Part shown: positions 1-64,000 of the stretch, piece by piece | How the letters are laid out: each line of letters begins with the position of its first letter | Numbering within the stretch: the first letter of the stretch is position 1 | Source of the DNA: Candidatus Aenigmatarchaeota archaeon | GTDB taxonomy: Archaea; Aenigmatarchaeota; Aenigmatarchaeia; CG10238-14; SCSR01 | NCBI GenBank assembly: GCA_038998335.1 | Contig: JAVZHQ010000001.1 | Location: 64,001-128,000, forward strand | Length of the DNA: 64,000 bases | Reading direction: 5' to 3' | Translations under genes and position numbers: made by a program | Notes under the pieces: model-generated | What the model was told of the DNA's origin: nothing | The model's database searches: none | Seen by the model: the letters and a program-made list of their open reading frames with translations, nothing else

Positions 1-303
1 AACTCTTGCTAATTCTATAGCATCTTCTCCAGGAGGACCAACATCAAACTCAGGCGAAGCCAAAGGAGTAAATTCAGCGTTTACAACTAAAGTGCCTTCT
101 TCTGGTGTATCAGGGAAAGGTGTACCAAAATCCATTTTAACTCCAGCTATAACTTCTGTTTCCCCAAGTCTTACTCTTGCAGAACCTTCTGCCTTCTTAA
201 TCATTCCCTTTTCAACTTCTATTTTCCTGAATTCATCAAACCTCCTTCCATCAATTCTCTTCCCTTTTTCTATAAGTTCTAGAGCATACTTTTCTTCCAT
301 CAT
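1..303 (-). CDS. rrp42: Exosome subunit Rrp42 (5' part; runs off window)
   Basis: Manual translation MMEEKYALELIEKGKRIDGRRFDEFRKIEVEKGMIKKAEGSARVRLGETEVIAGVK...PFPDTPEEG...LASPEFDVGPPGEDAIELARV; follows rrp41. Confidence 0.93.
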   Translation of the reverse strand, partial: MMEEKYALELIEKGKRIDGRRFDEFRKIEVEKGMIKKAEGSARVRLGETEVIAGVKMDFGTPFPDTPEEGTLVVNAEFTPLASPEFDVGPPGEDAIELARV

Positions 304-1013
304 TCTACTCTCCTGTACTTTTCTTTCAAAACATTTCTTTGCATCTCATAAATTTTCTTGCAAGCGTTTCTTGCAAGTTCTAAGAGCTTTTCTATTTCCT
401 CTCTAGTTAAATTTCCATCCATTTGCAACAAAGTAACTTTGTTCTTAGAAGGCATCATAGCAAAGGCTAAATCTGCTTCAGAATTTTTGTCTTCTTCACC
501 ATTTAAATCCAATATCAACGTTCCGTCAATCTTTCCTACAGAGCATGCTGCAATTAAATCTTTCATCGGAACTCCAGCACTTGCTAGAGCTAAAGAAGCA
601 GCGTTAATTGCAGTTACTCTTGTTGAGCCATCTGCCTGAATTATTTCAACAAAAACATCTATAGTGGCTCTAGGAAAATCTTCAAGGAAAATAACAGGCT
701 CTAAAGCAAGCCTTATAACTTTTGTTAGCTCTATACTTCTTCTATCAGGACCAGGGGATTTTCTTTCATCCACAGAAAAAGGTGCCATGTTGTATCTACA
801 TCTAACTACACAAGTTTCTTGTTCTTGCAAATGTTTAGGAAAAAGAGCTCTTGGCCCATAAACAGAGGCTATCGCTACAGTATCGCCAAACCTTACTAAA
901 GCAGATCCATCTGCTCTACTCACCACTCCGACTTTCATTTCTATTGGTCTAAGTTCTTCTGGTAATCTTCCATCAATTCTTCTTCCATTTTTAAGCAACT
1001 CTTTCTTTTCCAT
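300..1013 (-). CDS. rrp41: Exosome catalytic subunit Rrp41
   Basis: RNase PH family: RIDGRLPEELRP, YNMAPFSVDERK, QADGSTR. Confidence 0.96.
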   Translation of the reverse strand: MEKKELLKNGRRIDGRLPEELRPIEMKVGVVSRADGSALVRFGDTVAIASVYGPRALFPKHLQEQETCVVRCRYNMAPFSVDERKSPGPDRRSIELTKVIRLALEPVIFLEDFPRATIDVFVEIIQADGSTRVTAINAASLALASAGVPMKDLIAACSVGKIDGTLILDLNGEEDKNSEADLAFAMMPSKNKVTLLQMDGNLTREEIEKLLELARNACKKIYEMQRNVLKEKYRRVE

Positions 1014-1014
1014 G

Positions 1015-1683
1015 CTATTCGCCTAACATTTTTTCTATTTTTTCTGTAAGTCCTATTATGTGAGATTCTTTTTCTATCTTTAAAATCGCTTCTATTGCTT
1101 TATCTTTTCTCTCACCTCTTAACCATATAACACCGTTTTGACCTACTATTACTTCACAACCAGTTTTCTTTTTAATCAAGTTTATCATGCTTCCTCCCTT
1201 TCCTATTATTCTTGGAACTTTTGTTGGAGTAACTTTTATTATTACTCCTTCTTTTAACTTTTTACAACCAACGTCTCTCATAGAAACTTGTACTATTTTA
1301 TTCTTTGGAACTTTCAATATCTTGCAGTAGATTATATCATTTATATCATAATACTTGCTCAAGTCAGTTTTTGAAATGTCTACAAATTCTTCTACACCTT
1401 CGCCTAAGGGCAAGAAAGCAGCGTAAGGAGAATTTATGTCGACACCCCAGCCAGAGATTTCAACCTCTGATACAATCCCAACAACTTTTTGACCAACCTT
1501 TGGAATGTAAGCTCCTGCTAAAGGAATAACAGATATCTCATTTTCTTCTATTTTTGGTATTCCCAAAACTTTTGAATAAACTTTTTCTCCTTCTAAATAA
1601 ACACCTCTTCCTAATTTTTTTCCTTCCCTTTCAGCAATAAATTCTCCCGGCAAAACAATTTCCATAAAGTTTTTCTCGTTCAT
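1015..1683 (-). CDS. rrp4: Exosome RNA-binding subunit Rrp4
   Basis: S1 plus KH domains (VPRIIGKGGSMI, VGQNGVIW); operon context. Confidence 0.95.
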   Translation of the reverse strand: MNEKNFMEIVLPGEFIAEREGKKLGRGVYLEGEKVYSKVLGIPKIEENEISVIPLAGAYIPKVGQKVVGIVSEVEISGWGVDINSPYAAFLPLGEGVEEFVDISKTDLSKYYDINDIIYCKILKVPKNKIVQVSMRDVGCKKLKEGVIIKVTPTKVPRIIGKGGSMINLIKKKTGCEVIVGQNGVIWLRGERKDKAIEAILKIEKESHIIGLTEKIEKMLGE

Positions 1684-2390
1684 ATATCTTCCCTCTTTAT
1701 TATCTTTGATTCAAAGTTTCCGTGCGTTAAAGAAGAAACTTTCTGAAATATTTCATCTTGTAAACCAGCTAAAACTTCAAAACTTATTTCTAGACTACCA
1801 TCGTTTAACCACTTTTCACTTTTCACTTCTGCACTCTTCTTAATTATAGAAAAAACTTTTGAAGCATACTGAGGCGGAATTTTAAACTGTAAAGTAACTT
1901 TTTGAAACTTTATAGGCAAAATAGTTTTTATTTCTTTTAAAACTTTATCAACTTGCAACTCAGCATCAACAAAAGGGTCAACATTTACTCCAACTTGCTC
2001 CATAGCATTCAAAATTCTTTGAGGAGGATGAGGAGTGTTAGTTTGTGGGTTAATTCCTTTTCTTGAAATTATGTTTGCTATTTGAACTTTTTTCTGTTCA
2101 ACCATTTGTCTTCTTTGCTCAGTTGTTAATTGAAGTTCGCCTTCTTTTATTATTCTTTCCGCTACTTTAAAAATATCAGTAGTACCAAAAAACTTTTGAA
2201 GCTCACTTTCAGGCACACATTCTGTGCTTCTTACGTCACGATAAATTGCAGGGTAAGCTAAAATTTCATCCATGCTTATCTTTACCCCTTTCTTAAATTC
2301 CAAAGCCTTAAAAGGGTCTACCAAAATCTCAAATTTTCTTCCTGAAATAAATAGCCTTGAGACTACAGCTTTATCTATACTCACGCTCAA
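1680..2390 (-). CDS. sdo1: Ribosome maturation factor SBDS/Sdo1
   Basis: FEILVDP, QLTTEQRR, INPQTNTPHPPQRI motifs. Confidence 0.95.
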   Translation of the reverse strand: MSVSIDKAVVSRLFISGRKFEILVDPFKALEFKKGVKISMDEILAYPAIYRDVRSTECVPESELQKFFGTTDIFKVAERIIKEGELQLTTEQRRQMVEQKKVQIANIISRKGINPQTNTPHPPQRILNAMEQVGVNVDPFVDAELQVDKVLKEIKTILPIKFQKVTLQFKIPPQYASKVFSIIKKSAEVKSEKWLNDGSLEISFEVLAGLQDEIFQKVSSLTHGNFESKIIKREDI

Positions 2391-2394
2391 AGAA

Positions 2395-3102
2395 TCACTT
2401 TAAAATCTTCTTTATTTCTTCTTCGCTTAACTTTTTAAATCTTTCCCCTTTCTTTATTATTGCTATGTCTATTGCATTTTCCTTTTTCTCTTTTTCTGTT
2501 TTACTAATTATGTCAATCGTTAAATCTATAGCTTCTTTTTCAGTTAAATCGTGCTTCCATTTCTGCTTTAATATTTTATTGGCTATTACTCCACCCCTTC
2601 CTATAGCATAAGCGTGCCATTCGTAAAGCATTCCAGAAGGGTCTGACTCTATTAAGTGTGTACCAGTTTTATCTACTCCACCTATCAAGAAGGAAACTCC
2701 GAAAGGTCTTAATCCTGCGTATAAGGTTGAGAGTTGCATTCTGTCGCCAATAACTCTTGCTAAACTCCAAATGTCTATTGGTTCATCGTAAGTTATTCTA
2801 TGGATTTGAGCTTTTATCCTTGCTTGATTTGCCAGAATTCTTGCGTCAGCTAACAAACCAGAAGCTACTGCTCCTGCATGCTCGTCTATCTTGAAAATTT
2901 TCTCTATACTTTGAGAAACCATAAGGCTTGCTGTTGGTTTTACTGTTGCCAGTAAAACACCATCCTTAAAAACAATTCCTAAGCAAGTTGTCCCTCTTTT
3001 TACAGCTTCCTTAGCATATTCTACTTGGAAAAGTCTACCATCAGGGGAGAATACAGCTATAGTTCTATCATAGCCCATGTACTCAGGCATTATTTCTACC
3101 AA
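2395..3102 (-). CDS. psmA: Proteasome alpha subunit
   Basis: YDRTIAVFSPDGRLFQVEYA signature. Confidence 0.97.
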   Translation of the reverse strand: MVEIMPEYMGYDRTIAVFSPDGRLFQVEYAKEAVKRGTTCLGIVFKDGVLLATVKPTASLMVSQSIEKIFKIDEHAGAVASGLLADARILANQARIKAQIHRITYDEPIDIWSLARVIGDRMQLSTLYAGLRPFGVSFLIGGVDKTGTHLIESDPSGMLYEWHAYAIGRGGVIANKILKQKWKHDLTEKEAIDLTIDIISKTEKEKKENAIDIAIIKKGERFKKLSEEEIKKILK

Positions 3103-3129
3103 TTTACCAACCTCCTACACAAAATTCCT

Positions 3130-3498
3130 TTAATTTACTTGTATTTTAACTTTTTTTAACTTTAACTTTTTTATAGTTCCAGAAACTTTTAAAATCTTTG
3201 GCACTATTCTTACATCACCTAAACGAGAAATTAAACTTAAACAAACTATAGCTTTTGAGACAGATTTTGTGTTTGTTCTTATAACTCCTGTTTGCTTTTT
3301 TTCATCGTACAAATTCTTGATTAACCATAAGCTTGTTCTTGAAATTCCATACTCTCCAAAAAACTCTAACGCGCATTCCCAAAGGGCATTTTCTAAGTCA
3401 GAATAACTTATTGGTTCTTCTGAAATTATTTGAAAAGCTATGTATCTTTCCTTTTCTCTTAAAGTTGGAGGTAAGATTTTTAACTTTTTAATCTTCAT
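3130..3498 (-). CDS. rnp2: RNase P protein Pop5 (Rpp14/Pop5 family)
   Basis: LPPTLREKERYIAF...VSGTIKK; superoperon position. Confidence 0.92.
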   Translation of the reverse strand: MKIKKLKILPPTLREKERYIAFQIISEEPISYSDLENALWECALEFFGEYGISRTSLWLIKNLYDEKKQTGVIRTNTKSVSKAIVCLSLISRLGDVRIVPKILKVSGTIKKLKLKKVKIQVN

Positions 3499-4211
3499 CC
3501 TATCACTTTTACACCAGGGATTATCCAGTTTTTGCTCTTTCTTTCTCTTATTCTTTTAACAATTTCTTGAGGAATTTTTGATACAGCTTGCTTTGCTTCT
3601 TTCAACTCCAGACCAAGCTCATAGCCAAGAGATACTAGCGAATAAGGGTCTCTCATTTCGAAATGATTTATTGCTCCAGAGCAGATTATTAAAGGAGCTT
3701 TATATTTTTGAGCAAGTTTTATGTTTTGCTGAATATTTTTCAGAACTAAGCATCTTGTCTTCTTTGTAGTAAACATTATTTCTCTAAAATTTACTTCTAT
3801 AGCAGTAAAATTTTTTGCAGCAAGTTTTGCTAAAACATGGTTTAAGCCAGAGTCTTGTCTTCCTAACTCAGGATGAGTTAAAATATCAACTTCTGGAGTT
3901 TCACAAGCTTCCCTGTTTAATTCTAAATCTCCACCTCTCACTAACAAAACATCAAAATCTTTTCTTCTTTTAGCTAAAGTTCTTAATTCCCTTAAGTTTC
4001 TTGCTTCAAACCCCAAAAAAATTTCTATTCCAAATTCTTTTTTCACTCTTTCAATTTCAGTTTTTAAAATTTCCTCTTCCCTTTTCTCTAGAGGGTAAGC
4101 AGTAAAGCAAAACCCAGAGTAGCCAAGTTTTTTTGCCATAGAGGCTAATTCCTCTAGGCTTGATTCCCCTCCGCTGAAAGCCGAATGTACATGAAAATCA
4201 AAAAATTTCAT
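3495..4211 (-). CDS. rnp3: RNase P protein Rpp30
   Basis: PHP-like barrel, NREACETPEVDILTHP, NHVLAKLAA; adjacent to Pop5. Confidence 0.92.
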   Translation of the reverse strand: MKFFDFHVHSAFSGGESSLEELASMAKKLGYSGFCFTAYPLEKREEEILKTEIERVKKEFGIEIFLGFEARNLRELRTLAKRRKDFDVLLVRGGDLELNREACETPEVDILTHPELGRQDSGLNHVLAKLAAKNFTAIEVNFREIMFTTKKTRCLVLKNIQQNIKLAQKYKAPLIICSGAINHFEMRDPYSLVSLGYELGLELKEAKQAVSKIPQEIVKRIRERKSKNWIIPGVKVIG

Positions 4212-4281
4212 AATTAGAATTTAATTTAATACTTAAAATTATTCAACATCTTTAAAATTTTTTCCTTCTAAATTCAAGTAT

Positions 4282-4947
4282 ATGCTCGAGCTTTATTTAT
4301 CGAAAGAAGATTTTAAAGTTGGTAGAAGATTGATGGAAGAGGAAAAAATATATCCCATCACTTACGAAAATATGTTCGTCGCAGGAATTTACTGTATACT
4401 TTCAGCAGCAGAAAAACATTCTAAACATGTTCTTGTATACAATAAGCTAGTAAAAACCCTAGATATACCTGAAAAGATTTTAAGCAATAAAGAAAAGTTA
4501 AGGAAAATTGTTTCAGTTGCTAGATTCCCTAACTTAAAAACTGAAAGAATATATAACTTTGCCTCATGGTGGGTTAAAAACTCTTTACCAAAGAGAATAT
4601 TAAAAGACATAAATTCTGGAAGAGAAAAAGAGTTTGAACTAAGAAACGAATTAGCAGAAGAATGTCCTGGTATTTCTTATAAGGGAGCGTCTCTTTTTAT
4701 GGTGAAATGTGGTTATGAAAATGTAGTTCCTATAGATTTGTGGATGCTCAGGTTCTTAAGAAGTTTAGGGTACGAAGTTGAAATACCTGATTACAAGAAA
4801 AAAAGTGGACCCAAACCAAGAGAATACTTAGAGTATGAGAAAATAATTTCAGAAATAACAAGAAAACTTAAAGTTTCTCCTGCATTTTTACAATTTACTG
4901 TTTGGTCAAAATTTTCAAAAATAAAAAATTCAAAAAAATTATCTTAA
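4282..4947 (+). CDS. HhH DNA glycosylase/lyase, 8-oxoguanine (OGG2)-like
   Basis: [29 protein letters not shown] resemble the archaeal Ogg HhH with catalytic Lys/Asp. Confidence 0.75.
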
Positions 4948-5460
4948 ACCTCTTGATTTTTTCCCTGCAGAAGTTAAACCTCTAAAAACTCTTTTTCTGT
5001 TTGCTGGTAAACAAATCCAGTTTATTTTTGGGTCAGATTTTATGTTTGGATGGTTAGGGTCAACCAAAATAACTTCAAAGTATTTGTAATTTCCATCTTC
5101 AGCAACATAGTAAGAATTTAAAACCTCTAAGTTTGGAAATTTTCTTTGGGCTTTTTCTTCTGCTATTTGCCTTAAAGATTTCTTTGGAGTGAATTTGACC
5201 AAACCAGCTTTACTTGGTTTTCTTCCTCCTCTTCCGTAAAGCCTCCTTCTTCTCCCCCCTTTCCTTACCCTAACCCTTGCTAAAACGAAACCTTTTTTTG
5301 CTTTATATCCTAAAGTTCTTGCTCTGTCTAAGCGAGTAGGCTTTTCTATTCTTTCAACTGTATGCTGTTTTCTCCATTCAACTAATTTTTCCTTTATACT
5401 TTTCTTTAAACTTCCAGACTTCCAAGCTTCTTTTAAATACTGGTAAAGCCCTTTTACCAT
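4939..5460 (-). CDS. rpl15e: 50S ribosomal protein eL15
   Basis: [41 protein letters not shown]. Confidence 0.97.
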
Positions 5461-5526
5461 GCTTAAAACCTTATTTACTTAAACATTTAAATATTCTTTT
5501 ATATTAAAATCTTTAAAGGTGATAAG

Positions 5527-5778
5527 TTGCATCCAATCGCGAAAATAATAATTGGTTTGATACTAATAGCAGCAAGCATTTACTACATAATCAACGGAGT
5601 ACCAGGGTACTTTGAACCAGGATGGCCAGCTTTGCTTACAGTATTAAAAGGTGTTATTCCTTTGGGTGTACTATTAATAGGAGTTTTCATAGTTTGGCTA
5701 GAGTGGGACGAGTTAAGGATAGAAAAAGAAATTAAAGCAGAAGAAGAAAAACCAGCAAGAAGAAAAGCTAAAAAGTAA
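5527..5778 (+). CDS. Small two-TM membrane protein
   Basis: Two hydrophobic segments and a charged tail. Confidence 0.7.
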   Translation: MHPIAKIIIGLILIAASIYYIINGVPGYFEPGWPALLTVLKGVIPLGVLLIGVFIVWLEWDELRIEKEIKAEEEKPARRKAKK

Positions 5779-5813
5779 CTCTTTTTACTCTTTTTATTTT
5801 TAAATTTTATTGA

Positions 5814-6845
5814 GTGGAGATTATGGGAGTTCAACTTTCTGGTTTATTACCAAGCAGAGAAGTTGAGCTTGAAGATTTGTCAGGCAAAAAAATTGCTATA
5901 GATGCTTTTAATACTCTCTACCAATTTTTATCGATAATAAGAGATAGAATGACGGGCGAACCTTTAAGAGATAGCAAAGGAAGAATCACATCTCATCTTT
6001 CAGGTTTGTTTTACAGGACTTCAAACCTAATAGAGGCAGGAATTAAGCCAGTATTTGTTTTTGATGGTAAGCCTCCAGAATTTAAGAAAAAAACCATAGA
6101 AAAAAGAGAAAAGTCTAAGGAAGAAGCAAGAAAAAAATGGGAAGAAGCTCTGGAAAAAGGAGAGGAAGCGATTACTTATGCTCAAGCAGCAGCAGCTTTA
6201 ACAGAGGAAATGGTCGAAGATTCAAAAAAGCTTTTAGAGTACATGGGGATTCCCTGGGTTCAAGCTTTGAGCGAAGGTGAAGCTCAATGTGCTTACATGT
6301 GTAAAAAAGGTTCGGTGGATTTCACTGCTTCTCAAGACTTTGATAGCTTGCTTTTTGGTTCTCCTCGTTTAGTTCGAAATTTGTCTATAACAGGAAAAAG
6401 AAAATTGCCTAGAAAAGAAGTTTATATCGAGATTAAACCTGAAATAATAGAGCTAAACCAAGCTTTAGAGGCTTTAGGTATAGACCAAAAGCAGCTTATA
6501 ACAATAGGGATTCTTGTTGGTACAGACTATGCAGAAGGAATAAAAGGTGTTGGGCCAAAAACTGCTTTAAAACTAGTAAAAGAACACAAAACCTTAGAAA
6601 AAATTTTAAAAAATGTGGAATGGAAAGCTGAAGTTGATGCAGAAGAAATTCTTAACTTCTTTCTTAAACCTCCTGTAAGTGATAAGTATAAGATTGAGTG
6701 GAAAGAACCAAACAGAGAAAAAATAATAGAGTTTATGGTAGAGGAACACGATTTTTCTAGAGAAAGAGTAGAAAAAGTTGTTGATAAACTAGAGCAAGCT
6801 TTTGCTTCAGGAAGACAAACAAGCTTGAAAGGTTGGTTTAAGTAA
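5814..6845 (+). CDS. fen: Flap endonuclease 1
   Basis: [35 protein letters not shown]-terminal PIP box QTSLKGWF; start probably ATG 5823. Confidence 0.97.
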
Positions 6846-6881
6846 ATTAATTTATTAATTTATTCACTCATATTTGAAATT

Positions 6882-8375
6882 ATGAACATAGAAAAAATTA
6901 TGGCAATAACAAAAAGGAGAGGCTTTATTTTTCCTAGCTCAGAAATTTACGGCGGCTTATCAGGATTTTTTGATTATGGTCCTTTAGGAGTTCTAATGAA
7001 GAAAAAAATAGAAAATTTTTGGCGTGAGTTCTTTGTTAGACAGAATAACATTTATGAAGTAGAAACTTGCACTATTATGCCTGAGCAAGTTTGGAAGGCT
7101 TCTGGTCATTTAAAAGATTTTGTTGATCCTTTAACTCAATGCGAAAAATGTAAATCAACTTTTAGAGCTGATGAGTTAATAAAAGATTTAACAGGAAAAT
7201 CTCTTGAAGGAGCAAAGCCAGAAGAGCTTACAGAGATAATAAAAAAAGAAAAATTGAAATGCCCAAAATGTAAAGGCAATTTAAGCGATGTTAGAATTTT
7301 TAACCTAATGCTTTCAACCCAAGTTGGGCCAGTAAAAGGAAGTATAGCTTACCTAAGACCTGAAACTGCTCAAGGAATTTTTGTAAATTTCAAGAATATT
7401 TTTAACTCGACAAGAGCAAAACTTCCTTTTGGTGTAGCTCAAGTAGGAACTTCTTATAGAAATGAAATTTCTCCAAGACAATTTCTCTCAAGGATGAGAG
7501 AGTTTAGGCAGATGGAGATAGAGTATTTCTTTAACCCAGAAAAAGCAAATGAGTTTGAAAAGTTTGAAGAAGTTGCAAAAACAAAAATAAGAATTCTAAC
7601 AAGAGAAGAACAGAAAAAAGGGGGAAAAGTCTTAGAAATTACTGCAGGAGAAGCTGTGAAACAAAAAATTTTACCGAATAAAATTATGGGTTATTTTCTA
7701 GCAAAAGAATTTTTATGGTACCAAAAGCTTGGAATCCCTTTTAATTCTTTAAGGTTTAGGCACATGCTTCCTGAAGAAACACCACATTATTCTAAAGGAA
7801 ACTTTGATTTAGAGATAGAGTTTGACTTTGGTTGGAAGGAAGTTGTTGGAAATGCTTACAGAAGCGATTATGACTTAAGCTCGCACGCAAAACTTTCTGG
7901 AGAAGATTTTTCAGTATTAGAAGACGGAAAGAAAATAATTCCTCATGTTGTTGAACCAAGTTTTGGAATAGACAGAACAATTTATGCAATTTTGCTCCAT
8001 TGTTTTGTTGAGGATAAGAAAAGAGGTTGGGATTGGTTCAGATTTCCACCAAGAATTGCTCCTTATAGTGTAGCAATCTTTCCTTTGGTAAGCAAGGATA
8101 ATTTACCGGAAAAAGCTAAGGAAGTTTTTTCTCAACTCAAGAATTGCTTTGAAGTTTTTTATGACGAATCAGGAAGCATAGGAAAAAGATACGCAAGGGC
8201 AGATGAAATAGGCGTGCCTTTTGCTGTTACAATAGATTACCAAACTTTAAAAGATAACACAGTTACCATTCGCTCAAGAGATACGACAGAACAAGTTAGA
8301 GTAAAGATAGAAAATTTAGCGAATATTATCTGGAAATTAGTTTACGAGGAAGCGAGTTTGAAAGAAGTAATTTAA
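6882..8375 (+). CDS. glyS: Glycine--tRNA ligase (alpha2 type)
   Basis: YLRPETAQG, RNEISPR, VEPSFGIDR, SGSIGKRYARADEIG. Confidence 0.96.
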   Translation: MNIEKIMAITKRRGFIFPSSEIYGGLSGFFDYGPLGVLMKKKIENFWREFFVRQNNIYEVETCTIMPEQVWKASGHLKDFVDPLTQCEKCKSTFRADELIKDLTGKSLEGAKPEELTEIIKKEKLKCPKCKGNLSDVRIFNLMLSTQVGPVKGSIAYLRPETAQGIFVNFKNIFNSTRAKLPFGVAQVGTSYRNEISPRQFLSRMREFRQMEIEYFFNPEKANEFEKFEEVAKTKIRILTREEQKKGGKVLEITAGEAVKQKILPNKIMGYFLAKEFLWYQKLGIPFNSLRFRHMLPEETPHYSKGNFDLEIEFDFGWKEVVGNAYRSDYDLSSHAKLSGEDFSVLEDGKKIIPHVVEPSFGIDRTIYAILLHCFVEDKKRGWDWFRFPPRIAPYSVAIFPLVSKDNLPEKAKEVFSQLKNCFEVFYDESGSIGKRYARADEIGVPFAVTIDYQTLKDNTVTIRSRDTTEQVRVKIENLANIIWKLVYEEASLKEVI

Positions 8376-8722
8376 GCAGCCTTTCCTCTAAAAACTCTGG
8401 CAAAATCAGGAGTTATTATTAAGAAATCTTCATCTACTCCTACCATATCACCGTTCATAGCCAAGCAAGTTTTCTTTAATCTCTCTACACATCTTTTCAA
8501 CTCGTTTATGTCCTTATTTCTTAAATCTTTTATTTTAAGAAAAACAACATTCCCTTCTCTCAAAAGCTGTTGAACTTTTTCTGTATCTACAAAACCTGTA
8601 AGGTTTTCAACTTTTATTTTTATCCTTTTATCTTCCTCTAATAGGCTTGTGTCTAACTCTACAAATTCCTCTTTCTCTTCTTTTACTGGTTTGATTTTCT
8701 GGAGAAGGTCTTTTAGCGCCAT
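8372..8722 (-). CDS. sepF: Cell division protein SepF (archaeal)
   Basis: LREGNVVFLKI...GDMVGVDEDFLIITP pattern. Confidence 0.85.
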   Translation of the reverse strand: MALKDLLQKIKPVKEEKEEFVELDTSLLEEDKRIKIKVENLTGFVDTEKVQQLLREGNVVFLKIKDLRNKDINELKRCVERLKKTCLAMNGDMVGVDEDFLIITPDFARVFRGKAA

Positions 8723-8760
8723 TCTAATCTAATTATAAATTATTTTTTAACTTTAAATAT

Positions 8761-9024
8761 TTAGCTCAAGTTTCTTCTTATTCCTTCTAACAAACTAACA
8801 ACATTCCATATTTGTGTTCTTGTGTACATCGGCATGTTCGGATCATTGATTATTTCGTCTAAAATACTTATGGCGGTGCTTATTTTAACTTCTGGTGCTT
8901 CGTTGCTGTTCAAAGCATTTTTTGAATCTTCTGCAGCTTTTCTTATGTTTTTTGGCACAGTTCTATCGTTTATTATTTTATCAAGCAATGCAATCGCTTG
9001 TTCCATCTCTTTCATATCCATCAC
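8761..9024 (-). CDS. UPF0147 family protein
   Basis: DRTVPKNIR, DPNMPMYTRTQIWNVVSLLE. Confidence 0.9.
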   Translation of the reverse strand: MMDMKEMEQAIALLDKIINDRTVPKNIRKAAEDSKNALNSNEAPEVKISTAISILDEIINDPNMPMYTRTQIWNVVSLLEGIRRNLS

Positions 9025-9362
9025 TTCAAGACATCCTTTAACTTATTTTGTAATTCCTTTAACTTATCTTTTAATTTTTCCTCACTTTTTTCTAAAGCTT
9101 TAATCCTTACTTCCAAATCTTCTTTCATCTCACTTAATTCTTTTTTCAATTCCTCAACAGGTTTTAAAACCATTATTTGCCCAGAAATTTTATAAGCATT
9201 TTTCTCTTTTGTTTGGTTTAATTCTTCTAAGGCCTTTTCTGTTTCCATAACTTGAATTTTAATACTTTCTTTTTGAATCAAAATGGTTTGCAATTGCTGT
9301 TGATAAGCTTGAAATTGTGCTAGTAAATTCTTCGTTTCTTCCGTCATTTCCATAAAAACCAC
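9021..9362 (-). CDS. pfdB: Prefoldin beta subunit
   Basis: Coiled coil with YKISGQIMV hairpin; follows rpoP. Confidence 0.92.
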   Translation of the reverse strand: MVFMEMTEETKNLLAQFQAYQQQLQTILIQKESIKIQVMETEKALEELNQTKEKNAYKISGQIMVLKPVEELKKELSEMKEDLEVRIKALEKSEEKLKDKLKELQNKLKDVLK

Positions 9363-9370
9363 TGATTAAT

Positions 9371-9499
9371 TTATCTTGCTCTTACTCTTTTAATAACTTC
9401 TGGTCTAAGCTTTACAAATACTCTATAACCACAATAAGGACAACGAATCTTTTCATCAACTTTTGAAACTATTCTTTTACATTTCACGCACTTATACAA
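9371..9499 (-). CDS. rpoP: RNA polymerase subunit P (Rpo12), missing from ORF track
   Basis: TTG start, [42 protein letters not shown]; canonical position between eL43 and pfdB. Confidence 0.92.
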
Positions 9500-9501
9500 G
9501 T

Positions 9502-9741
9502 CTATTCCTCCTTTTTAACTATTTCACCTGTTGGATAATAAGCTAAGCCTGCAAATTTTGTTCCACATTTTTTACATTTCCATATCCCCTTTGCAACTCT
9601 TTTAACATAGGGCATGTTACATTTTGGGCAGAGATGTCTTTGTCTCTGAATTTTTTCTATCTCACTTACGCTTGCTCTTATCCTTTTCCCATATCTTGGA
9701 CCAAACCTTCCTGCTATTGCTATTTCTTTTTTTCTTCCCAT
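9502..9741 (-). CDS. rpl37ae: 50S ribosomal protein eL43 (L37Ae)
   Basis: [13 protein letters not shown]...GIWKCKKC. Confidence 0.95.
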
Positions 9742-9745
9742 AAGC

Positions 9746-9994
9746 TCACTTTATTATTTTAAATTCTTTTTTTGAGGTTAAACTTTCAAGTATAAGTTTT
9801 AATTGTTCATCACTAATCTCTTTTTTTATTTTATTTTGCTGGTAAAGTTGAAGTAAGTAAAGCTCAAGCTGAGCAGCAAGTTCTGGTTTAACCAGCTTAA
9901 TTCTTCCCAACCTTTCGAAAGCTTCTTTCGATAGAATTTTTTTTAAAACTACTTTTTTAAGTTCTTCTAGTTGTTTTAAATTTTCTTCATCCAT
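9746..9994 (-). CDS. PDCD5-like DNA-binding protein
   Basis: [20 protein letters not shown]...[10 protein letters not shown]; follows eS19. Confidence 0.9.
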
Positions 9995-10406
9995 GCTTGC
10001 TCACTTCATAAGCAATATTATCTAAAAACTTTTGGCCTTTTGGGGTAATTTTCCTTCCTTTTCCTGCTTTTTCTACTAGACCAGCTTTTTCTAGTTGTTG
10101 TAAAATTTTTCTTATTATATTTCCTCCAGCTTTTCTAAAATGTGCAGGTTTATGTCCTCTTCTTTTTCTTCCTCCATAGTAAGTTCTTAATCTCTCAACC
10201 CCTATTGGACCGTCTAAATAAATTCTTCTTAATATAGAAGCTGCTCTTATGTACCAAAAATCCTTTTGCTCAGGAGGTCTTTCTCTATGCGAACCAGACT
10301 TAACAAACCTACTCCAAGGTAAAGGTTTTATCTCTTCAAACTTTTTAAGTTCCTCTTTTACTTTTTCTATAAGCTTTTGTGCACTAACTTCTCTTGCTGT
10401 AACCAT
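9987..10406 (-). CDS. rps19e: 30S ribosomal protein eS19
   Basis: [32 protein letters not shown]. Confidence 0.97.
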
Positions 10407-10442
10407 ACATATCCTTTAAGGATACAATACTTAAATAATTTT

Positions 10443-10757
10443 TTATCTGTAAGGATATCTGTATATTTTTTTACAGTTTAAGCATTTAACCTCTACAATT
10501 TTTTTCTTGCTTTTTATCCTTACTTGGGAAGAATAGCCAGGGATAAGCAAAGAGTTGCACTTTTTGCAAAACTTTCTTTTTAGTTCTTTTGGGAGCCTTA
10601 TGTTGTACCTTAGGCCAATTTTCCTTGCTAGCTCGATATAACGCTTACTCCTTTCAGGGTATTTTTTAAATTCTTTTTCTGCCAAATCAAAAAGGATTTG
10701 AATTCTTTCTTTTGCGATTTTTTGCTGCCATTTTGGCTTTCCTGCTCTTATTCTCAT
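10443..10757 (-). CDS. rnp4: RNase P protein Rpp21
   Basis: IAKERIQILF, FCKKC...CLNC zinc ribbon. Confidence 0.93.
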   Translation of the reverse strand: MRIRAGKPKWQQKIAKERIQILFDLAEKEFKKYPERSKRYIELARKIGLRYNIRLPKELKRKFCKKCNSLLIPGYSSQVRIKSKKKIVEVKCLNCKKIYRYPYR

Positions 10758-10882
10758 AAATGAAATTAAAGAGAATAAATTTAAGCCATTTTAGTCAAAT
10801 AGCGTCTAAAAATTCTAAACTCAAAATTTAATAAGAAAAAACTTAATAATTAATGTTGAAATCGTTAAAATAAGATGAGTTC

Positions 10883-11947
10883 ATGAAAAAAATTATAATT
10901 TTTGCTCTTGTAGTTGTAATTGTTTCTCTATCTTTAATCAGTTTTTATTATTACTTTTTTCCAAAAGAGGAATTTGAAAGAAGTCAACTTCCTATTCTTC
11001 ATGTTCAAGGAAATAAAATTCTAGACGAAAACAATACTCAAATCATTTTTCGAGGAGTAAATTCTATCGGGGTTGGCGAGATGATGTATTATGATAGGTG
11101 GAATGAAGAGTATTTTGAAAAAATGAAAGGGTGGAATGTGAAAATTGTAAGGTTTCCAATTCATTATGCATCTTATAAATGGTACGAAAAGCATAAGCCA
11201 GGATACTTTTTAAAATCACTTGACCAAGGAATAGAATGGGCTGCAAGAAATGGTATTTACTCTATTATCGATTTTCATTCTTGTGGTTGGCCTGTTACTG
11301 GTGAGCATTTTGGTGGAGAATATGACCCTACTTGGAGAGCTAATATTTACGAATTTACTTCTGATGAGTTAAAAGATTTCTGGGAAAAGGTTTCAAAGTA
11401 CTTCGCAAACGATACACGCATCGCATTTTACGACCTTTTTAACGAACCTGCAAAGGATAATCCAAATATAGGAGGTGTGGGAGATGATATAACCCTTGAA
11501 GCATGGTTGGAATGGCGTAACTTTGCTGAAGAATTAATAGATATTATCCGTAAAAATGACCCTAATCGTGCTGTATTAGTTGGTGGGTTACAATTTTCTT
11601 ATTATGTTAATCATGCAGTAGATTATCCTGTTCGCAGATCAAATGTGGTTTATTCTGTACATATTTATAATAACACGAATTGGATGGTAAGTTGGGACGA
11701 AGCATTTGGTAACGCTTCATCTTACATTCCGATATTGGTTGGAGAAATAGGTTTTGACCCAAACGACCCAAATATTGGCGGAACTGTTGAGAATTTTGCA
11801 GAACCACTGATAAAATATTTAGAAGAAAAAGGTATTGGTTGGCTAGCTTGGAATTTTGGTCCTGAATGGACTCCAAAACTTTTGCTTGATTGGGATTATA
11901 ATCCTACTGTTTCAGGTGAATTCTTTTACAAGAAATTACATAGTTAG
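10883..11947 (+). CDS. Membrane-anchored glycoside hydrolase family 5 (cellulase-like)
   Basis: N-terminal TM, IIDFH, LFNEP (acid/base), YSVHIY, VGEIG (nucleophile), WLAW. Confidence 0.9.
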   Translation: MKKIIIFALVVVIVSLSLISFYYYFFPKEEFERSQLPILHVQGNKILDENNTQIIFRGVNSIGVGEMMYYDRWNEEYFEKMKGWNVKIVRFPIHYASYKWYEKHKPGYFLKSLDQGIEWAARNGIYSIIDFHSCGWPVTGEHFGGEYDPTWRANIYEFTSDELKDFWEKVSKYFANDTRIAFYDLFNEPAKDNPNIGGVGDDITLEAWLEWRNFAEELIDIIRKNDPNRAVLVGGLQFSYYVNHAVDYPVRRSNVVYSVHIYNNTNWMVSWDEAFGNASSYIPILVGEIGFDPNDPNIGGTVENFAEPLIKYLEEKGIGWLAWNFGPEWTPKLLLDWDYNPTVSGEFFYKKLHS

Positions 11948-11990
11948 TACTCAAACTCAAAGTTGAATTCTAATCGAAAAGGTCATAAGA

Positions 11991-12083
11991 TGGGGACGCT
12001 GGGATTTGAACCCAGGTTTTCTCGTGCAAAGCACTCTGAGCCTCCCAAGGGCCCGATCCTAGACCAAGCTAGACGACGTCCCC
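11991..12083 (-). tRNA. tRNA-Pro(UGG) with 22-nt variable region, probable 18-nt non-canonical intron
   Basis: GGGGACG/CGTCCCC acceptor, GGGCC-CTTGGGA-GGCTC anticodon arm, CTGGG-TTCAAAT-CCCAG T arm; no encoded CCA. Confidence 0.93.
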
Positions 12084-12168
12084 CTTATTATAATTTTAAG
12101 TTTATGATAAATGCTTTTTATTTTCTTACTCTTGTGGAATAGTCTTATTTGCTTACCTTAATGAGATA

Positions 12169-12243
12169 TGGGAGGACCGGGATTTGAACCCGGGTTGCCG
12201 GCACCCCAAGCCGGATGCCTAGACCAAGCTAGCAGATCCTCCC
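12169..12243 (-). tRNA. tRNA-Pro(GGG)
   Basis: 75-nt cloverleaf, GGGAGGA/TCCTCCC acceptor, CCGGC-TTGGGGT-GCCGG anticodon arm, TTCAAAT T loop. Confidence 0.95.
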
Positions 12244-12284
12244 GATAATCAAACATTATTTGATTACAAATTAAAAAATAAATT

Positions 12285-14663
12285 ATGGTTTATGAAACTA
12301 TTGTTGGTAGACTAAAAGAAGATAGAGAAAAATTTGGAAACAAGTGCTCAGGCTACTTGGGTAAGCATATTGTTGGAACTGGCGAAGACGCTCACCTAAC
12401 AACAAAAGTTTTTATCGATTTGCTTCGATGTCATGTAATTCTAATTTCAGGAAAAAGGGGCTGTGTTACTAAGGATACACTCATTTTTACCGATAAAGGA
12501 TATAAACCAATAATGGAATTTGACAGGTTGAAGGATAAAGTTTATACCTGGAATTCTGAAACCGGTTCTTTTGAATGGACTGAGGCAAATTTGATTAGCT
12601 ACCCTATAGACGAGGAATTGTTTGAGATGGAGCTTCAAGACGGAAGAAGGATAATAGTAACCAATGATCATCCTCTTTTAACCTTTGAGGACGGCCATTT
12701 TAGGTGGAAAAAAGCCCAAGAATTGAAGGTCAACGACAGACTTGTTGTAAATTTAAAAGTTCCAGAAATAAGTAATGACAAGGAAAGCACTAGAATAGCT
12801 AGATTACTTGGTTTCGTTCTTGCCGATGGAAACATTTATATAAAAAAGGGTAAACAGAAAGATAGCAAAGGATATTGGTATAATGGAACTATAAAAAGAC
12901 TTAGAATTTTTAACGCTAATAAAAGTGTCCTACGTCAAGCTAAAAAAGATTTAGAGGAAGAATTTGGGGTTAAAGTTGGGGTTGAAAAGAGAAAAACAAG
13001 GGATGTTATTTTGCGAGTGAGAAATGGCAAAGTAATCGATAAATTTATAGAATTGGGAGTTCCTGTAGGTTCTAAGGCAGATAAAATAAGAGTACCACCA
13101 ATAGTTTGGGAGAGTTCGAATGATTTTAAAGCAAACTTCCTGAGCGCTCTTTTTTCCTGTGACGGTTATGTTGATAAAAATGGTGCGTTGTACTATTATT
13201 CAAAGTCAAGAAAATTTTTAGAAGATATTCAATTATTGCTCGCTCATTTTAAAATATTATCAACAATTAGACCAAAAATAGTGAAACTCAAGAAAAAACT
13301 GTTCATAAATTATACACTTTACATAACTGATCATTTTTCTATCGAGCAATTCAAGAAAATCGGCTTGATTCATGACAGGAAAAACAAACGATTGCAAAGT
13401 CATAAATTTAAAAAGTTTGAGATGAAGAAAGGAGTTAGATTTTTCACAGAAGAGTTAGTAGGTATTAAAATCAAAAAAATTAAAAAAGTCAAGGGAATTA
13501 AAGAAGTTTATGATCTTAACGTCCCAAAGACGCATTCTTTCTTAGCAAATGGTATCTTGTCCCATAATACAGGTAAAAGCTATGATGCAGGAGTAATAGC
13601 AGAAGAAATTGCTTCACTTCCACAAGAATTTAGAAAAAATTTAAGCGTAATTATGATAGATACTATGGGGATTTTCTGGAGCTTAAAAAAACCAAACGAA
13701 CAGCAAAAATCTTTACTTAAAGAATGGGGTCTAGAACCAAAAGGTTTTGAAAACGTGAAAGTTTTCGTTCCCTATTCTCAGCTAGAAGATTTTAAAAATG
13801 CAGGAATTCCCGTTGACGAAGGAATTTCTATTTTGCCTTATGAGTTTTCAGCCGAAGAATGGAGACTAGCTTTTAACTTAAAAAGAACAGAACCTGCAGG
13901 AATTGCTCTAGAAAAAGTTATAAACCAACTTTTAGAATCTCAACAAAATTTTTCCATAGATGATATAATAACAAAAGTTAGAGACGACAAAGAAACTTCA
14001 CAAGAAGTGAAAAGTGCTTTAGAAAACATGTTAACTGTAGCTAAGCAATGGGGAGTTTTTGGAGAAAAAGGAATTAATATAGATGATATTGTTCAACCAG
14101 GTCAAATTTCTGTGGTTGATGTTTCTAGGTTAAGGGCAACAGAAGCCTGGAGCGTTAGAAACTTTATTGTTGCTATGATAGCAAGAAAAGTTTATGAGTA
14201 TCGTTTGCTAGCAAGAAAAGAAGAGGAAATAGCAAAGCTTGAGGGAAGAAAACTTGAAAAAAGATATCCTATGGTTTGGCTTATTGTTGATGAGGCTCAC
14301 AACTTTTGTCCTTCAGATTTTGAAACAGTTTCTTCTCAACCATTTCTAACAATAGCAAAGCAAGGAAGAGAACCTGGGGTAAGCTTGGTAGTAATAACCC
14401 AAATGCCAAACAAAATTCATCAAGACATTCTAAGCCAATGTGATTTAGTAATTTCTCATCGTTTAACTTCTCGTGATGATTTACAAGCTTTGCATGCTGT
14501 TTATCAAACTTATATGGCTGAAGAAATTGAGAAAATGATTAACAAGCTCCCAAGATGGCCTGGAGCTGCTTTAATTCTTGACGATAATCTGGAAAAAATT
14601 TTTACTGTTTGCGTTAGGCCTAGACTTTCATGGCATGCAGGAGGAACTGCTGCAGTTGTTTAA
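12285..14663 (+). CDS. HerA/FtsK-like (DUF87-type) ATPase with an intein
   Basis: Walker A SGKRG|TGKS split by the intein; LIVDEAHNF, KQGREPG, ITQ motifs. Confidence 0.88.
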   Translation: MVYETIVGRLKEDREKFGNKCSGYLGKHIVGTGEDAHLTTKVFIDLLRCHVILISGKRGCVTKDTLIFTDKGYKPIMEFDRLKDKVYTWNSETGSFEWTEANLISYPIDEELFEMELQDGRRIIVTNDHPLLTFEDGHFRWKKAQELKVNDRLVVNLKVPEISNDKESTRIARLLGFVLADGNIYIKKGKQKDSKGYWYNGTIKRLRIFNANKSVLRQAKKDLEEEFGVKVGVEKRKTRDVILRVRNGKVIDKFIELGVPVGSKADKIRVPPIVWESSNDFKANFLSALFSCDGYVDKNGALYYYSKSRKFLEDIQLLLAHFKILSTIRPKIVKLKKKLFINYTLYITDHFSIEQFKKIGLIHDRKNKRLQSHKFKKFEMKKGVRFFTEELVGIKIKKIKKVKGIKEVYDLNVPKTHSFLANGILSHNTGKSYDAGVIAEEIASLPQEFRKNLSVIMIDTMGIFWSLKKPNEQQKSLLKEWGLEPKGFENVKVFVPYSQLEDFKNAGIPVDEGISILPYEFSAEEWRLAFNLKRTEPAGIALEKVINQLLESQQNFSIDDIITKVRDDKETSQEVKSALENMLTVAKQWGVFGEKGINIDDIVQPGQISVVDVSRLRATEAWSVRNFIVAMIARKVYEYRLLARKEEEIAKLEGRKLEKRYPMVWLIVDEAHNFCPSDFETVSSQPFLTIAKQGREPGVSLVVITQMPNKIHQDILSQCDLVISHRLTSRDDLQALHAVYQTYMAEEIEKMINKLPRWPGAALILDDNLEKIFTVCVRPRLSWHAGGTAAVV
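12462..13568 (+). mobile_element. Intein with LAGLIDADG endonuclease (369 aa)
   Basis: Starts Cys (CVTKDT), block B VTNDHP, LLGFVLADG and FLSALFSCDG, ends VYDLNV...SHN followed by Thr. Confidence 0.95.
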
Positions 14664-14687
14664 TTTAATAAAAATAGAATTAAAATT

Positions 14688-17600
14688 ATGAAGAAATTAG
14701 AACTTTTGGTTTTTATTTTTTTAATTTTTTCTATATTTTCTATAATATCATTTGAAGTCAGAGCAGAGAATTATAAATTGTTTTTTGGTGATTTGCACGG
14801 GCACACTTTTTGGTCTGACGGTAAAGGTTCTCCAGCCGAGTATTTCACTTATTGCAGAGATGTAGCAAAACTAGATTTTTGTGCAATTACAGATCATAAT
14901 GTGGGTCAGACCAGCCTGAACAATATCTCTGCTGAAGCTAATAAGTTTACTTCTCCCACTTTTATTGCTTTTGCAGGAAACGAATGGTCTTCACCTAAAT
15001 ATGGACACAAATGTTGCTATAACATTTCTACTTCTTGCAGTGCAACTTCTCAGAACTGTGATGAAACTAATGAACTTTACGAAAAAGTTAAAAGAGAAGG
15101 TGGGTTATGTCATACCGCCCATCCTGCAACTAGTTGGGAAGGTCAAAATGCTACTGACTGGAGTGTTGTAAGGGATGAAGTAGAAGTTGCAGGTGAAATT
15201 TATGCTAATGAAACTAAAATGATTGAGGCGTGGAGTAATTACAGTTTAAAACTAGGGGTGGTAGGGGTTAGCGATACTCATGACGGAAGGCCAGGGTCTA
15301 GCGGAATAACAGGGTGCTACGCTAGTGAGCTTACCAGAAAAGGAATTTTGGAAGCTTTAAAAGCAAGAAGATGTTTTGCTACAAGCTCTGGAGCTAACAG
15401 AACTCATTTTCCCATGAATTTAAGTTTTAAAATAAATGGTCATTGGATGGGGGAAGAAATTTCGCTTAATTATGGTTCTAAACTAAATTTTGAAATAATA
15501 GTTAATGCAACTTATAACGTCACTCGTATCTACATTAAGAAAAATGGAGAAACAATCGCAACAAAAACAGATTGCAATTTCCAAAATTGTGCATGGTTTT
15601 ATTCATCATTTGCCGATACAAATTCATATTACTATGTCGTTGCAACCACTTCTGCAGGTAAAAGTGTATGGTCATCACCAATTTTTATTAGTTTAAGTAA
15701 TCTAGTTACTAATCCTTCTTTCGAAGGAAATACTTGGCAAGTAGATCCGAATAATACAAACTTTGAAGATTGGGAGATTTCTCGCTACTCTCATAATGGG
15801 TTAATTAAAACATGGGTAGAAACTTCCAACGTTCATTCAGGAAGTAAAGCTTTTGGTTTTAGAACAGAAGCTCCCTCTTCAACTAACATAAGCTTAAGCA
15901 TTTCTTCTAACCGTTCAAAACTGATTCCAATAGATGAAAACAAGTACTTGGAAGCAGGTTTATGGGCCTATGTTAAAGAAGGATATTACGGTGATGATAT
16001 TTCTATAGTTTTCTATTTCGAAAACGGCTCTTCCATAAGACTTTGGGGTCAGGATAAGCTTGGGGGCTGGAACACAGGAATGTGGTCTAGAGTAAGCTAC
16101 TTATGGTATCCTTCTTCTCTAGGCGAAGGAAAAGGCTACATACCAAAAGGAGCAAAGTACGCAAGAATAGTTATATTTTGCAATTATCACGAAGGTGGAA
16201 TAAAAGAAAGAATATACGATGATGTTTTTGTTAAGCAGCATGATAATTATCCTGGCTGGAAAGAAAGACTGGAAAAAAATTTTACTAACTTAAAACTTCT
16301 AGCAGATTATAACAAATTTTTAGGAGTAAGCAATTTATCTTATGGAGTTCATGATGATAAAATACTATACTTAGGTAACGAAACCTTTTTAGAAAAAATT
16401 AGAGCGCTTAACTTCAGTTACATAAGATTCCAGTACAAGTATTACGAGGCATGTAAATATTGGAATGAAACTACCCATTCTTGTAAAGAATATGATTGGA
16501 CAAAAGTGGACAAGCTTATAGAAGCGATTAAAGCTACAGGTGCGGAACCAATAATATGCGTAGCTGGTGGAGATATAGGCAGTTCTACTTTTGATCCAAA
16601 TAAATCCTATTGGTTGCCTCCAGGAATGACAGGAAACTATTCTGGAACAGGTTATCCTTCTCATATAGATTTTGGAAATTATATTGCAGATATCGTAAGA
16701 CACTTAAATGTAGAAAAAGGATATAATGTAAAATATTGGGAAATATGGAACGAACCTTCCCCAACTGTAAATATAGATGAATTTGTAAATCTTTTTAACA
16801 ATGCTCAAAGAAGAATGCATGAAATTGACCCAACTATAAAAATTTCTAACGATAGGATAATGACAAATCTTTTAGCTGATGAAATGCTTGAAAAAGCAGA
16901 AGGTGTAGGCTTCCTTAGTTTTCATCATTACGCTGCTGGAGGAACTTGTATGTATCCTCATAACTCATCAAACTTAGAAAACATTTTTTACCCTCCTAAT
17001 GATGTGAATGGTTGGGACAGGGACGAAACTATAATGTATAGAGTTAATAGATTAGGTACAGACTGTTCTAGTTGGTGGTGTACTTATTCTCCTAAAAAAG
17101 CTAGAGAACTTTGGAAGCAAAAAACTGGAAAAGATTTAGAAGTTATAGGGACTGAACTTAATTTGAATTCTGCATGGAGAAACGGAACAGACCATAGGCA
17201 AAATAATATTTTTGGTGCAACTTGGTGGGCTGCAAAAGTTAAAGCTTATATCTTAGATGGTTTTGAAACAAGTTTAGTTTATTTTACTGTTGCTTCTTGG
17301 GACAGACCAGAACATAAAGACAAACCCATGGCAAAATATGGAGGTTTTGGCTTTGGGATGATGAATTCCTCTTATCCTTACAATCCTTATGCACCCTATT
17401 GGTCTATGTATTTACTTACTACATATATCCCAAAAGGAAGCAAATTATACTTCTCTAAATCCTCAGATTCAGATGTAATAGACATTCTTGCCGTAGAATC
17501 AAGAGGTTCAAAAAACATCCTGCTTATAAATAAGGTTAATGAAACAGTTAATTTTACTTTACCAATTCTTGGCTTCACTATTAAAAACGCTACTTTACAT

Positions 17601-18005
17601 ATTTTAGATAAAACAACTTATGTTCAAAGATATGAGCCTTCTTTAGACAGAACTATCATCTACAAATCCTCTATCGATAATATATCTCTTACCAAAAACA
17701 ATGTTCAAGATTTTACTTTTAATGGTTATACGGTAGCAGTATTAGAAGCATTTCCTGATTTAACTGCTCCTTACATAAAAAGCGTTACCGATATAGATTT
17801 GAAATCTGTGACTTGGCAGCCAAACAGGTACTCTATCAAATCAGAATGTCAAGGTTCAAACACAATTCAAGTTTACAGTAATACCAAGCCTTCTTCAATT
17901 AAAATAGGCAATCTTATTGTACCCTATGACGATTCTCTTTCTTCTATTCCTTCTTGGAAATATGATAGAGCTAACAAAATAATAACGATTAACTTCTCCT
18001 GTTAA
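14688..18005 (+). CDS. Secreted modular enzyme: PHP metallohydrolase + CBM-like + GH39/GH-A clan + shared C-terminal domain
   Basis: Signal peptide, GDLHGHT..SDG, ITDH, SDTHD; NLVTNPSFE; YWEIWNEP; GTELN. Confidence 0.75.
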   Translation: MKKLELLVFIFLIFSIFSIISFEVRAENYKLFFGDLHGHTFWSDGKGSPAEYFTYCRDVAKLDFCAITDHNVGQTSLNNISAEANKFTSPTFIAFAGNEWSSPKYGHKCCYNISTSCSATSQNCDETNELYEKVKREGGLCHTAHPATSWEGQNATDWSVVRDEVEVAGEIYANETKMIEAWSNYSLKLGVVGVSDTHDGRPGSSGITGCYASELTRKGILEALKARRCFATSSGANRTHFPMNLSFKINGHWMGEEISLNYGSKLNFEIIVNATYNVTRIYIKKNGETIATKTDCNFQNCAWFYSSFADTNSYYYVVATTSAGKSVWSSPIFISLSNLVTNPSFEGNTWQVDPNNTNFEDWEISRYSHNGLIKTWVETSNVHSGSKAFGFRTEAPSSTNISLSISSNRSKLIPIDENKYLEAGLWAYVKEGYYGDDISIVFYFENGSSIRLWGQDKLGGWNTGMWSRVSYLWYPSSLGEGKGYIPKGAKYARIVIFCNYHEGGIKERIYDDVFVKQHDNYPGWKERLEKNFTNLKLLADYNKFLGVSNLSYGVHDDKILYLGNETFLEKIRALNFSYIRFQYKYYEACKYWNETTHSCKEYDWTKVDKLIEAIKATGAEPIICVAGGDIGSSTFDPNKSYWLPPGMTGNYSGTGYPSHIDFGNYIADIVRHLNVEKGYNVKYWEIWNEPSPTVNIDEFVNLFNNAQRRMHEIDPTIKISNDRIMTNLLADEMLEKAEGVGFLSFHHYAAGGTCMYPHNSSNLENIFYPPNDVNGWDRDETIMYRVNRLGTDCSSWWCTYSPKKARELWKQKTGKDLEVIGTELNLNSAWRNGTDHRQNNIFGATWWAAKVKAYILDGFETSLVYFTVASWDRPEHKDKPMAKYGGFGFGMMNSSYPYNPYAPYWSMYLLTTYIPKGSKLYFSKSSDSDVIDILAVESRGSKNILLINKVNETVNFTLPILGFTIKNATLHILDKTTYVQRYEPSLDRTIIYKSSIDNISLTKNNVQDFTFNGYTVAVLEAFPDLTAPYIKSVTDIDLKSVTWQPNRYSIKSECQGSNTIQVYSNTKPSSIKIGNLIVPYDDSLSSIPSWKYDRANKIITINFSC
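17920..17962 (+). repeat. 43-nt exact repeat, copy 1 (copy 2 at 23334-23376; diverged copy near 25047)
   Basis: taccctatgacgattctctttcttctattccttcttggaaata, encoding PYDDSLSSIPSWK. Confidence 0.9.
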
Positions 18006-18017
18006 TAAAATAATATT

Positions 18018-20219
18018 ATGAAGAAGATCTTGCTCATTCTATTCTTTTTCCTATTTCTACCAATCACTGTTTCAGCCCAAGATCTAGTAGCTTACTATTC
18101 CTTTGACGATTGCTCAGCCAAAGATTTATCTGGCTATAATAACAACGGAACAATTTATGGCGCAATCTGCACAGAAGGAAAAATAAATCAAGCTTTAAGC
18201 TTTGACGGTATAGACGATTACATAAATTGTGGAAATTCTTCTATTCTTAATCCTTCTTCGATAACAATCCTAGCCTGGATTTATCCAAAAGGCTGGGGAG
18301 AAAACGGAATGGGAAGAATAGTTACCAAATACTATTCCTACCAATTCTACGTTTATTCAGATGGCAACAGACTAAGCTTCTACTTTTGGAATTCCTCTAA
18401 TTCAACCAATCAAGCCTGGTCGAACATAAACTCAACAAAACTAAACGAATGGCAGTATGTAGGAGTAACTTATGATGGGCAATACATTAAGTTTTACGTT
18501 AACGGTTTACTTTCAGGACAAACAGCAATGAAAGCAGGAAGCTTGCAATCTTCTAACTCAAACCTAATTATAGGAAACAGAGAAAGCCTAGACAGAACTT
18601 TTAACGGCACAATAGACGAAGTAAAAATCTACAACAGAGCTTTAAGCAGCGAAGAAATCTACTCAGAATATCTAAAAACTGTTAAATACTTTCTTTCAGG
18701 TCAACTTAAAGACAAAAATGGTATTCCACTACAAGCAAATATTTCATTTTTAGACAAAGACACAAACGAAATAATTTTGATAAATCGAACAGACGAGAAT
18801 GGAAGTTATTTTTTGTCAGCTTACTATGGAAGTTATGATATCTTGTATGAATTATCTGGCCAAAACTTGTGGATAAAAATAAAAGATTTTAATTTAAATC
18901 AGGATACAAGCGACATTTTAAATTACATATCTTTTGAGTCAAATAAAATATCTTTTCAAGCCACCTTAGACAAAACAATTACTCTTGAGATATCAACTGA
19001 CAAACCTCCTAGCAAAATTTTAATAAACGGAACCGAATTGGAAAAAGTTAATTCTTTGCAAGAATTGAAAAATAACAGCTGGTTTTATGAGTCATTTAAA
19101 AAAATAATTCATTTACAAAATTTTTTAGACTGTAATTTTCTTTGTAAACTTAAAAGATTTTCTTATGGTTTATGTAGAAATACCATGGAAGGCTTCCCGA
19201 AACCAGCTCCATTAGATCTTTCTGATGCAAGAAGAACTTTATGGAGATATTTTCCTTACTTATGGCACAGACATGAAGTTTTGGTTGAACTTTTCAAAAA
19301 CTTATCAAATGCTCATCCAAAATACGCTTCTTACGAATCTATAGGTAAATCGCATGAAGGTAGAGATATATTGATGTTTAAGATAGGAAATCCAGAAGGA
19401 GGAAAAGTTATGTGGGATGGGTGCATCCATGGTCCCGAAGATATAGGAAGCGAGATAATGTATATAATTGCAAAATGGCTTCTTGAAAGTGGGAACGAGA
19501 CAGCTAATAGAATACTTCAAAGAAATTATATTCTTTTTATTCCTGTGGTGAATATGGATTCTTACGCAAGACAAAACAGGAATTTTAGCGCATGTCAATA
19601 CGGAGTAGATTTGAATAGAAACTTTGTAACAGGATGGCGCTCAAGAGCATGTACAATAGGAACGTGTACAAACGATACAGATTGCGAAAATAATTATGGC
19701 AGCTCTTATGTTTGTAGGAATAACACTTGTGTTAATAACTATGATTATTCTGGAGAGTCTCCTGCAAGTGAGAATGAAACAAAAGCATTAAGATATGCTT
19801 TTCAAACTTATAGACCAGAGTTTTATGTTAACACTCATAGAGGTGGTTCTATTCTGTACTATTATTCTGGCAATAATATGTCGATTGTAAATTCCTTACT
19901 CAAGAGAATTAATGAATTAAGCTTACAAATGGGTGTGACACCTTATTCTGCCACTTCAGTTGGAGCAAATGGTATGGCTTTAGCCGATGCAAATTATTTT
20001 GGCGCTACTTCTTGGCTTTTCGAAATAGAAACTTGGGATGTTAATGTAACTTATGACGATATAGTAAATGTTTATTTTCCAAGAGTTTTACCAGTTTTTA
20101 TAGCGATGTGCGAAGCTTCTGAAAAAGTTGTAGAAATTAATCCCTGCCTAAACGGAGAAATTTTAATTGACCAAAATACTTGTTTGCCATACTGGAAATG
20201 CTGTTGTTCTTTTTCTTAA
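18018..20219 (+). CDS. Secreted LamG + M14 zinc carboxypeptidase protein
   Basis: YYSFD...FNGTIDEVKIYNRALS; IGKSHEGR, IHGPE, VDLNRNF, ENETKAL. Confidence 0.85.
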   Translation: MKKILLILFFFLFLPITVSAQDLVAYYSFDDCSAKDLSGYNNNGTIYGAICTEGKINQALSFDGIDDYINCGNSSILNPSSITILAWIYPKGWGENGMGRIVTKYYSYQFYVYSDGNRLSFYFWNSSNSTNQAWSNINSTKLNEWQYVGVTYDGQYIKFYVNGLLSGQTAMKAGSLQSSNSNLIIGNRESLDRTFNGTIDEVKIYNRALSSEEIYSEYLKTVKYFLSGQLKDKNGIPLQANISFLDKDTNEIILINRTDENGSYFLSAYYGSYDILYELSGQNLWIKIKDFNLNQDTSDILNYISFESNKISFQATLDKTITLEISTDKPPSKILINGTELEKVNSLQELKNNSWFYESFKKIIHLQNFLDCNFLCKLKRFSYGLCRNTMEGFPKPAPLDLSDARRTLWRYFPYLWHRHEVLVELFKNLSNAHPKYASYESIGKSHEGRDILMFKIGNPEGGKVMWDGCIHGPEDIGSEIMYIIAKWLLESGNETANRILQRNYILFIPVVNMDSYARQNRNFSACQYGVDLNRNFVTGWRSRACTIGTCTNDTDCENNYGSSYVCRNNTCVNNYDYSGESPASENETKALRYAFQTYRPEFYVNTHRGGSILYYYSGNNMSIVNSLLKRINELSLQMGVTPYSATSVGANGMALADANYFGATSWLFEIETWDVNVTYDDIVNVYFPRVLPVFIAMCEASEKVVEINPCLNGEILIDQNTCLPYWKCCCSFS

Positions 20220-20251
20220 AATATTTGTTCAAAGAACACTAAGTTATATTT

Positions 20252-23200
20252 ATGAAAATATGTTCTCAAATAATCGTTTTTCTTCTATTTATAGTTCTTT
20301 TATGTAGTCTCCCAACTTTCATTAAAAAAGATGAAATAAATAACGAAAATTCTTCTTTTGAAGAAGAATGTACAGCTGTAATAGTTACAGGAACTCACGC
20401 AAAAGACGGAAGGGCTATAATGATGAAGAATAGAGATTGGAGTGATACTCAGTACCAAAAACCTTGGTTTGTTAGTAGTTATGCTGGAGGAAATTACAGT
20501 TATATCTTAATGTCTGCTTATATGGGAATGAATGAAGTAGGGTTAGCTATTATGAACACTCTTCAATCTTGTCCTGGTTTAAATGTTTGGCATTATAACA
20601 TTCATGGAAATTACACTAATGATAAATCAGTAGCTATGCAGTATGTTCTCTCTCATTTTTCAGATGTGGAAAAAGCAGTTATGTGGATAGTCGAAAATAC
20701 TTACGGATTATGCGATTGTATAGGAATAATAGGTCAAAATAGTAGCGTAGGTGCTTTTGTTTGGATAGATGGTGATAAGAAATACATAACTTGGGTCAAT
20801 AATTCGCACGATGCTGCAGCAAACAGTTGGGTTCCAAACGGCGTTTACGGAACTAGAGGAGCAAGAGCAAAGCAACTTCTAGACCAAATCTACAACCAAA
20901 AAGGTTACATTTCTTGGGAGGATGTAATTCAAGAAATAAGTAAAGATGAGTTTGATAGAGAAAAAACCAACAACAATTGTTACAGCTATAGTGATTGTAT
21001 TAGCAGAGGAATAACAAGAGCAGCTATGGTAGCAGTTTCGGGAAATAGTAGCTATGAAGGCAGACTTAACATAATGTGGCTAACTTTTGGAGAAAATCCT
21101 ACTATAGGTCTCTTCTTACCCCTAATGCCTGGGGTAATAGATTCCTCTTCAGACATACCAAGCATTTTTACTTCTGGAAACGGTTTAGGAGCTTTAGTAG
21201 AAGTTAAGAGGAACTATGCTAGAAATGGTTGTAGTTCTGAGCAATGGAACGGCACAAGAGTGAGAGAGATTCAGTCTTATTCTTTTTACGCTGAAAATTA
21301 CACTTTTAAAAAATACGATGAACTGATGAAGACAATTCCAAGTGGCTTATCTTATACTCAATTAAAAACGCTTCTTAAAAATTATATGAATGATTCGATA
21401 ACTGTGGCTACCAACATATATATAGCAGAAAAAATACCTGAAGATTCTTTACCCAATTGTAGTGTCCTAAGTATAGATGAATCTTCTCCTTATGCTTATG
21501 CTTTAGACAATTCTATTTGGTATAGTAATCTTTCTACGGGAAGCTTTGCTGTCAATATAGAGACTAACGATGATAAAGGAATAAGCAAAGTGAGCTTTCC
21601 GAGTACTACTTCCTCAGGAGGGGATGACACAATTCCTCCATATTCTTGGACCTATAGTTGGAATACCCAGAGTACTTATTCTGGAATAGCTACAGTTACA
21701 GTTTACGATACAGCACAGCAAACTGGTACGTGTATTTTTAGCGTGATTAAGGATAGCGTAGCACCAACTACTACAGTAAATATCGAAGGAAACTATAACA
21801 TTATTTTAAGTTGCGAGGATTCTGGTGTGGGTTGTAATGTCACTTATTATTGCATAGATACCGATAATTCCTGTAATCCTTCGAATGTATACTTAAATCC
21901 TATAACAACTCCTTGTACTGGTTGTTGCTATTTAAGATACCGTTCAGCAGATAAGGTTAACAATGTAGAAACTGTCAAATCTGTTTCTTTTGGCCATACT
22001 TGCGGTTGCTCAAGAGGCAACCCTTCAGTTTTCATTATTCCATCATCTCAAAGTAACTTACCTGGGTATAAGTCAACTTACATAGTTTCAGTTAAAAGTA
22101 ATGATAATGAAGCATGTGGAATTTCTGTATTTAATTTGTCATTAGTCTGCCAAGCTGGTATAAGTTGTAGCTTAATTAATAATACCTTAGCTATCTTGCC
22201 CGGAAATGCAGTTAATACTACATTAGAAATAACTTCAAGTCCTTCTGCTTCAGAAGGCAATTATATTTTTACTGTTAGAGCAACAAATTCTTTACTAAGC
22301 AATTATTTTGGAGAGGCTTCAGGAAGTTACATCGTTGTCTTAAAAAAACTAGTTTTAGAATATAAGTTCAGTGAAGGTCTGGGGTTAGTAGCTTACGATA
22401 ACTCTGGATTTAATAATCATGCAAATATTTTTGGGGCAAATTGGATAGAAGGCAAACACGACTTTGCTTTAAGTTTTGACGGAATAGACGACTATCTTGA
22501 AGTTTTGCAAGCCGATTCGATTAGTGGTTTTTCTTATGGTTTGTCTTTGAGCTTATGGGTTAAGTTTAACGAATTAAATAGAAGACAGGCGATTCTCAAC
22601 AAATATGATACAAGAAGTAATCAAAGAGGTTGGTTCTTGGAGTACCAAAATCACTCTACTTATAGGGATGTTTTAGGATTTTTTGCTTCTTACAATGGAG
22701 TTAATTATAGTGAATGGTACACTTCTTTCAAGCCTAACTTAGGAGAATGGTATCACTTAGCAGTTGTTTGGGAGCCAAATAAACTACCAAAGTTCTACGT
22801 GAATGGCGAACTTAAACAAACAATAAACAACAGAACAATTCCGCAAATTTTCAACAATACTCTAGCACCATTTCACATAGGAAAAAGTACTTATGCTACT
22901 GGAAGAGAGTTTAACGGAACGATAGATGAAATTAAAATTTACAATTATGCTTTAACTGATAGTGAAATATTAGAAATTTTTTCAAATGAAAGTAAAAATT
23001 ATTTCAAAGGTTTCCTTACCGATAAAAATGGTAAACCATACCAAGGAATAGTATCAATCGACTCTCGCGCAGGAAGCATAGAGAATGGAAATTATTTTCT
23101 CAGAATTGATTCAGGAAATTATGATATTATATACTCTTTAGTCAACTTTCCTGTTCAGGGATTTTGGTTGAAACTTCTCAACTACTTAATCGATTCAGAT

Positions 23201-23422
23201 TTGAATAATATAGTAAATTATGTTGATAAGCAAGACAATAGAATTTCGTTCGTTGTCGAGTGTTTTAATTCTCAAAGTGTTCAGGCTTACAGCCCTTCCA
23301 AACCAAACAAAGTAAAAGTTAATGGGGTTGAGATACCCTATGACGATTCTCTTTCTTCTATTCCTTCTTGGAAATACATTTCATCGAATAAAACAATCAT
23401 TATTAAGTTCTTCTGTCAATAA
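20252..23422 (+). CDS. Secreted Ntn-hydrolase/C45-like peptidase + Ig-like + LamG + shared C-terminal domain
   Basis: CTAVIVTG..KDGRAIMMKNRD, GMNEVGLAI; LamG FNGTIDEIKIYNYAL. Confidence 0.75.
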   Translation: MKICSQIIVFLLFIVLLCSLPTFIKKDEINNENSSFEEECTAVIVTGTHAKDGRAIMMKNRDWSDTQYQKPWFVSSYAGGNYSYILMSAYMGMNEVGLAIMNTLQSCPGLNVWHYNIHGNYTNDKSVAMQYVLSHFSDVEKAVMWIVENTYGLCDCIGIIGQNSSVGAFVWIDGDKKYITWVNNSHDAAANSWVPNGVYGTRGARAKQLLDQIYNQKGYISWEDVIQEISKDEFDREKTNNNCYSYSDCISRGITRAAMVAVSGNSSYEGRLNIMWLTFGENPTIGLFLPLMPGVIDSSSDIPSIFTSGNGLGALVEVKRNYARNGCSSEQWNGTRVREIQSYSFYAENYTFKKYDELMKTIPSGLSYTQLKTLLKNYMNDSITVATNIYIAEKIPEDSLPNCSVLSIDESSPYAYALDNSIWYSNLSTGSFAVNIETNDDKGISKVSFPSTTSSGGDDTIPPYSWTYSWNTQSTYSGIATVTVYDTAQQTGTCIFSVIKDSVAPTTTVNIEGNYNIILSCEDSGVGCNVTYYCIDTDNSCNPSNVYLNPITTPCTGCCYLRYRSADKVNNVETVKSVSFGHTCGCSRGNPSVFIIPSSQSNLPGYKSTYIVSVKSNDNEACGISVFNLSLVCQAGISCSLINNTLAILPGNAVNTTLEITSSPSASEGNYIFTVRATNSLLSNYFGEASGSYIVVLKKLVLEYKFSEGLGLVAYDNSGFNNHANIFGANWIEGKHDFALSFDGIDDYLEVLQADSISGFSYGLSLSLWVKFNELNRRQAILNKYDTRSNQRGWFLEYQNHSTYRDVLGFFASYNGVNYSEWYTSFKPNLGEWYHLAVVWEPNKLPKFYVNGELKQTINNRTIPQIFNNTLAPFHIGKSTYATGREFNGTIDEIKIYNYALTDSEILEIFSNESKNYFKGFLTDKNGKPYQGIVSIDSRAGSIENGNYFLRIDSGNYDIIYSLVNFPVQGFWLKLLNYLIDSDLNNIVNYVDKQDNRISFVVECFNSQSVQAYSPSKPNKVKVNGVEIPYDDSLSSIPSWKYISSNKTIIIKFFCQ
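23334..23376 (+). repeat. 43-nt exact repeat, copy 2
   Basis: Identical to 17920-17962. Confidence 0.9.
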
Positions 23423-23429
23423 AATTATT

Positions 23430-25127
23430 ATGAGTCAATTTTTTATCTTCCTTTTATCTGCTGCTCTTTTAATTTTACTCTTACCAACTTTCTATGACCT
23501 CCATACTTCTAAAGTTCAGAGTTACTATTTTCTTTCTAATTATGAATTAGCGCTTCTTAACTCTGAACTTTACCCTCTAGACTCAAATTTAATAACCGTT
23601 TGTTCTTCTGGGTGTAACTTTACTTCTATTTACTCAGCTATAAATTACGCTAATACTACTCCAGGAGCAGATATGATTTATATAAAGGAAGGCGTATACA
23701 CAGAAAACAACATCAAATTATACAGCAACATCACAATCGTAGGCGATGGTATAGACAAAACAATTATAAGAAATAAGCTTTCTAGCTCTGGCATAGGACA
23801 AAGGTACGATATTTTCACTAGTAATGTTCCTTTAGAAAATGTTCGGATCGAAAATCTAACTGTTGATACTTTAGGTGTGCCAGACAACATGGGAAGTAGT
23901 GCCATAACTTTTCGAGGTAATGGCACGAACAAAAATATTGTTATTAGAAATGTTAAATCTATAAACGCTTTTGGAGCAGGTATAGCGATTCCAAACTTTG
24001 AAAATCTTGTAATAGAAAATTGTATAATAAATAACACATGGACAGGAATAACAGTGGTTGGGGGAATAAATGCTTCGATTAAAAACAACATAATTGTTAA
24101 TACTAGAGGGGATGGGATTTTTCCACAAGTTAGACGTTCATCGAATCTCAGCGTTATAAAAGCTTTAATAGAAAATAATTATCTAGAGAATATCGGCGAC
24201 ACAGGAATAGATATAACTTCTGACTGTGATTTTAAACCTCATGAGGAAATTTATGTTGTCGGTAATAAGCTTAAAAATGCAAGTGTAAGAATTTCTTGTG
24301 CATTAAACATTACCTTAATTAAGAACTTTATCAAATATGGAAGCATCAGTGTAGATGCTGGTGCAGGAAGACCCATAAACATAGCAATCGAAAATAATTC
24401 GATAGAAAGTTCAAAAAGAGGTATTGTTCTAGGTGGTGCTTTAAACGTAACCGTCAGGGACAACATTATTCATTTCTTTGCGTCTTCGGATTCTTCGCAA
24501 ACAGGTATAAGTTCCGGAGTTTGGCAATCGTCGATATTACAAAATAATATTATTTTGAACCCACAAAACTATTGTATCGATTTTAATAATTGGCAGGTTG
24601 GCGGAAGCGGAAACACGTTAATAGAAAATAACACTCTAATCAACTGTGGTGATGTAGGGATTTATGATAATAATGTTAGTGTTGGAAAAGTAGTAATAAA
24701 AGGAAATAAGATAATAGACTTTAAGAACTTATCAAGACACAGCATTCTTACAGAGAAAGAAAGTAATGTATGGATTATAACTAACAACTGGATTTATAAT
24801 AAAAGCATCTTTGCACCAAGTAGCATAATTAATGATAATGATTACTCTTATCCTGAACAGTTTTATTTTCCAATTTCTTTAAAAAGTAATAAGTTTATCT
24901 TCTCTTCAATACTTCAAGATAGTAAAAATAAAATTTTAAGAATATATCTTGAAGAAATTGGATTTGGTTTGAACGAAGAAAACACGATAGAGATTTTCAG
25001 TCCAAAAAAACCTTCGAAAATTAAAATAAATAACCTTGTTGTAACATACGACGATTCTCTTTCTTTACTCCATTCTTGGAAATACGATTCTTCTAATAAA
25101 ACAATAACTTTAAAGTTCTTTTCTTAA
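23430..25127 (+). CDS. Secreted right-handed beta-helix (pectin-lyase-like) protein + shared C-terminal domain
   Basis: FTSIYSAIN, IYIKEGVY, repeated IENN/IxNN turns; ATG 23430 precedes a signal-like segment. Confidence 0.8.
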   Translation: MSQFFIFLLSAALLILLLPTFYDLHTSKVQSYYFLSNYELALLNSELYPLDSNLITVCSSGCNFTSIYSAINYANTTPGADMIYIKEGVYTENNIKLYSNITIVGDGIDKTIIRNKLSSSGIGQRYDIFTSNVPLENVRIENLTVDTLGVPDNMGSSAITFRGNGTNKNIVIRNVKSINAFGAGIAIPNFENLVIENCIINNTWTGITVVGGINASIKNNIIVNTRGDGIFPQVRRSSNLSVIKALIENNYLENIGDTGIDITSDCDFKPHEEIYVVGNKLKNASVRISCALNITLIKNFIKYGSISVDAGAGRPINIAIENNSIESSKRGIVLGGALNVTVRDNIIHFFASSDSSQTGISSGVWQSSILQNNIILNPQNYCIDFNNWQVGGSGNTLIENNTLINCGDVGIYDNNVSVGKVVIKGNKIIDFKNLSRHSILTEKESNVWIITNNWIYNKSIFAPSSIINDNDYSYPEQFYFPISLKSNKFIFSSILQDSKNKILRIYLEEIGFGLNEENTIEIFSPKKPSKIKINNLVVTYDDSLSLLHSWKYDSSNKTITLKFFS

Positions 25128-25267
25128 CCATAACTAAAAAACTCTAACCCACTTATTCTTTGTTCTTACAATTTTCTGTTTCGACTCAACGATTCGATAG
25201 CTTACTATTTCTAGCGAATATAGTCAAAGGTAAATGTTGATATTTAAAGGAGAATAAAAATATTTTA

Positions 25268-28200
25268 ATGAGAAAATTCCCTGCTTTTTTATTAGCTTTT
25301 CTTGTTAGCTTAATTTTTTTCATTAGCGAGTCCGGTGCTTACGATTTTGCAATAATAAACACAACTAATGTACCAGAAGTAAACAACATATACGAAATGT
25401 TTAAAAATTTAGGTATAACTTACAAAAGTTTTTCACCTTCTCAAGTAACAAGCGAATCTGTTTTTAGCGATGTAAATGGTATAGTCTCTTTTATAGATGA
25501 AGGTTTTCCTGTAGCAAATTCCTCCACAGTAATCGAGTTTGCAAAAAACCATGTTGTTATATGTCATGCTTACGATTTTGCAAATTATTATTTTCCTTCT
25601 TACTCAACTTCTTATCTTAAAGTCTCAGGAAGTACAGTAAATTACACTAAGGACTGGGGAAATTTTAGAAAAAACGATAAAGCTCATTTTCAAAGAGAAG
25701 ACGGCACTTTATACGTTTTTCTATCTAGCTCTCTAGAGGGCGATCCAACAATTGAAAAAATTGCTCAATTCGATGCTACAAGAACTGCTTTCTTCCAAAA
25801 GAAAGGTTTAACAGAAAATACTGGCTTTTATGTTCTTGACCTTAAGGTTACGAGAAACGAAACGGAATGGTCCGGAATTTGGCATATTTTTCCTGCAGTC
25901 AAGTTAGTAAAAAATTTTCCGACCGGTAAATATGCGATGTGGATGAGTAATGGAGTATACTGGTGGGATATAAACTGGGTAAACACCTTTACAGATAGTT
26001 TAGCTACAAACAATCCAGAAATAGTTTCGAAAATTGTTATAGGTAAAAGTCTTGAAGGTAGAGATATTAGCGCTATTCTCATCGGAAAAGGCAATCGGTA
26101 TGTAATAATCGATGGAGCAATTCATGGTAATGAAAAATTGTCAACGTTTGCAAGCTTGAGATTTGCTGAAATGATTATCGAAAATTATAAAGCTAGAGGT
26201 TATTGGTACGATAGGTTGCAAGAATTAAAGGTAATCATAGTACCCATTTTAAATCCTGACGGATTTGTCCATAATTGGAGACAAAATGCTAGAAGTTATC
26301 TTTATCCTTCAGATTATCAAAAATCTGGGTATGCTATGGCAGTGAATGACCAATGGATTGCTCATGGCATACCAAATAGGGCAGAAGTTGAAGGTCATAA
26401 GTGTAATATTGTTCCTCAAGATTCTAATGTTAATGGAACAGTTTTGAGTGTTAATCAAACACATTTCAAAGTTGGTTTGACTTGGAAATCTGATGGCTCG
26501 CCAGTAACCACACCCACAAACATTTCGTGGAGCTGCAACGCAACATGTTGTAATTTAAACCGTGATTTTCCACCAGGTGCTGACGCTAGCGAACCAGAAA
26601 CTAAAGCTTTAATAAACCTGGCAGCAAATTATACTCCTATAATTTACATAAATGGACATGAGGGTGCTTACTACGAGTACAATAAATATTATTATGCTTC
26701 TAATTTAAAAGAGCCTTACATGGGTTTTGCAAAAAGAGCTACTAGTTTTGCTAAGACAATTTTTACAAACTTAAAACACTGGGGCTATTATACTGATGGA
26801 GGAACAAATTATTTCCTTGGAAGAGTGGATACTGGAGCATGTTGTAATAATGTTTTTGCCACTTATTATGTCACATGGAAACATAATGCTTCTTCTTATC
26901 TTGTAGAAACGATTGTGTGGAGTAGCACTTATGGGGCCAGACAACAGTTATACGGTTTTGATTATTATCTTTCCTTTTTTGACGGAGTTATTTCTCATCT
27001 AGATATCCTCAAAGAAAAAAATTTTGTTATTCATAGCACAGCAAAAATTAAGTCGTTCAATTATGATAACCAATTAATCGTTATGTTAGATACTTCAGAA
27101 GCCATTTTACCTACACAAACTGTCATCTTTCTTGGTAATTATGGGAAACCCAATTCTGTAAAAATTGACGGGATAGAAAAATCTGAAGGTGATGGTTGGG
27201 TTTATTATACTGATAGTAATAACATAACCATTACAGGGGCTTCAAACTCAATTGTGCTTGGTTGGGAACCAACTTACACTGCTACCTTTTATCAAACAGG
27301 AATTCCTTCTGGTACACCATGGGGTGTGACTGTTGCTAGTAATAGGTATACTTCTACAGCAAGTAGTTTAACTGTATCTGGGCTGACAGGAACTGTTTCT
27401 TACAGCTATGATACCATTGTTCCTGGTGTATCAGGAACTAGATACTCTTGTGTTTCAGATTGTTCTGGCTACGTTAGCCAAGAGTATAATACAACTTCAG
27501 CAAATTACATTACTCAATATTTCTTGGCAATGAGCGTAAATCCCGTAGGAAGTGGTAATGTAGCCCCAGGTAACGGATGGTATAACTCTAGTATGTCAAT
27601 TACCATTAGTGCAAGTCCAAATCCAGGTTATGGCTTCTCTTCTTGGAATGGTTCTGGATCAGGCAGTTATACTGGCATAGAAAATCCTGCGTCGATAACG
27701 ATGAATTCACCAATAACAGAAATTGCTAATTTTGTTCCTTTTTCCGATGTAATCGGTTACTGGAAGTTTGACGAAGGTTCTGGTTATGAAGCAAAAGATT
27801 CCTCTGTTTATAAAAATAATGGTATAGTTAATGCGTCATGGTCATTAACTAACTGTCTTTCAATTTATTGCCTTAATTTTGACGGTATTGATGATGTTAT
27901 CAACTGTTCGAATTCTTCAATTTTAAACCCAACCCCAACAGGAAGCATAACAGTAGAAGCCTGGATCTATCCAAGATCTTACGGTGGAAACGGCTTAGGA
28001 AGAGTGGTTTCTAAAGAAACAGGAACTACAGCAAACCCTTATGCCTTAGAGTTAAGAAACACAACAGAAGCTTATACAAACGGCTTAATCTTTTGCATAG
28101 GAAACGGAACTTCAGAAACTTGCACTATAGGTTCAGCTTGTAACAACATAATTACTCTAAACACATGGCAGCATGTAGCAGGAAGATATAATCGCACGCA

Positions 28201-28852
28201 CTTAAGCGTTTTTGTAAACGGTGTTGAAAAGTGCACTCAAAGCTTACTTGATTACAACTTCCAACCAGCTTCTACAAACCTTTTGATAGGAAACAACCCT
28301 TCTAACGAAAGACAATTTAACGGCGCCATAGACGAAGTTAGAATCTGGAACAGAGCTTTAAGCAACGAAGAAATAAAAAGTGAGTACGAAAAATTCAAGA
28401 AAATTTTTGGGCAACTGAAAGATAATAATGGTATGGTTCTTCATGCTAACATCACAATTTACCAAGAAAATACAGAAAATATAGTATCTTTAGTCAAGAC
28501 CGACGATTTTGGTAATTATCTTCTTCATATATTGACAGGGAAGTACGATGTCAAGTTTAGCTTTTTAGACTTTTCCGTTTCTGATTATTGGGTTAAATTT
28601 TTATCTCTCAACATATCTTCTCACCTTTTTAATCTTTTAAACCAAATAGGTAAAACAAACAACAAAATCTCCTTCAATTTAAATATCAGTAATGACCAAT
28701 TGATTGAAATTTACAGTCAAAGTAAGCCAACAAATGTTATGGCTAACGGCAAAAAACTGACTGAAGTTTTCTCTTTTTATAACTTGCAACCAAACACTTG
28801 GTTTTATGATTCGAGTGGAAAAAAACTTTATTTGGTTGTTTTAATTTCTTAA
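25268..28852 (+). CDS. Secreted M14 carboxypeptidase + InlB-B-like repeat + LamG + shared C-terminal domain
   Basis: IGKSLEGR, IHGNE, LNPDG, NLNRDF, EPETKAL; PNPGYGFSSWNG; FNGAIDEVRIWNRALS. Confidence 0.85.
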   Translation: MRKFPAFLLAFLVSLIFFISESGAYDFAIINTTNVPEVNNIYEMFKNLGITYKSFSPSQVTSESVFSDVNGIVSFIDEGFPVANSSTVIEFAKNHVVICHAYDFANYYFPSYSTSYLKVSGSTVNYTKDWGNFRKNDKAHFQREDGTLYVFLSSSLEGDPTIEKIAQFDATRTAFFQKKGLTENTGFYVLDLKVTRNETEWSGIWHIFPAVKLVKNFPTGKYAMWMSNGVYWWDINWVNTFTDSLATNNPEIVSKIVIGKSLEGRDISAILIGKGNRYVIIDGAIHGNEKLSTFASLRFAEMIIENYKARGYWYDRLQELKVIIVPILNPDGFVHNWRQNARSYLYPSDYQKSGYAMAVNDQWIAHGIPNRAEVEGHKCNIVPQDSNVNGTVLSVNQTHFKVGLTWKSDGSPVTTPTNISWSCNATCCNLNRDFPPGADASEPETKALINLAANYTPIIYINGHEGAYYEYNKYYYASNLKEPYMGFAKRATSFAKTIFTNLKHWGYYTDGGTNYFLGRVDTGACCNNVFATYYVTWKHNASSYLVETIVWSSTYGARQQLYGFDYYLSFFDGVISHLDILKEKNFVIHSTAKIKSFNYDNQLIVMLDTSEAILPTQTVIFLGNYGKPNSVKIDGIEKSEGDGWVYYTDSNNITITGASNSIVLGWEPTYTATFYQTGIPSGTPWGVTVASNRYTSTASSLTVSGLTGTVSYSYDTIVPGVSGTRYSCVSDCSGYVSQEYNTTSANYITQYFLAMSVNPVGSGNVAPGNGWYNSSMSITISASPNPGYGFSSWNGSGSGSYTGIENPASITMNSPITEIANFVPFSDVIGYWKFDEGSGYEAKDSSVYKNNGIVNASWSLTNCLSIYCLNFDGIDDVINCSNSSILNPTPTGSITVEAWIYPRSYGGNGLGRVVSKETGTTANPYALELRNTTEAYTNGLIFCIGNGTSETCTIGSACNNIITLNTWQHVAGRYNRTHLSVFVNGVEKCTQSLLDYNFQPASTNLLIGNNPSNERQFNGAIDEVRIWNRALSNEEIKSEYEKFKKIFGQLKDNNGMVLHANITIYQENTENIVSLVKTDDFGNYLLHILTGKYDVKFSFLDFSVSDYWVKFLSLNISSHLFNLLNQIGKTNNKISFNLNISNDQLIEIYSQSKPTNVMANGKKLTEVFSFYNLQPNTWFYDSSGKKLYLVVLIS

Positions 28853-28861
28853 TTTAAGAAT

Positions 28862-29425
28862 TCAACAAATTTTTTCTCCCAAAATCTCAAAAATACTTTC
28901 ATTCACAAAAACTGGTACTTCATAATCAACTCTTGCAGCTATAGCTAAAGCATCGCTTGGTCTAGAATCTAAGCCAAGAATCAAATTACCTTGTTTTAAA
29001 AAAAGTTTTGAAATGTAAGTTATTCTCCAGCTGCAATTTTCTTCTGGTAAGCAAGTCTCGTTTCTTGCTTCTGTTATTTTTACCATCAAAACTTGAATTC
29101 CAAAGTTTTTTAGCATATCTTTTATCAAATCATGAGTATAAGGTCTTGGTCCTAAAATTCTTTCCATTCCCCTTCCTATGGAAATTGCTTGGTTTTTATC
29201 AACCAACATACTTATTTGTTTGCAATCGCTTGTTAACCTAACGATTCCTTCATCTTCTTTTATTTCAACAGAAACAGAAGAAGGGGCAAAACCTATTGTT
29301 GAGAGTTGGGGCAAAGCAAAAAAAGTTGAGAAGAGATTGCTTAGCAAATACCAAAAGAATAAAATAGCCAATATCAAAATTAAAAAAATCGTTGTGAATT
29401 TGTAAAAATTCCTTTCTTTTTTCAT
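28862..29425 (-). CDS. Bifunctional nuclease (DUF151) family with N-terminal TM
   Basis: PRPYTHDL and DSRPSDALAIA motifs. Confidence 0.85.
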   Translation of the reverse strand: MKKERNFYKFTTIFLILILAILFFWYLLSNLFSTFFALPQLSTIGFAPSSVSVEIKEDEGIVRLTSDCKQISMLVDKNQAISIGRGMERILGPRPYTHDLIKDMLKNFGIQVLMVKITEARNETCLPEENCSWRITYISKLFLKQGNLILGLDSRPSDALAIAARVDYEVPVFVNESIFEILGEKIC

Positions 29426-29448
29426 AATTTTAAAATAGCATTAGGCTT

Positions 29449-30417
29449 TTAAATCTCTAAGATGCAATCTTCCAAATTCTTATCGTTCCTTAACCTTACA
29501 AAGGAAGGAGCTCTTAGTTGTAAATCTTTTGTTATCTCCATAAACTTTACTTCACATATTAGCTTGGGCTTAACCCAGTTTACTATTAGATCAGAAGGAA
29601 GTTTTGGTTTTTCTTCTAAAGGACATTCGTCTATTCTCAATTTTTTCAACTCTTCTGTAAGCTCAGCATAACCTTTTTCATCCAAGCCAGTTCCACATCT
29701 TCCTACATACTTTAATTTTCCTTCATGGAAACAAGCTAAGATCAAAGCTCCAAAGTATTTTTCACGCCAGCCTTCACCTTTTGTGTACCCTACAATAATA
29801 CAATCTAAAGTTTTTAAGAACTTTATTTTTAGCCAATTTTTACTTCTTTTTCCTATTTCATACTTTGAATCTAAGCGTTTTGCCATTATCCCTTCTAAAC
29901 CTCTTTCCTTGGCTTTCTCAAAAAGTTCTTTTCCTTTGCCGATTATATAGCTTGAAAGCATTATTCTTTGATTTTCTTTAACAATACTCTCCAAAATCCT
30001 TTTTCTTTCAATCAAAGGTTTATCAACTAAGTCTTTTCCATCCAAATGTAAAATATCAAAAACTACATAAGTAGCTGGCATGATTTCAGATAAAAGCTTA
30101 ATTCTTAATTTTTCTCCAACATGCTCTCTTGTCTGCAAAGCAAAAAAATCTGGTTTGCCTTCTTTAAAGACAACTATTTCTCCGTCTAGCACAACTCTTT
30201 TCGCTTTTATGTTTTCATAAATTTTAAGAAGTTCAGGATAGTTTGACTCGAAGAACTTAAGCCTTCTGTTGAGAAACCTCACTTCCTTTTTTTCTTTATC
30301 TATATAAGCTATAGTTCTTGTGCCATCTAGCTTGATTTCAAAGCAAAATTCTTCAGAGTCAAAAGGTTCTGATATATAAGCAAGCATCGGTTTTATTATT
30401 TGTTCAAAGAGTGGCAT
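29449..30417 (-). CDS. ATP-dependent DNA ligase, LigD/LigC ligase-type
   Basis: KPMLA, EIKLDGTR, LDGEIV, FDIL, EGIMAKR, WLKIK, LRAPSFVRLRNDK; follows Ku. Confidence 0.92.
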   Translation of the reverse strand: MPLFEQIIKPMLAYISEPFDSEEFCFEIKLDGTRTIAYIDKEKKEVRFLNRRLKFFESNYPELLKIYENIKAKRVVLDGEIVVFKEGKPDFFALQTREHVGEKLRIKLLSEIMPATYVVFDILHLDGKDLVDKPLIERKRILESIVKENQRIMLSSYIIGKGKELFEKAKERGLEGIMAKRLDSKYEIGKRSKNWLKIKFLKTLDCIIVGYTKGEGWREKYFGALILACFHEGKLKYVGRCGTGLDEKGYAELTEELKKLRIDECPLEEKPKLPSDLIVNWVKPKLICEVKFMEITKDLQLRAPSFVRLRNDKNLEDCILEI

Positions 30418-30504
30418 AATTAGATTTTATAAAAGAAATTATTTCTTTTCTTCTTTTTAATCTCAAAACTCTGGAAAATTGGATTAGGTAAAATTATCCA
30501 AAGT

Positions 30505-31314
30505 TCATCTACTGTTCACTTCTTTCTTTTCCTCTTTCTTCTTTTTCTTTTCAGCAAATTCTACACTAGCTTTTAAAGCCTCTACAAGCTCTTTCGTTTC
30601 AGGAATTTTCTCTTCTTTAACTTCAATTTCTTTTCCTTCTGCTCTTGCTTTTATCAGTTTCATAAGTTCTTCTGTGTAATTATCTTTAAATTTAGAGACA
30701 TCAAACTCTGACTCAGTTAACTTTGATATCAAAGCTTGGGCTAACTTAAGCTCTTCTTCTTTTACAGTTACTAAATTCTTAAGCTCGCTTATCTCTTCTA
30801 TATCCTTTACTTCTCCTAGATAATGTAGAATATGCATTACCAAGCCCTTTTTAAAAGCTCTTATCGCAACCAAGTATTCTTTATTCCTCATAACAACTTT
30901 TCCTATAGCAACTTTATTAGCTATTCTTAAAGCTTCAACAAAAAGAGAGTAAGCTTTTACTCCTGTTTCTTCAGGAGCAATATAATAGCTTTTTTCTAAG
31001 AAAATAGGGTCTATTTGAGAAGCATCAACAAATTCTTGAATTTCTATTGCTTTTGTTGTTTTTAACCTGAGCTTTTCTAAGTCTTCTTTTTTAATTATCA
31101 CATACTTTTCTTTTGTTATCTTGTATCCTTTCTCTATATCTTCATAGGCAACTTCTTTCTCGCATTTTGGACACCATCTTTTATAAACCAAAGGAGTTCC
31201 GCATTCTTTATGTAAGTTATTAAAAGAGATTATTCTACTCTCTGTTGCAGGGTAAATTTTTATTGGAATATTCACTAAGCCAAAAGATATGCTTCCTGAA
31301 AATATTGCTCTCAT
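30505..31314 (-). CDS. ku: Ku protein (prokaryotic NHEJ)
   Basis: MRAIFSGSISFGLVNIPIKIY, IEKGY, SYYIAP, FKDNY, LVEALKASV. Confidence 0.95.
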   Translation of the reverse strand: MRAIFSGSISFGLVNIPIKIYPATESRIISFNNLHKECGTPLVYKRWCPKCEKEVAYEDIEKGYKITKEKYVIIKKEDLEKLRLKTTKAIEIQEFVDASQIDPIFLEKSYYIAPEETGVKAYSLFVEALRIANKVAIGKVVMRNKEYLVAIRAFKKGLVMHILHYLGEVKDIEEISELKNLVTVKEEELKLAQALISKLTESEFDVSKFKDNYTEELMKLIKARAEGKEIEVKEEKIPETKELVEALKASVEFAEKKKKKEEKKEVNSR

Positions 31315-31330
31315 TTTCCCACAATTTAAA

Positions 31331-32428
31331 TTATGTGATATAATTTAAATCTAACTTTTTTGCATAATTCGCAACTTCTTTAAACTCTTCTTGAGTAATA
31401 CTTCTATTTATATCAATCTGTTCAAGAGCCTTAAACTCTGGCCTGTATTGGTCCATTATATTAACAATACACCTATCCTTAATGTTTTTTGCAATCCATT
31501 CCAATACTGGCTTGCTACAGCACTCAACATGATTGGGTAAAATTAAATGCCTAACAGTTAGTTCAGCTTGATTAGAAGCTATCAAATGATTTCTTGAAAC
31601 TATCTCAAAATAATTTTTTACTTTTGAAAGTCTAAGAGCACATTCATCATTTCCGTACTTAAAATCTGGCAAGTAAAGATCAACAATTCCTTCAAGAATT
31701 TTCATAGTCTTTTCGCTCATATAAAAGTTAGAGTTCCAAACTACTGGAATATTAGCATTGCAATATTTTAAGCTTTCAAGAATTGTTAAAAGATTAGGTG
31801 TAGGCTCACCACCAACAAAATTAACGTTTCTACAACCTTGTTCTCTTCTTTTTTCCATGATTCTTGCTAGTTCCTTTGGAGTAATTAAATAACCTTCTTC
31901 AAACCATTGACTTATAGTCCAATTCTGACAATACTGACAATGAAAGTTGCAGCCCATGAAGAAAACTGTATGGCTTGGAGTAATGTGGGCTTCTTCTCCG
32001 AGGTGAATATTTTCAGAAGATATTAATGCTTCTTTCCCAACTTTACACTCGCCTTTTTCTCCTTTAAGCCTGTTAACCTTACATTTTCTCTCGCATAGTT
32101 CGCAAGCTTCCATTATTTCTCTTGTAAGTATAATTTTTAAGTCAATTAAAGAATAGCGAGGGACTTCAAGTTCATTTAACTTCATTTTTTTCTTCTCACA
32201 TACTTCTTTAATTTCATAAAATTTTTTCATAAGTTGAGAATGAGTTTCCCAGAGCTCTTCAGAGCTTAAGCTTTTTTGGAAATCAAAAACAATTCTTCTG
32301 GCTATTTGAAAATTTGCCCAAGCTTGATTTTCAACAGCTTTAACATACCTTGGTAAAATTTTTTTAATTATAGGATTTTCTAAGGCCCTTGCTGAGTCAG
32401 GTCTTATGAGGTAAAAATAACTAACCAT
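31331..32428 (-). CDS. Radical SAM protein, PflX-like
   Basis: CELCERKCKVNR, HLGEE, CNFHCQYCQN, GGEPTP. Confidence 0.88.
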   Translation of the reverse strand: MVSYFYLIRPDSARALENPIIKKILPRYVKAVENQAWANFQIARRIVFDFQKSLSSEELWETHSQLMKKFYEIKEVCEKKKMKLNELEVPRYSLIDLKIILTREIMEACELCERKCKVNRLKGEKGECKVGKEALISSENIHLGEEAHITPSHTVFFMGCNFHCQYCQNWTISQWFEEGYLITPKELARIMEKRREQGCRNVNFVGGEPTPNLLTILESLKYCNANIPVVWNSNFYMSEKTMKILEGIVDLYLPDFKYGNDECALRLSKVKNYFEIVSRNHLIASNQAELTVRHLILPNHVECCSKPVLEWIAKNIKDRCIVNIMDQYRPEFKALEQIDINRSITQEEFKEVANYAKKLDLNYIT

Positions 32429-32437
32429 AATTATTCT

Positions 32438-34051
32438 TTATAAACAAGCTTTAATTAACCCATCGAATAATGGAGCAGGTCTTAAAGGTCTTGATTTAAA
32501 TTCTGGATGGGCTTGGGTTGCAACAAAATATTTATGATTTGGTAGTTCTATGAATTCCACAAGCTTTTTATCTGGAGAAACCCCAGAAAATACTAAGCCA
32601 TTTTTCTGTAAGATTTCATGGAACTTTGGGTTTACTTCATACCTATGCCTGTGTCTTTCGCTGATTCTTTCTCTTTGCCCATAAAGCTTCCAAACTAAAC
32701 TACCTTTTTTAAGAATAGCTGGATAAGCTCCTAATCGCATGCTCGCTCCGTATCTTGATTCTTTCAATATTTTTTTTTGTTCAGGCAAGATATCAATAAC
32801 TGGATAAGGAGTTTTTGGGTCAAATTCTGTGCTGTTAGCGTTTTTTAAGTTACAAACATTTCTTGCAAATTCAACTACTGCTAACTGTAAGCCTAAGCAT
32901 AAGCCTAAGAATGGAATGTTCTTTTCTCTAGCATATCTTATAGCTAGGATCTTTCCTTCTATTCCAGTTTTTCCAAAACCACCTGGAACTATTATTCCAT
33001 TAACTGAATCAAGAACAGAAAGTTTTTTTTCATCTCTTTCAAATTCTTTTGAATCAATCCATTCTATCTTTGCTTTAACATTATTGTTAGCTGCTGCATG
33101 CTTTATTGCTTCTATAACAGAAATGTAAGAATCTGGTAAGCGATATAAACCAATATCAAAATATTTCCCAACTATACCAATTTTAACAATTCTTTTTGCT
33201 TTGTTCATTTTTTCAACAAACTTTTTCCACTCGTTTATCTTAGATGTTTTTGCCTTAAGGTTAAATTTTTCTAGTATTTTATCCCCAAACTTTTGTTTTT
33301 CGAATATCAAAGGCAGTTCATAAACATTCTCAAGGTTTGGGTTTGAAATTATGTATTCTTTTTGAATACTGCAAAAAAGAGAAAGTTTTTCTTTTCTTAT
33401 CTCATCAACAGGTTCTTCCGACCTACAAACCAAAAAATCAGGTTGAATCCCTATTTCTCTTAGTTCTTTTATAGAATGCTGCGCAGGTTTTGATTTCATC
33501 TCACCTAAACTCTTTACTACTGGTAAATAAGCAACATGAACAAAAATGACTTTTTCTCCTTCAAACTTCATTTGCCTTGCAGCCTCTAGAAACAAAACAT
33601 TTTCATAATCTCCTACAACTCCACCAATTTCAACCAAAACAAAATCTGCTTTTGTTTTTTTAGCAACATTTTTAATTCTTCTTTTAATCTCATCAGTTAT
33701 GTGAGGAATAGGCTGAACGGTTTTTCCTAGGTATTCTCCTCTTCTCTCCTTTTCTATTACAACATAATAAATTTGTCCGGTAGTTATGTTATGCTCTTTG
33801 CTTATATTAGTATCTAAAAATCTTTCATAATGTCCTAAATCTTGATCTATTTCTCCACCATCTTCTGTTACCCATACTTCACCATGCTCGGTAGGTCTTA
33901 AGGTTCCTGCGTCCATGTTAATGTAAGGGTCTATTTTAATCGCTGTAGCAGTGTAACCCTTAAGTTGAAGAACTTTTCCTATAGAAGCGGTAGTTATTCC
34001 TTTTCCTAGCCCCGAAATTACCCCTCCGGTAACGAAAATGTAATTGCTCAT
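32438..34051 (-). CDS. pyrG: CTP synthase
   Basis: GGVISGLGKG, DLGHYERF, GLCLG, ERHRHRYE, HPEF. Confidence 0.98.
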   Translation of the reverse strand: MSNYIFVTGGVISGLGKGITTASIGKVLQLKGYTATAIKIDPYINMDAGTLRPTEHGEVWVTEDGGEIDQDLGHYERFLDTNISKEHNITTGQIYYVVIEKERRGEYLGKTVQPIPHITDEIKRRIKNVAKKTKADFVLVEIGGVVGDYENVLFLEAARQMKFEGEKVIFVHVAYLPVVKSLGEMKSKPAQHSIKELREIGIQPDFLVCRSEEPVDEIRKEKLSLFCSIQKEYIISNPNLENVYELPLIFEKQKFGDKILEKFNLKAKTSKINEWKKFVEKMNKAKRIVKIGIVGKYFDIGLYRLPDSYISVIEAIKHAAANNNVKAKIEWIDSKEFERDEKKLSVLDSVNGIIVPGGFGKTGIEGKILAIRYAREKNIPFLGLCLGLQLAVVEFARNVCNLKNANSTEFDPKTPYPVIDILPEQKKILKESRYGASMRLGAYPAILKKGSLVWKLYGQRERISERHRHRYEVNPKFHEILQKNGLVFSGVSPDKKLVEFIELPNHKYFVATQAHPEFKSRPLRPAPLFDGLIKACL

Positions 34052-34076
34052 TGTTTTTTTGTATGTATTATAAGAA

Positions 34077-34190
34077 TTAATATCTTTTTCTCTTTTTCCA
34101 GAACTTATCGTAAATCTTCCTGAACCAATAAACTTTAGTCCTTTTCAAACTTTGTTTGACATGGAAAAACCTTTTCTTAACTCTAACCAT
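34077..34190 (-). CDS. Small highly basic protein (37 aa), missing from ORF track
   Basis: MVRVKKRFFHVKQSLKRTKVYWFRKIYDKFWKKRKRY, preceded by SD-like GTGAGGT; fills the gap. Confidence 0.55.
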   Translation of the reverse strand: MVRVKKRFFHVKQSLKRTKVYWFRKIYDKFWKKRKRY

Positions 34191-34194
34191 AACC

Positions 34195-34926
34195 TCACGC
34201 GTAAACTACATTTAGAACTTTTACAGTTAAAAAATCAACATCTGAATATAAAGTATAAAGAATTTCATAGCTAGCATAGCTAGTGTTTAAATGTACTATA
34301 GCTTCTGCCTTTGCTGAATTCTTATTCTCATTTAACGCTTCAGAGTAGCCATAGCCGTAAGAACTCTCTTCTTCATCGTCTATAAAAATAGAGGTGTCCG
34401 AAGGAATTAGGTTTATGTCGTTCATTTTAAAATTAATTAACTTAATAAGCTTGCTTGTGTTTATGAATTCGTAATTTTCTTTACTTCCTTTCTTTAAAAT
34501 CCCAACTTTCATAAACTCATTTTCCAAAACAATTTCATCTTCTCCATCGTTATCCAAATCATATTCTTTAGCTACTGCGCTTTTCCCAGAAATCAGAAGA
34601 ATATTATCTTCTTTAAGGAATATTGATTCTAGGGAGTAGCTTTTTGGTAAATAGTAAAATTCAATACTGTTTGTTTTTTCATTTACTTTATATTCTCCGT
34701 CTGAGATTTTCAAAGAGATTGTCCTAAGGCTTCCTATACCTTCTGAAGCAACTTCTTCTATAGTTTTTTCTATAAGCATTAAATTTCCCCAAGCTTCATT
34801 AATTACAGAAGATTCTCTTGCCCTTTCTATTATAGGCATGCCTAAAAAAAGAACTAGAACAATGCCAGAGAATACTATCAAAAAAACCATAACATAAGCA
34901 ATTAACGGGCTAACTCCTTTTAACAT
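34195..34926 (-). CDS. Pilin-like protein with class III signal peptide
   Basis: MLKG|VSPLIAYVMVFLIV. Confidence 0.8.
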   Translation of the reverse strand: MLKGVSPLIAYVMVFLIVFSGIVLVLFLGMPIIERARESSVINEAWGNLMLIEKTIEEVASEGIGSLRTISLKISDGEYKVNEKTNSIEFYYLPKSYSLESIFLKEDNILLISGKSAVAKEYDLDNDGEDEIVLENEFMKVGILKKGSKENYEFINTSKLIKLINFKMNDINLIPSDTSIFIDDEEESSYGYGYSEALNENKNSAKAEAIVHLNTSYASYEILYTLYSDVDFLTVKVLNVVYA

Positions 34927-35540
34927 TTTCTCACTTCTATTATCGGCTTATTTTCTTTCGTTGTCCCATAATACTCTACACAAACTCTATTTGTTCCTGA
35001 GCTAAAAATTTCACTTCCTTTTATCAAAATTTTATCATTTCTCAAGATTAATAAGATTAAACCTGAATCTTTAGAATAAAGTGAAAAAGCTTGTGAAGGC
35101 AAGCCGTATTTTTCCACTGAATAAATTTTTCTTTCAATTTGTTCGCATGTACCATTTGTAAAAGCTATAATAAGGCTAGTTCCTTCAGCTTTTTGTTTAA
35201 CTTCAACCTTATAGTCTTGGTTTACTGAAAAAGAAATAAAGTTTAAGTCTTGCCTTTTTCCTGAATAGATTAAGCTTGCAAGCATCCCTTTTTCGAATTC
35301 TTCTTCATCATAAGAGCAAGCATAAAAGTGAGATAAGTTTGTAGGATAGCCTATTATGTAAAGGTTCTCTTCCACGCTTCCATTAATTCCATCAATTTTG
35401 TAAAAGTCGTTATTTTTGTTTTCCCCTAAATGATAAGCAAACCTAAACTTTACGTAACTTACTCTGCTTTGAGCATTAAGCGAAGTGGTTAAAAAGAAAA
35501 GTACTAAAATTAAGAAAATACAAAAAATTACCTTCCTCAT
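34920..35540 (-). CDS. Secreted protein in pilin cluster
   Basis: Sec-type signal peptide; context. Confidence 0.6.
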   Translation of the reverse strand: MRKVIFCIFLILVLFFLTTSLNAQSRVSYVKFRFAYHLGENKNNDFYKIDGINGSVEENLYIIGYPTNLSHFYACSYDEEEFEKGMLASLIYSGKRQDLNFISFSVNQDYKVEVKQKAEGTSLIIAFTNGTCEQIERKIYSVEKYGLPSQAFSLYSKDSGLILLILRNDKILIKGSEIFSSGTNRVCVEYYGTTKENKPIIEVRKC

Positions 35541-35566
35541 ATTTAATTTTTTGATTTTTTATTTAA

Positions 35567-36163
35567 TTAAGCAAGTTCATAATATTTCAAAACTTTATCT
35601 CTGAGTTTCATCTTTTCCGTTTCTAGTGTGATGTCAAGAAAAACTATAAGTTGAGTTTTTCCTTTTAGGGATTCTACAAGAAATTCCTCTTCTTCTTTAG
35701 AATAAGGAGTCTCATAAAAAATTTTTAAAGTATAGTTTGCATCTTCGATTGGAACAGTAAAGATTGTATTTACTTTTTCTCCATCTCTTACTTTTTCAAG
35801 CCTATTAAAAGAGTTGTTGAGTGTTATATTAAGAAAAATTATATCACTTCCTAAAAGGTTTTTTACACTTACGTTTAGGCTGCTATTTTCTGCAAAAACC
35901 TCTAAGAGGAGCGAACTTAAAATTGAAGCTCTTCTTTTAAAAGATTTTCTTGCAAAATTAGCAAAACTTTCTAAATTTTTTGTTATATTTTCTTTTTGAT
36001 TAATCGAGAACTCTACACTTCTTATCATCTCTTCCTTAACGTTTTCAAACTCCAAGAAAAGGCTTTTATCTTGCTTGATTTCTAAAAAACTTATACTTGC
36101 TTTGATTAAAGCAAGAATTGTTATGAAAATTATTGCAATTATCAAGAAAGCTTGGCCTTTCAT
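35567..36163 (-). CDS. Minor pilin-like protein
   Basis: MKG|QAFLIIAII. Confidence 0.75.
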   Translation of the reverse strand: MKGQAFLIIAIIFITILALIKASISFLEIKQDKSLFLEFENVKEEMIRSVEFSINQKENITKNLESFANFARKSFKRRASILSSLLLEVFAENSSLNVSVKNLLGSDIIFLNITLNNSFNRLEKVRDGEKVNTIFTVPIEDANYTLKIFYETPYSKEEEEFLVESLKGKTQLIVFLDITLETEKMKLRDKVLKYYELA

Positions 36164-36519
36164 TTGCTCACCAATAAAACAACTTCTAAAGGTTTAAACT
36201 CTCCAAAGTTACCAGCTAAAAAATAACTTACTCTTACTTTTTCTCCTTCAAAATCGGTTTTTTGGCAGTCTTCACAAATAAAAACTTCGTAACTTAACTG
36301 GTAGGGAATTAAATTTTTAAGCTTACTTTTTATGCTTTCTGTATCGTTTTTTAAAACATAATTCCTTAGTTCATTACTTTTGTCAAGAGCTCTCAAAGCT
36401 TTAAGTCCGATTTCTTTAAGATTAATTTCTCCCTTAGGTTCTTCAGGAGCAAAAATTAAGATTAAAAATATAAATATAAAAGAAGCTGCTATTATTGCTT
36501 CTCCAACATTCAAAGCCAT
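36160..36519 (-). CDS. Minor pilin-like protein
   Basis: EAIIAA hydrophobic N-terminus; context. Confidence 0.6.
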   Translation of the reverse strand: MALNVGEAIIAASFIFIFLILIFAPEEPKGEINLKEIGLKALRALDKSNELRNYVLKNDTESIKSKLKNLIPYQLSYEVFICEDCQKTDFEGEKVRVSYFLAGNFGEFKPLEVVLLVSK

Positions 36520-37160
36520 TACTTTTCACTTACCTCTAAATAAAAATCATAATTTCCAAGGCTTTTAATTAAATCATCATAATTAACGCTCCTAAGTCCT
36601 TTAAGTTTACTTAAAGATAACATTTTTTGTTCTTGAAGAGGGAATACTTCTACTTTTAAACCAGAAGCTTCTTCGAAAGGAACGTAATAGTTCACTTCCT
36701 TTACTTCTTTTTCTCCAGAAAAGTAAATGAAGAAGATTTTTGTTTGGTAAGCTGAGAAATTTGACTTTAAAACTAGGTCAGAGTTTTTCAAATAGTTTTC
36801 TTCACAAAAAGTTTCATTATAAATACTAAACTCAACTTCTTTGTTATTTTCGTCGTAAACCCTTACTGTGGAAATCCAAGCTTTATTCTCGCATTTTTCG
36901 TCAAATTTTATGGTTAAATTTATTATCGCATCTGTTCTTTCATTTCCGTTTATTTCCGTGATTTTAACTGGCAACTTATAAAGTTCTGTGGTTAAGTTAA
37001 GCTTTAACGCAAGGAAAATGTTATGAGCAATAGTTTTTAGGTTAAGGGTTTGGGAGTATTGTGAATACTTTACCACATAGCTTAAAACAAAACTTAAAGC
37101 TATGGTAATTGCTATTAAAAAAATTCCAACAGCAATTACAAAATCAGCTTGAATTGGCAT
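36519..37160 (-). CDS. Minor pilin-like protein
   Basis: QADFVIAVGIFL pilin-like N-terminus. Confidence 0.65.
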   Translation of the reverse strand: MPIQADFVIAVGIFLIAITIALSFVLSYVVKYSQYSQTLNLKTIAHNIFLALKLNLTTELYKLPVKITEINGNERTDAIINLTIKFDEKCENKAWISTVRVYDENNKEVEFSIYNETFCEENYLKNSDLVLKSNFSAYQTKIFFIYFSGEKEVKEVNYYVPFEEASGLKVEVFPLQEQKMLSLSKLKGLRSVNYDDLIKSLGNYDFYLEVSEK

Positions 37161-37645
37161 TATAGCACCATTTCTTCGAACACAATTTTATCGCTTACTT
37201 TATTATCTAAGTTACATCTGTAATAGTACATACCTGTTTTTCTTTCACTTTTAATTTTTCCTTGAAAGTTAACGTAAATCTTTGGGAATTTTATTTCAAA
37301 AGTTTCCGAATTTCCAAAAGCCTTTATTATCAAATTTTCTTCAGAATTTTGAACAATAATCTCATAGTTCTTGTTTGAAATTTTTGGTGGAAAGTTAAGT
37401 TTAACTTCTTGAAGAATAATGCAAGAATTATTTTTTGGTATAAATTTTGAGTTGCTAGCAAATTCGTAAGCTTCTATTATTGAGTTGTATAATTTTAAAG
37501 AAATGTATTCCAAATCATTTTTAATCTCATTCTTAAGAAAGCTTGAATAAAAAGAAGAAAAAATTAAGGAAGAAAATATTATAAGGGTTACCGAAAGCAA
37601 AATGGTTAAAGCGTAGCTTATTAAAATAGCTTGTCCTTTCATCAA
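37160..37645 (-). CDS. Minor pilin-like protein
   Basis: MKG|QAILISYAL. Confidence 0.7.
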   Translation of the reverse strand: MMKGQAILISYALTILLSVTLIIFSSLIFSSFYSSFLKNEIKNDLEYISLKLYNSIIEAYEFASNSKFIPKNNSCIILQEVKLNFPPKISNKNYEIIVQNSEENLIIKAFGNSETFEIKFPKIYVNFQGKIKSERKTGMYYYRCNLDNKVSDKIVFEEMVL

Positions 37646-37702
37646 TTAAAATTGGCACGCTTAAGATAATATTTATTAACCCTTAAAAATAAAAATAAAA
37701 GT

Positions 37703-38131
37703 ATGAGGAAAGGATTATCCCCACTCGTAGCTGCAGTTTTGCTCATAGCAGCAACAATGGGAATAGCAACAATCCTAACTTACTGGGCAACCCGATTTAT
37801 TCAATCCTCTTTACCAGAAGTTGCCAATCAAAGCTATAGCCCTTGCCTATACGCAGATTTCCAGATTTATTCCTGCTCTTACACAAACTCTACACCAACA
37901 AAAGGGAACATAACATTAATTTTAAAGAATGCTATGGACGTTGAACTAAGAAATCTAACAGCTACAGTATTTTATGGTCCTACAATAAAAAACTATCCAT
38001 TAAAACCAGATAATATTTTACCAAAAAACATTTACAAAGGCTTCACTATAGAAGACGTTGATTTACCGTTTGACAAACTTGTGATAACCACTCATTGTCC
38101 ATACGTAGAAGAAGAGTCACCATGCCATTAA
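37703..38131 (+). CDS. Archaeal type IV pilin
   Basis: MRKG|LSPLVAAVLLIA. Confidence 0.88.
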   Translation: MRKGLSPLVAAVLLIAATMGIATILTYWATRFIQSSLPEVANQSYSPCLYADFQIYSCSYTNSTPTKGNITLILKNAMDVELRNLTATVFYGPTIKNYPLKPDNILPKNIYKGFTIEDVDLPFDKLVITTHCPYVEEESPCH

Positions 38132-38604
38132 AAGGCATCTCTCCTCTAGTAGCTACTGTATTGTTAATAGCTTTTACCGTAGCTGCAGCTGCCATAATTT
38201 CTTTTTGGTTAATTCCCTTTTTAACTTCAATTTCCCAATCAACTACAGAAGAAGCTGATATTCAGCTTAAATGTAGCAGAGGAGGTATTTCTCTTTTTGA
38301 CTTAAAGTATAACTTATCGTCTTCTTATCTTTTGGGAAAAATTGAAAATACTGGTTCAGTTTCTCTTGGAAGCTTGGCCTTACAAATACTTTACTTAAAC
38401 TCCACGGTAGAAAAAATAGAGTTATGCTATTCTGAAGGAAATGTTTTACCATGTGAAAAATCTAACTTAACACTTTTACCAAGAGACATAATTTCTTTTA
38501 GTATAAAAATTCCAAACAATTATGATGTATTGACTTTGACTACAAACTGCTCTGCTTATGGAGTTTATGGGAGAGCAACTAGAGAAGAAATTAACCAAAT
38601 ATAA
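38122..38604 (+). CDS. Archaeal type IV pilin
   Basis: MPLKG|ISPLVATVLLIAFTV, from ATG 38122. Confidence 0.88.
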   Translation: MPLKGISPLVATVLLIAFTVAAAAIISFWLIPFLTSISQSTTEEADIQLKCSRGGISLFDLKYNLSSSYLLGKIENTGSVSLGSLALQILYLNSTVEKIELCYSEGNVLPCEKSNLTLLPRDIISFSIKIPNNYDVLTLTTNCSAYGVYGRATREEINQI

Positions 38605-39406
38605 GAAAAACTATTATACCAGCGCTTATCATGAAAAGGCTATGCTTGATTCCTGCTACTACTGCTCCTTCTGACATTTTTCCAACTATCAGACCAGCAA
38701 AAAACCCTTGAATAATTATAAGATTTTGGAACAGAAGTTTGTACCTTTCGGTAAGACTTCCTTGCTGAGTTTGCTCTAAAGGATTTCTGGCTTGAGAAAG
38801 GCTTGGTATCAAAAACCTTTGCATTATTATCATTACTGCTAAAAAAACAAAGAAAATTACGTAGCCGGTAATCATTTGTGATTGAAGATAAAGCTTTCTT
38901 TCTGTTCTTAACCTTTCTATTTCTAAAGCAGTGTTTGCTAAAGCTTCTAGCGTATCGGTTAAATTACCACCAAACCTATGAGTTTCTATAACGCTTGAAA
39001 CAATCCTTGCTATAACTCTTGACTTGCTTTCCTTAGCAAAATTTTGAAGAACTTTATCAACATTAATTCCCCAATCAACTTGAGCAGCCATTTTCTTTAC
39101 GTAAGGACTTAAAGTCTTGTAGTCATTAGAAGAAAGCGATTTTAAAGCTTGAGGTATTGTCATACCACTTCTCACACTTTCGACAAAATCCCTTAAGAAT
39201 ACTGGAAAAATTTCTTCCAACTCCTTTACTTTTCTATGCTCGTTGTACCTAAGAAAAATTAAAGGTGAAATAAAAACCCCAAAAGCAACTATCAAGAGAA
39301 TTTGAAACACGTTGGCTATTCCTGAAAAGTAAACAAAAGCTAAGGTAATTAAAAACACTGCTAAAAAACTACTTGGAACAAGGAGTAAAACTTCATTCTT
39401 CTTCAC
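38591..39406 (-). CDS. Type IV pilus platform protein (TadC/T2SS-F)
   Basis: FPVFLRDFVESVRSG, GGNLTDTL, multi-TM. Confidence 0.9.
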   Translation of the reverse strand: MKKNEVLLLVPSSFLAVFLITLAFVYFSGIANVFQILLIVAFGVFISPLIFLRYNEHRKVKELEEIFPVFLRDFVESVRSGMTIPQALKSLSSNDYKTLSPYVKKMAAQVDWGINVDKVLQNFAKESKSRVIARIVSSVIETHRFGGNLTDTLEALANTALEIERLRTERKLYLQSQMITGYVIFFVFLAVMIIMQRFLIPSLSQARNPLEQTQQGSLTERYKLLFQNLIIIQGFFAGLIVGKMSEGAVVAGIKHSLFMISAGIIVFLIFG

Positions 39407-40278
39407 ATTTCTACCTCCACACCTCTTAAGAACATTAGAAAACCTATGTTTAGAGCAGGAAGAATAACGTAAATTATCAGTTCCATTAGATTAAGGATTT
39501 CAAACTGTCCTATGGTAGTAGCTCCTGGTATAGTGTTCATCACAGCAAAAAGGGAGATTATAAAAAGAGGGGCAGCTATTAGTAATCCGGTATAAATTTC
39601 AGCATAAGTTGTTAGCTGTTGTAAAAATCTCTCTCTTTTTATTCTCCACTCAAACAAAGCTCTTATACCAGAAGTTTTAAGGTATTCTTTCATGCTTCCC
39701 CCTGCTTCTGTCGTTGTTACAAAACCAAGCAATAATTGCCTTAAACTTTCAGAAGGAGTTCTTTTAGCAACTTCCCTTGCTGCTGTTACTGGGTCTACAC
39801 CAAAAGCTTCGATATTCCTAACTATTTTTTTCATCTCTTCAGCAATTTCTCCATATTCTTTAAAATTGCTTATGATTTTAAAAACAACATAGGGAGGAAC
39901 TCCGGATTCTGCTATCGCACTCATGTGAGTTAAAACAAAAGGCAAGTTAGTTTCTATGTTTCTTTTTTTTGATTGCATTATTTGATAAGGAGAAAAAAAG
40001 AGTGTAAAAAGAGAAATAAAAGAAAAGGTTATAGGCATAGCTATAACGTAAAGCAGGAAAAGAGCTTCTGGTAATTGGAAGAAAATAAAAATAAGGTAGA
40101 AAAAAGTAAGGCTTACAATAAAAACCAATATTGTAGTTAAAATGCTCATGCTAACATAACTTCTTAAAGGAATTTTAATTCCAGATTTTACTAAACTTTC
40201 TTTTAAAAAAGAAAAGAGCTCAGGATTTTTATCTACAATTTTTCCAAACAATAAAGTTGCAAACCCAACATAACTCAT
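39403..40278 (-). CDS. Type IV pilus platform protein (TadB/T2SS-F)
   Basis: NLPFVLTHM, YGEIAEE, TPSESL. Confidence 0.9.
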   Translation of the reverse strand: MSYVGFATLLFGKIVDKNPELFSFLKESLVKSGIKIPLRSYVSMSILTTILVFIVSLTFFYLIFIFFQLPEALFLLYVIAMPITFSFISLFTLFFSPYQIMQSKKRNIETNLPFVLTHMSAIAESGVPPYVVFKIISNFKEYGEIAEEMKKIVRNIEAFGVDPVTAAREVAKRTPSESLRQLLLGFVTTTEAGGSMKEYLKTSGIRALFEWRIKRERFLQQLTTYAEIYTGLLIAAPLFIISLFAVMNTIPGATTIGQFEILNLMELIIYVILPALNIGFLMFLRGVEVEM

Positions 40279-40286
40279 TAATTTCC

Positions 40287-41897
40287 CTATTTTTTCTTCT
40301 TCAAAATTTTGGCTTGTTTATAATAAAACTTAATGTACTTTGTTACTTCAATATAATCTTTTATTCCTTTTTCTCTTAAACTTTCAAGAAACTTTTCCCT
40401 TCTTTTTATTTCTTTTATTGCTTCTTCAACTCTTCCGCCCAGCTCTTCAACTATTTCCTTTATTTTCACGCTTTCATAAAACTTTTCATAAGTATCCTTT
40501 GTAGGGTTCCACCTAAAAACAGGGTTTGCTTTTACTTCTCCTGTCTTAGGATCTACTGATTGTATCTCTACAACTTCCTTAACTCTTCTTGCAGATTCTC
40601 CTTTTTCTTTTGCATGAGTCATTATAACAATGACATCTAAGCTTTCTAAAAGCGTGGGAGGAAGCTCTATTGGTGGAGAAGTTAGCCTTTTAATAACAGT
40701 GTCAACACTTCCTGCATGAAAAGTACTTAAGCAAGGATGTCCTGAAGACATTCCTTGAAACATAACATAAGCTTCCTTTCCTCTTGTCTCTCCAACTATC
40801 ACATAATCAGGGTTTTGTCTAAAACTTTCTTTAAGTAAGTCAAAAAGTGTGACTTCGCCGTACTTTTCTCCGCTAGGTAAAGGAATACCAAAGCCTACTC
40901 TTGCTAAAGTAGGAATCCAATGTTCATGAGGAATTCTTATCTCTCTTGTATCTTCTATCGAAACGATTTTTGCTTCTGAAGGAATAAACATGCATAAACT
41001 ATTTAAAAAAGAGGTTTTACCGGTTGCTACTCCACCAACGATTAGAATTGAAGCTTTATGTTCTATCAAGTACCAAAAATATGCTAGCAGCTCAGCACTT
41101 GCTGTGTTTAACTCAATTTGCTCTATTGGCGAAATTGGTTTTGTGGTAAACTTTCTTATGGTAAAAGTTGGTCCCCTTGTTGCTACATCTCCAGCAAGAG
41201 TAGCAGAAACTCTTGAGCCGTCTGGTAAAGTACCTGAAAGTATAGGTTCAGCATAGCTTACATACCTTCCGCATTTTTCCGCTAGCTTAATCACAAATTC
41301 TCTCAACTTTTCAACCTCTGTAAAAATTACATTTGTTTTTATCGAACCAAATTTCCTGTGAATAATGTAGATTGGAATGTTAACCCCATCGCAACTTATA
41401 TCTTCTATGTTTGGGTCCTGCAGTAAAGGTTCTATCTCGTTTAAACCAATAAAATTTCGGTAGATGTAATACATAAGTTTAATGTAAGTTATTCTTGAAA
41501 GTTTAAGCCCAAACTCTTTTATTATTTTTAAAACGTTTTGTTGCAAGTATTCCATAGCTTTTGAAACTTCTTTAATGGCAGTAAGCTCAACTTCTATTAA
41601 CTCTATTAAAGCTTCGGAAATTCTCTCTAGAATTTCTCTTTCACTTTCTGTTAGCTCAGGTTCTATCAAGTTATAAACCAACTCTTGATTTTGTTTGTCC
41701 CATTTTATATGGGCAAAAGCAAAGGGCTCGATCAAAGGATAAATAACATTAACTCTTGTCAAATCATGATAAGTAGGGATTTCCACTATTCTTTCCTGTT
41801 TTTTTAACACAAAAGAAGGAAAAGGCTTCCTCTCTTTTTTTATCAGTTTTCTGTAAAGAACTCCTTTCAAACTTTTTACTTTGTTCAACATAATCAT
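40287..41897 (-). CDS. Type IV pilus assembly ATPase (TadA/VirB11/FlaI-like)
   Basis: GGVATGKTS, SIEDTRE, RQNPDYVIVGETRG, GHPCLSTFHA. Confidence 0.93.
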   Translation of the reverse strand: MIMLNKVKSLKGVLYRKLIKKERKPFPSFVLKKQERIVEIPTYHDLTRVNVIYPLIEPFAFAHIKWDKQNQELVYNLIEPELTESEREILERISEALIELIEVELTAIKEVSKAMEYLQQNVLKIIKEFGLKLSRITYIKLMYYIYRNFIGLNEIEPLLQDPNIEDISCDGVNIPIYIIHRKFGSIKTNVIFTEVEKLREFVIKLAEKCGRYVSYAEPILSGTLPDGSRVSATLAGDVATRGPTFTIRKFTTKPISPIEQIELNTASAELLAYFWYLIEHKASILIVGGVATGKTSFLNSLCMFIPSEAKIVSIEDTREIRIPHEHWIPTLARVGFGIPLPSGEKYGEVTLFDLLKESFRQNPDYVIVGETRGKEAYVMFQGMSSGHPCLSTFHAGSVDTVIKRLTSPPIELPPTLLESLDVIVIMTHAKEKGESARRVKEVVEIQSVDPKTGEVKANPVFRWNPTKDTYEKFYESVKIKEIVEELGGRVEEAIKEIKRREKFLESLREKGIKDYIEVTKYIKFYYKQAKILKKKK

Positions 41898-42175
41898 CTC
41901 ATGTGCTTTTTTCTTATGCTTTTTCCTGGCTTAGAAATTCCCCAGAACCTTGCACAAGCAGGACAAATCCTCATTTTTGTACTCATAAGATGAATAAATC
42001 TTTTGTCAGTTTGCTGGAGGATTAAAGGGTCGGTAATTCTTAACCCTTTAGTTACAACAAAAGTTTTGTATCTAGGTACTTCCCTTTTACAAACTCCGCA
42101 TGTCACAGTGGTTTCACTTCCTCTTGCCTTAGTGTGAGCATACTTTCTTCTGTAAGGAGCAGTGCTAACTGGCAT
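41894..42175 (-). CDS. rps26e: 30S ribosomal protein eS26-like
   Basis: RG...VTCGVCKREVPRYK...CPACARFWGI; zinc-ligand spacing and size match S26e. Confidence 0.75.
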   Translation of the reverse strand: MPVSTAPYRRKYAHTKARGSETTVTCGVCKREVPRYKTFVVTKGLRITDPLILQQTDKRFIHLMSTKMRICPACARFWGISKPGKSIRKKHMR

Positions 42176-42223
42176 ACCATCACCTAATCATAGTTAGTGT
42201 TTTAGAAATTAAATAAGTTAACT

Positions 42224-43726
42224 TTATCTTTTTTTCAATTTCTTTATTTCAAGATATTTTCTTCTATTTTCTTCTTTAACTATTCCTTCAATCGTATAAA
42301 TTCCAGCTTCTATTAACCTAGGTGAAGTAGCATAAATAATTCCTGTGTTGTCTTCCAAGGCGTAAATATTTGGAATGCCGTATGCGTGGGGTTTAAGCTC
42401 TGCATATAAAGTTATATAAGAGTTTGGTTTTACTTTTTTAATTATTTCCTCAATGGTATGGCTAGGTCTACTTTTTTTAATGCGTATGAAAAGTATTAAG
42501 CTTAGAATTAAGACTAAAATCAAAAGTAGAAAAACGTAGATTTGAGGCAAACCCCAAAGAATTGTTATTTGTTTCTTGTTTTCTATTATAAATCTGAGAA
42601 TCTCTACTAGCTTCTCTGTTTCATAAACAAGCTCGCTTGCTCTTTCTGGGTTCTCTTTCGCAATCTCCTCTTCAATTTCTGTAAGTTTTCCTTTAACCAA
42701 AGATAGAATCATTTTTATTTCTCTTACATCAACTTTATTTTCCTCCAGGACCTTACTTCGGTTTTCTAAAATTTCAATGTCTCTTTTTAAATCTTCCAAC
42801 TTTTTTTGAAGTTCAGAATAGTTAAAAACTCTTCTCACACTTACAGTTATTTGAAAAGACATAAGAATTTCTCTACTTACTAGGGTAATCGAGATTGGGT
42901 AATCTTTTATCAGAGCGTTAGGTGGTATAGTTAACCTTACAGTAAAGTTTTGAGTTTCATTTGGTTTGAGTGTTATGTTATGAGGGTAAATGGAAAACCA
43001 ACTCAATTCCAAACCTTCTAGAAAAAGAAAAATTTCACTAATGTTAGTTTCACCTAAGTTTTTAATGCTTATGTAAAAAATTTTTGTTGTATTAAGCAAT
43101 GCTATGATTTTTTCAGGATAATAAACTTCTACCTCTTTTCTTAACTCTCTAGGGAAGGGCGGAGAAGGTATTCCTGGCTGTGGTAGAGCTACAGAAGGCA
43201 AAGCAACTTCGAAAATGTCTTTTCCTGTACTGTAATAGCCAGGTGCGGTTATCTCAACTTTAAACAAATAAGTTCCTTCAGAAGTATTAGAAGGAATAAG
43301 CAAACCTTTAATCGAGTTCCAAACATACCCATAACTTAGGTACAAAGTCGTAAAGTTTGAATTAAGAACATTACCAAGATTGTCCTCTACAATCCATTTG
43401 ACTGTTACTTCTCCTTCGTAAATTTCACTCTTTATACTTATGTTCGCGTATACTACTTCACCAGGATTAACTTTCTTTCTTAAGACATTTACACTAACAT
43501 TGAATACGTCCAAGTTTTCTCTTACTGTTACCTGTGAAGCTGCAAAGACCTCAATTATTTTCCCTGTTTTTATCAATTCTATAAATGCTTTAAATTGAGC
43601 AAGAAGGAAAATGGTTAGAAGTAAGAGAAGAATGATTAAAGCTTTTCCAACTATCTTGTTAGTTTTCATTAATAATTTTTTCGTTTTCCGAATATTTGAG
43701 GTTAGACTCTTGAGTCTCTTTTCCAA
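42224..43726 (-). CDS. Membrane-anchored surface protein (Ig/NEW3-like domains, coiled coil, C-terminal OB-like)
   Basis: N- and C-terminal TM segments, IKNLGE...LKPNETQNFTVRLTIP; start uncertain. Confidence 0.6.
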   Translation of the reverse strand: MEKRLKSLTSNIRKTKKLLMKTNKIVGKALIILLLLLTIFLLAQFKAFIELIKTGKIIEVFAASQVTVRENLDVFNVSVNVLRKKVNPGEVVYANISIKSEIYEGEVTVKWIVEDNLGNVLNSNFTTLYLSYGYVWNSIKGLLIPSNTSEGTYLFKVEITAPGYYSTGKDIFEVALPSVALPQPGIPSPPFPRELRKEVEVYYPEKIIALLNTTKIFYISIKNLGETNISEIFLFLEGLELSWFSIYPHNITLKPNETQNFTVRLTIPPNALIKDYPISITLVSREILMSFQITVSVRRVFNYSELQKKLEDLKRDIEILENRSKVLEENKVDVREIKMILSLVKGKLTEIEEEIAKENPERASELVYETEKLVEILRFIIENKKQITILWGLPQIYVFLLLILVLILSLILFIRIKKSRPSHTIEEIIKKVKPNSYITLYAELKPHAYGIPNIYALEDNTGIIYATSPRLIEAGIYTIEGIVKEENRRKYLEIKKLKKR

Positions 43727-44315
43727 TTTCTGGTTTTTTCACACTTGATAGTAATTTTTTCTTTATTCTTAATGCTATCACCAGTAGGATGAACGTTAAT
43801 ATTACTACACTTATCACAAAAATATAAAATGATAGAAAGTTGCCTATTCGAACAGTTAAAGGAGCTTGTACAACAGAAACAGCAGTACTTCCAAGGCCTG
43901 CAGCTTTTCCAGGGATGGCACTTGCAAATATTGCTCCGCTATAGTTTACTGGATAGAAAGGTGGCCATCTAAAAGGATTAGCGTAAAAGCATATTTTAAC
44001 ATCTTGCTTGTTTGCAAGTTTTGCAGCATTATCCTTTGGGTCGCCTGTATAAGGTGGTAAGTAAACTTCTTTTGGTTCTATTTTCGTTATGAGTGATGCT
44101 AATTTTTCATCAACACTTATTTGTGCAGTTACTTCGGTATCGAAAGGATTATAAACAGAGTAAAAAATGCATTTTTCCTCGAACTCTCTAAGGAATATTT
44201 CTTCCAAACTCCATTTTATTCCAACACCAACGTCTGCTTTCACTATAGGAAAGAATAAAATAGAAGTCAAAAGAAGAGAAATAAATTGTTTAAGCATAAT
44301 TAAATATATTCTCAT
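43659..44315 (-). CDS. Secreted Ig-like protein with C-terminal TM anchor
   Basis: Signal peptide, beta-rich core, C-terminal TM and basic tail. Confidence 0.6.
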   Translation of the reverse strand: MRIYLIMLKQFISLLLTSILFFPIVKADVGVGIKWSLEEIFLREFEEKCIFYSVYNPFDTEVTAQISVDEKLASLITKIEPKEVYLPPYTGDPKDNAAKLANKQDVKICFYANPFRWPPFYPVNYSGAIFASAIPGKAAGLGSTAVSVVQAPLTVRIGNFLSFYIFVISVVILTFILLVIALRIKKKLLSSVKKPEIGKETQESNLKYSENEKIINEN

Positions 44316-44329
44316 TTAATTTTTATACT

Positions 44330-44980
44330 TTAACATAAGGTAGTATTTTCTACTGCCTTAAAGTAAACATAGTTGCTATACTCTCCTGCATGAGTGTTGC
44401 TTGGCACGTCTAACGCAAACCTGAAATAAATTTCATCTGAAACTCCACCTACCCATTTATCTTCTACTGTTTTCTGATAAGTTTCGCTTATATCAGTAGT
44501 TGGTGGAAATGCTGGGTGCGTCCAATCGTTGGTATCGTCATCGAAACTATAATGATAATTTGTGTTTGGTATTTGATAGCTTCCTGAGGTTAACGGTTGG
44601 TTAACTCTTATACAAAGGTCTACATCAACATTGGTTGTTCCGTCAATAGTTATCCAGTATTGTGTATGCCCGGTAGAGTTAAAATTACCTGTAGCGTTAT
44701 TGTTTGTTGTACCAGTGTTTACATCCCCAAAGATTATTCCAGCAGTGAGGTTGTTTGACATGGCTATCGCAACATGTTTTGTTACGTTTGCGGTTGAAAC
44801 AGTGTATTTTTCATCGCTTTGTGTTAAAGCTAAGGGCAATAAGTAGAAAATCGTTGCTAGGAAGAGTAAAAAGAAGGTTAAGGAAGCAAATTTAGTGGCT
44901 CCTTTACCAATTTTCATTTTTTCATCACTATTTAATATTAATGTTAAACTTATATATATAGTTTTTTCATAAAAAGCCAA
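44330..44980 (-). CDS. Secreted beta-sandwich protein (putative fibre subunit)
   Basis: Signal peptide; domain paralogous to the C-terminus of 44984-46153. Confidence 0.6.
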   Translation of the reverse strand: MAFYEKTIYISLTLILNSDEKMKIGKGATKFASLTFFLLFLATIFYLLPLALTQSDEKYTVSTANVTKHVAIAMSNNLTAGIIFGDVNTGTTNNNATGNFNSTGHTQYWITIDGTTNVDVDLCIRVNQPLTSGSYQIPNTNYHYSFDDDTNDWTHPAFPPTTDISETYQKTVEDKWVGGVSDEIYFRFALDVPSNTHAGEYSNYVYFKAVENTTLC

Positions 44981-44983
44981 AAT

Positions 44984-46153
44984 CTAACTAGGTGGGGACA
45001 AATCACTCCTTCCTGCCCAGAAGTAGATAGTATTAGTGTAATTTCCAGCTCTCTGACTGGAAGGTACTTCCAGAACAAATTTCAAATACACGTAACTTCC
45101 GTCTGAAAGTAACGAGCCTATTTTATTATCTAAGTAGCTTGTAGTTAAGGATATGTTTTGAAGAGAGCTAGGGACAGTATTGTCTGTAGTTGAATTCCTA
45201 AACTTAAAGTTTGCTAAAGGAATAGAATAAGAATCAGAAATAAAATCTCCATTTGCTTTCATATAAACATTAACCGTATTTGGGGAACAACCGCTAATAA
45301 AAACAGTAAGATAATAATCTGTTGCAGCATTGCCATTATTTCCTAAAGCATCTTTTTTTTGTCCTGGATTTATTTCTCCAAAAAATACTCCTGAAGCTAG
45401 GGTGTTGGATAAACCCAAAGCAATTGCACATTCAGAAGTTGTTGTATAGGTAAAAACTTCACTTTCATTCCAGTTGTCAAAAGAATCGTTAGCGTAAACC
45501 TTCCATCTTATAGTACAACCTACAGTTGAGTTTATCGTTACAGTAAAGTTGCTCCAGGCTTTTTCTCCTTCTAAACTCATACCAGTTATGTTTTCCAATT
45601 CGCCTGTACAGTTATCGAAGCTAAAAATTGCATAACTTAAGTTATAATCTGTCCACAAGAGATTATGACTTACCGAAGTCCCTGCCAATGTTGAGTTTGT
45701 CGAGTTTAAAGAATAAGAAGGAGGGATTTTTACAGAGAAAGTCGTCGAGTTTCTTTTAACATTTCCGTAAGTGTCATTAGCGCTTACGTTAACAATCCAA
45801 GTGGAATCTGGATCTGTTTGAATTAAACTATAATTTTTCTCAAAAATCCAGCAATAAGTTCCGCAAGAAATGGTCGTATTCGTCATTAAGAGATTATTAT
45901 AAATTAGACTTCCGTTACTTGCTGTCAGGTTTAACCACACATAGTTTAAATTATTTTCACTATCACTGACATTAGCTCTTATGATAACTTTCTGAGGATA
46001 GGTAGCTACTGAAATCTCTATCAAACTTTCATTAAAAATTTGTGGGTTGTAAACGAATGGTGTAGCGAGAATTATTAGAGATTTTGGTACAATGTAAGAA
46101 ATAACTATAATGAAAAGGAAAGCTAAGATATAGAGCAAAAGTTTGTTTAACAT
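44984..46153 (-). CDS. Secreted multi-Ig surface protein
   Basis: Many N-x-S/T sequons, VSANDTYGN, VYANDSFDNWN. Confidence 0.65.
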   Translation of the reverse strand: MLNKLLLYILAFLFIIVISYIVPKSLIILATPFVYNPQIFNESLIEISVATYPQKVIIRANVSDSENNLNYVWLNLTASNGSLIYNNLLMTNTTISCGTYCWIFEKNYSLIQTDPDSTWIVNVSANDTYGNVKRNSTTFSVKIPPSYSLNSTNSTLAGTSVSHNLLWTDYNLSYAIFSFDNCTGELENITGMSLEGEKAWSNFTVTINSTVGCTIRWKVYANDSFDNWNESEVFTYTTTSECAIALGLSNTLASGVFFGEINPGQKKDALGNNGNAATDYYLTVFISGCSPNTVNVYMKANGDFISDSYSIPLANFKFRNSTTDNTVPSSLQNISLTTSYLDNKIGSLLSDGSYVYLKFVLEVPSSQRAGNYTNTIYFWAGRSDLSPPS

Positions 46154-46536
46154 GGTAAAAATTCCTCCAGCAAATCATACTTATAAGTTGTGTTATAAAA
46201 CCCTGCCCTTAGCCAGTAGATATAATTTCTTCTTGGCAATTCAATCGATATATTTTTTGTCTTGTTTTCTTTCAAAAAAATCTTATTTTCATAAATTGAT
46301 GCCCAGCATGTATGAGTTACTTTAATGATACCTTTACAGTTATGTGTTGAAATAAAAGAACAATTGAAAATGCAGTAGTTTTCATTTTGATAAATCTTCG
46401 TACACTTTGCTTTCACTTCGAGTTCTGTCGGTTCAAAGTTAAAATAAGGATAGACGAGACTACAAAATATTAGAAAAGGTATAAAAATTAGCAAAAATCT
46501 ATAGAACCTCATATATTTTGTACCCATTTTCATCAC
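46147..46536 (-). CDS. Small membrane-anchored Cys-containing protein
   Basis: N-terminal TM, operon packing. Confidence 0.5.
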   Translation of the reverse strand: MMKMGTKYMRFYRFLLIFIPFLIFCSLVYPYFNFEPTELEVKAKCTKIYQNENYCIFNCSFISTHNCKGIIKVTHTCWASIYENKIFLKENKTKNISIELPRRNYIYWLRAGFYNTTYKYDLLEEFLPC

Positions 46537-48046
46537 TATAGACTAACTTAAAGTATGTGGTATTATCAAATTGCTTTGGGTCTAAACCAACCCATTTCTC
46601 TCCTATGAAAATATGAGTAATATTGTAAGCTTTAAGTTCATTTATGCAACATGATGCGTTGATACTTATTCTTCTGTACAAATCTACTCTTTTTCTGTAT
46701 TCTTCTCTGTCATAATCTGCCCAGCAATAGTTGGAGAAGTAAAATATTTTCCTAGAGGTTAAGGGAAAAATTCTTTCACCATAACTTGCTGAAGCTCCGG
46801 TGCAACCTGAGCCACCACCATCTATGAGAAAGGTTGCATTTTCAGGAAGATTATTCCTAACCCAATTCATAACTTTGTTAAAATTATGGAAGTTTATGAA
46901 AGGAACAAAAATTTCTTGATAATTACTTAAAGCATTTATTAGAAATAAGATTGATGGTGATTGTACAAAGAAAAACAAAGGAATAAAAGCTAGGTTTAAA
47001 TAGTGATTATCGAACCAGTAGCCTAAAAATACGCAATAAACCAACCATAAAAAGGAAGCTGCCCTAAGCAGGTTTAACTCACCAAATACTAAAACAGAGG
47101 CTATAGAAAGAAAAAGGAAAAAATATGTTAAAAAATTTACTTTTTTTCTTAAAATGATTGTGAGAATTGAGAAGAAAAAACCAAGTAATAAAAAAGGAGA
47201 AAAAATAGTTCCAACATACGAGACAAAAAAGATTGTTTTAAATCTTTCCCAGGCATTCATTTCAAGTCTCCTTGCAGTAAAAGTTAACAGGTCTACGTAG
47301 TTCTCTTTAGATAGTTCACTTGCTCTTTCCACATCGAAGCTAATTCTAAAATATTTTAGAAAAGGAAGTACGAAAGGTAAAGAAATTAATGAGGCAAGTA
47401 TAAATGAAAGGCAAAACAATTTCCAAAAATTCAAATCTATCCTATCTTCAACAAATTGATACGTGAAGATTGAAAGCAAAGCGATGCAGAGAACCATAAA
47501 AAGATACCAATGGAACATAAAAATTCCAAACAAACCCAAGGTCATCAAAAAAAAGTTAGGTTTTTTCTCTAGCAGTTGCCATAATACCACTAAAAAGAAA
47601 AAAGAGGCAAAACCATAAGAAAACAGTCCAAAAAAATTGAAAATTAAAACGATATCAAAACCAAGAGAGTAAAAAAAGAAAGAGGCTATAGCTTTACTTT
47701 CACTCAGAAATACTCTTGCTATTTTATAAAAAACTAAAGTCCCTAAAAAGGAAAATAGAAAAGAAAAAAAAGTCACAGAGGTTACAGGATCTATCCCTAT
47801 AAACTCAAAGATAAAAGGTAAAAGAAACACTCCTGGAAAATAAAAAAACCCTCTAGCCAAATCATAGGGTCTTAAGTCTGTTGCAATTTGCTTTTTTAAA
47901 TACCAAACATGAGAAATTATAGTAAATCTACCTACATCAGCTCCTAAAATGGAGCCCACAGAATCAAATAAGTAAACTCTAAACCCTAAAGAAAGTAAAA
48001 GTATAAGAATAAACCAGAACCTATTATTATTAAAATTAATTTCCAC
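46499..48046 (-). CDS. Polytopic membrane protein, GT-C glycosyltransferase-like
   Basis: About 11 TM segments, GAD..., YFPG, C-terminal WVRNNLPENATFL...YNITHIFI...KIYEV domain. Confidence 0.65.
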   Translation of the reverse strand: MEINFNNNRFWFILILLLSLGFRVYLFDSVGSILGADVGRFTIISHVWYLKKQIATDLRPYDLARGFFYFPGVFLLPFIFEFIGIDPVTSVTFFSFLFSFLGTLVFYKIARVFLSESKAIASFFFYSLGFDIVLIFNFFGLFSYGFASFFFLVVLWQLLEKKPNFFLMTLGLFGIFMFHWYLFMVLCIALLSIFTYQFVEDRIDLNFWKLFCLSFILASLISLPFVLPFLKYFRISFDVERASELSKENYVDLLTFTARRLEMNAWERFKTIFFVSYVGTIFSPFLLLGFFFSILTIILRKKVNFLTYFFLFLSIASVLVFGELNLLRAASFLWLVYCVFLGYWFDNHYLNLAFIPLFFFVQSPSILFLINALSNYQEIFVPFINFHNFNKVMNWVRNNLPENATFLIDGGGSGCTGASASYGERIFPLTSRKIFYFSNYCWADYDREEYRKRVDLYRRISINASCCINELKAYNITHIFIGEKWVGLDPKQFDNTTYFKLVYSDENGYKIYEVL

Positions 48047-48576
48047 TTTCTCCTTCCCTCCTTGCTTATTTTAAAATTTAATAAATGTGCTGTGGTAAAT
48101 CTCCCCTCTTTTTTATCCTGCTCAAAGTGTTCTGCTTCATGAAAGATTTCGCTTACTGTAGCTAAAAAGGAAATTGGAAAATAAAAGAAATTAAAGGAGT
48201 TGAGAGGGAGTAAAAATAGTAATGAGTAACCAAAACCTTTGTAAAAAGCTGAAAATGGATATTTCTTTGCAACTTTGTAAAGGACACAAAGAAGCATTAT
48301 TGAAGTTACGATAAGAATTTGAAAAGAATTAATGTGAACAATACTTAAAAGAATTATTCCGGAGAATGAAAAAAAAGATGAAAAAAGTTTCTTGTCGTCC
48401 AAAGAGTGGGCAAATAGTAGCAAGAAAAAGCCTAAGATAAAATAGTAAACAGCGAGAAAATTAAAGAGTTTAACTAAGGTTACTCCCAAAAAAATTAAAC
48501 CTAATATGTGAAACCATTCTTTAAATTTATGAAATATTACTTGAAGCCAAAGGTTGCGATTTGTATTCACGCTCAT
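47986..48576 (-). CDS. UbiA prenyltransferase-like membrane protein (degenerate)
   Basis: Multi-TM, SLDD and HEAEHFEQDKKEGRFTTA. Confidence 0.55.
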   Translation of the reverse strand: MSVNTNRNLWLQVIFHKFKEWFHILGLIFLGVTLVKLFNFLAVYYFILGFFLLLFAHSLDDKKLFSSFFSFSGIILLSIVHINSFQILIVTSIMLLCVLYKVAKKYPFSAFYKGFGYSLLFLLPLNSFNFFYFPISFLATVSEIFHEAEHFEQDKKEGRFTTAHLLNFKISKEGRRKWKLILIIIGSGLFLYFYFL

Positions 48577-49769
48577 AGAGGAGACCCTACCATGGCTTGG
48601 ATGGGAAATTTGTTCTCTACTTTTTCAAACCCTTCGTTAGATTCAGAGAAGATAAAATTTCTCATAAGATCCCATTCTACTGGTGTATAAATCGAGCAAA
48701 AACATAGCTTAAGAATACTTTTTATTTTTTTCCCAAAGATTCTCCACAAGAAAATGTTTATACCTTCTTTTAGAAAATCAAAAAAAGACAAAGGTTTTAA
48801 GTCTCCTCTTTTTAAAGGAATAACGCAATGTTCAATTCCCAACATGTTTTTGAGTTTAAAAGGTAAAAATCTAAAACTCCAAAGAAGCTTCTTAACCTTA
48901 AGAAAGTACTCTGGGTTTACTTTTAATTCTTTAGCTAATATTTTGTACCCATCAGAAATGAAGAAATTTTTGTTTGGGTATTCTGTTAAAAATCTTACTT
49001 CCTCAACGAATGTATGTTTATCTGCGTACTCTATTATTTTCTTAATCTGGTCTTCGTTGAATCCTTTTCTTATTACTGGAACTAAAATAGTACTTATTCC
49101 TTCTTTCTCTAAGTTTTCTAAAGCTTTTAACTTAAGTTTAAGTAGGTTTTTTCCTCTGAATTCTTTGTAGATTTTGTCATCAAAACCGTCAAAACTTAGG
49201 TAAACTCCAACTAAACCAGCTTCCTTAAGCTTTTTTACATAATTTCTATTCGCTAGTTTTATCCCGTTTGTTATGATTAAAACTTTCCTTCCCATTTTAG
49301 TTAATAACTTTATTATTTTAGGCAAGTCTTTCCTCACTGTAGGTTCCCCTCCAGTTAAACTTATAAATCTAGACTTGTTCTTTTTTAGAAAGTGTTTTAT
49401 TTCTTCTATCGTCATATCTTTCATAGAGTGAGCAAAATTCAAGTAGCAAATCTTACATCTTAGGTTGCAACGAGAGGTTATGTATAGAGCTGTAGAAAAT
49501 TTTCTTTTTCTTATTTCTTCCCAAATTTCTTCTAAATTTTTTCCTTTTACTTTTTCTTTAAACGGAAGAATAAATTCTTTATAAAAGTTAGCATCTCTTT
49601 CTATCAAAAGTTTTTCTCCACACTCTTTTTCTAGAAAAACTCTATTGTTTCTTTCCACTATTCTTGCTCTTATAATTTTTAAATTTTTAATACAAACAGC
49701 TAGAGTATTATCTAAAATTCTCATAACTTCACCTCCAGAAAAAAGTACATTTTTTGTAATTTTTTCCAA
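48573..49769 (-). CDS. Radical SAM protein, MJ0619/Tes-like N-terminus
   Basis: CNLRCKIC, LTGGEPT, TNGI, YLSFDG; start probably MRILD (49724). Confidence 0.8.
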   Translation of the reverse strand: MEKITKNVLFSGGEVMRILDNTLAVCIKNLKIIRARIVERNNRVFLEKECGEKLLIERDANFYKEFILPFKEKVKGKNLEEIWEEIRKRKFSTALYITSRCNLRCKICYLNFAHSMKDMTIEEIKHFLKKNKSRFISLTGGEPTVRKDLPKIIKLLTKMGRKVLIITNGIKLANRNYVKKLKEAGLVGVYLSFDGFDDKIYKEFRGKNLLKLKLKALENLEKEGISTILVPVIRKGFNEDQIKKIIEYADKHTFVEEVRFLTEYPNKNFFISDGYKILAKELKVNPEYFLKVKKLLWSFRFLPFKLKNMLGIEHCVIPLKRGDLKPLSFFDFLKEGINIFLWRIFGKKIKSILKLCFCSIYTPVEWDLMRNFIFSESNEGFEKVENKFPIQAMVGSPL

Positions 49770-50064
49770 GTGTGAAGAATTTTTGAATTTCGTCTATAGG
49801 GAATTCTCTACACTCTAAAGGTTTTCTTTTTTGAATAGAACATAAGTTTTTTTTAAAGTGAGGACATTTTAAACCTTTAAACTGACAGCACAGTCCACAA
49901 CGAGAACAAAAACCTTTTCGTTTTTTAAGTTTATATTTTACATAATTTTTTCTGTACTTTTTAATAAATCTTGTATAAGAATCTCTTATCAGTTTACTTA
50001 GTTTCATTCTGGCAAAAGTAAAAAAGGAGCATTCACCTTCTACATAACTTGTTTTTACATACAT
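49729..50064 (-). CDS. YkgJ/FliB-like Cys-cluster protein
   Basis: CSRCGLCC...CPH...CSIQKRKPLECREFP. Confidence 0.8.
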   Translation of the reverse strand: MYVKTSYVEGECSFFTFARMKLSKLIRDSYTRFIKKYRKNYVKYKLKKRKGFCSRCGLCCQFKGLKCPHFKKNLCSIQKRKPLECREFPIDEIQKFFTLGKNYKKCTFFWR

Positions 50065-51377
50065 ACTTCTCCCACCTGCTCTTCCATTCCAGTTACTCCC
50101 TCTAAAGGATATGGTCTTATTCTTGCTATAAGCGAATTTTTTTCTAAGTAACTTTCGGTTATTATTTCAGGATAATTTCCCAAGTTAAAAAAACTTATAA
50201 GAGAGGGCATAGTTACGTTCAAAGTTAAGTTAGAATAAGCAGAGATAGGGAATTTTATGCACCTTACTTCTTCTGGAAATTTGACTTCAAATTCTATCTT
50301 ACCGGTAAGAGTAGAAAACTCCCAAATAGAGTTTGGATTTTCTCTCATTTTTTTGTACATTTCTTCCTCTGTAGGATTTCTTTCATAAACATAATATATT
50401 AGTTCTCCTTTTAGTTTGTCGTTTGCTATTAAAAAAGGAAGCGAAAAAGTGTCAATACCTGTATCCCTTGTTGTCCTCACGTCTGACTTGAGTTCTTCTT
50501 TTACAATTTCAATTCTCTTTTGAGTAAAGTTGTTCGGGCATACTGTTAAGTTTTTTAGCGGAAATGTTGGGTCAAGAATTGAAGAATAATTGATACAAAT
50601 AAATCTATTGATTATAACACGAAAATTAAGCATTTTTGAAACATTTTCATTCCTATAAGTAAGGCTGTCTCTTACTTTTACCGTATTTCCAACAACTTCG
50701 ATATTTAAAGTCTCGTCTTTTAAATAAACTTCTTTACCTTCGTAATACGCTTTACTTGTTAAATTATTTACCCAATTGGAAAGTTCTAAATCTTTAGAAC
50801 TTTCCTTCTCATAATAGTAAGTAGTCCATGCTTCTTTAACTTCACCTTCTTTTCCTGTGAAAATTCGAATAAACTTATGACCTTCTGGAAAAATGAGTTT
50901 ATATTTCTTGTCACCGTTTGTTTTGCTTTGAACTAAAAACCCATAATTGTCGGTTTCTTTACACCATCCCAAAGGTAGTTCATAGTCTGTTAATTTTTCA
51001 AACTTTAAAGTCCCGCCATAATTCCATACCTTAGTAGTAATGTCGTATTCTAAAATCTCTATATTATAAACACCACTAATATTACAAATAACAAACGACC
51101 ATTCGTATGTCTCTTCCTTTGTAGTTTGTTTTATGTCGAATTCTAGAACACTTTCATTTATCGGTATGATAATAGTGGTTATGTCTGGATTTCCATCTTT
51201 ATCCAAGTCTGTCTCGTTCTGTCTTTCGTAGATAAACCATGAATTTTTGTTGTAAGTTCCATGTACTTGGGCTTGTGTAGACGAGTTAATTATAGGTTTA
51301 AATCCAGAAAAAATTAAGAGAGTTATTAGTAGCGAAAAAAAGAAAATTAACATTTTACGCTCCATTTTTACCTCCAT
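50055..51377 (-). CDS. Secreted/membrane-anchored hypothetical protein
   Basis: N-terminal TM, long ORF. Confidence 0.6.
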   Translation of the reverse strand: MEVKMERKMLIFFFSLLITLLIFSGFKPIINSSTQAQVHGTYNKNSWFIYERQNETDLDKDGNPDITTIIIPINESVLEFDIKQTTKEETYEWSFVICNISGVYNIEILEYDITTKVWNYGGTLKFEKLTDYELPLGWCKETDNYGFLVQSKTNGDKKYKLIFPEGHKFIRIFTGKEGEVKEAWTTYYYEKESSKDLELSNWVNNLTSKAYYEGKEVYLKDETLNIEVVGNTVKVRDSLTYRNENVSKMLNFRVIINRFICINYSSILDPTFPLKNLTVCPNNFTQKRIEIVKEELKSDVRTTRDTGIDTFSLPFLIANDKLKGELIYYVYERNPTEEEMYKKMRENPNSIWEFSTLTGKIEFEVKFPEEVRCIKFPISAYSNLTLNVTMPSLISFFNLGNYPEIITESYLEKNSLIARIRPYPLEGVTGMEEQVGEVCM

Positions 51378-51394
51378 TTTTCATTATTATTAAC

Positions 51395-52468
51395 TTAATA
51401 TTCGAATAACTTTAATAGTTTATAAGGTTCTGATTTCTTCAGTATAAATTCGTTGCCATTCTTCTCATACCTTTCCAAAGCTTTTTCTGTAGAAGCATCA
51501 AAAGGTTCAAAATTTTTCACTTCTTTGACAGATAAAGGTAAAGAGACCAGACCAGTTTTTGAATGAACAGAGTAAGGAGCTCTTACCAATCCTAAAGGTT
51601 TCATGCTTGCAGGATCAAGTAATATTTTATCCTCTCTTTCTTCTTTTAGTAAAGTTTCAGAGGTTGTTATTCTTGGAATTTCTTTATCAACTTCTCTTTG
51701 AATTACTCTAACAAAGTCAGAGAATAAGGTGAAATAGTTTCTTTCCCTTTTAGTTTTTCCTCTTAAGGTTAAAGGTTGATAAAATTCAGGAATTTCAAAT
51801 TCTTTTATAAGGCTCCAAATTTGAAAGCCTCTTGACCCTGAAAATTTCATGGCTGGGTTTAAGTCCAATTTTTCAAAAATCTTATAGGTTATTTCTGCTA
51901 CTTCTTTTGTTCTTTCCCAGGAAACTTTTGGTCCTGGATCAATGTCGACAACAAGCCAGTCAGGCTTGTTAATTCCAATTCTGTGAACACAAGGAATCAC
52001 ATCAATATAATGAATGTTGATGAAAAAAAGCAAATCTTTTACAGAATTTAGAACGATTTTTTTGCCTCTAAAATCCCTCCTAAAAAATCGTTTCTCAGTG
52101 AATAATGCGTAAAATCCTACGTATCTATTCTTACAAAATTCAAAAACAGTATCAGCAACGAAAGGATAGTACTGTTTTGCTTTGTAAACAATTACCCAAG
52201 GCTCGTTCACTTTTCTTAAATCTTGTTCAACTTCCTTTATTCTTTTTTCAAAAAATTCTTTCCCTTTTTCTGTTACCCCATAAAGTCCTTTTACTTCTTC
52301 CAAAAAACCTTCCTTTATTAGATTTTTAAGAATTTTTCTAATTTCTTCGTCAGAAAATTTTTTTAGATCACGAGAAACCTTTTCTTTTACGTGATTAAAA
52401 TCAACTCTCTTTCCTACCCCTTTCATGGAAAACATGAGCAAGAGGTAATCTTCAAGTTTGACAGGCAT
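51395..52468 (-). CDS. LigD-type primase-polymerase (AEP) with N-terminal winged helix
   Basis: PDWLVVDIDPG, KFSGSRGFQI, ILLD, RAPYSV...VSLPL; N-terminal LIKEGFL...YGVTEKG. Confidence 0.85.
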   Translation of the reverse strand: MPVKLEDYLLLMFSMKGVGKRVDFNHVKEKVSRDLKKFSDEEIRKILKNLIKEGFLEEVKGLYGVTEKGKEFFEKRIKEVEQDLRKVNEPWVIVYKAKQYYPFVADTVFEFCKNRYVGFYALFTEKRFFRRDFRGKKIVLNSVKDLLFFINIHYIDVIPCVHRIGINKPDWLVVDIDPGPKVSWERTKEVAEITYKIFEKLDLNPAMKFSGSRGFQIWSLIKEFEIPEFYQPLTLRGKTKRERNYFTLFSDFVRVIQREVDKEIPRITTSETLLKEEREDKILLDPASMKPLGLVRAPYSVHSKTGLVSLPLSVKEVKNFEPFDASTEKALERYEKNGNEFILKKSEPYKLLKLFEY

Positions 52469-52502
52469 ATTTTTAAATTATAGCTAGAATATAAATTTTA
52501 TT

Positions 52503-53471
52503 TTGGTTGATGTTATGTACGATGTGATAATAATCGGAGGAGCAGCAGCAGGCTTAACAGCAGGAATTTATGCAGGAAGAAGAAAGCTAAAAACTTTAAT
52601 TTTAACAAAAGATATAGGTGGGCAAGCAAGCTTGGCTTTTCAAGTTGAAAATTACCCAGGCTTTTTAAAAATTCCAGGTTTTGAGTTAATGCAGAAGTTT
52701 TATCAGCAAGCTATAAACTCAGGGGCAGAAGTAATTTTTGAAGAAGTTTTGGAAATAAAAGAAAAGGGAAAGAATTACTTGGTTAAAACGGCAAGCAAAG
52801 AGTACGAAACTAAGGCAGTGATTCTAGCTTTTGGAAAAACCCCTAGAAGCTTGAATGTACCAGGAGAAAAGGAATTTTTGGGAAAAGGAGTTTCTTATTG
52901 TGCAGTTTGTGACTTACCTTTGTTTAAAGGAAAAACTATAGCAATAATCGGAGGAGGAAATTCTGCTCTTGATGCTGCTTTGAACGGAAGTGAGATAGCT
53001 TCAAAAGTCTATTTGATTCACAGAAGGAAAGAGTTTAGAGGTTTTGAAGAGCTTGTTGAAAAAGTAAGGAAAAAGAAAAATGTTGAGTTTGTTTTAGATA
53101 GCGTGGTAAAAGAAATAAAGGGTAAAAAGTTTGTTGAAGCGATAATAGTCAAGAATGTTTTAACAGAAGAAGAAAGAGAAATAAAGGTTGATGGCGTATT
53201 TGTTGAAATTGGTTTTGAAACAAAAATAGATTTTGTAAGAGAGTTGGTAAAAATCGATCAAAACAACCAAATAGTTGTGAACAAAAAATGTGAAACTTTT
53301 TATCCTAATAGCGATAAAATCAGGCCAGGAATTTTTGCAGCAGGTGATTTAACTGACAATCCTTTTAAGCAAATAATTACTTCTGCCGCCGAAGGAGCAA
53401 AAGCAGCTTTACAAGCTTATAATTATATAAAAGGAATTGATGTTCCTGTAACAACTGATTGGGGGCATTAG
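52503..53471 (+). CDS. trxB: Thioredoxin reductase
   Basis: GGAAAGLTAG, GVSYCAVCD, GGGNSA, FAAGD. Confidence 0.93.
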   Translation: MVDVMYDVIIIGGAAAGLTAGIYAGRRKLKTLILTKDIGGQASLAFQVENYPGFLKIPGFELMQKFYQQAINSGAEVIFEEVLEIKEKGKNYLVKTASKEYETKAVILAFGKTPRSLNVPGEKEFLGKGVSYCAVCDLPLFKGKTIAIIGGGNSALDAALNGSEIASKVYLIHRRKEFRGFEELVEKVRKKKNVEFVLDSVVKEIKGKKFVEAIIVKNVLTEEEREIKVDGVFVEIGFETKIDFVRELVKIDQNNQIVVNKKCETFYPNSDKIRPGIFAAGDLTDNPFKQIITSAAEGAKAALQAYNYIKGIDVPVTTDWGH

Positions 53472-53472
53472 T

Positions 53473-54579
53473 ATGATAGAAAAATTTGCAGACGAATTTG
53501 GACCTGAAAAAGTTGTTGAAGTTTATAACCCAAAAGTTGGACTTAAAGGAATTCTTGTGATAGATTCGACAGCCCGCGGCCCAGGAAAGGGAGGAATAAG
53601 AATGACTCCTACAGTAAGCGTGGAAGAAGTTTTTAGGTTAGCAAGGGTAATGACATGGAAAACTGCCTTAGCTGATTTACCTTTTGGAGGAGCAAAGTCT
53701 GGAATAATAGCAAACCCAAAAGAAATTTCTTTAGAAAAGAAAAAAGAATTGCTTTTCGAGTTTGGAAAAGCCTTGAAACCTTTTTGTCCAAAATATTACA
53801 TAGCTGCTCCTGATGTAAACACAGGAGAAGAAGAGATGAGATGGTTTGTTGAAGGTAACGGTTCTTTAAAATCAGCTACAGGAAAGCCAAAGGATTTAGG
53901 AGGCTTACCACATGAGCTTGGTTCAACAGGCTATGGTGTTGCAGTTTCCACTTTGATTGCTTGCAAGCATGCAAGATTAAAAATAAATAATGCAAGAGTA
54001 GCTATAGAAGGTTTTGGCAACGTTGCAACTTTTGCTTTCAAGCATTTAGCTCAGCATGGAGCAAAAATTATAGCAGTAAGCGATAGCAAAGGCTGTATTT
54101 ATGACGAAGCAGGTTTAAACTTTGAAGAATTGCTAAAAGTTAAAAAGGAAACAGGAAGTGTGACAAATTATCAAAAAGGAAAAGTTTTAAAAAACGAGGA
54201 ACTTTTTGGTTTGGATTGTGACGTATTAATTCCAGCAGCTTTATCAGACTCTATAAACGAAAGCAATTATGAGAAAATAAAAGCAAAAATTATAGTTGAA
54301 GCTGCTAATATAGCAATAACAAAAAAAGCAGAGGAAGAGCTTTTTAAAAGAGGGGTTTTAATAGTTCCTGATTTTGTTGCAAACGCTGGAGGAGTAATTT
54401 CTTCTTACGCAGAATATAGAGGTTATGATGAAAACAAGATGTTCAAGCTTGTTGAGAGAAAGATAAAGAAAAACACAAAGCTAGTTTTGAAAAGAGCAAA
54501 AGAAAAGCAAATAAAACCAAGAGAAGCTGCTATGGAATTAGCAAAGGAAAGGGTAAGAGAAGCGATGGAATCAAGATGA
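53473..54579 (+). CDS. gdhA: Glu/Leu/Phe/Val dehydrogenase
   Basis: GPGKGGIR, LPFGGAK, APDVNT, GFGNV, EAAN, PDFVANAGGV. Confidence 0.9.
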   Translation: MIEKFADEFGPEKVVEVYNPKVGLKGILVIDSTARGPGKGGIRMTPTVSVEEVFRLARVMTWKTALADLPFGGAKSGIIANPKEISLEKKKELLFEFGKALKPFCPKYYIAAPDVNTGEEEMRWFVEGNGSLKSATGKPKDLGGLPHELGSTGYGVAVSTLIACKHARLKINNARVAIEGFGNVATFAFKHLAQHGAKIIAVSDSKGCIYDEAGLNFEELLKVKKETGSVTNYQKGKVLKNEELFGLDCDVLIPAALSDSINESNYEKIKAKIIVEAANIAITKKAEEELFKRGVLIVPDFVANAGGVISSYAEYRGYDENKMFKLVERKIKKNTKLVLKRAKEKQIKPREAAMELAKERVREAMESR

Positions 54580-55274
54580 GAATAGCTATAGTCTCACCAC
54601 TAAAAAAGGAAAGAATTTTAAGAGTTGCCAAAAAGTTTGGTTTTGAGATTAGCGATAAGAAACCTGAGCTAGTAGTTTGCTACGGAGGAGATGGAACAAT
54701 ATTGTATGCTGAAAGGGTTTTTCCAGGAATTCTTAAGCTTGTGATAAAAAAGCCTACAAGTGTTTGTAAAAAATGTGAGTATAAGTTGAGCGAGCTAAAC
54801 AAGGTTTTGAGGGAAGTATCAAAAAGGAATTATGAGATAGTAGAAGAAGTGAAGCTTGAAGCTAGGGTAAAAGGAAAAAAGCTTTTTGCTTTAAACGAAA
54901 TTCAACTTCACAATAAAAACCCAGCAAGAGCTATAAAATTTTCTGTTTATGCTGAAGGAAGAAAATTTGAAAACTTGCTTGGCGATGGTGTAATAGTTTC
55001 AACGCCTTATGGTTCAACAGCTTACTATTCTTCAACAGGAGGAAAACCGTTTAAAAAAGGGATCGGAATTTCTTTCAACAATCTGCATAGGAAAAAAATC
55101 AAGAGTTTTGTTATTCCGGAAAATTCTTCGGTAAGAATAAAAGTTTTGAGAGGTCCTGCCTTGGTTTTGGCTGATAATTACGAGAAATTTGTTGAAATTT
55201 TGAAAGGAAGAGTTGAGATTAAAAAAGCAAAAGAAAAGGCAAGGTTTGTGAAGATAAATTTAAATAAAAAATGA
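54576..55274 (+). CDS. nadK: NAD kinase
   Basis: GGDGT, ALNE, DGVIVSTPYGSTAY. Confidence 0.9.
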   Translation: MRIAIVSPLKKERILRVAKKFGFEISDKKPELVVCYGGDGTILYAERVFPGILKLVIKKPTSVCKKCEYKLSELNKVLREVSKRNYEIVEEVKLEARVKGKKLFALNEIQLHNKNPARAIKFSVYAEGRKFENLLGDGVIVSTPYGSTAYYSSTGGKPFKKGIGISFNNLHRKKIKSFVIPENSSVRIKVLRGPALVLADNYEKFVEILKGRVEIKKAKEKARFVKINLNKK

Positions 55275-55285
55275 AATTTTAAATT

Positions 55286-55495
55286 ATGGCAGTAGTCAAA
55301 GTTATTGAAGTTATAGGAAGTTCTGAAAAAAGCTGGGAAGATGCGGTTCAAAACGCTTTAAAAAGAGCGAGCAAAACAGTAAGGAATATAACAGGAATAG
55401 ATGTTTTGGGTTTTAAAGCTGTTGTTAAGGACAATAAAATAGCAGAATACAGAGCCCACATGAAAATTGCTTTTGTAGTTGAGGAGCCTGAATGA
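55286..55495 (+). CDS. Dodecin
   Basis: KVIEVIGSSEKSWEDAVQNA...ASKTVRNI. Confidence 0.92.
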   Translation: MAVVKVIEVIGSSEKSWEDAVQNALKRASKTVRNITGIDVLGFKAVVKDNKIAEYRAHMKIAFVVEEPE

Positions 55496-55728
55496 ACAAG
55501 CAAAAAATACTAGAGATTGTAAGAAAGTGGAAGATAAGCAAAAAACCTGAGTACAGAAGTTTTAGATGTGCTAAGTGTCAAAGAGTAATAAGAAAAGCTT
55601 GGCATGTTTGGTTAGAAAATAAAGGGTTTAAAATAGAGGTTCATTTTTGCAAGAAATGTTTTAAGAATAGGAATAAGTTTTTTAATTTTTATCTTCAGCG
55701 ATACTTGTTTTTACCAGACAAGCATTAG
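55492..55728 (+). CDS. Small zinc-finger protein
   Basis: CAKC...HFCKKC. Confidence 0.6.
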   Translation: MNKQKILEIVRKWKISKKPEYRSFRCAKCQRVIRKAWHVWLENKGFKIEVHFCKKCFKNRNKFFNFYLQRYLFLPDKH

Positions 55729-55743
55729 GAAAAATTTAAATAG
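55728..55743 (+). promoter_or_regulatory. Putative BRE-TATA for the LAGLIDADG-rtcB unit
   Basis: GGAAAAA-TTTAAATA about 25 nt before ATG 55765. Confidence 0.5.
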
Positions 55744-55764
55744 TTATGTTGGCAATTTTAAAGA

Positions 55765-56604
55765 ATGAAATTTAATCAAAGCTTAGCGACTATTCACGCA
55801 TACTTATGCGCAGATGGTTATGTAATAACCAATCCACCTACTCAAAAGCATAAATATTATTATATTGGTTTAAGAAATACGAACGAAATAATTTTACAAG
55901 ATTTTCAAAAGAATTTTGAAAGGGCATTTGGAATAAAACCAATAATTACAAAAGAAAAAGATAGATGCAAAATTCAAAATAAAAATTTATTTTTAAAACT
56001 CACAAAAAACTTTTCATTTTACTCAGATAAGTGGACCATGCCAAAGCTTTCATTAAAAGGATTAAGGTGTTGGTTGAGAGCTTTTTTCGACTGTGAAGCA
56101 TGGGTTAATGTTCAGAAAGGTAAAAGTAGAGTAATAGGATTAGAATCTGTTAACAAAAATGGCCTGGAACAAATTAGAAATTCTTTGCTTAAATTTGGGA
56201 TTAAGGTATCTAATGTAAAAAAAAGGAAGAATAGGAATATTTGGTATATTTACATTTGTGGTAAGGAAAATCTTCTAAAATTCAAAGAAAATATTGGATT
56301 TTTACACCCAAATAAAAACAAAAAACTCTTAGAAGCTATTAATTCATATATAAATTACGAATGGTTGATACCAAGTGAAAGAGAAGAATTTATCAAATTT
56401 GTGAATGATAAAGGGAAGTTAAGAAATGATACAAAAGAAGTTAGATTCTTTTCAATCATCAAAGATAATTTAATAAGATTAAAAGAAGAGTTAATAAAGT
56501 ATGGTATTGATGCAAGGATGTATGGTCCCTGGAAAAATAATAGGGGAAGAATTTATTATTGTTTATCTTTTAAGCAAAAAGAATTAATTAAATTAAGGAG
56601 GTGA
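55765..56604 (+). CDS. Free-standing LAGLIDADG (DOD) endonuclease-like protein
   Basis: IHAYLCADG and WLRAFFDCEA, IGFLHPNK; no Hint motifs; stop overlaps rtcB start (GTGA). Confidence 0.85.
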   Translation: MKFNQSLATIHAYLCADGYVITNPPTQKHKYYYIGLRNTNEIILQDFQKNFERAFGIKPIITKEKDRCKIQNKNLFLKLTKNFSFYSDKWTMPKLSLKGLRCWLRAFFDCEAWVNVQKGKSRVIGLESVNKNGLEQIRNSLLKFGIKVSNVKKRKNRNIWYIYICGKENLLKFKENIGFLHPNKNKKLLEAINSYINYEWLIPSEREEFIKFVNDKGKLRNDTKEVRFFSIIKDNLIRLKEELIKYGIDARMYGPWKNNRGRIYYCLSFKQKELIKLRR

Positions 56605-58076
56605 GAAAGATAAGGCTTAAAGAAAGGTTAAGAAAAATTGGCCCTTGTCTATGGGAATTACCAAGGGAAACAAAGCCGGGAATGAAAGTACCAGCATGGC
56701 TTTTCTTGTCAGAAAAGCTTTTAAGTCAAGTAGAAGAGGGAGCGATAGAGCAGGCAGCCAATGTAGCTTTCTTACCAGGAATTTACAAGCATAGTATAGC
56801 ACTCCCTGATATGCATTTCGGCTATAGCTTATAAAGCGGCTAAGGATTTCCTATCGGGGGGGTTGCAGCTTTAGATTATAAAGAAGGCGGCTTAAGTCCA
56901 GGAGGTATAGGCTTTGATATCAATTGTGGCGTAAGACTTTTGCGTACAAACCTAACATTAGAGCAAGTAAAACCAAAACTTAAGGAATTGCTAGAATCAA
57001 TTTTCCATAACGTTCCTTCTGGTGTTGGCGAAGTTGGAAAAATTAAGCTAAGCTTTTCTGAGCTAGATGAAGTTTTAGTCAATGGAGCAAGATGGGCCGT
57101 TGAAAAAGGTTACGGAACCGAAAAGGATTTGGAGCACTTGGAAGAGCAGGGTTGCATGAAAGGTGCAAACCCAGAAAAAGTTTCTAACGAAGCAAAAAAG
57201 AGAGGAGCTCCTCAGCTTGGTACTCTAGGAGCAGGAAATCATTTTCTTGAAATTCAAATTGTGAATAAAATATTTTTACCAGAAGTTGCGAAAGTTTTTG
57301 GAATAGAAAAGGAAAATCAGATTTGCGTGATGATCCATACCGGAAGTCGTGGATTTGGTCATCAAGTTTGTACTGATTATTTAAGAATTTTGGAATCTAG
57401 GTTTAGAGATGAGCTAAGAAAATTACCTGACCGCGAGCTAGTTTATGCTCCTGCTGGAACTCAAGAATGTGAAGATTATTTTTCTGCAATGGTTTGTGCT
57501 GCAAACTATGCTTGGACTAATAGGCAAATGATTGCTCATTGGGTAAGGGAAAGTTTTGTAAAAGTTTTAGGAATGAAATTGGAAGATATAGGCTTGGAAA
57601 CAGTTTATGATGTGGCTCATAACATAGGGAAAATAGAAGAGCATGAAATAGACGGAAAAAAAGTTAAGGTTTATGTTCATAGAAAAGGTGCTACAAGAGC
57701 ATTTCCTCCTGGGCATCCAGAAATCCCAAGAGATCATCAAAAAGTAGGGCAATGCGTACTTATTCCAGCTAGCATGGCTACCCCTAGCTTCGTTTTAGTT
57801 GGAGCAGAAACCGCAAAAGAAACATTTTACTCTACTGCCCATGGCTCCGGGCGTGTAGAGTCCAGAACAAAAGCACTTAAGCAGATTAGAGGCGAAGAAG
57901 TCTTAAGACAATTGCAACAAAAAGGTATACTAGCTAAGGCCGCCAGCATGAAAGTTCTCGCTGAAGAGAGGCCAGAAGCTTATAAGCTATCGACAGAAGT
58001 TGTAAAAGCAACAGAAGAAGCAGGCATAAGTAAGCGTGTAGTAGAATTGTGGCCTTTAGCTGTGATGAAGGGTTAA
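56601..58076 (+). CDS. rtcB: tRNA-splicing ligase RtcB, join(56601..56825,56844..58076), 485 aa
   Basis: Spliced frame reads PDMHFGY|GFPIGGVAA...DINCGVR...GNHFLE...HTGSRG...VAHN...HRKGATR...AHGSGR; SD GGAGG before GTG. Confidence 0.93.
56826..56843 (+). other. 18-nt BHB intron in rtcB mRNA
   Basis: AGCTTATAAAGCGGCTAA; GGCT/GGCT 4-bp central helix, ATA and AAG bulges, GCTT/AAGC inner stem. Confidence 0.85.
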
Positions 58077-58077
58077 A

Positions 58078-58200
58078 TTACCTAAAAGTTTTGTCAACCC
58101 CCTTGTTCAATTTTTCAGAATGAAATTCACACTCAAAACAGACCCATTCACCTAAAATTTTAGTTAAGCTTTTATTCCCGCAGTTTGGACATTTTCTCAT
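58078..58200 (-). CDS. Small zinc-ribbon protein (40 aa), missing from ORF track
   Basis: MRKCPNCGNKSLTKILGEWVCFECEFHSEKLNKGVDKTFR. Confidence 0.65.
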   Translation of the reverse strand: MRKCPNCGNKSLTKILGEWVCFECEFHSEKLNKGVDKTFR

Positions 58201-58245
58201 ATTAATTTAAATACTCTTGAAAAAGATTAAGTTAAAGGTGAGAAA

Positions 58246-58524
58246 ATGCTCTCTCAAATACCTTTTGAACTTGAGAAAATAAAGAAAGAAGACTTGGAAA
58301 AAGAAATAGCAAGAGTTGGGATGATAGCAGAGCTAGATGCTATAAATTTATACGAGCAACTAGCAGCTGTTTGTGAAGATCAAAAAATGAAGAAAGTCTT
58401 GCTGGATATAGCAAAAGAAGAGAAAACTCATCTCGGCGAGTTTCAAGCCTTGCTTTTAGAAAAAGATGAAGAGCAACAAGAAGAATTGAAAAAAGGAAAA
58501 GAGGAAGTTGAAGAGTTAAGCTAA
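58246..58524 (+). CDS. Ferritin-like protein (encapsulin-cargo/rubrerythrin-like)
   Basis: AELDAINLYEQ, IAKEEKTHLGEF. Confidence 0.85.
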   Translation: MLSQIPFELEKIKKEDLEKEIARVGMIAELDAINLYEQLAAVCEDQKMKKVLLDIAKEEKTHLGEFQALLLEKDEEQQEELKKGKEEVEELS

Positions 58525-58937
58525 ATGTCAAGAATAACTTTTGCTTTCCAAACTTTATTTTTTTTAATTTTTAGCTGGTGATAGGTACAAGCTTTAACGT
58601 GCGTTCTAGTTTCATGCTTATTCTTATCTATGGTTTCGCCTTTGCAAATAGCTTCTAGCTTAAATTTTTTCTCATTAACTTTTACCGAAAATTCAGAAAA
58701 AGCTAAGTTTTCCGAATCAACAAAAACTAGCAAATAATTTAGCCAGTTAAACATTAAAGATTCTAAGTCTGAACCTTCGACCTCAACTTTTCTTTCAATT
58801 TTTGTTTCTATTTGCTTAGTGTTAACCATTACTTCAAACATTGCTAAGGCTGCATTTTCAAACAACTCGTTCAAATCTTTACCATAAGCTTCAAAGGCTA
58901 TGTCTGCTGTTGTTATGTCCAAAAACTTAAACTTCAT
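58521..58937 (-). CDS. Archease (RtcB activator)
   Basis: TADIAFEAYG...LFENAALAM...VKACTYHQL...ILDI. Confidence 0.93.
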   Translation of the reverse strand: MKFKFLDITTADIAFEAYGKDLNELFENAALAMFEVMVNTKQIETKIERKVEVEGSDLESLMFNWLNYLLVFVDSENLAFSEFSVKVNEKKFKLEAICKGETIDKNKHETRTHVKACTYHQLKIKKNKVWKAKVILDI

Positions 58938-58992
58938 ACTTTAAAATTGGTTTTTAAGCTAAAAAATTAAATATTAATACTTTTTAGGCTTA

Positions 58993-60129
58993 TTGGTAAT
59001 CATGGAAAGAATACCGAAAGCTTTGTTAGAAGTAGAAAATTATATGAAAGTTAACCTTATAGAAACTTTTGGAATTCCTAAGGAAAACGAGCAAATGGGT
59101 TTAGCTATAGAGGAATACTTAAGCAGGGGAGGAAAATACCTTAGGCCAGGTTTGGTTTGGTCGACAGTTAAAGCATATGAAGTAAGAAAACCAGAAGATT
59201 CCATCTGGGCAGCGATTTCATTAAGCTTCGATCATAACTGGTTTTTGATTCACGATGATATAGAAGACAATTCAAGGCTAAGAAGAGGAAAGCCTTGTTT
59301 ACACATACTTTATGGAATAGATAATGCAATAAATTATGGCGATTACTTAAGAACTTTAGCAGAAATGGCTTTGGAAAAAGGAAAGAAAAATTGGGGGCTT
59401 AAAACTTATTCAAAACTTATTTCTGCAAGACAGGAAATGCTTAAAACAACTTGTGAAGGACAAGACTTAGAGTTTGTCTTAAGGAAAAAACCTTTGAGAG
59501 AAACTACAGAAGAAAAAGTTTTTAAAATCCTAGAGAAAAAGTCAGCTTTCTACACAGTATTTACACCTTACCGCTACGGAGCAATAATTTCAGGAGTAAA
59601 TGATAAGGAAATAGAAGAGCTTAAGCCTGCTTTAATGAAAATAGGAATTGCTTTTCAGATTCAGGATGATGTTCTTGATTTAACAGTAGAGAAAGAACAA
59701 GAAAAAGGTGAAGCTACTTTAAAAGCTCAAAAGTTTGGAAAGGATTGGGCAGGGGATTTGGAGGAAATGAAAAGAACTTTGCTGATAGCAAAAGTTTTAG
59801 AAAAAGCTGATAGCGAAGACAAAAAATACTTGCTAAGAATGTTGGATAATGAGGGAAGGATGAAAAGGCTTGTAGCTATGAGAGATTCTTTAAAAGATAA
59901 AGGTCTGGAAAATTCCTCTCAATATAGAAAAGTTCAAGGAAGAATTGATGAAATTAAGCTAAAAGTCATAGAAATCATGAATAAGTATAGTGTGATAGAT
60001 GAGGCAAAAGAAAAAGCAAAAGAGCTTTATGAGCAAGGAATAGTAAAAGTAGAGGAAGCTTTACCTGCTACTGAAGGAAAAAAAGATGTTTTAGATTTGT
60101 TAAAGTTTGCAGTGTTTAGGCACTTCTAG
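58993..60129 (+). CDS. Polyprenyl/geranylgeranyl diphosphate synthase
   Basis: GGKYLRP, LIHDDIEDNSRLRRG, GQDLE, AFQIQDD, DLEEMKRT. Confidence 0.9.
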   Translation: MVIMERIPKALLEVENYMKVNLIETFGIPKENEQMGLAIEEYLSRGGKYLRPGLVWSTVKAYEVRKPEDSIWAAISLSFDHNWFLIHDDIEDNSRLRRGKPCLHILYGIDNAINYGDYLRTLAEMALEKGKKNWGLKTYSKLISARQEMLKTTCEGQDLEFVLRKKPLRETTEEKVFKILEKKSAFYTVFTPYRYGAIISGVNDKEIEELKPALMKIGIAFQIQDDVLDLTVEKEQEKGEATLKAQKFGKDWAGDLEEMKRTLLIAKVLEKADSEDKKYLLRMLDNEGRMKRLVAMRDSLKDKGLENSSQYRKVQGRIDEIKLKVIEIMNKYSVIDEAKEKAKELYEQGIVKVEEALPATEGKKDVLDLLKFAVFRHF

Positions 60130-60142
60130 AAAAGCTTATAAG
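60129..60142 (+). promoter_or_regulatory. Putative BRE-TATA for the BHB ncRNA
   Basis: GAAAAG-CTTATAAG about 25 nt upstream of the structure start at 60165/6. Confidence 0.55.
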
Positions 60143-60164
60143 TTGAGAAAAAAATAAAGTTAAA

Positions 60165-60270
60165 TGTAGTTAAGGAGGAAGTTTAGAATTCAGTAGCTAA
60201 CAGCTACGCTTTCCTTGGCTTATAAAAAGCTGAGGAAAGTCAAAAATTCTAAACCTCGAACTTAACTACG
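60165..60270 (+). ncRNA. Unassigned structured RNA with strict hBHBh' motif and 3-way junction
   Basis: 9-bp outer helix, GAGG/CCTC central helix, AAG and GAA bulges, 9-bp inner helix, two hairpins; G-U pairs favour + strand. Confidence 0.75.
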
Positions 60271-60287
60271 AAAAATTTAAAAAATTA

Positions 60288-60296
60288 TCTTTTTTT
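60288..60296 (+). terminator. T-tract putative terminator of the ncRNA
   Basis: TCTTTTTTT downstream of the structure. Confidence 0.4.
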
Positions 60297-60319
60297 ATTA
60301 GAAAACCTAACTTAATAGT

Positions 60320-60730
60320 ATGAGAAAAGCTCAGGCTGCCTTGGAGTATTTGGTTCTCGTTTCAGTTGCACTTTTGATATTTGGTGGAATTCTTTACTAT
60401 TTTCAAATTTCAAAAAACAGCTTTTCTAATGATGTAAGAGTTTCGCAACTCAGAAATGCAGTCGATTGGATGATAAGCTCAGCTAACATGGTTTGTATGC
60501 AAGGCGAGCCTGCAAGCGTTATTTCTCAAGTTTACATTCCTTCAGGAGTAAAAGACGCTTATTTTGATGATAAAAAAATAGTTTATAACTTGACTGTTGA
60601 TTCTAGTGTGACTCATGTTTATGGGGAAGCTTTGTGCAAACTAAACGGAACTTTACCAAGAGGAGAAGGAAACTATAGAGTTCTTGTTAAAATGCAGGGT
60701 GATTATGTTAACATTACCTATAGGTTTTAA
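60320..60730 (+). CDS. Pilin-like protein (class III signal)
   Basis: MRKA|QAALEYLVLV. Confidence 0.85.
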   Translation: MRKAQAALEYLVLVSVALLIFGGILYYFQISKNSFSNDVRVSQLRNAVDWMISSANMVCMQGEPASVISQVYIPSGVKDAYFDDKKIVYNLTVDSSVTHVYGEALCKLNGTLPRGEGNYRVLVKMQGDYVNITYRF

Positions 60731-61112
60731 GGCTCAGGTTGTGGGAGAATTCATTTATTTATTCGGAGCTTTTTGCTTTTTTCTAGTTGCTTTCATAGCA
60801 GCTTATACTTGGAGAAATACTCAAATTCAAGAGCAAAGCATGATTTTTGAGGTTCAGAGAATAGGTGATGAGGCTGCAAATCAAATAAATTTAGCTCATT
60901 TAAGTGGAGATGGTTTTTCAAAAGAATATTACTTGCCTGAAAAAATAGGGACGTTTATTTATAACATAACCATTTACGGAAACGTTTTAATCATAAACAC
61001 AACAAAAACTTCCTATTCCGTTGCATTAATCACAAGCAATATTAATGGAAACTTTACTTTTGGAAAAAATTTAATAAAAAATATTGATGGGATGGTGAAC
61101 ATAAGTGCTTAA
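60705..61112 (+). CDS. Pilin-like protein
   Basis: KA|QVVGEFI, from ATG 60705. Confidence 0.75.
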   Translation: MLTLPIGFKAQVVGEFIYLFGAFCFFLVAFIAAYTWRNTQIQEQSMIFEVQRIGDEAANQINLAHLSGDGFSKEYYLPEKIGTFIYNITIYGNVLIINTTKTSYSVALITSNINGNFTFGKNLIKNIDGMVNISA

Positions 61113-61614
61113 GAAAAAAGCTCAGGTTTTCACTTTTGATGTTTTTATGAGCTTAATATTTTTTGTTAGCGTTTTTGTTATTTGGCTTATCATAACCAAT
61201 CAGTTAGTTGAACAGGCAAGTTATGCTTATGAAATTAACATGCTCGATAAAAAATTGCAAAGGGCTTCTGACCTGCTTATAAGAAGCAAAGGAGTACCAG
61301 AAGATTGGGATTCAAATAACGTGAAAGCTTTTGGTTTAGCAGGAGATACAGAATATATAGTGAGCGAAGAGAAAATTTCAAAATTTTTGAGCGCAGGTAT
61401 AGATAAAATTAAAAGTAGTCTTGGTTTTGGTGGCTACAATTTATACATAAGATTTGCTAACATTACAGGAGATGATTTTGACCCAGCAAACCCTTATGAG
61501 ATAGGAAGCTTTCCGAACAACCCAAAAATTGTAGTTTCAATAAAGAGGTATTTCCTGATAGATTTTAACGGAAATAGAGATTTGGCTATGATGCAAATGA
61601 TTGTGTGGCGATAA
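61105..61614 (+). CDS. Pilin-like protein
   Basis: KKKA|QVFTFDVF, GVPEDW. Confidence 0.8.
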   Translation: MLKKKAQVFTFDVFMSLIFFVSVFVIWLIITNQLVEQASYAYEINMLDKKLQRASDLLIRSKGVPEDWDSNNVKAFGLAGDTEYIVSEEKISKFLSAGIDKIKSSLGFGGYNLYIRFANITGDDFDPANPYEIGSFPNNPKIVVSIKRYFLIDFNGNRDLAMMQMIVWR

Positions 61615-61616
61615 AA

Positions 61617-64000
61617 ATGAAAGGCCAGGTTTTTTCGTTAGAGGCAATTCTGGCAATTTCTTTATTAGTAATTTTTGCTATAGTTGTTTCTTTTATTGGT
61701 GTAACTTCATTCTTCCAACATCAAACTTATGAAAGGTTTCACTATATTTCTCAAGATTCCGTTCAACTTTTAATCAAAACAAGAGTCTCTGATTGGAAAG
61801 AAAAACTACAAGAGTTGTTTGATGAGGGAGTTTTAACAGAAAACGATTTGGATAAAAGTTTGCTCGACATTATAGGTAGCTTTTGGACCAAAGGAGATAT
61901 AGAAAATGCAAAGAAAGTAACTGAATTGATCCTAAACTTGTCTATTCCTGAAAATCTAGGTTATGAAGTTTCTATAGATGAAGATACCATAGCTAAAAGA
62001 GAAAAGCCGTTGAAGGCTCTACTTTCTGTCTCTACGACTACTGTTTCAGGTTATGCTATAGGAAAACCTGTAGAAGGATATATGTCAACAGCTTTTCTAA
62101 GAGAAGTAGAGAAAAAAGAAACTTGTAAAGTAATTTCTGTCGAACAAGAAGGAAGTGGTTGGTCATCTCTAAAAAAAGTTATAGGAGTAAGCTATCCTTT
62201 TCATCTATTTAGAGCTCCAGGGTCTGGTTGTGATGATCCGACAATAACAATAATGGCGTTAAATGACTCAATTTACATTCTTCAGTACTACAATCCTGGA
62301 CAAGGTTGGCAAACTATACTACAAAAAGAAATATTAAACAAATCATTACATGTGATATCAAATTATTCTACAGCAAATTTTCCCATAAGTGTTAAGCCTG
62401 GATATTTTAGAGTACTTTCTCCGTACGAAGTAAGTATAAATGTTATGACCGCAGAAGGTTCTGATATAACTACATTGTCAACAGATCCTTCAATAAAGTA
62501 CACAGGAACAGAGTTTATTTTACTTGGTAACGCAAGAGGAACTTTTGAAGGTCAGTGTAATATTCGTGGAGGAGGGTGCAATGATAGAAGACATTGTTTT
62601 ATGGTAAGAGGGTTTGCATTTGAGGATAACACAGAAATAAACATCTCTTACCTTAACAAAGTTCCTTTTGAAGGTGTAGCAGTTTTTCTTTGGGACGAGC
62701 CGGGATGGACTTTAGTTAAAACGTTGAGGGCAAACGCTACTCAACCTTTTGACAGTAATCAAACCTGTATTAACGTGCCTAACGGAAATTCTTATACCGC
62801 GTTAAAAGTTGTTACAAATAAACCAATACTGCTTTATAGGGCCACTCATATGGACGAGATGGATATGATGATAGCCGATACAGGAACGAATTGGGGTAAA
62901 ATTTTGTATTTTGCTATGTATCAAGAATGCTATAGTTCGTCAGGTAATTATGATCCACGAAGACCTTTACTTTTCTATGTTTATAATAGAGGTAAGAATG
63001 CAGGGAAAGTTAAATTACAAGTTTATAAGGGGTTTAATTACACTACTGGTGCTAGGTCTTATGGAAGTTATACTCCTGGATGGAATGACTGTACAGAAAT
63101 TTCACTAGATGCTGGGCACATGAATGTTATTGATGTAGATAAAAGTTGTGGTACACTTGCTCGAACTGACAAAGGGGGGAGAGAATCTTTCTGGAGGTTG
63201 ATTTCAGATGTAGATATAGGTGCTTTGGCCGGAGGAGATTTAAACTGTAGGATGTGGGGAACTATTTCAGACGTATATATGGAACTTCCCGCAGTTGATG
63301 AAGAATGGACGACTTTCGAAACACACATGCTTTATGGCGGGAATCCTTGGAGCGATGATGTTACATGGGGATGCAGTTGTTCAGGAGATTGTAGAACAAC
63401 TTGTCCTCCTAATGGAAATTGTTGGTGGCCTTATGGCGGACAAGAATTTCTAGCAACGGTAGGGCCTGTAGAGATTACTGTTAAGCCTGAAGGTCAAATT
63501 GGTAATGTTAATATCACCTACGTTTGTGCAGGTTATTGTGCGATTGAAGATTCTGCTGGTCTGCATGTGTTAGACAATACAACATACACTCCTCAAAAAA
63601 TTGAAGTTAAAGGAAGCTTAAGAAAATTTATTTTAGGAGGAAACAATTCTAATCTATTCTGGGGTTTAGAAAAAAGGCCACCAGAAAGTCCATACGTGGC
63701 TACTGCTCAAAAATGGATATTTGAAGGGAATGAGAAGTTTAGATTCTATCAAGGAGGATCTGGAAATTGTTGGATTTTAACAATAAATCCTTATTCGATG
63801 CAGGAAAAAGTATCTGCAAGAGAGGCACCGTTTCCGTACATACCTCCTCCAAAAAGTGCTACAGGACCATTATATGTTACAAAAAAATTCTCTTTGCCAA
63901 GTGATGCAGTAATCAAAAGAGCTAATTTAGTTATAAGTCTACATGAAGGTTACGGCACTCCTGAACCAGTATCGATAAGTATAAACGGTAATAAAGTATG
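61617..64000 (+). CDS. Large pilin-like adhesin (partial; runs off window)
   Basis: MKG|QVFSLEAILA start; frame appears open to the window end, Cys/Gly-rich; absent from track because no stop. Confidence 0.75.
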   Translation, partial: MKGQVFSLEAILAISLLVIFAIVVSFIGVTSFFQHQTYERFHYISQDSVQLLIKTRVSDWKEKLQELFDEGVLTENDLDKSLLDIIGSFWTKGDIENAKKVTELILNLSIPENLGYEVSIDEDTIAKREKPLKALLSVSTTTVSGYAIGKPVEGYMSTAFLREVEKKETCKVISVEQEGSGWSSLKKVIGVSYPFHLFRAPGSGCDDPTITIMALNDSIYILQYYNPGQGWQTILQKEILNKSLHVISNYSTANFPISVKPGYFRVLSPYEVSINVMTAEGSDITTLSTDPSIKYTGTEFILLGNARGTFEGQCNIRGGGCNDRRHCFMVRGFAFEDNTEINISYLNKVPFEGVAVFLWDEPGWTLVKTLRANATQPFDSNQTCINVPNGNSYTALKVVTNKPILLYRATHMDEMDMMIADTGTNWGKILYFAMYQECYSSSGNYDPRRPLLFYVYNRGKNAGKVKLQVYKGFNYTTGARSYGSYTPGWNDCTEISLDAGHMNVIDVDKSCGTLARTDKGGRESFWRLISDVDIGALAGGDLNCRMWGTISDVYMELPAVDEEWTTFETHMLYGGNPWSDDVTWGCSCSGDCRTTCPPNGNCWWPYGGQEFLATVGPVEITVKPEGQIGNVNITYVCAGYCAIEDSAGLHVLDNTTYTPQKIEVKGSLRKFILGGNNSNLFWGLEKRPPESPYVATAQKWIFEGNEKFRFYQGGSGNCWILTINPYSMQEKVSAREAPFPYIPPPKSATGPLYVTKKFSLPSDAVIKRANLVISLHEGYGTPEPVSISINGNKV

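Follow-up and report, generated by a model that had tools for sequence, protein, structure and literature searches.

How does an archaeon make RtcB, the ligase of its own splicing pathway, when two in-frame TAA codons interrupt the conserved N-terminal region of its rtcB gene? The question is raised by a stretch of 64,000 nucleotides (the window), which comes from a tiny hot-spring archaeon. A first-pass annotation of this DNA had proposed that the rtcB mRNA carries a tRNA-type intron and that its removal forms a splicing-gated feedback loop. The reading frame from the probable GTG start at 56601, which shares the letters GTGA with the stop of the upstream gene, translates as ...PDMHFGYSL*SG*GFPIGG.... 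The parts of the interrupted gene, with positions counted within the window, are as follows.

56601..56825, + strand: rtcB exon 1, 75 codons, ending in ...PDMHFGY
56826..56843, + strand: predicted BHB (hBHBh') intron AGCTTATAAAGCGGCTAA, 18 nt, with two in-frame TAA
56818..56846, + strand: full BHB motif, with h UC/GA, H GGCU/GGCU, h' GCUU/AAGC and loop AUA
56844..58076, + strand: rtcB exon 2, 410 codons plus a TAA stop, starting with GFPIGG

Structure and predicted excision of the insert

The insert lies between TAT (56823-56825) and GGA (56844-56846) and separates GY from GFPIGG, just as the first-pass annotation had placed it. Its central helix H pairs GGCU at 56820-56823 with GGCU at 56838-56841 (G-U, G-C, C-G and U-G), and the two bulges of 3 nt each are AUA (56824-56826) and AAG (56842-56844). 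The inner stem h' joins GCUU to AAGC (G-C, C-G, U-A and U-A) around an AUA loop, and the outer helix h consists of C56819-G56845 and U56818-A56846. This outer helix is just 2 bp long and is followed by U.U mismatches, and a G-U pair stands at each end of H.

In the sections of PMC7714728 on which we draw, the BHB is defined by a 4-bp central helix with two 3-nt bulges on opposite strands, and the hBHBh' criterion by at least two Watson-Crick pairs each in h and h'. The rtcB insert has this helix and these bulges, in agreement with the fold drawn earlier, and its h and h' contain 2 and 4 Watson-Crick pairs, respectively. Of random (i,j) pairs taken from this genome, a fraction of 2.6e-4 forms a motif of this strictness (4/4 pairs in H, at least 2 in h and at least 3 in h'). 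Folding energy was not better than that of shuffled sequences in the 35-, 55- and 91-nt contexts (z of -0.12, +0.30 and -0.57, respectively). The minimum free energy structures of the 55- and 91-nt contexts contain H and h', with a 3' bulge of 2 nt and an outer stem of 3 bp.

EndA cleaves each bulge behind its second nucleotide, which matches the canonical tRNA 37/38 geometry. We enumerated every deletion of 8-60 nt with its start in the motif region; exactly one restored PDMHFGYGFPIGG, namely the deletion that this cut rule predicts. Such cuts would remove 56826-56843 and nothing else, as had been claimed, and the predicted junction of the spliced mRNA joins ...TTCGGCTAT to GGATTTCCT.... The spliced gene encodes 485 aa with no stop, whereas the unspliced open reading frame (56601-56834) gives the 77-aa fragment foreseen by the earlier reading.

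Integrity and copy number of rtcB

The whole gene matches the Pfam profile PF01139 over positions 1-426 (E = 7.9e-165), and this match passes through the two TAA codons. On the exon 1 side, residues 51-76 match profile positions 1-26, and query residues 1-75 were covered in a tblastn search with an intact same-genus RtcB. DINC, GNHF, HTGSRG, AHN and HGSGR, which we take to be the metal- and GMP-binding motifs of RtcB, are all encoded in exon 2 and present in the 485-aa product; no lesion other than the insert was seen in the 485 codons. The intact motifs had been put forward as an argument against decay.

We found a single rtcB in this genome (G000), which is 90% complete. The dN/dS ratio of the gene was 0.10 and 0.08 in comparison with the intronless genes of G001 and G024, respectively, and 0.146 in comparison with the intron-bearing gene of G035. 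These values (0.08-0.15) indicate purifying selection. Neither a second intact copy nor relaxed selection, which the first-pass annotation had named together as counter-evidence, was observed.

Related inserts in other genomes

The comparison set comprised 61 related Aenigmatarchaeota-like genomes, 57 of them with rtcB. Micro-inserts occur at four sites in the N-terminal region of rtcB, in 10/61 genomes. At the site of the window (site B), 12 distinct inserts of 16-32 nt keep H and both bulges while h' covaries; an alignment of related rtcB genes, suggested with the original reading as a check, therefore did reveal same-site inserts with covarying stems. An insert identical to AGCTTATAAAGCGGCTAA is present in G035, G004 and the metagenome contig L098. 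The inserts at the other three sites are listed below.

Site A, 6 nt upstream: G027 and G034, 32 nt each
Site C: G004 (19 nt), G020 (13 nt) and G042 (18 nt, its BHB judged by eye and left unscored, as the regular expression needed residues beyond the intein of this gene)
Site D: G005 (22 nt) and G034 (31 nt)

An unbiased Pfam profile search recovered site-B inserts of 16, 18, 18, 18, 20, 26 and 29 nt, and the lone protein-restoring deletion had BHB geometry in 7/7 of these relatives. H is fully paired in six of the seven and has one G.A mismatch in the other. The codons for F-G-Y are TTCGGCTAT in all seven of these intron-bearing genes, compared with 1/30 intronless loci (the motif expression matched 30 of the 35 loci given). 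Two collection scans with a pattern anchored in the exons and H gave 29 matches, of which 17 restore the rtcB motif and 12 lie outside rtcB. The inner stem h' has 3-11 bp in 17/17 motif-restoring matches and 0-2 bp in 12/12 chance matches outside rtcB, and these h' stems are the only independent evidence from the scans, as the pattern fixes H and parts of h. Pair 1 of h' is G-C, A-U or G-U, and pair 3 is U-A, C-G or A-U. In an alignment of six distinct variants, 94.9% of the cells were paired versus 19-55% with slid partners, and the observed pairing score was reached by 3/500 shuffles.

The distribution of the site-B intron is patchy. It is absent from G001 and G005, which belong to the same genus, and from most of the 57 genomes with rtcB. 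On the RtcB tree, the intron-bearing genes are scattered, each with intronless neighbours.

Splicing machinery encoded in the genome

The genome encodes an alpha-type EndA of 188 aa with N-terminal and catalytic domains (PF02778 and PF01974). The gene for archease, a known activator of RtcB, is found next to rtcB, and this synteny is shared by many relatives.

58521..58937, - strand: archease gene (PF01951, E = 2.5e-46), downstream of and convergent with rtcB

Strict BHB motifs were identified in at least three tRNA introns. An aragorn intron search reported 16 tRNAs with introns of 10-200 nt, and a strict BHB lies within ±4 nt of the borders in three of them; the other aragorn introns may be mispredicted or may follow a relaxed motif. 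We also screened G000 for further mRNA introns by taking every strict BHB, asking that splicing fuse two open frames, each 70 codons or longer, and applying ten decoy cut shifts. The true cut rule gave 294 matches versus 278-310 for the decoys, and the screen has no discrimination because gene boundaries dominate it.

In three relatives, a G.A replaces one pair of H. EndA of the alpha4 type is described as strict for canonical BHB motifs in the portion of PMC5829648 cited here; inserts in which H has a G.A pair, or whose stems are very short, may for this reason be cut inefficiently.

A homing-endonuclease-like gene beside rtcB

Directly upstream of rtcB lies a gene that is missing from this place in close relatives.

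55765..56604, + strand: free-standing LAGLIDADG homing-endonuclease-like gene, 279 aa, with two LAGLIDADG-type motifs, abutting the rtcB start

Its product matches LAGLIDADG_3 (Pfam, E = 8e-24), and the gene forms an insertion of ~840 nt between orf78 and rtcB that G001 and G005 lack. Counted at E ≤ 1e-20 in the 61 genomes, close homologs occur in four places only. The gene is intact upstream of the intron-bearing rtcB of G000 and G009, it is decayed (8 stops) upstream of an intronless rtcB in G031, and G012 has a homolog on another contig. A 25-aa remnant of the endonuclease tail abuts the intron-bearing rtcB of G020. With this query, the endonuclease was not found in G035, G004, G042 or the genome of L069. 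Apart from G000, G009 and G020, the five other intron-bearing species genomes showed no such gene close to rtcB.

The rtcB gene of G035 is a mosaic. Nucleotides 90-270, which surround the intron at nucleotide 225, are 96-97% identical to G000 versus 86-89% to G001, whereas nucleotides 630-810 are 97% identical to G001 versus 86-87% to G000. The identical 18-nt intron is also present in G004, although the flanking exons are only ~78-82% identical. Finally, rtcB of six relatives (G025, G029, G042, G046, G054 and G058) contains inteins near GFPIGG and between DIN and C.

It is possible, at odds well short of even, that these elements spread by collaborative homing. The LAGLIDADG endonuclease would target intronless rtcB between GY and GF, and repair from a donor with the intron would transfer it to the recipient, at times along with the endonuclease gene; the intron would split the target and so shield the genome that carries it. 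The insertion beside rtcB, the rarity of close homologs combined with two intact copies next to intron-bearing genes, the remnant in G020 and the scatter of introns among intronless neighbours all speak for such a history, as do the G004 intron and the nearby inteins, which mark the region as a target of homing elements. The G035 mosaic fits as well, but it could come from ordinary recombination, and the genomes are a small sample related to each other. Moreover, only 2/9 species genomes with the site-B intron have an intact endonuclease gene, and the target specificity is putative. A search of solved structures with the LAGLIDADG protein gave no match at E ≤ 0.01. Collaborative homing extends our main explanation, given below, and is compatible with a BHB intron. 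With the same reserve, one could imagine that ORF-less BHB micro-introns in DPANN protein genes are mobile DNA that homes in trans via a free-standing LAGLIDADG endonuclease directed at the active-site-coding DNA of rtcB, and that creates an obligatory, heritable self-dependence of RtcB.

Proposed splicing pathway

We propose, with a probability of about 0.88, that the sole rtcB contains a canonical archaeal BHB intron that would be spliced by EndA and RtcB and that most likely is a selfish or neutral insertion. The comparative data strongly support the tRNA-type BHB intron, given the same-site inserts of varied length, the covarying stems, the constrained codons, the purifying selection, the single gene copy, and the presence of EndA and archease. 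In the pre-mRNA, the exonic GGCU of the Gly-Tyr codons would pair with the GGCU at the intron's 3' end, leaving two 3-nt bulges closed by the 2-bp exon helix and the 4-bp intron hairpin. The alpha-type EndA would cleave past the second nucleotide of each bulge, and pre-existing RtcB, with archease from the neighbouring gene, would seal the 2',3'-cyclic-phosphate and 5'-OH ends. The outcome would be an mRNA for the 485-aa RtcB with an intact GYGFPIGG. We infer that both cleavage and ligation of the rtcB mRNA take place in vivo.

New RtcB would then be made solely where RtcB already exists. Since a sole rtcB was found, fresh RtcB very probably cannot be produced without RtcB that is already in the cell, and this part of the splicing-gated feedback proposed by the first-pass annotation stands. 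The idea of an adaptive loop is not supported, in view of the same-genus genes that lack this intron, the patchy distribution and the recombination tract. Rather than a regulator, the intron most likely is a selfish or neutral insertion, tolerated at a DNA site of high conservation.

Among the sequencing runs considered, none is recorded as RNA. Two runs labelled as metatranscriptomic, which were flagged as probably DNA, contain rtcB of a relative in unspliced form. One contig of these runs follows the window exactly up to 56825 and matches it again from 56968; the 124 letters between these points equal 142 minus 18. This contig was considered as spliced RNA and was read instead as an intronless relative.

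Alternative explanations

The most serious competitor to a tolerated insertion is an adaptive regulator, in which splicing of the rtcB mRNA by EndA and RtcB would tune the amount of RtcB to the splicing capacity; we consider it unlikely. The self-dependence is logically real with a sole rtcB, and the archease gene is adjacent. In G000 and G035, the intron is also identical at 18/18 positions despite a synonymous divergence of pS 0.27, but recent transfer could explain this identity. A regulator sits poorly with the absence of the intron from G001, G005 and most rtcB-bearing genomes and with the patchy presence and absence on the tree, and four intron sites plus inteins in one conserved region form the pattern of selfish elements. 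A positive self-dependence would, in addition, amplify changes in ligase supply and give no buffering or homeostasis. Absence within the genus, scatter on the tree, the recombination tract and the neighbouring homing-endonuclease gene thus make a selfish or neutral element the better fit.

Other explanations dispense with splicing. The insertion could have killed rtcB, and the two TAA codons and the 77-aa unspliced frame are what a pseudogene would present, but decay is very improbable for a sole rtcB in a genome that has tRNA introns, with dN/dS of 0.08-0.15 and no further lesion; moreover, in nine further relatives, rtcB genes that are otherwise intact have micro-inserts in this region. A split protein was also considered and rejected, as the first in-frame start past the stops (TTG at 56940) would lose GFPIGG and DINC. 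That the ribosome copes with the insert is a shade less credible still. In T4 gene 60, the model for programmed bypassing, the stop stands just past the take-off site, a hairpin lies in the gap, and matching take-off and landing codons flank it. In rtcB, the stop soon after the last conserved codon and the hairpin in the gap recall this arrangement, but the codons are unmatched, with TAT before the gap versus TAA, CAA or AAA before GGA. Reading through TAA, which is also the stop of rtcB itself, would put six residues into the invariant GYGFPIGG, and it is ruled out for the relatives' inserts of 16, 17, 20, 26, 29 and 32 nt, as none of these lengths is divisible by 3. An assembly or sequencing artefact, conceivable for a window taken from a metagenome-assembled genome, has the lowest probability of all. 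In the best-matching run, a 3153-nt Logan contig covers 56400-56975 with 0 differences, two other studies yielded gap-free contigs across the site in relatives (one with a T>C in the loop), and the same or related inserts are present in 9 species genomes and 10 metagenome contigs. The assembly error that the earlier reading had recommended checking for is thus not indicated. A BHB intron that is tolerated in a functional rtcB remains our preferred explanation.

Implications

RtcB production would depend on inherited RtcB. In annotation, rtcB genes of this kind will come out of gene callers as broken or split, and reconstructions of metabolism in small archaeal genomes will then count the tRNA ligase, wrongly, as absent. 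The four intron sites and the inteins in one region offer a natural series for the study of gain and loss of BHB introns and of the role of homing, and the 16-32-nt variants are natural minimal substrates for alpha-type EndA. Collaborative homing, if true, would be the first mechanism put forward to explain how tiny archaeal BHB introns of mRNAs move.

Comparison with known systems

The first-pass annotation knew of no rtcB intron, and our literature search also found no paper on one. The closest known case is cbf5, in whose crenarchaeal pre-mRNA Watanabe et al. reportedly described a BHB intron in 2002. Yokobori et al. (2009, PMC2738675) treat the BHB intron in the pre-mRNA of this pseudouridine synthase in Crenarchaeota. 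Judging from the parts of that paper used here, the two cases share a short BHB intron in an archaeal coding gene, the removal of which restores a conserved protein, a lineage-specific presence and absence, and a host gene that belongs to the RNA-processing machinery. They differ in that rtcB is found in a DPANN Aenigmatarchaeota-like lineage and is the gene of the splicing pathway's own ligase. As far as these parts go, the cbf5 hosts are linked to heteromeric endonucleases, whereas a single alpha-type EndA is present here, and cbf5 does not show the several alternative insertion sites and the adjacent homing-endonuclease gene of rtcB. Splicing of cbf5 was shown experimentally, whereas that of rtcB is predicted from DNA.

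A second archaeal mRNA, HVO_1309 of Haloferax volcanii, has a BHB intron in its 5' UTR with in vivo and in vitro support, and cbf5 is the only other mRNA intron reported according to the consulted text of PMC7714728. As would be the case for rtcB, an mRNA is here a substrate of the tRNA splicing endonuclease, but the HVO_1309 intron lies in an untranslated region and leaves the coding frame uninterrupted. On the basis of these excerpts (PMC2738675 and PMC7714728), experimentally supported mRNA splicing in archaea amounts to one coding sequence and one 5' UTR. The rtcB case would extend mRNA splicing by the tRNA machinery to an Aenigmatarchaeota-like (DPANN) lineage and to the pathway's own ligase gene.

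In eukaryotes, XBP1 splicing uses RtcB as the ligase, as stated in the cited portion of PMC4282640. HAC1/XBP1 and, by our reading, rtcB both rely on an endonuclease and RtcB-type ligation of an mRNA to alter the protein made. HAC1/XBP1 splicing instead uses IRE1 and a non-BHB motif, is stress-regulated, and does not act on the mRNA of the ligase itself. Closer to the locus, the rtcB inteins of relatives are likewise selfish elements that interrupt this conserved N-terminal part of the gene, but they are hundreds of codons long and are removed at the protein level.

Archaeal rRNA BHB introns encode LAGLIDADG endonucleases such as I-DmoI. Both systems associate a BHB intron with a LAGLIDADG homing endonuclease, but the I-DmoI type has the endonuclease inside a long rRNA intron, whereas rtcB has an 18-nt intron and an endonuclease gene outside it, upstream of a protein gene. 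In phages, collaborative homing, in the extracts of PMC3984707 referred to here, joins ORF-less group I introns with free-standing homing endonucleases. The rtcB locus resembles it, to the extent of these extracts, in its ORF-less intron at a conserved site, its patchy distribution, its conversion-like tract and, intact in G000 and G009 only, an adjoining free-standing endonuclease gene. It differs in that group I introns are self-splicing, whereas the rtcB intron would be spliced by proteins via its BHB, in an archaeal host and with a putative endonuclease target. If homing is borne out, the rtcB intron would be the archaeal counterpart of group I introns that spread by collaborative homing.

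An 18-nt insert with tRNA-intron geometry in rtcB

The window holds one rtcB gene (RNA ligase), on the + strand. Exon 1 runs for 75 sense codons from a probable GTG start at 56601 up to PDMHFGY; an 18-nt insert, AGCTTATAAAGCGGCTAA, reading SL*SG* in frame, comes next, and past it the frame resumes with GFPIGG and ends at TAA 58074-58076. In the Pfam search of the window, RtcB (PF01139) positions 1-26 match the short 5′ frame and positions 55-426 the long 3′ frame, and the whole-genome profile search of G000, the genome of the window (1.0 Mb, 9 contigs, 90% complete), gives a full-length match with "2 TAA" inside. A re-reading of sequence and frame upheld the coordinates and the bulge-helix-bulge (BHB) anatomy assigned by the first-pass annotation:

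56826-56843 (+), insert
C56819-G56845 and U56818-A56846 (+), outer helix h
GGCU 56820-23 with GGCU 56838-41 (+), central helix H
AUA 56824-26 and AAG 56842-44 (+), bulges
GCUU/AAGC with loop AUA, inner stem h′

The motif is a canonical hBHBh′ motif as defined in the excerpted text of PMC7714728, with a helix of 4 bp, two bulges of 3 nt each, and two or more Watson-Crick pairs in each closing helix. A complete enumeration of 8-60-nt deletions across the rtcB motif region turned up exactly one that restores PDMHFGYGFPIGG, and its two borders follow the second bulge nucleotide on either side, where the tRNA splicing endonuclease EndA had been said to cut. Under a strict criterion (H 4/4, h at least 2, h′ at least 3), G000 has BHB motifs at 32,358 position pairs out of some 1.2e8, and random sampling of pairs gave a frequency of 2.6e-4. 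Folding energy alone does not set the insert structure apart (z-scores -0.57 to +0.30); H and h′ are present in the minimum free energy structures of the 55- and 91-nt contexts.

The sequencing runs with the window sequence are hot-spring metagenomes. An assembly artefact, for which a check had been proposed, is rejected: in the run with the best match to the sequence, a Logan contig of 3153 nt spans 56400-56975 with 0 differences, and contigs of two other studies span the site without gaps in relatives, one of these contigs showing a loop change, T>C at 56832. Stop read-through is rejected on two grounds, as some insert lengths are not multiples of three and TAA terminates rtcB itself. Translational bypassing would call for matching take-off and landing codons, which are absent. 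Nor is a split protein viable, since the first in-frame start past the stops is TTG 56940, and a product begun there would lack both GFPIGG and DINC.

Inserts in related genomes

The Pfam RtcB search detected rtcB in 57 of 61 related genomes, uninterrupted in most, including G001 of the same genus. Reading of the N-terminal regions revealed that 10 genomes carry micro-inserts, which fall at four sites.

Table. Micro-insert sites in rtcB
Site A, between PDGH and xGYG, 6 nt upstream of B: G027 32 nt, G034 32 nt
Site B, between GY and GF, the site of the window: G000, G035 and G004 identical 18 nt; G012 29, G009 20, G020 16, G042 26 nt
Site C, between GG[IV]G and FD: G004 19 nt, G020 13 nt, G042 18 nt (left unscored)
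Site D, between FDI and NCG: G005 22 nt, G034 31 nt

In each of the seven site-B genes only one deletion restores the protein, and it has BHB geometry; H is fully paired in six of them and contains one G.A in G009. The scored inserts at sites C and D gave the same result, and those at site A, read by eye, each have one G.A in H. Together with the pattern-scan matches given below, distinct site-B inserts number 12, of 16-32 nt, and their inner stems vary by compensatory changes (e.g. GCUU/AAGC, GCCU/AGGC, GCCACUU/AAGUGGC, AUAUUGAAAAU/AUUUUCAAUGU); the same-site, covarying inserts sought in relatives exist. In an alignment of six distinct variants, the proposed structure pairs 94.9% of cells versus 19-55% with slid partners, two pairs have changes on both sides, and 3 of 500 shuffles reached the observed score.

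A scan pattern anchored on the exon and H, run over species-genome and metagenome collections, gave 29 matches. Seventeen restore the rtcB motif, all with an inner stem of 3-11 bp; the other 12 are chance matches outside rtcB with 0-2 bp. Since the pattern leaves h′ unconstrained, they serve as a clean internal control. Constraint extends to the exon half of the motif, where the F-G-Y codons are TTCGGCTAT in 7/7 profile-found intron-bearing genes and in 1 of 30 intronless genes (35 loci given, 30 matching the regular expression).

Gene function and predicted splicing

The rtcB gene of G000 is alive and needed. It is single-copy, a search for a second intact rtcB in this 90% complete genome having returned none, and the spliced reading is stop-free and retains the conserved motifs. 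Its dN/dS is 0.10 against intronless G001 and 0.08 against intronless G024 (0.07 for the G001-G024 pair), and 0.146 over 289 codons against G035, bearer of the identical intron. The earlier argument against gene decay therefore holds. G000 also has one EndA, an alpha-type protein of 188 aa, the gene for archease, the RtcB activator, adjoins rtcB, and at least three tRNA introns of G000 contain a strict BHB.

The insert is most likely removed by EndA cleavage and RtcB/archease ligation, steps that we infer from these features. The rtcB transcript would fold into the BHB, EndA would cut both bulges, and pre-existing RtcB with archease would join the exons, setting the 18-nt intron free. As this predicted splicing needs existing RtcB, RtcB synthesis would depend on inherited RtcB.

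Regulator or mobile element

The first-pass annotation went further and proposed a splicing-gated feedback on ligase level. As an adaptation this was not borne out, and the data speak for a selfish or neutral element rather than a regulator. Same-genus genomes lack the site-B intron, and the six placeable site-B rows are scattered on the RtcB tree with intronless rows beside each. The surroundings are mosaic: around the intron, G035 rtcB is 96-97% identical to G000, whereas further downstream it is 97% identical to intronless G001 and 86-87% to G000. G004 carries the identical 18-nt intron in flanking exons only about 80% identical.

The RtcB tree and the tool's genome taxonomy also disagree, with family f5 rows (G054, G048) among genus-level G000 relatives and G035 (genus g11) beside G001 (g1), a conflict which suggests that rtcB was often transferred or recombined among these archaea. 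In G020 another contig (L041, G020:C44) bears a second rtcB that is very divergent (end branch 1.12); this genome is listed with 4% contamination, so the gene may be paralogous or the contig foreign.

How such an intron might move is hinted at by a LAGLIDADG gene of 279 aa (Pfam E 8e-24) directly upstream of rtcB, whose stop overlaps the rtcB start. Compared with G001 and G005 of the same genus, this gene is an insertion of ~840 nt. Close homologs occur at only four places in 61 genomes:

In G000 and G009, intact copies upstream of an intron-bearing rtcB
In G031, a copy with eight stops upstream of an intronless rtcB
Elsewhere in the genome of G012, one copy

A 25-aa LAGLIDADG remnant adjoins rtcB of G020. 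Collaborative homing, described in the excerpted text of PMC3984707, involves ORF-less introns and free-standing endonucleases, and the arrangement at rtcB resembles it. By extension, a putative free-standing LAGLIDADG endonuclease might mobilise the ORF-less BHB intron. However, the gene is intact in only 2/9 intron-bearing species genomes, and we regard this extension as less likely than not.

Upstream of the endonuclease gene lies a 78-aa ORF (55492-55728, +) with CxxC...CxxC spacing and no Pfam match, kept beside rtcB in G001 and G005. A second, distant LAGLIDADG match in G000 (G000:C1:132742-133029), within a 1009-aa open frame ~4.7 kb past the window end, probably marks an intein in a different gene.

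Other intervening sequences

Inteins lie near the intron sites of rtcB in six relatives, G054 (L056), G029 (L057), G025 (L058), G046 (L059), G042 (L039) and G058. Their two positions, near the GFP-IGG junction and between DIN and C, lie a few codons away from those of the introns, and the open frames run to 770-1472 aa. With introns and inteins so close together, the first 105 rtcB codons are a hot spot for RNA- and protein-level intervening elements.

Among tRNA genes, tRNA-Pro(UGG) (11991-12083, −) was called at 93 nt versus 75 nt for the neighbouring tRNA-Pro(GGG), and may hold a non-canonical intron unflagged by the default scan. Several G000 tRNA introns (e.g. C1 405024-405132, 785187-785307 and 569471-569588) share an ...AAGAUGA... 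or ...AUGAUGA... end, closely followed by the 3′ half of the BHB helix and reminiscent of the C-box of the C/D-box guide RNAs in archaeal tRNA introns.

Comparison with known archaeal mRNA introns

Full-text literature searches found no description of an rtcB intron. According to the excerpted text of PMC2738675, archaeal pre-mRNA splicing had been confirmed only for cbf5, and that of PMC7714728 gives cbf5 as the only mRNA intron reported besides a Haloferax 5′-UTR case. The archaeal mRNA BHB cases known from these excerpts (PMC2738675, PMC7714728) are cbf5 and the Haloferax 5′ UTR, whereas here the host gene is rtcB.

Follow-up and report, generated by a model that had tools for sequence, protein, structure and literature searches.

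A lineage-restricted noncoding RNA gene of Aenigmatarchaeota carries a conserved bulge-helix-bulge motif and may give rise to a circular RNA

INTRODUCTION

Why should an archaeal genome hold a complete bulge-helix-bulge (BHB) motif in the gap between two protein genes, within no tRNA, rRNA, or open reading frame (ORF)? The question is raised by a locus of the Candidatus Aenigmatarchaeota archaeon genome G000, in a 64,000-nucleotide stretch of DNA that was analyzed as a whole and is hereafter called the window. In the canonical BHB, as in tRNA introns, the order of parts is outer helix, central helix, bulge, and inner helix, and the cut falls after the second base of each bulge. The RNA rings known to arise from such motifs are by-products or intermediates (tRNA introns and pre-rRNAs), plus one rearranged signal recognition particle (SRP) RNA and one mRNA leader.

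For the archaeal pre-16S and pre-23S rRNAs, EndA cleavage at a BHB with excision and circularization of the insert is described as an established outcome (PMC7714728, PMC12558985). The ring derived from an archaeal tRNA-Trp intron carries a C/D box sRNA (PMC7714728), metazoan tRNA introns are released as stable rings termed tricRNAs (PMC4536317), and the permuted SRP RNA of Thermoproteus is made functional by BHB cleavage and circularization (PMC4731332). A BHB intron in the 5' untranslated region (UTR) of Haloferax volcanii HVO_1309 yields a circular RNA that was confirmed in vitro, and the EndA substrates named by the same systematic Haloferax study are tRNA, rRNA, and that single mRNA leader (PMC7714728). 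Among titles and abstracts in the literature, we found no report of a free-standing BHB noncoding RNA or of an archaeal noncoding RNA linked to rtcB or archease, and PMC12918454 does not mention DPANN or Aenigmatarchaeota.

RESULTS

An intergenic element with canonical BHB geometry

The initial annotation of this locus described a free-standing BHB element preceded by a promoter and followed by a T tract. When the sequence was reread and the fold was computed, every helix, bulge, and coordinate claimed for it proved exact, and the promoter-like and terminator-like signals were likewise present. The parts of the gene, in window coordinates, are as follows.

60128-60141, plus strand: promoter-like signals, a purine-rich BRE-like run (60128-60134) and TTATAA (60136-60141)
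60166-60174, plus strand: 5' strand of the outer helix, with compensatory changes at all 9 pairs (30 sequences)
60166-60180, plus strand: predicted 5' exon, the outer helix 5' strand together with 60175-60180
60175-60178, plus strand: 5' strand of the central 4-bp helix, GAGG, which with G60174 reads GGAGG
60179-60181, plus strand: 5' bulge, AAG, with the canonical cut predicted at 60180/60181
60182-60190, plus strand: 5' strand of the inner helix, 8 of whose 9 pairs covary
60193-60207, plus strand: hairpin 1, 6 bp with a 3-nt loop, 5 of whose 6 pairs covary
60208-60240, plus strand: hairpin 2, 14 bp including G-U pairs, with a 5-nt loop, refolding in every homologue
60245-60253, plus strand: 3' strand of the inner helix, pairing with 60182-60190
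60254-60257, plus strand: 3' strand of the central helix, CCTC (CCTC in 28 of 30 sequences)
60258-60260, plus strand: 3' bulge, GAA, with the canonical cut predicted at 60259/60260
60261-60269, plus strand: 3' strand of the outer helix, which together with 60260 forms the predicted 3' exon
60181-60259, plus strand: 79-nt RNA predicted from the geometry to be excised and circularized
60290-60296, plus strand: run of seven T's, terminator-like as read from the sequence

The strands succeed one another in the order outer helix, central helix, bulge, and inner helix. The element has the 3-4-3 geometry of a canonical BHB, as had been claimed, with each bulge lying 3' of its own strand of the central helix, and its topology is that of the pre-16S processing stem and of the clear tRNA introns of G000. 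The 9-bp inner helix closes a three-way junction formed with the 6-bp and 14-bp hairpins, and the TTATAA stands 30 nt ahead of the first paired base. The plus strand folds at −47.2 kcal/mol (z, −9.33), a value equaled by 0 of 200 shuffles. Because the reverse strand folds nearly as stably, at −44.5 kcal/mol, fold energy cannot pick the strand. The canonical bulge topology exists on the plus strand only, the reverse complement lacking it, and covariance models score the sense strand at 104 to 120 bits and the antisense strand at about 30 bits; the RNA gene lies on the plus strand. RNAfold itself places the core in a slightly different register, a 3x3 internal loop plus a mismatch in place of the two bulges.

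A scan for strict 3-4-3 BHB geometry across both strands of the whole 1.0-Mb genome (span, 20 to 260) ranked the element first of 4,305 candidates, with a score of 22.5. The next-best scores were 22.0 and 21.5, and because they come so close, BHB geometry by itself is not decisive. The 22.0 runner-up (contig C1, 263089-263275, minus strand) spans the 3' end of an ORF, and the 21.5 runner-up (C1, 543542-543606, minus strand) spans an ORF start.

The element is a noncoding RNA gene. It contains no ORF of at least 20 aa, ARAGORN and Rfam find no tRNA at it, and it overlaps no rRNA or Rfam match, all of which bears out the free-standing position first proposed for it. When the window was scanned against Rfam 15, a check suggested by the initial annotation, two tRNAs alone reached the gathering threshold, neither of them at the element, whose best local matches in a permissive search scored 15 to 20 bits against thresholds of 50 to 100. 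The RNA therefore matches no known family.

Individual identities were also considered and rejected. A tRNA is contradicted by the fold, whose three-way junction bears hairpins of 6 and 14 bp, as well as by ARAGORN and Rfam. C/D box sRNAs carry a C box (RUGAUGA), a D box (CUGA), and a K-turn; UGAUGA occurs on neither strand of 60166-60269. For a Y RNA, neither an Rfam Y RNA match nor a match to PF05731 (Ro60/TROVE) was found, the latter in a genome assembly that is 90% complete. G000 has its 5S, SRP, and RNase P RNAs at other loci. A MITE or other repeat is at odds with the one full-length copy in G000, the presence of one copy per genome in nearly all relatives, and the 0 matches in viral contigs. 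The two identities that the initial annotation had set against its own proposal, a known family and a multicopy MITE, were thus both looked at and neither was found.

A new RNA family restricted to Aenigmatarchaeota within the searched range

BLAST followed by two covariance models recovered homologues in 27 of 69 further genomes from the taxonomic family of G000, up from 25 of 69 at an earlier stage of the search. No homologue was found in 48 genomes from six other families of the order, and one clear homologue, at 52 bits, was found in another family of the class. Homologue records with a named organism are all Candidatus Aenigmatarchaeota. An exact-pattern scan through genomes of 185,579 species returned 16 matches, whose record titles read Candidatus Aenigmatarchaeota archaeon in nine cases and "uncultured archaeon" in seven. 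In metagenomes the same pattern occurs at 17 loci, one of which resembles a chance match; the 10 sequencing runs in which the locus occurs are all DNA, from hot-springs metagenomes of 4 studies. A 23-nt pattern for the predicted back-junction matched 0 stretches in metagenome contigs, which are DNA, so that this count has no bearing on a ring. Within the range searched, and as judged from sequence, the RNA is a new family confined to one Aenigmatarchaeota family and one genome of a sister family.

Even within the home family, searches of 70 genomes, G000 among them, left 42 in which the RNA was not found, and one genus represented by few-contig assemblies has it in 0 of 11 genomes. The RNA is dispensable, not essential, since so many family genomes were searched without finding it. 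One relative, G016, holds three copies (L043, L050, and L110).

Covariation supports the fold, and the core is conserved in sequence

Conservation of the element is accompanied by covariation, which places it beyond chance. When 10 sequences were aligned with MAFFT, blind to structure, 97.5% of the cells paired, versus 28 to 48% with slid partners. In an alignment of 30 distinct sequences that was fitted to the model and so leans towards the structure, 95.7% of 786 cells pair (slid controls, 27 to 49%). The covariation search in related genomes that the initial annotation had proposed thus found compensatory changes at 22 of 28 pairs across the 30 sequences, a result matched by 0 of 500 shuffles.

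The 3-nt/4-bp/3-nt geometry is held in 28 of the 30 homologues, around a predicted excised RNA of 56 to 87 nt. The 5' bulge is 3 nt long in 28 sequences, with G as its third base in 28 of 28, and 2 nt long in 2 sequences; the 3' bulge has 3 nt in all 30, with a purine in first place in every one and an A in third place in 29. These third bases, G and A, are those that follow the two predicted cuts, and both are nearly fixed. The central helix always comprises 4 bp, a single sequence having one mismatch in it. Its 5' strand reads GAGG in 24, GGGG in 5, and GGAG in 1 of the 30; none of its 4 pairs covaries, the changes being G-U wobble only. The G that precedes this helix is fixed in 29 of 30, and the five inner pairs beside the bulge, UUUAG/CUAAA, are almost invariant. 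The periphery is looser: hairpin 1 is absent from 5 or 6 of the 30 sequences, hairpin 2 is too variable in sequence to align and often bears a UUCG loop, and the sequences of the hairpin loops are not conserved.

The same alignment bears on the register. Column 14 undergoes A-to-G changes, yet it pairs with an invariant U in 30 of 30 sequences, and pair 17-123 of the alternative RNAfold register is broken in 4 of 30. For these reasons the BHB register is modestly preferred over that of RNAfold. In 27 of the 30 homologues, a purine run and then a TATA-like hexamer precede the first paired base, the hexamer by 22 to 40 nt (26 to 33 nt in most), and 19 of the 30 have a run of at least 5 T's in the 45 nt downstream (26 have one of at least 4 T's). 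Because the DNA is AT-rich, we take these signals as supportive only.

Three weak paralogues (31 to 36 bits) have a shifted register and a 4x1 loop. A divergent group of paralogues lacks hairpin 1, does not adjoin archease, and has either a 2-nt 5' bulge or a 4x1 loop. The loci behind these observations on extra and divergent copies are the three in G016 and one each in G023 (L054), G069 (L055), and G048 (L047).

The conserved core gives weight to a reading in which the RNA is never cut. It may be a linear, structured sRNA whose bulged helix is a protein docking site or a tertiary motif that resembles a BHB. G[A/G]GG...CCUC and UUUAG/CUAAA are nearly invariant while the surrounding helices covary, and such invariance, superfluous for EndA, is what a sequence-specific binding site typically shows. 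Since the central helix never covaries and EndA is not known to require a particular sequence, another reader of that sequence is implied, and the uncleaved, protein-binding sRNA becomes the main rival and a serious one, even if on the whole we rate it less likely than a ring. Recognition would then center on the bulged helix and the junction, because the hairpin loops are not conserved, and the deviation of some paralogues from 3-nt bulges is of a piece with this. Sequence invariance is explained better by an uncleaved sRNA than by a ring. The exact canonical geometry and the neighborhood are explained less well: the 3-4-3 arrangement in canonical topology would have to be kept in 28 of 30 sequences by a motif that bears no K-turn signature (tandem G-A follows neither bulge), that matches nothing in Rfam, and for which no partner candidate was found, G000 having no Ro60/TROVE gene and the encapsulated ferritin (EncFtn)-like neighbor described below failing to co-occur with the RNA.

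The RNA gene is linked to archease

Genes for the RNA ligase RtcB and its cofactor archease both lie in the window, 1 to 3.5 kb from the RNA.

56601-58076, plus strand: rtcB (E, 1e-139), with an 18-nt BHB-like mini-intron at 56826-56843
58521-58937, minus strand: archease, the RtcB cofactor (PF01951; E, 2.5e-46), divergent from the RNA gene

The order in the window is rtcB, an EncFtn-like ORF, archease (minus strand), a polyprenyl synthase gene, and then the RNA, which lies 36 nt past the stop codon of the polyprenyl synthase gene, with a pilin-like gene 50 nt further on. At 18 of the 29 homologous loci, archease is found upstream of the RNA in divergent orientation. It is directly adjacent, at 60 to 500 nt, in 11 of these 18 and about 1.2 kb off in the other 7, with polyprenyl synthase in between in six of them, the seventh being the G011 locus. 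Three of the 29 loci end at a contig edge less than 250 nt away, and at one the upstream sequence amounts to only about 840 nt. At seven loci, 1.5 kb of upstream sequence contains no archease, apart from one weak same-strand match that was not counted; near two of these seven, at a distance of 2 to 4.5 kb, the EncFtn-like gene and rtcB persist. We found no neighbor common to the archease-unlinked copies. Because the kin are not independent, archease adjacency may in part be inherited synteny.

Two further searches concerned archease loci as such. Among 22 of them in another family of the order, searched for the RNA with filters off, the best E value was 0.4. Five RNA-negative genomes of the home family showed no BHB of similar quality beside archease.

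Several other ORFs share this region. The EncFtn/rubrerythrin-like ORF (92 aa; window 58246-58524, plus strand) sits between rtcB and archease and is present in 20 of the 70 genomes of the family, often at this same place. It shows no strict co-occurrence with the RNA among family genomes and may assist the ligase in a redox or metal-related role. An ORF for a free-standing LAGLIDADG endonuclease (279 aa; window 55765-56604, plus strand) ends at the start of rtcB. In G059, G061, G082, and G083, the rtcB matches lie in open frames of 960 to 1,318 aa, a length that suggests inteins. Downstream of the RNA, there are three small ORFs (window 60320-61614, plus strand), the first of which encodes a signal peptide of class III (archaeal pilin-like); this run follows the RNA across the genus and lies further off in two other genera.

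The position of the gene speaks to two further explanations. The element might be a cis-acting part of a neighboring protein gene (a 5' UTR, terminator, or attenuator), and its tight spacing between the polyprenyl synthase stop and the pilin-like gene is what one would expect of such a part. We find this barely credible: both of those neighbors change among genera while the RNA stays, a T run separates the RNA from the downstream gene, and the one constant feature upstream, archease, is on the other strand. Alternatively, the element might be a functionless relic, a domesticated BHB intron or mobile element that happened to land between genes, in keeping with the sporadic introns and inteins of the neighborhood and the three copies in G016. 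That origin, too, is very improbable. G000 has a single copy, viral contigs have none, position and orientation relative to archease are kept across many genera, the promoter-like signal stands at a fixed distance, and the compensatory changes at 22 of 28 pairs point to selection on the fold.

BHB processing in G000 extends to the rtcB mRNA

All three enzymes needed for the proposed processing, EndA, RtcB, and archease, are encoded by G000, EndA by a single gene (PF01974, 95.1 bits, 193-aa frame at contig C1, 649574-649852). In its liberal intron mode, ARAGORN flagged 19 of 46 tRNA genes as intron bearing. Within the window, tRNA-Pro(TGG) (11991-12083, minus strand) is 93 nt long and presumably intron bearing; tRNA-Pro(GGG) is 86 nt away. 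The pre-16S stem (G000 contig C1, 407621 with 409227) forms a canonical BHB in which both bulges read AAA and the inner helix has 12 bp. Over the 2.6 kb downstream of the 16S gene there is a tRNA only and no 23S rRNA; the rRNA genes hence appear unlinked.

That the nearby rtcB bears an intron, as first annotated, is also supported. The 18-nt mini-intron, 3.3 kb from the element, contains two in-frame TAA codons and adopts a relaxed 3-4-3 BHB fold. Its excision joins ...FGY to GFPIGGV, restoring the GY|GF motif, and in the rtcB of the closest relative, G001, exactly those 18 nt are absent. The rtcB mRNA would need EndA and RtcB to become translatable. The BHB mini-intron of rtcB thus shows that BHB processing in this lineage reaches beyond tRNA and rRNA. 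Of the 60 family genomes with an rtcB match, 8 have stops within the gene, and the distribution of these stops does not follow that of the RNA.

Taken with the archease linkage, the rtcB intron invites the view, raised in the initial annotation, that the RNA is a decoy or sensor of the splicing pathway, sharing a promoter region with archease and titrating or reporting EndA/RtcB capacity in the course of its own binding, cleavage, and ligation, with products that have no target beyond that. The conserved divergent adjacency of archease, at 60 to 500 nt in 11 loci, the single TATA-like region that lies between RNA and archease in some loci, and the predicted dependence of the G000 rtcB mRNA itself on BHB splicing all fit this view, though indirectly. 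Set against it, the mini-intron and the RNA do not travel together: G001 has the RNA without the intron, and G065, G066, and G068 have rtcB stops without the RNA. Copies unlinked to archease exist, and a decoy would leave the sequence invariance of the central helix unexplained. We consider it improbable.

DISCUSSION

The RNA gene described here is real, previously undescribed, and lineage restricted, and it carries a conserved canonical BHB. As to what becomes of its transcript, we put at roughly one in two the probability that EndA excises 60181-60259 and that RtcB with archease circularizes it. This reading is favored because the BHB is built around an insert of about 80 bases and the gene lies beside archease. 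The gene would be transcribed independently, to a primary transcript of about 105 to 130 nt that would be essentially a canonical helix-bulge-helix-bulge-helix cassette. EndA would cut behind the second base of each bulge, at 60180/81 and 60259/60, whereupon RtcB and archease would close the 79-nt insert into a ring and join the two short flanks into a hairpin of about 25 nt. The predicted ring is a rod, with the three-way junction at one end and, at the other, a nearly invariant 5-bp stem capped by a nearly invariant 7-nt loop, CCUC-R-N-G. The ligated flanks would display a loop, GAGGAA-A, that with the preceding G reads GGAGG. The sequence conservation of the central helix and of the five adjacent inner pairs counts against a ring, as do the 2-nt 5' bulge in 2 of 30 homologues, the shifted register of the three weak paralogues, the preference of RNAfold for a 3x3 loop, the 42 family genomes in which the RNA was not found, and the copies unlinked to archease.

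Set beside the systems in which EndA acts, the RNA is familiar in form and new in context. Like the archaeal pre-16S and pre-23S stems, it has long outer and inner helices flanking a 3-4-3 BHB, with a topology identical to that of the G000 pre-16S stem. Unlike those stems, it encloses an insert of 56 to 87 nt that is not rRNA, with promoter-like signals of its own, and the ring would be the end product. With ring-forming tRNA introns it would share the enzymes, the BHB, and an excised part that is predicted to be a stable structured RNA; it differs in having no tRNA host and no C/D boxes, and its "exons," of about 15 and 10 nt, would form just a hairpin. The permuted SRP RNA of Thermoproteus is likewise neither tRNA nor rRNA and comes from a BHB-flanked transcript, the functional ring being that of Thermoproteus; it is, however, a rearranged universal RNA, whereas the RNA described here belongs to no previously known family, and G000 has a normal SRP RNA elsewhere. 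The HVO_1309 intron is a BHB outside tRNA and rRNA for which EndA cleavage, predicted here, has been demonstrated; that intron sits in an mRNA leader, in contrast to a stand-alone noncoding gene conserved as a family.

A different comparison is with the bacterial Y RNAs YrlA and YrlB, which are encoded in rsr-rtcB operons. These, too, are structured noncoding RNAs beside RNA-ligase genes, with a long terminal stem, a conserved bulged helix, and a multihelix module. In contrast to them, the RNA has neither a tRNA-like module nor an Rfam Y RNA match, and G000 lacks Ro60/TROVE.

If the circular reading is true, archaea have evolved dedicated circular noncoding RNAs by way of the tRNA-splicing machinery, and the gene would be a natural counterpart to engineered circular-RNA expression cassettes. 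Together, the RNA and the rtcB mini-intron point to an unusually broad use of BHB motifs in these reduced genomes. EndAs of the DPANN alpha4 type are described as having an extra loop that is associated with more disrupted tRNA genes (PMC5829648). The RNA also offers a defined, easily synthesized 105-nt substrate for EndA and for RtcB/archease from a DPANN lineage not in culture.

A possible antisense target was pursued and set aside. RNA positions 60235-60255 match 21 nt exactly at G000 C1:410363-410383 (locus L002, 1501-1521), antisense to a 268-aa ORF, and in three congeners 15- to 22-nt RNA matches lie antisense in a MetRS-like gene. These matches are probably due to chance, because the genes are not orthologous across genera, though they offer a starting point in the search for targets.

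Should the RNA be processed as proposed, its working surface would be either the CCUC-R-N-G loop of the ring or the complementary GGAGG of the flanks. That these loops mimic anti-Shine-Dalgarno and Shine-Dalgarno sequences is a guess, conceivable because the 16S rRNA of G000 ends ...CACCTCCT and 61 of 709 crude ORFs have GAGG in the 20 nt ahead of them, versus 7 for CCTC. One could go further and imagine a promoter-driven "circular RNA gene" with ring delivery as its sole purpose, whose exposed loops couple RNA-ligation capacity to translation initiation. The CCUC-R-N-G of the ring would correspond to the anti-Shine-Dalgarno end of 16S rRNA and the GGAGGAA-A of the flanks to a Shine-Dalgarno site, and ligation capacity would be set by archease, through the shared promoter region, and by the need of rtcB itself for splicing. 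We give such a coupling long odds.
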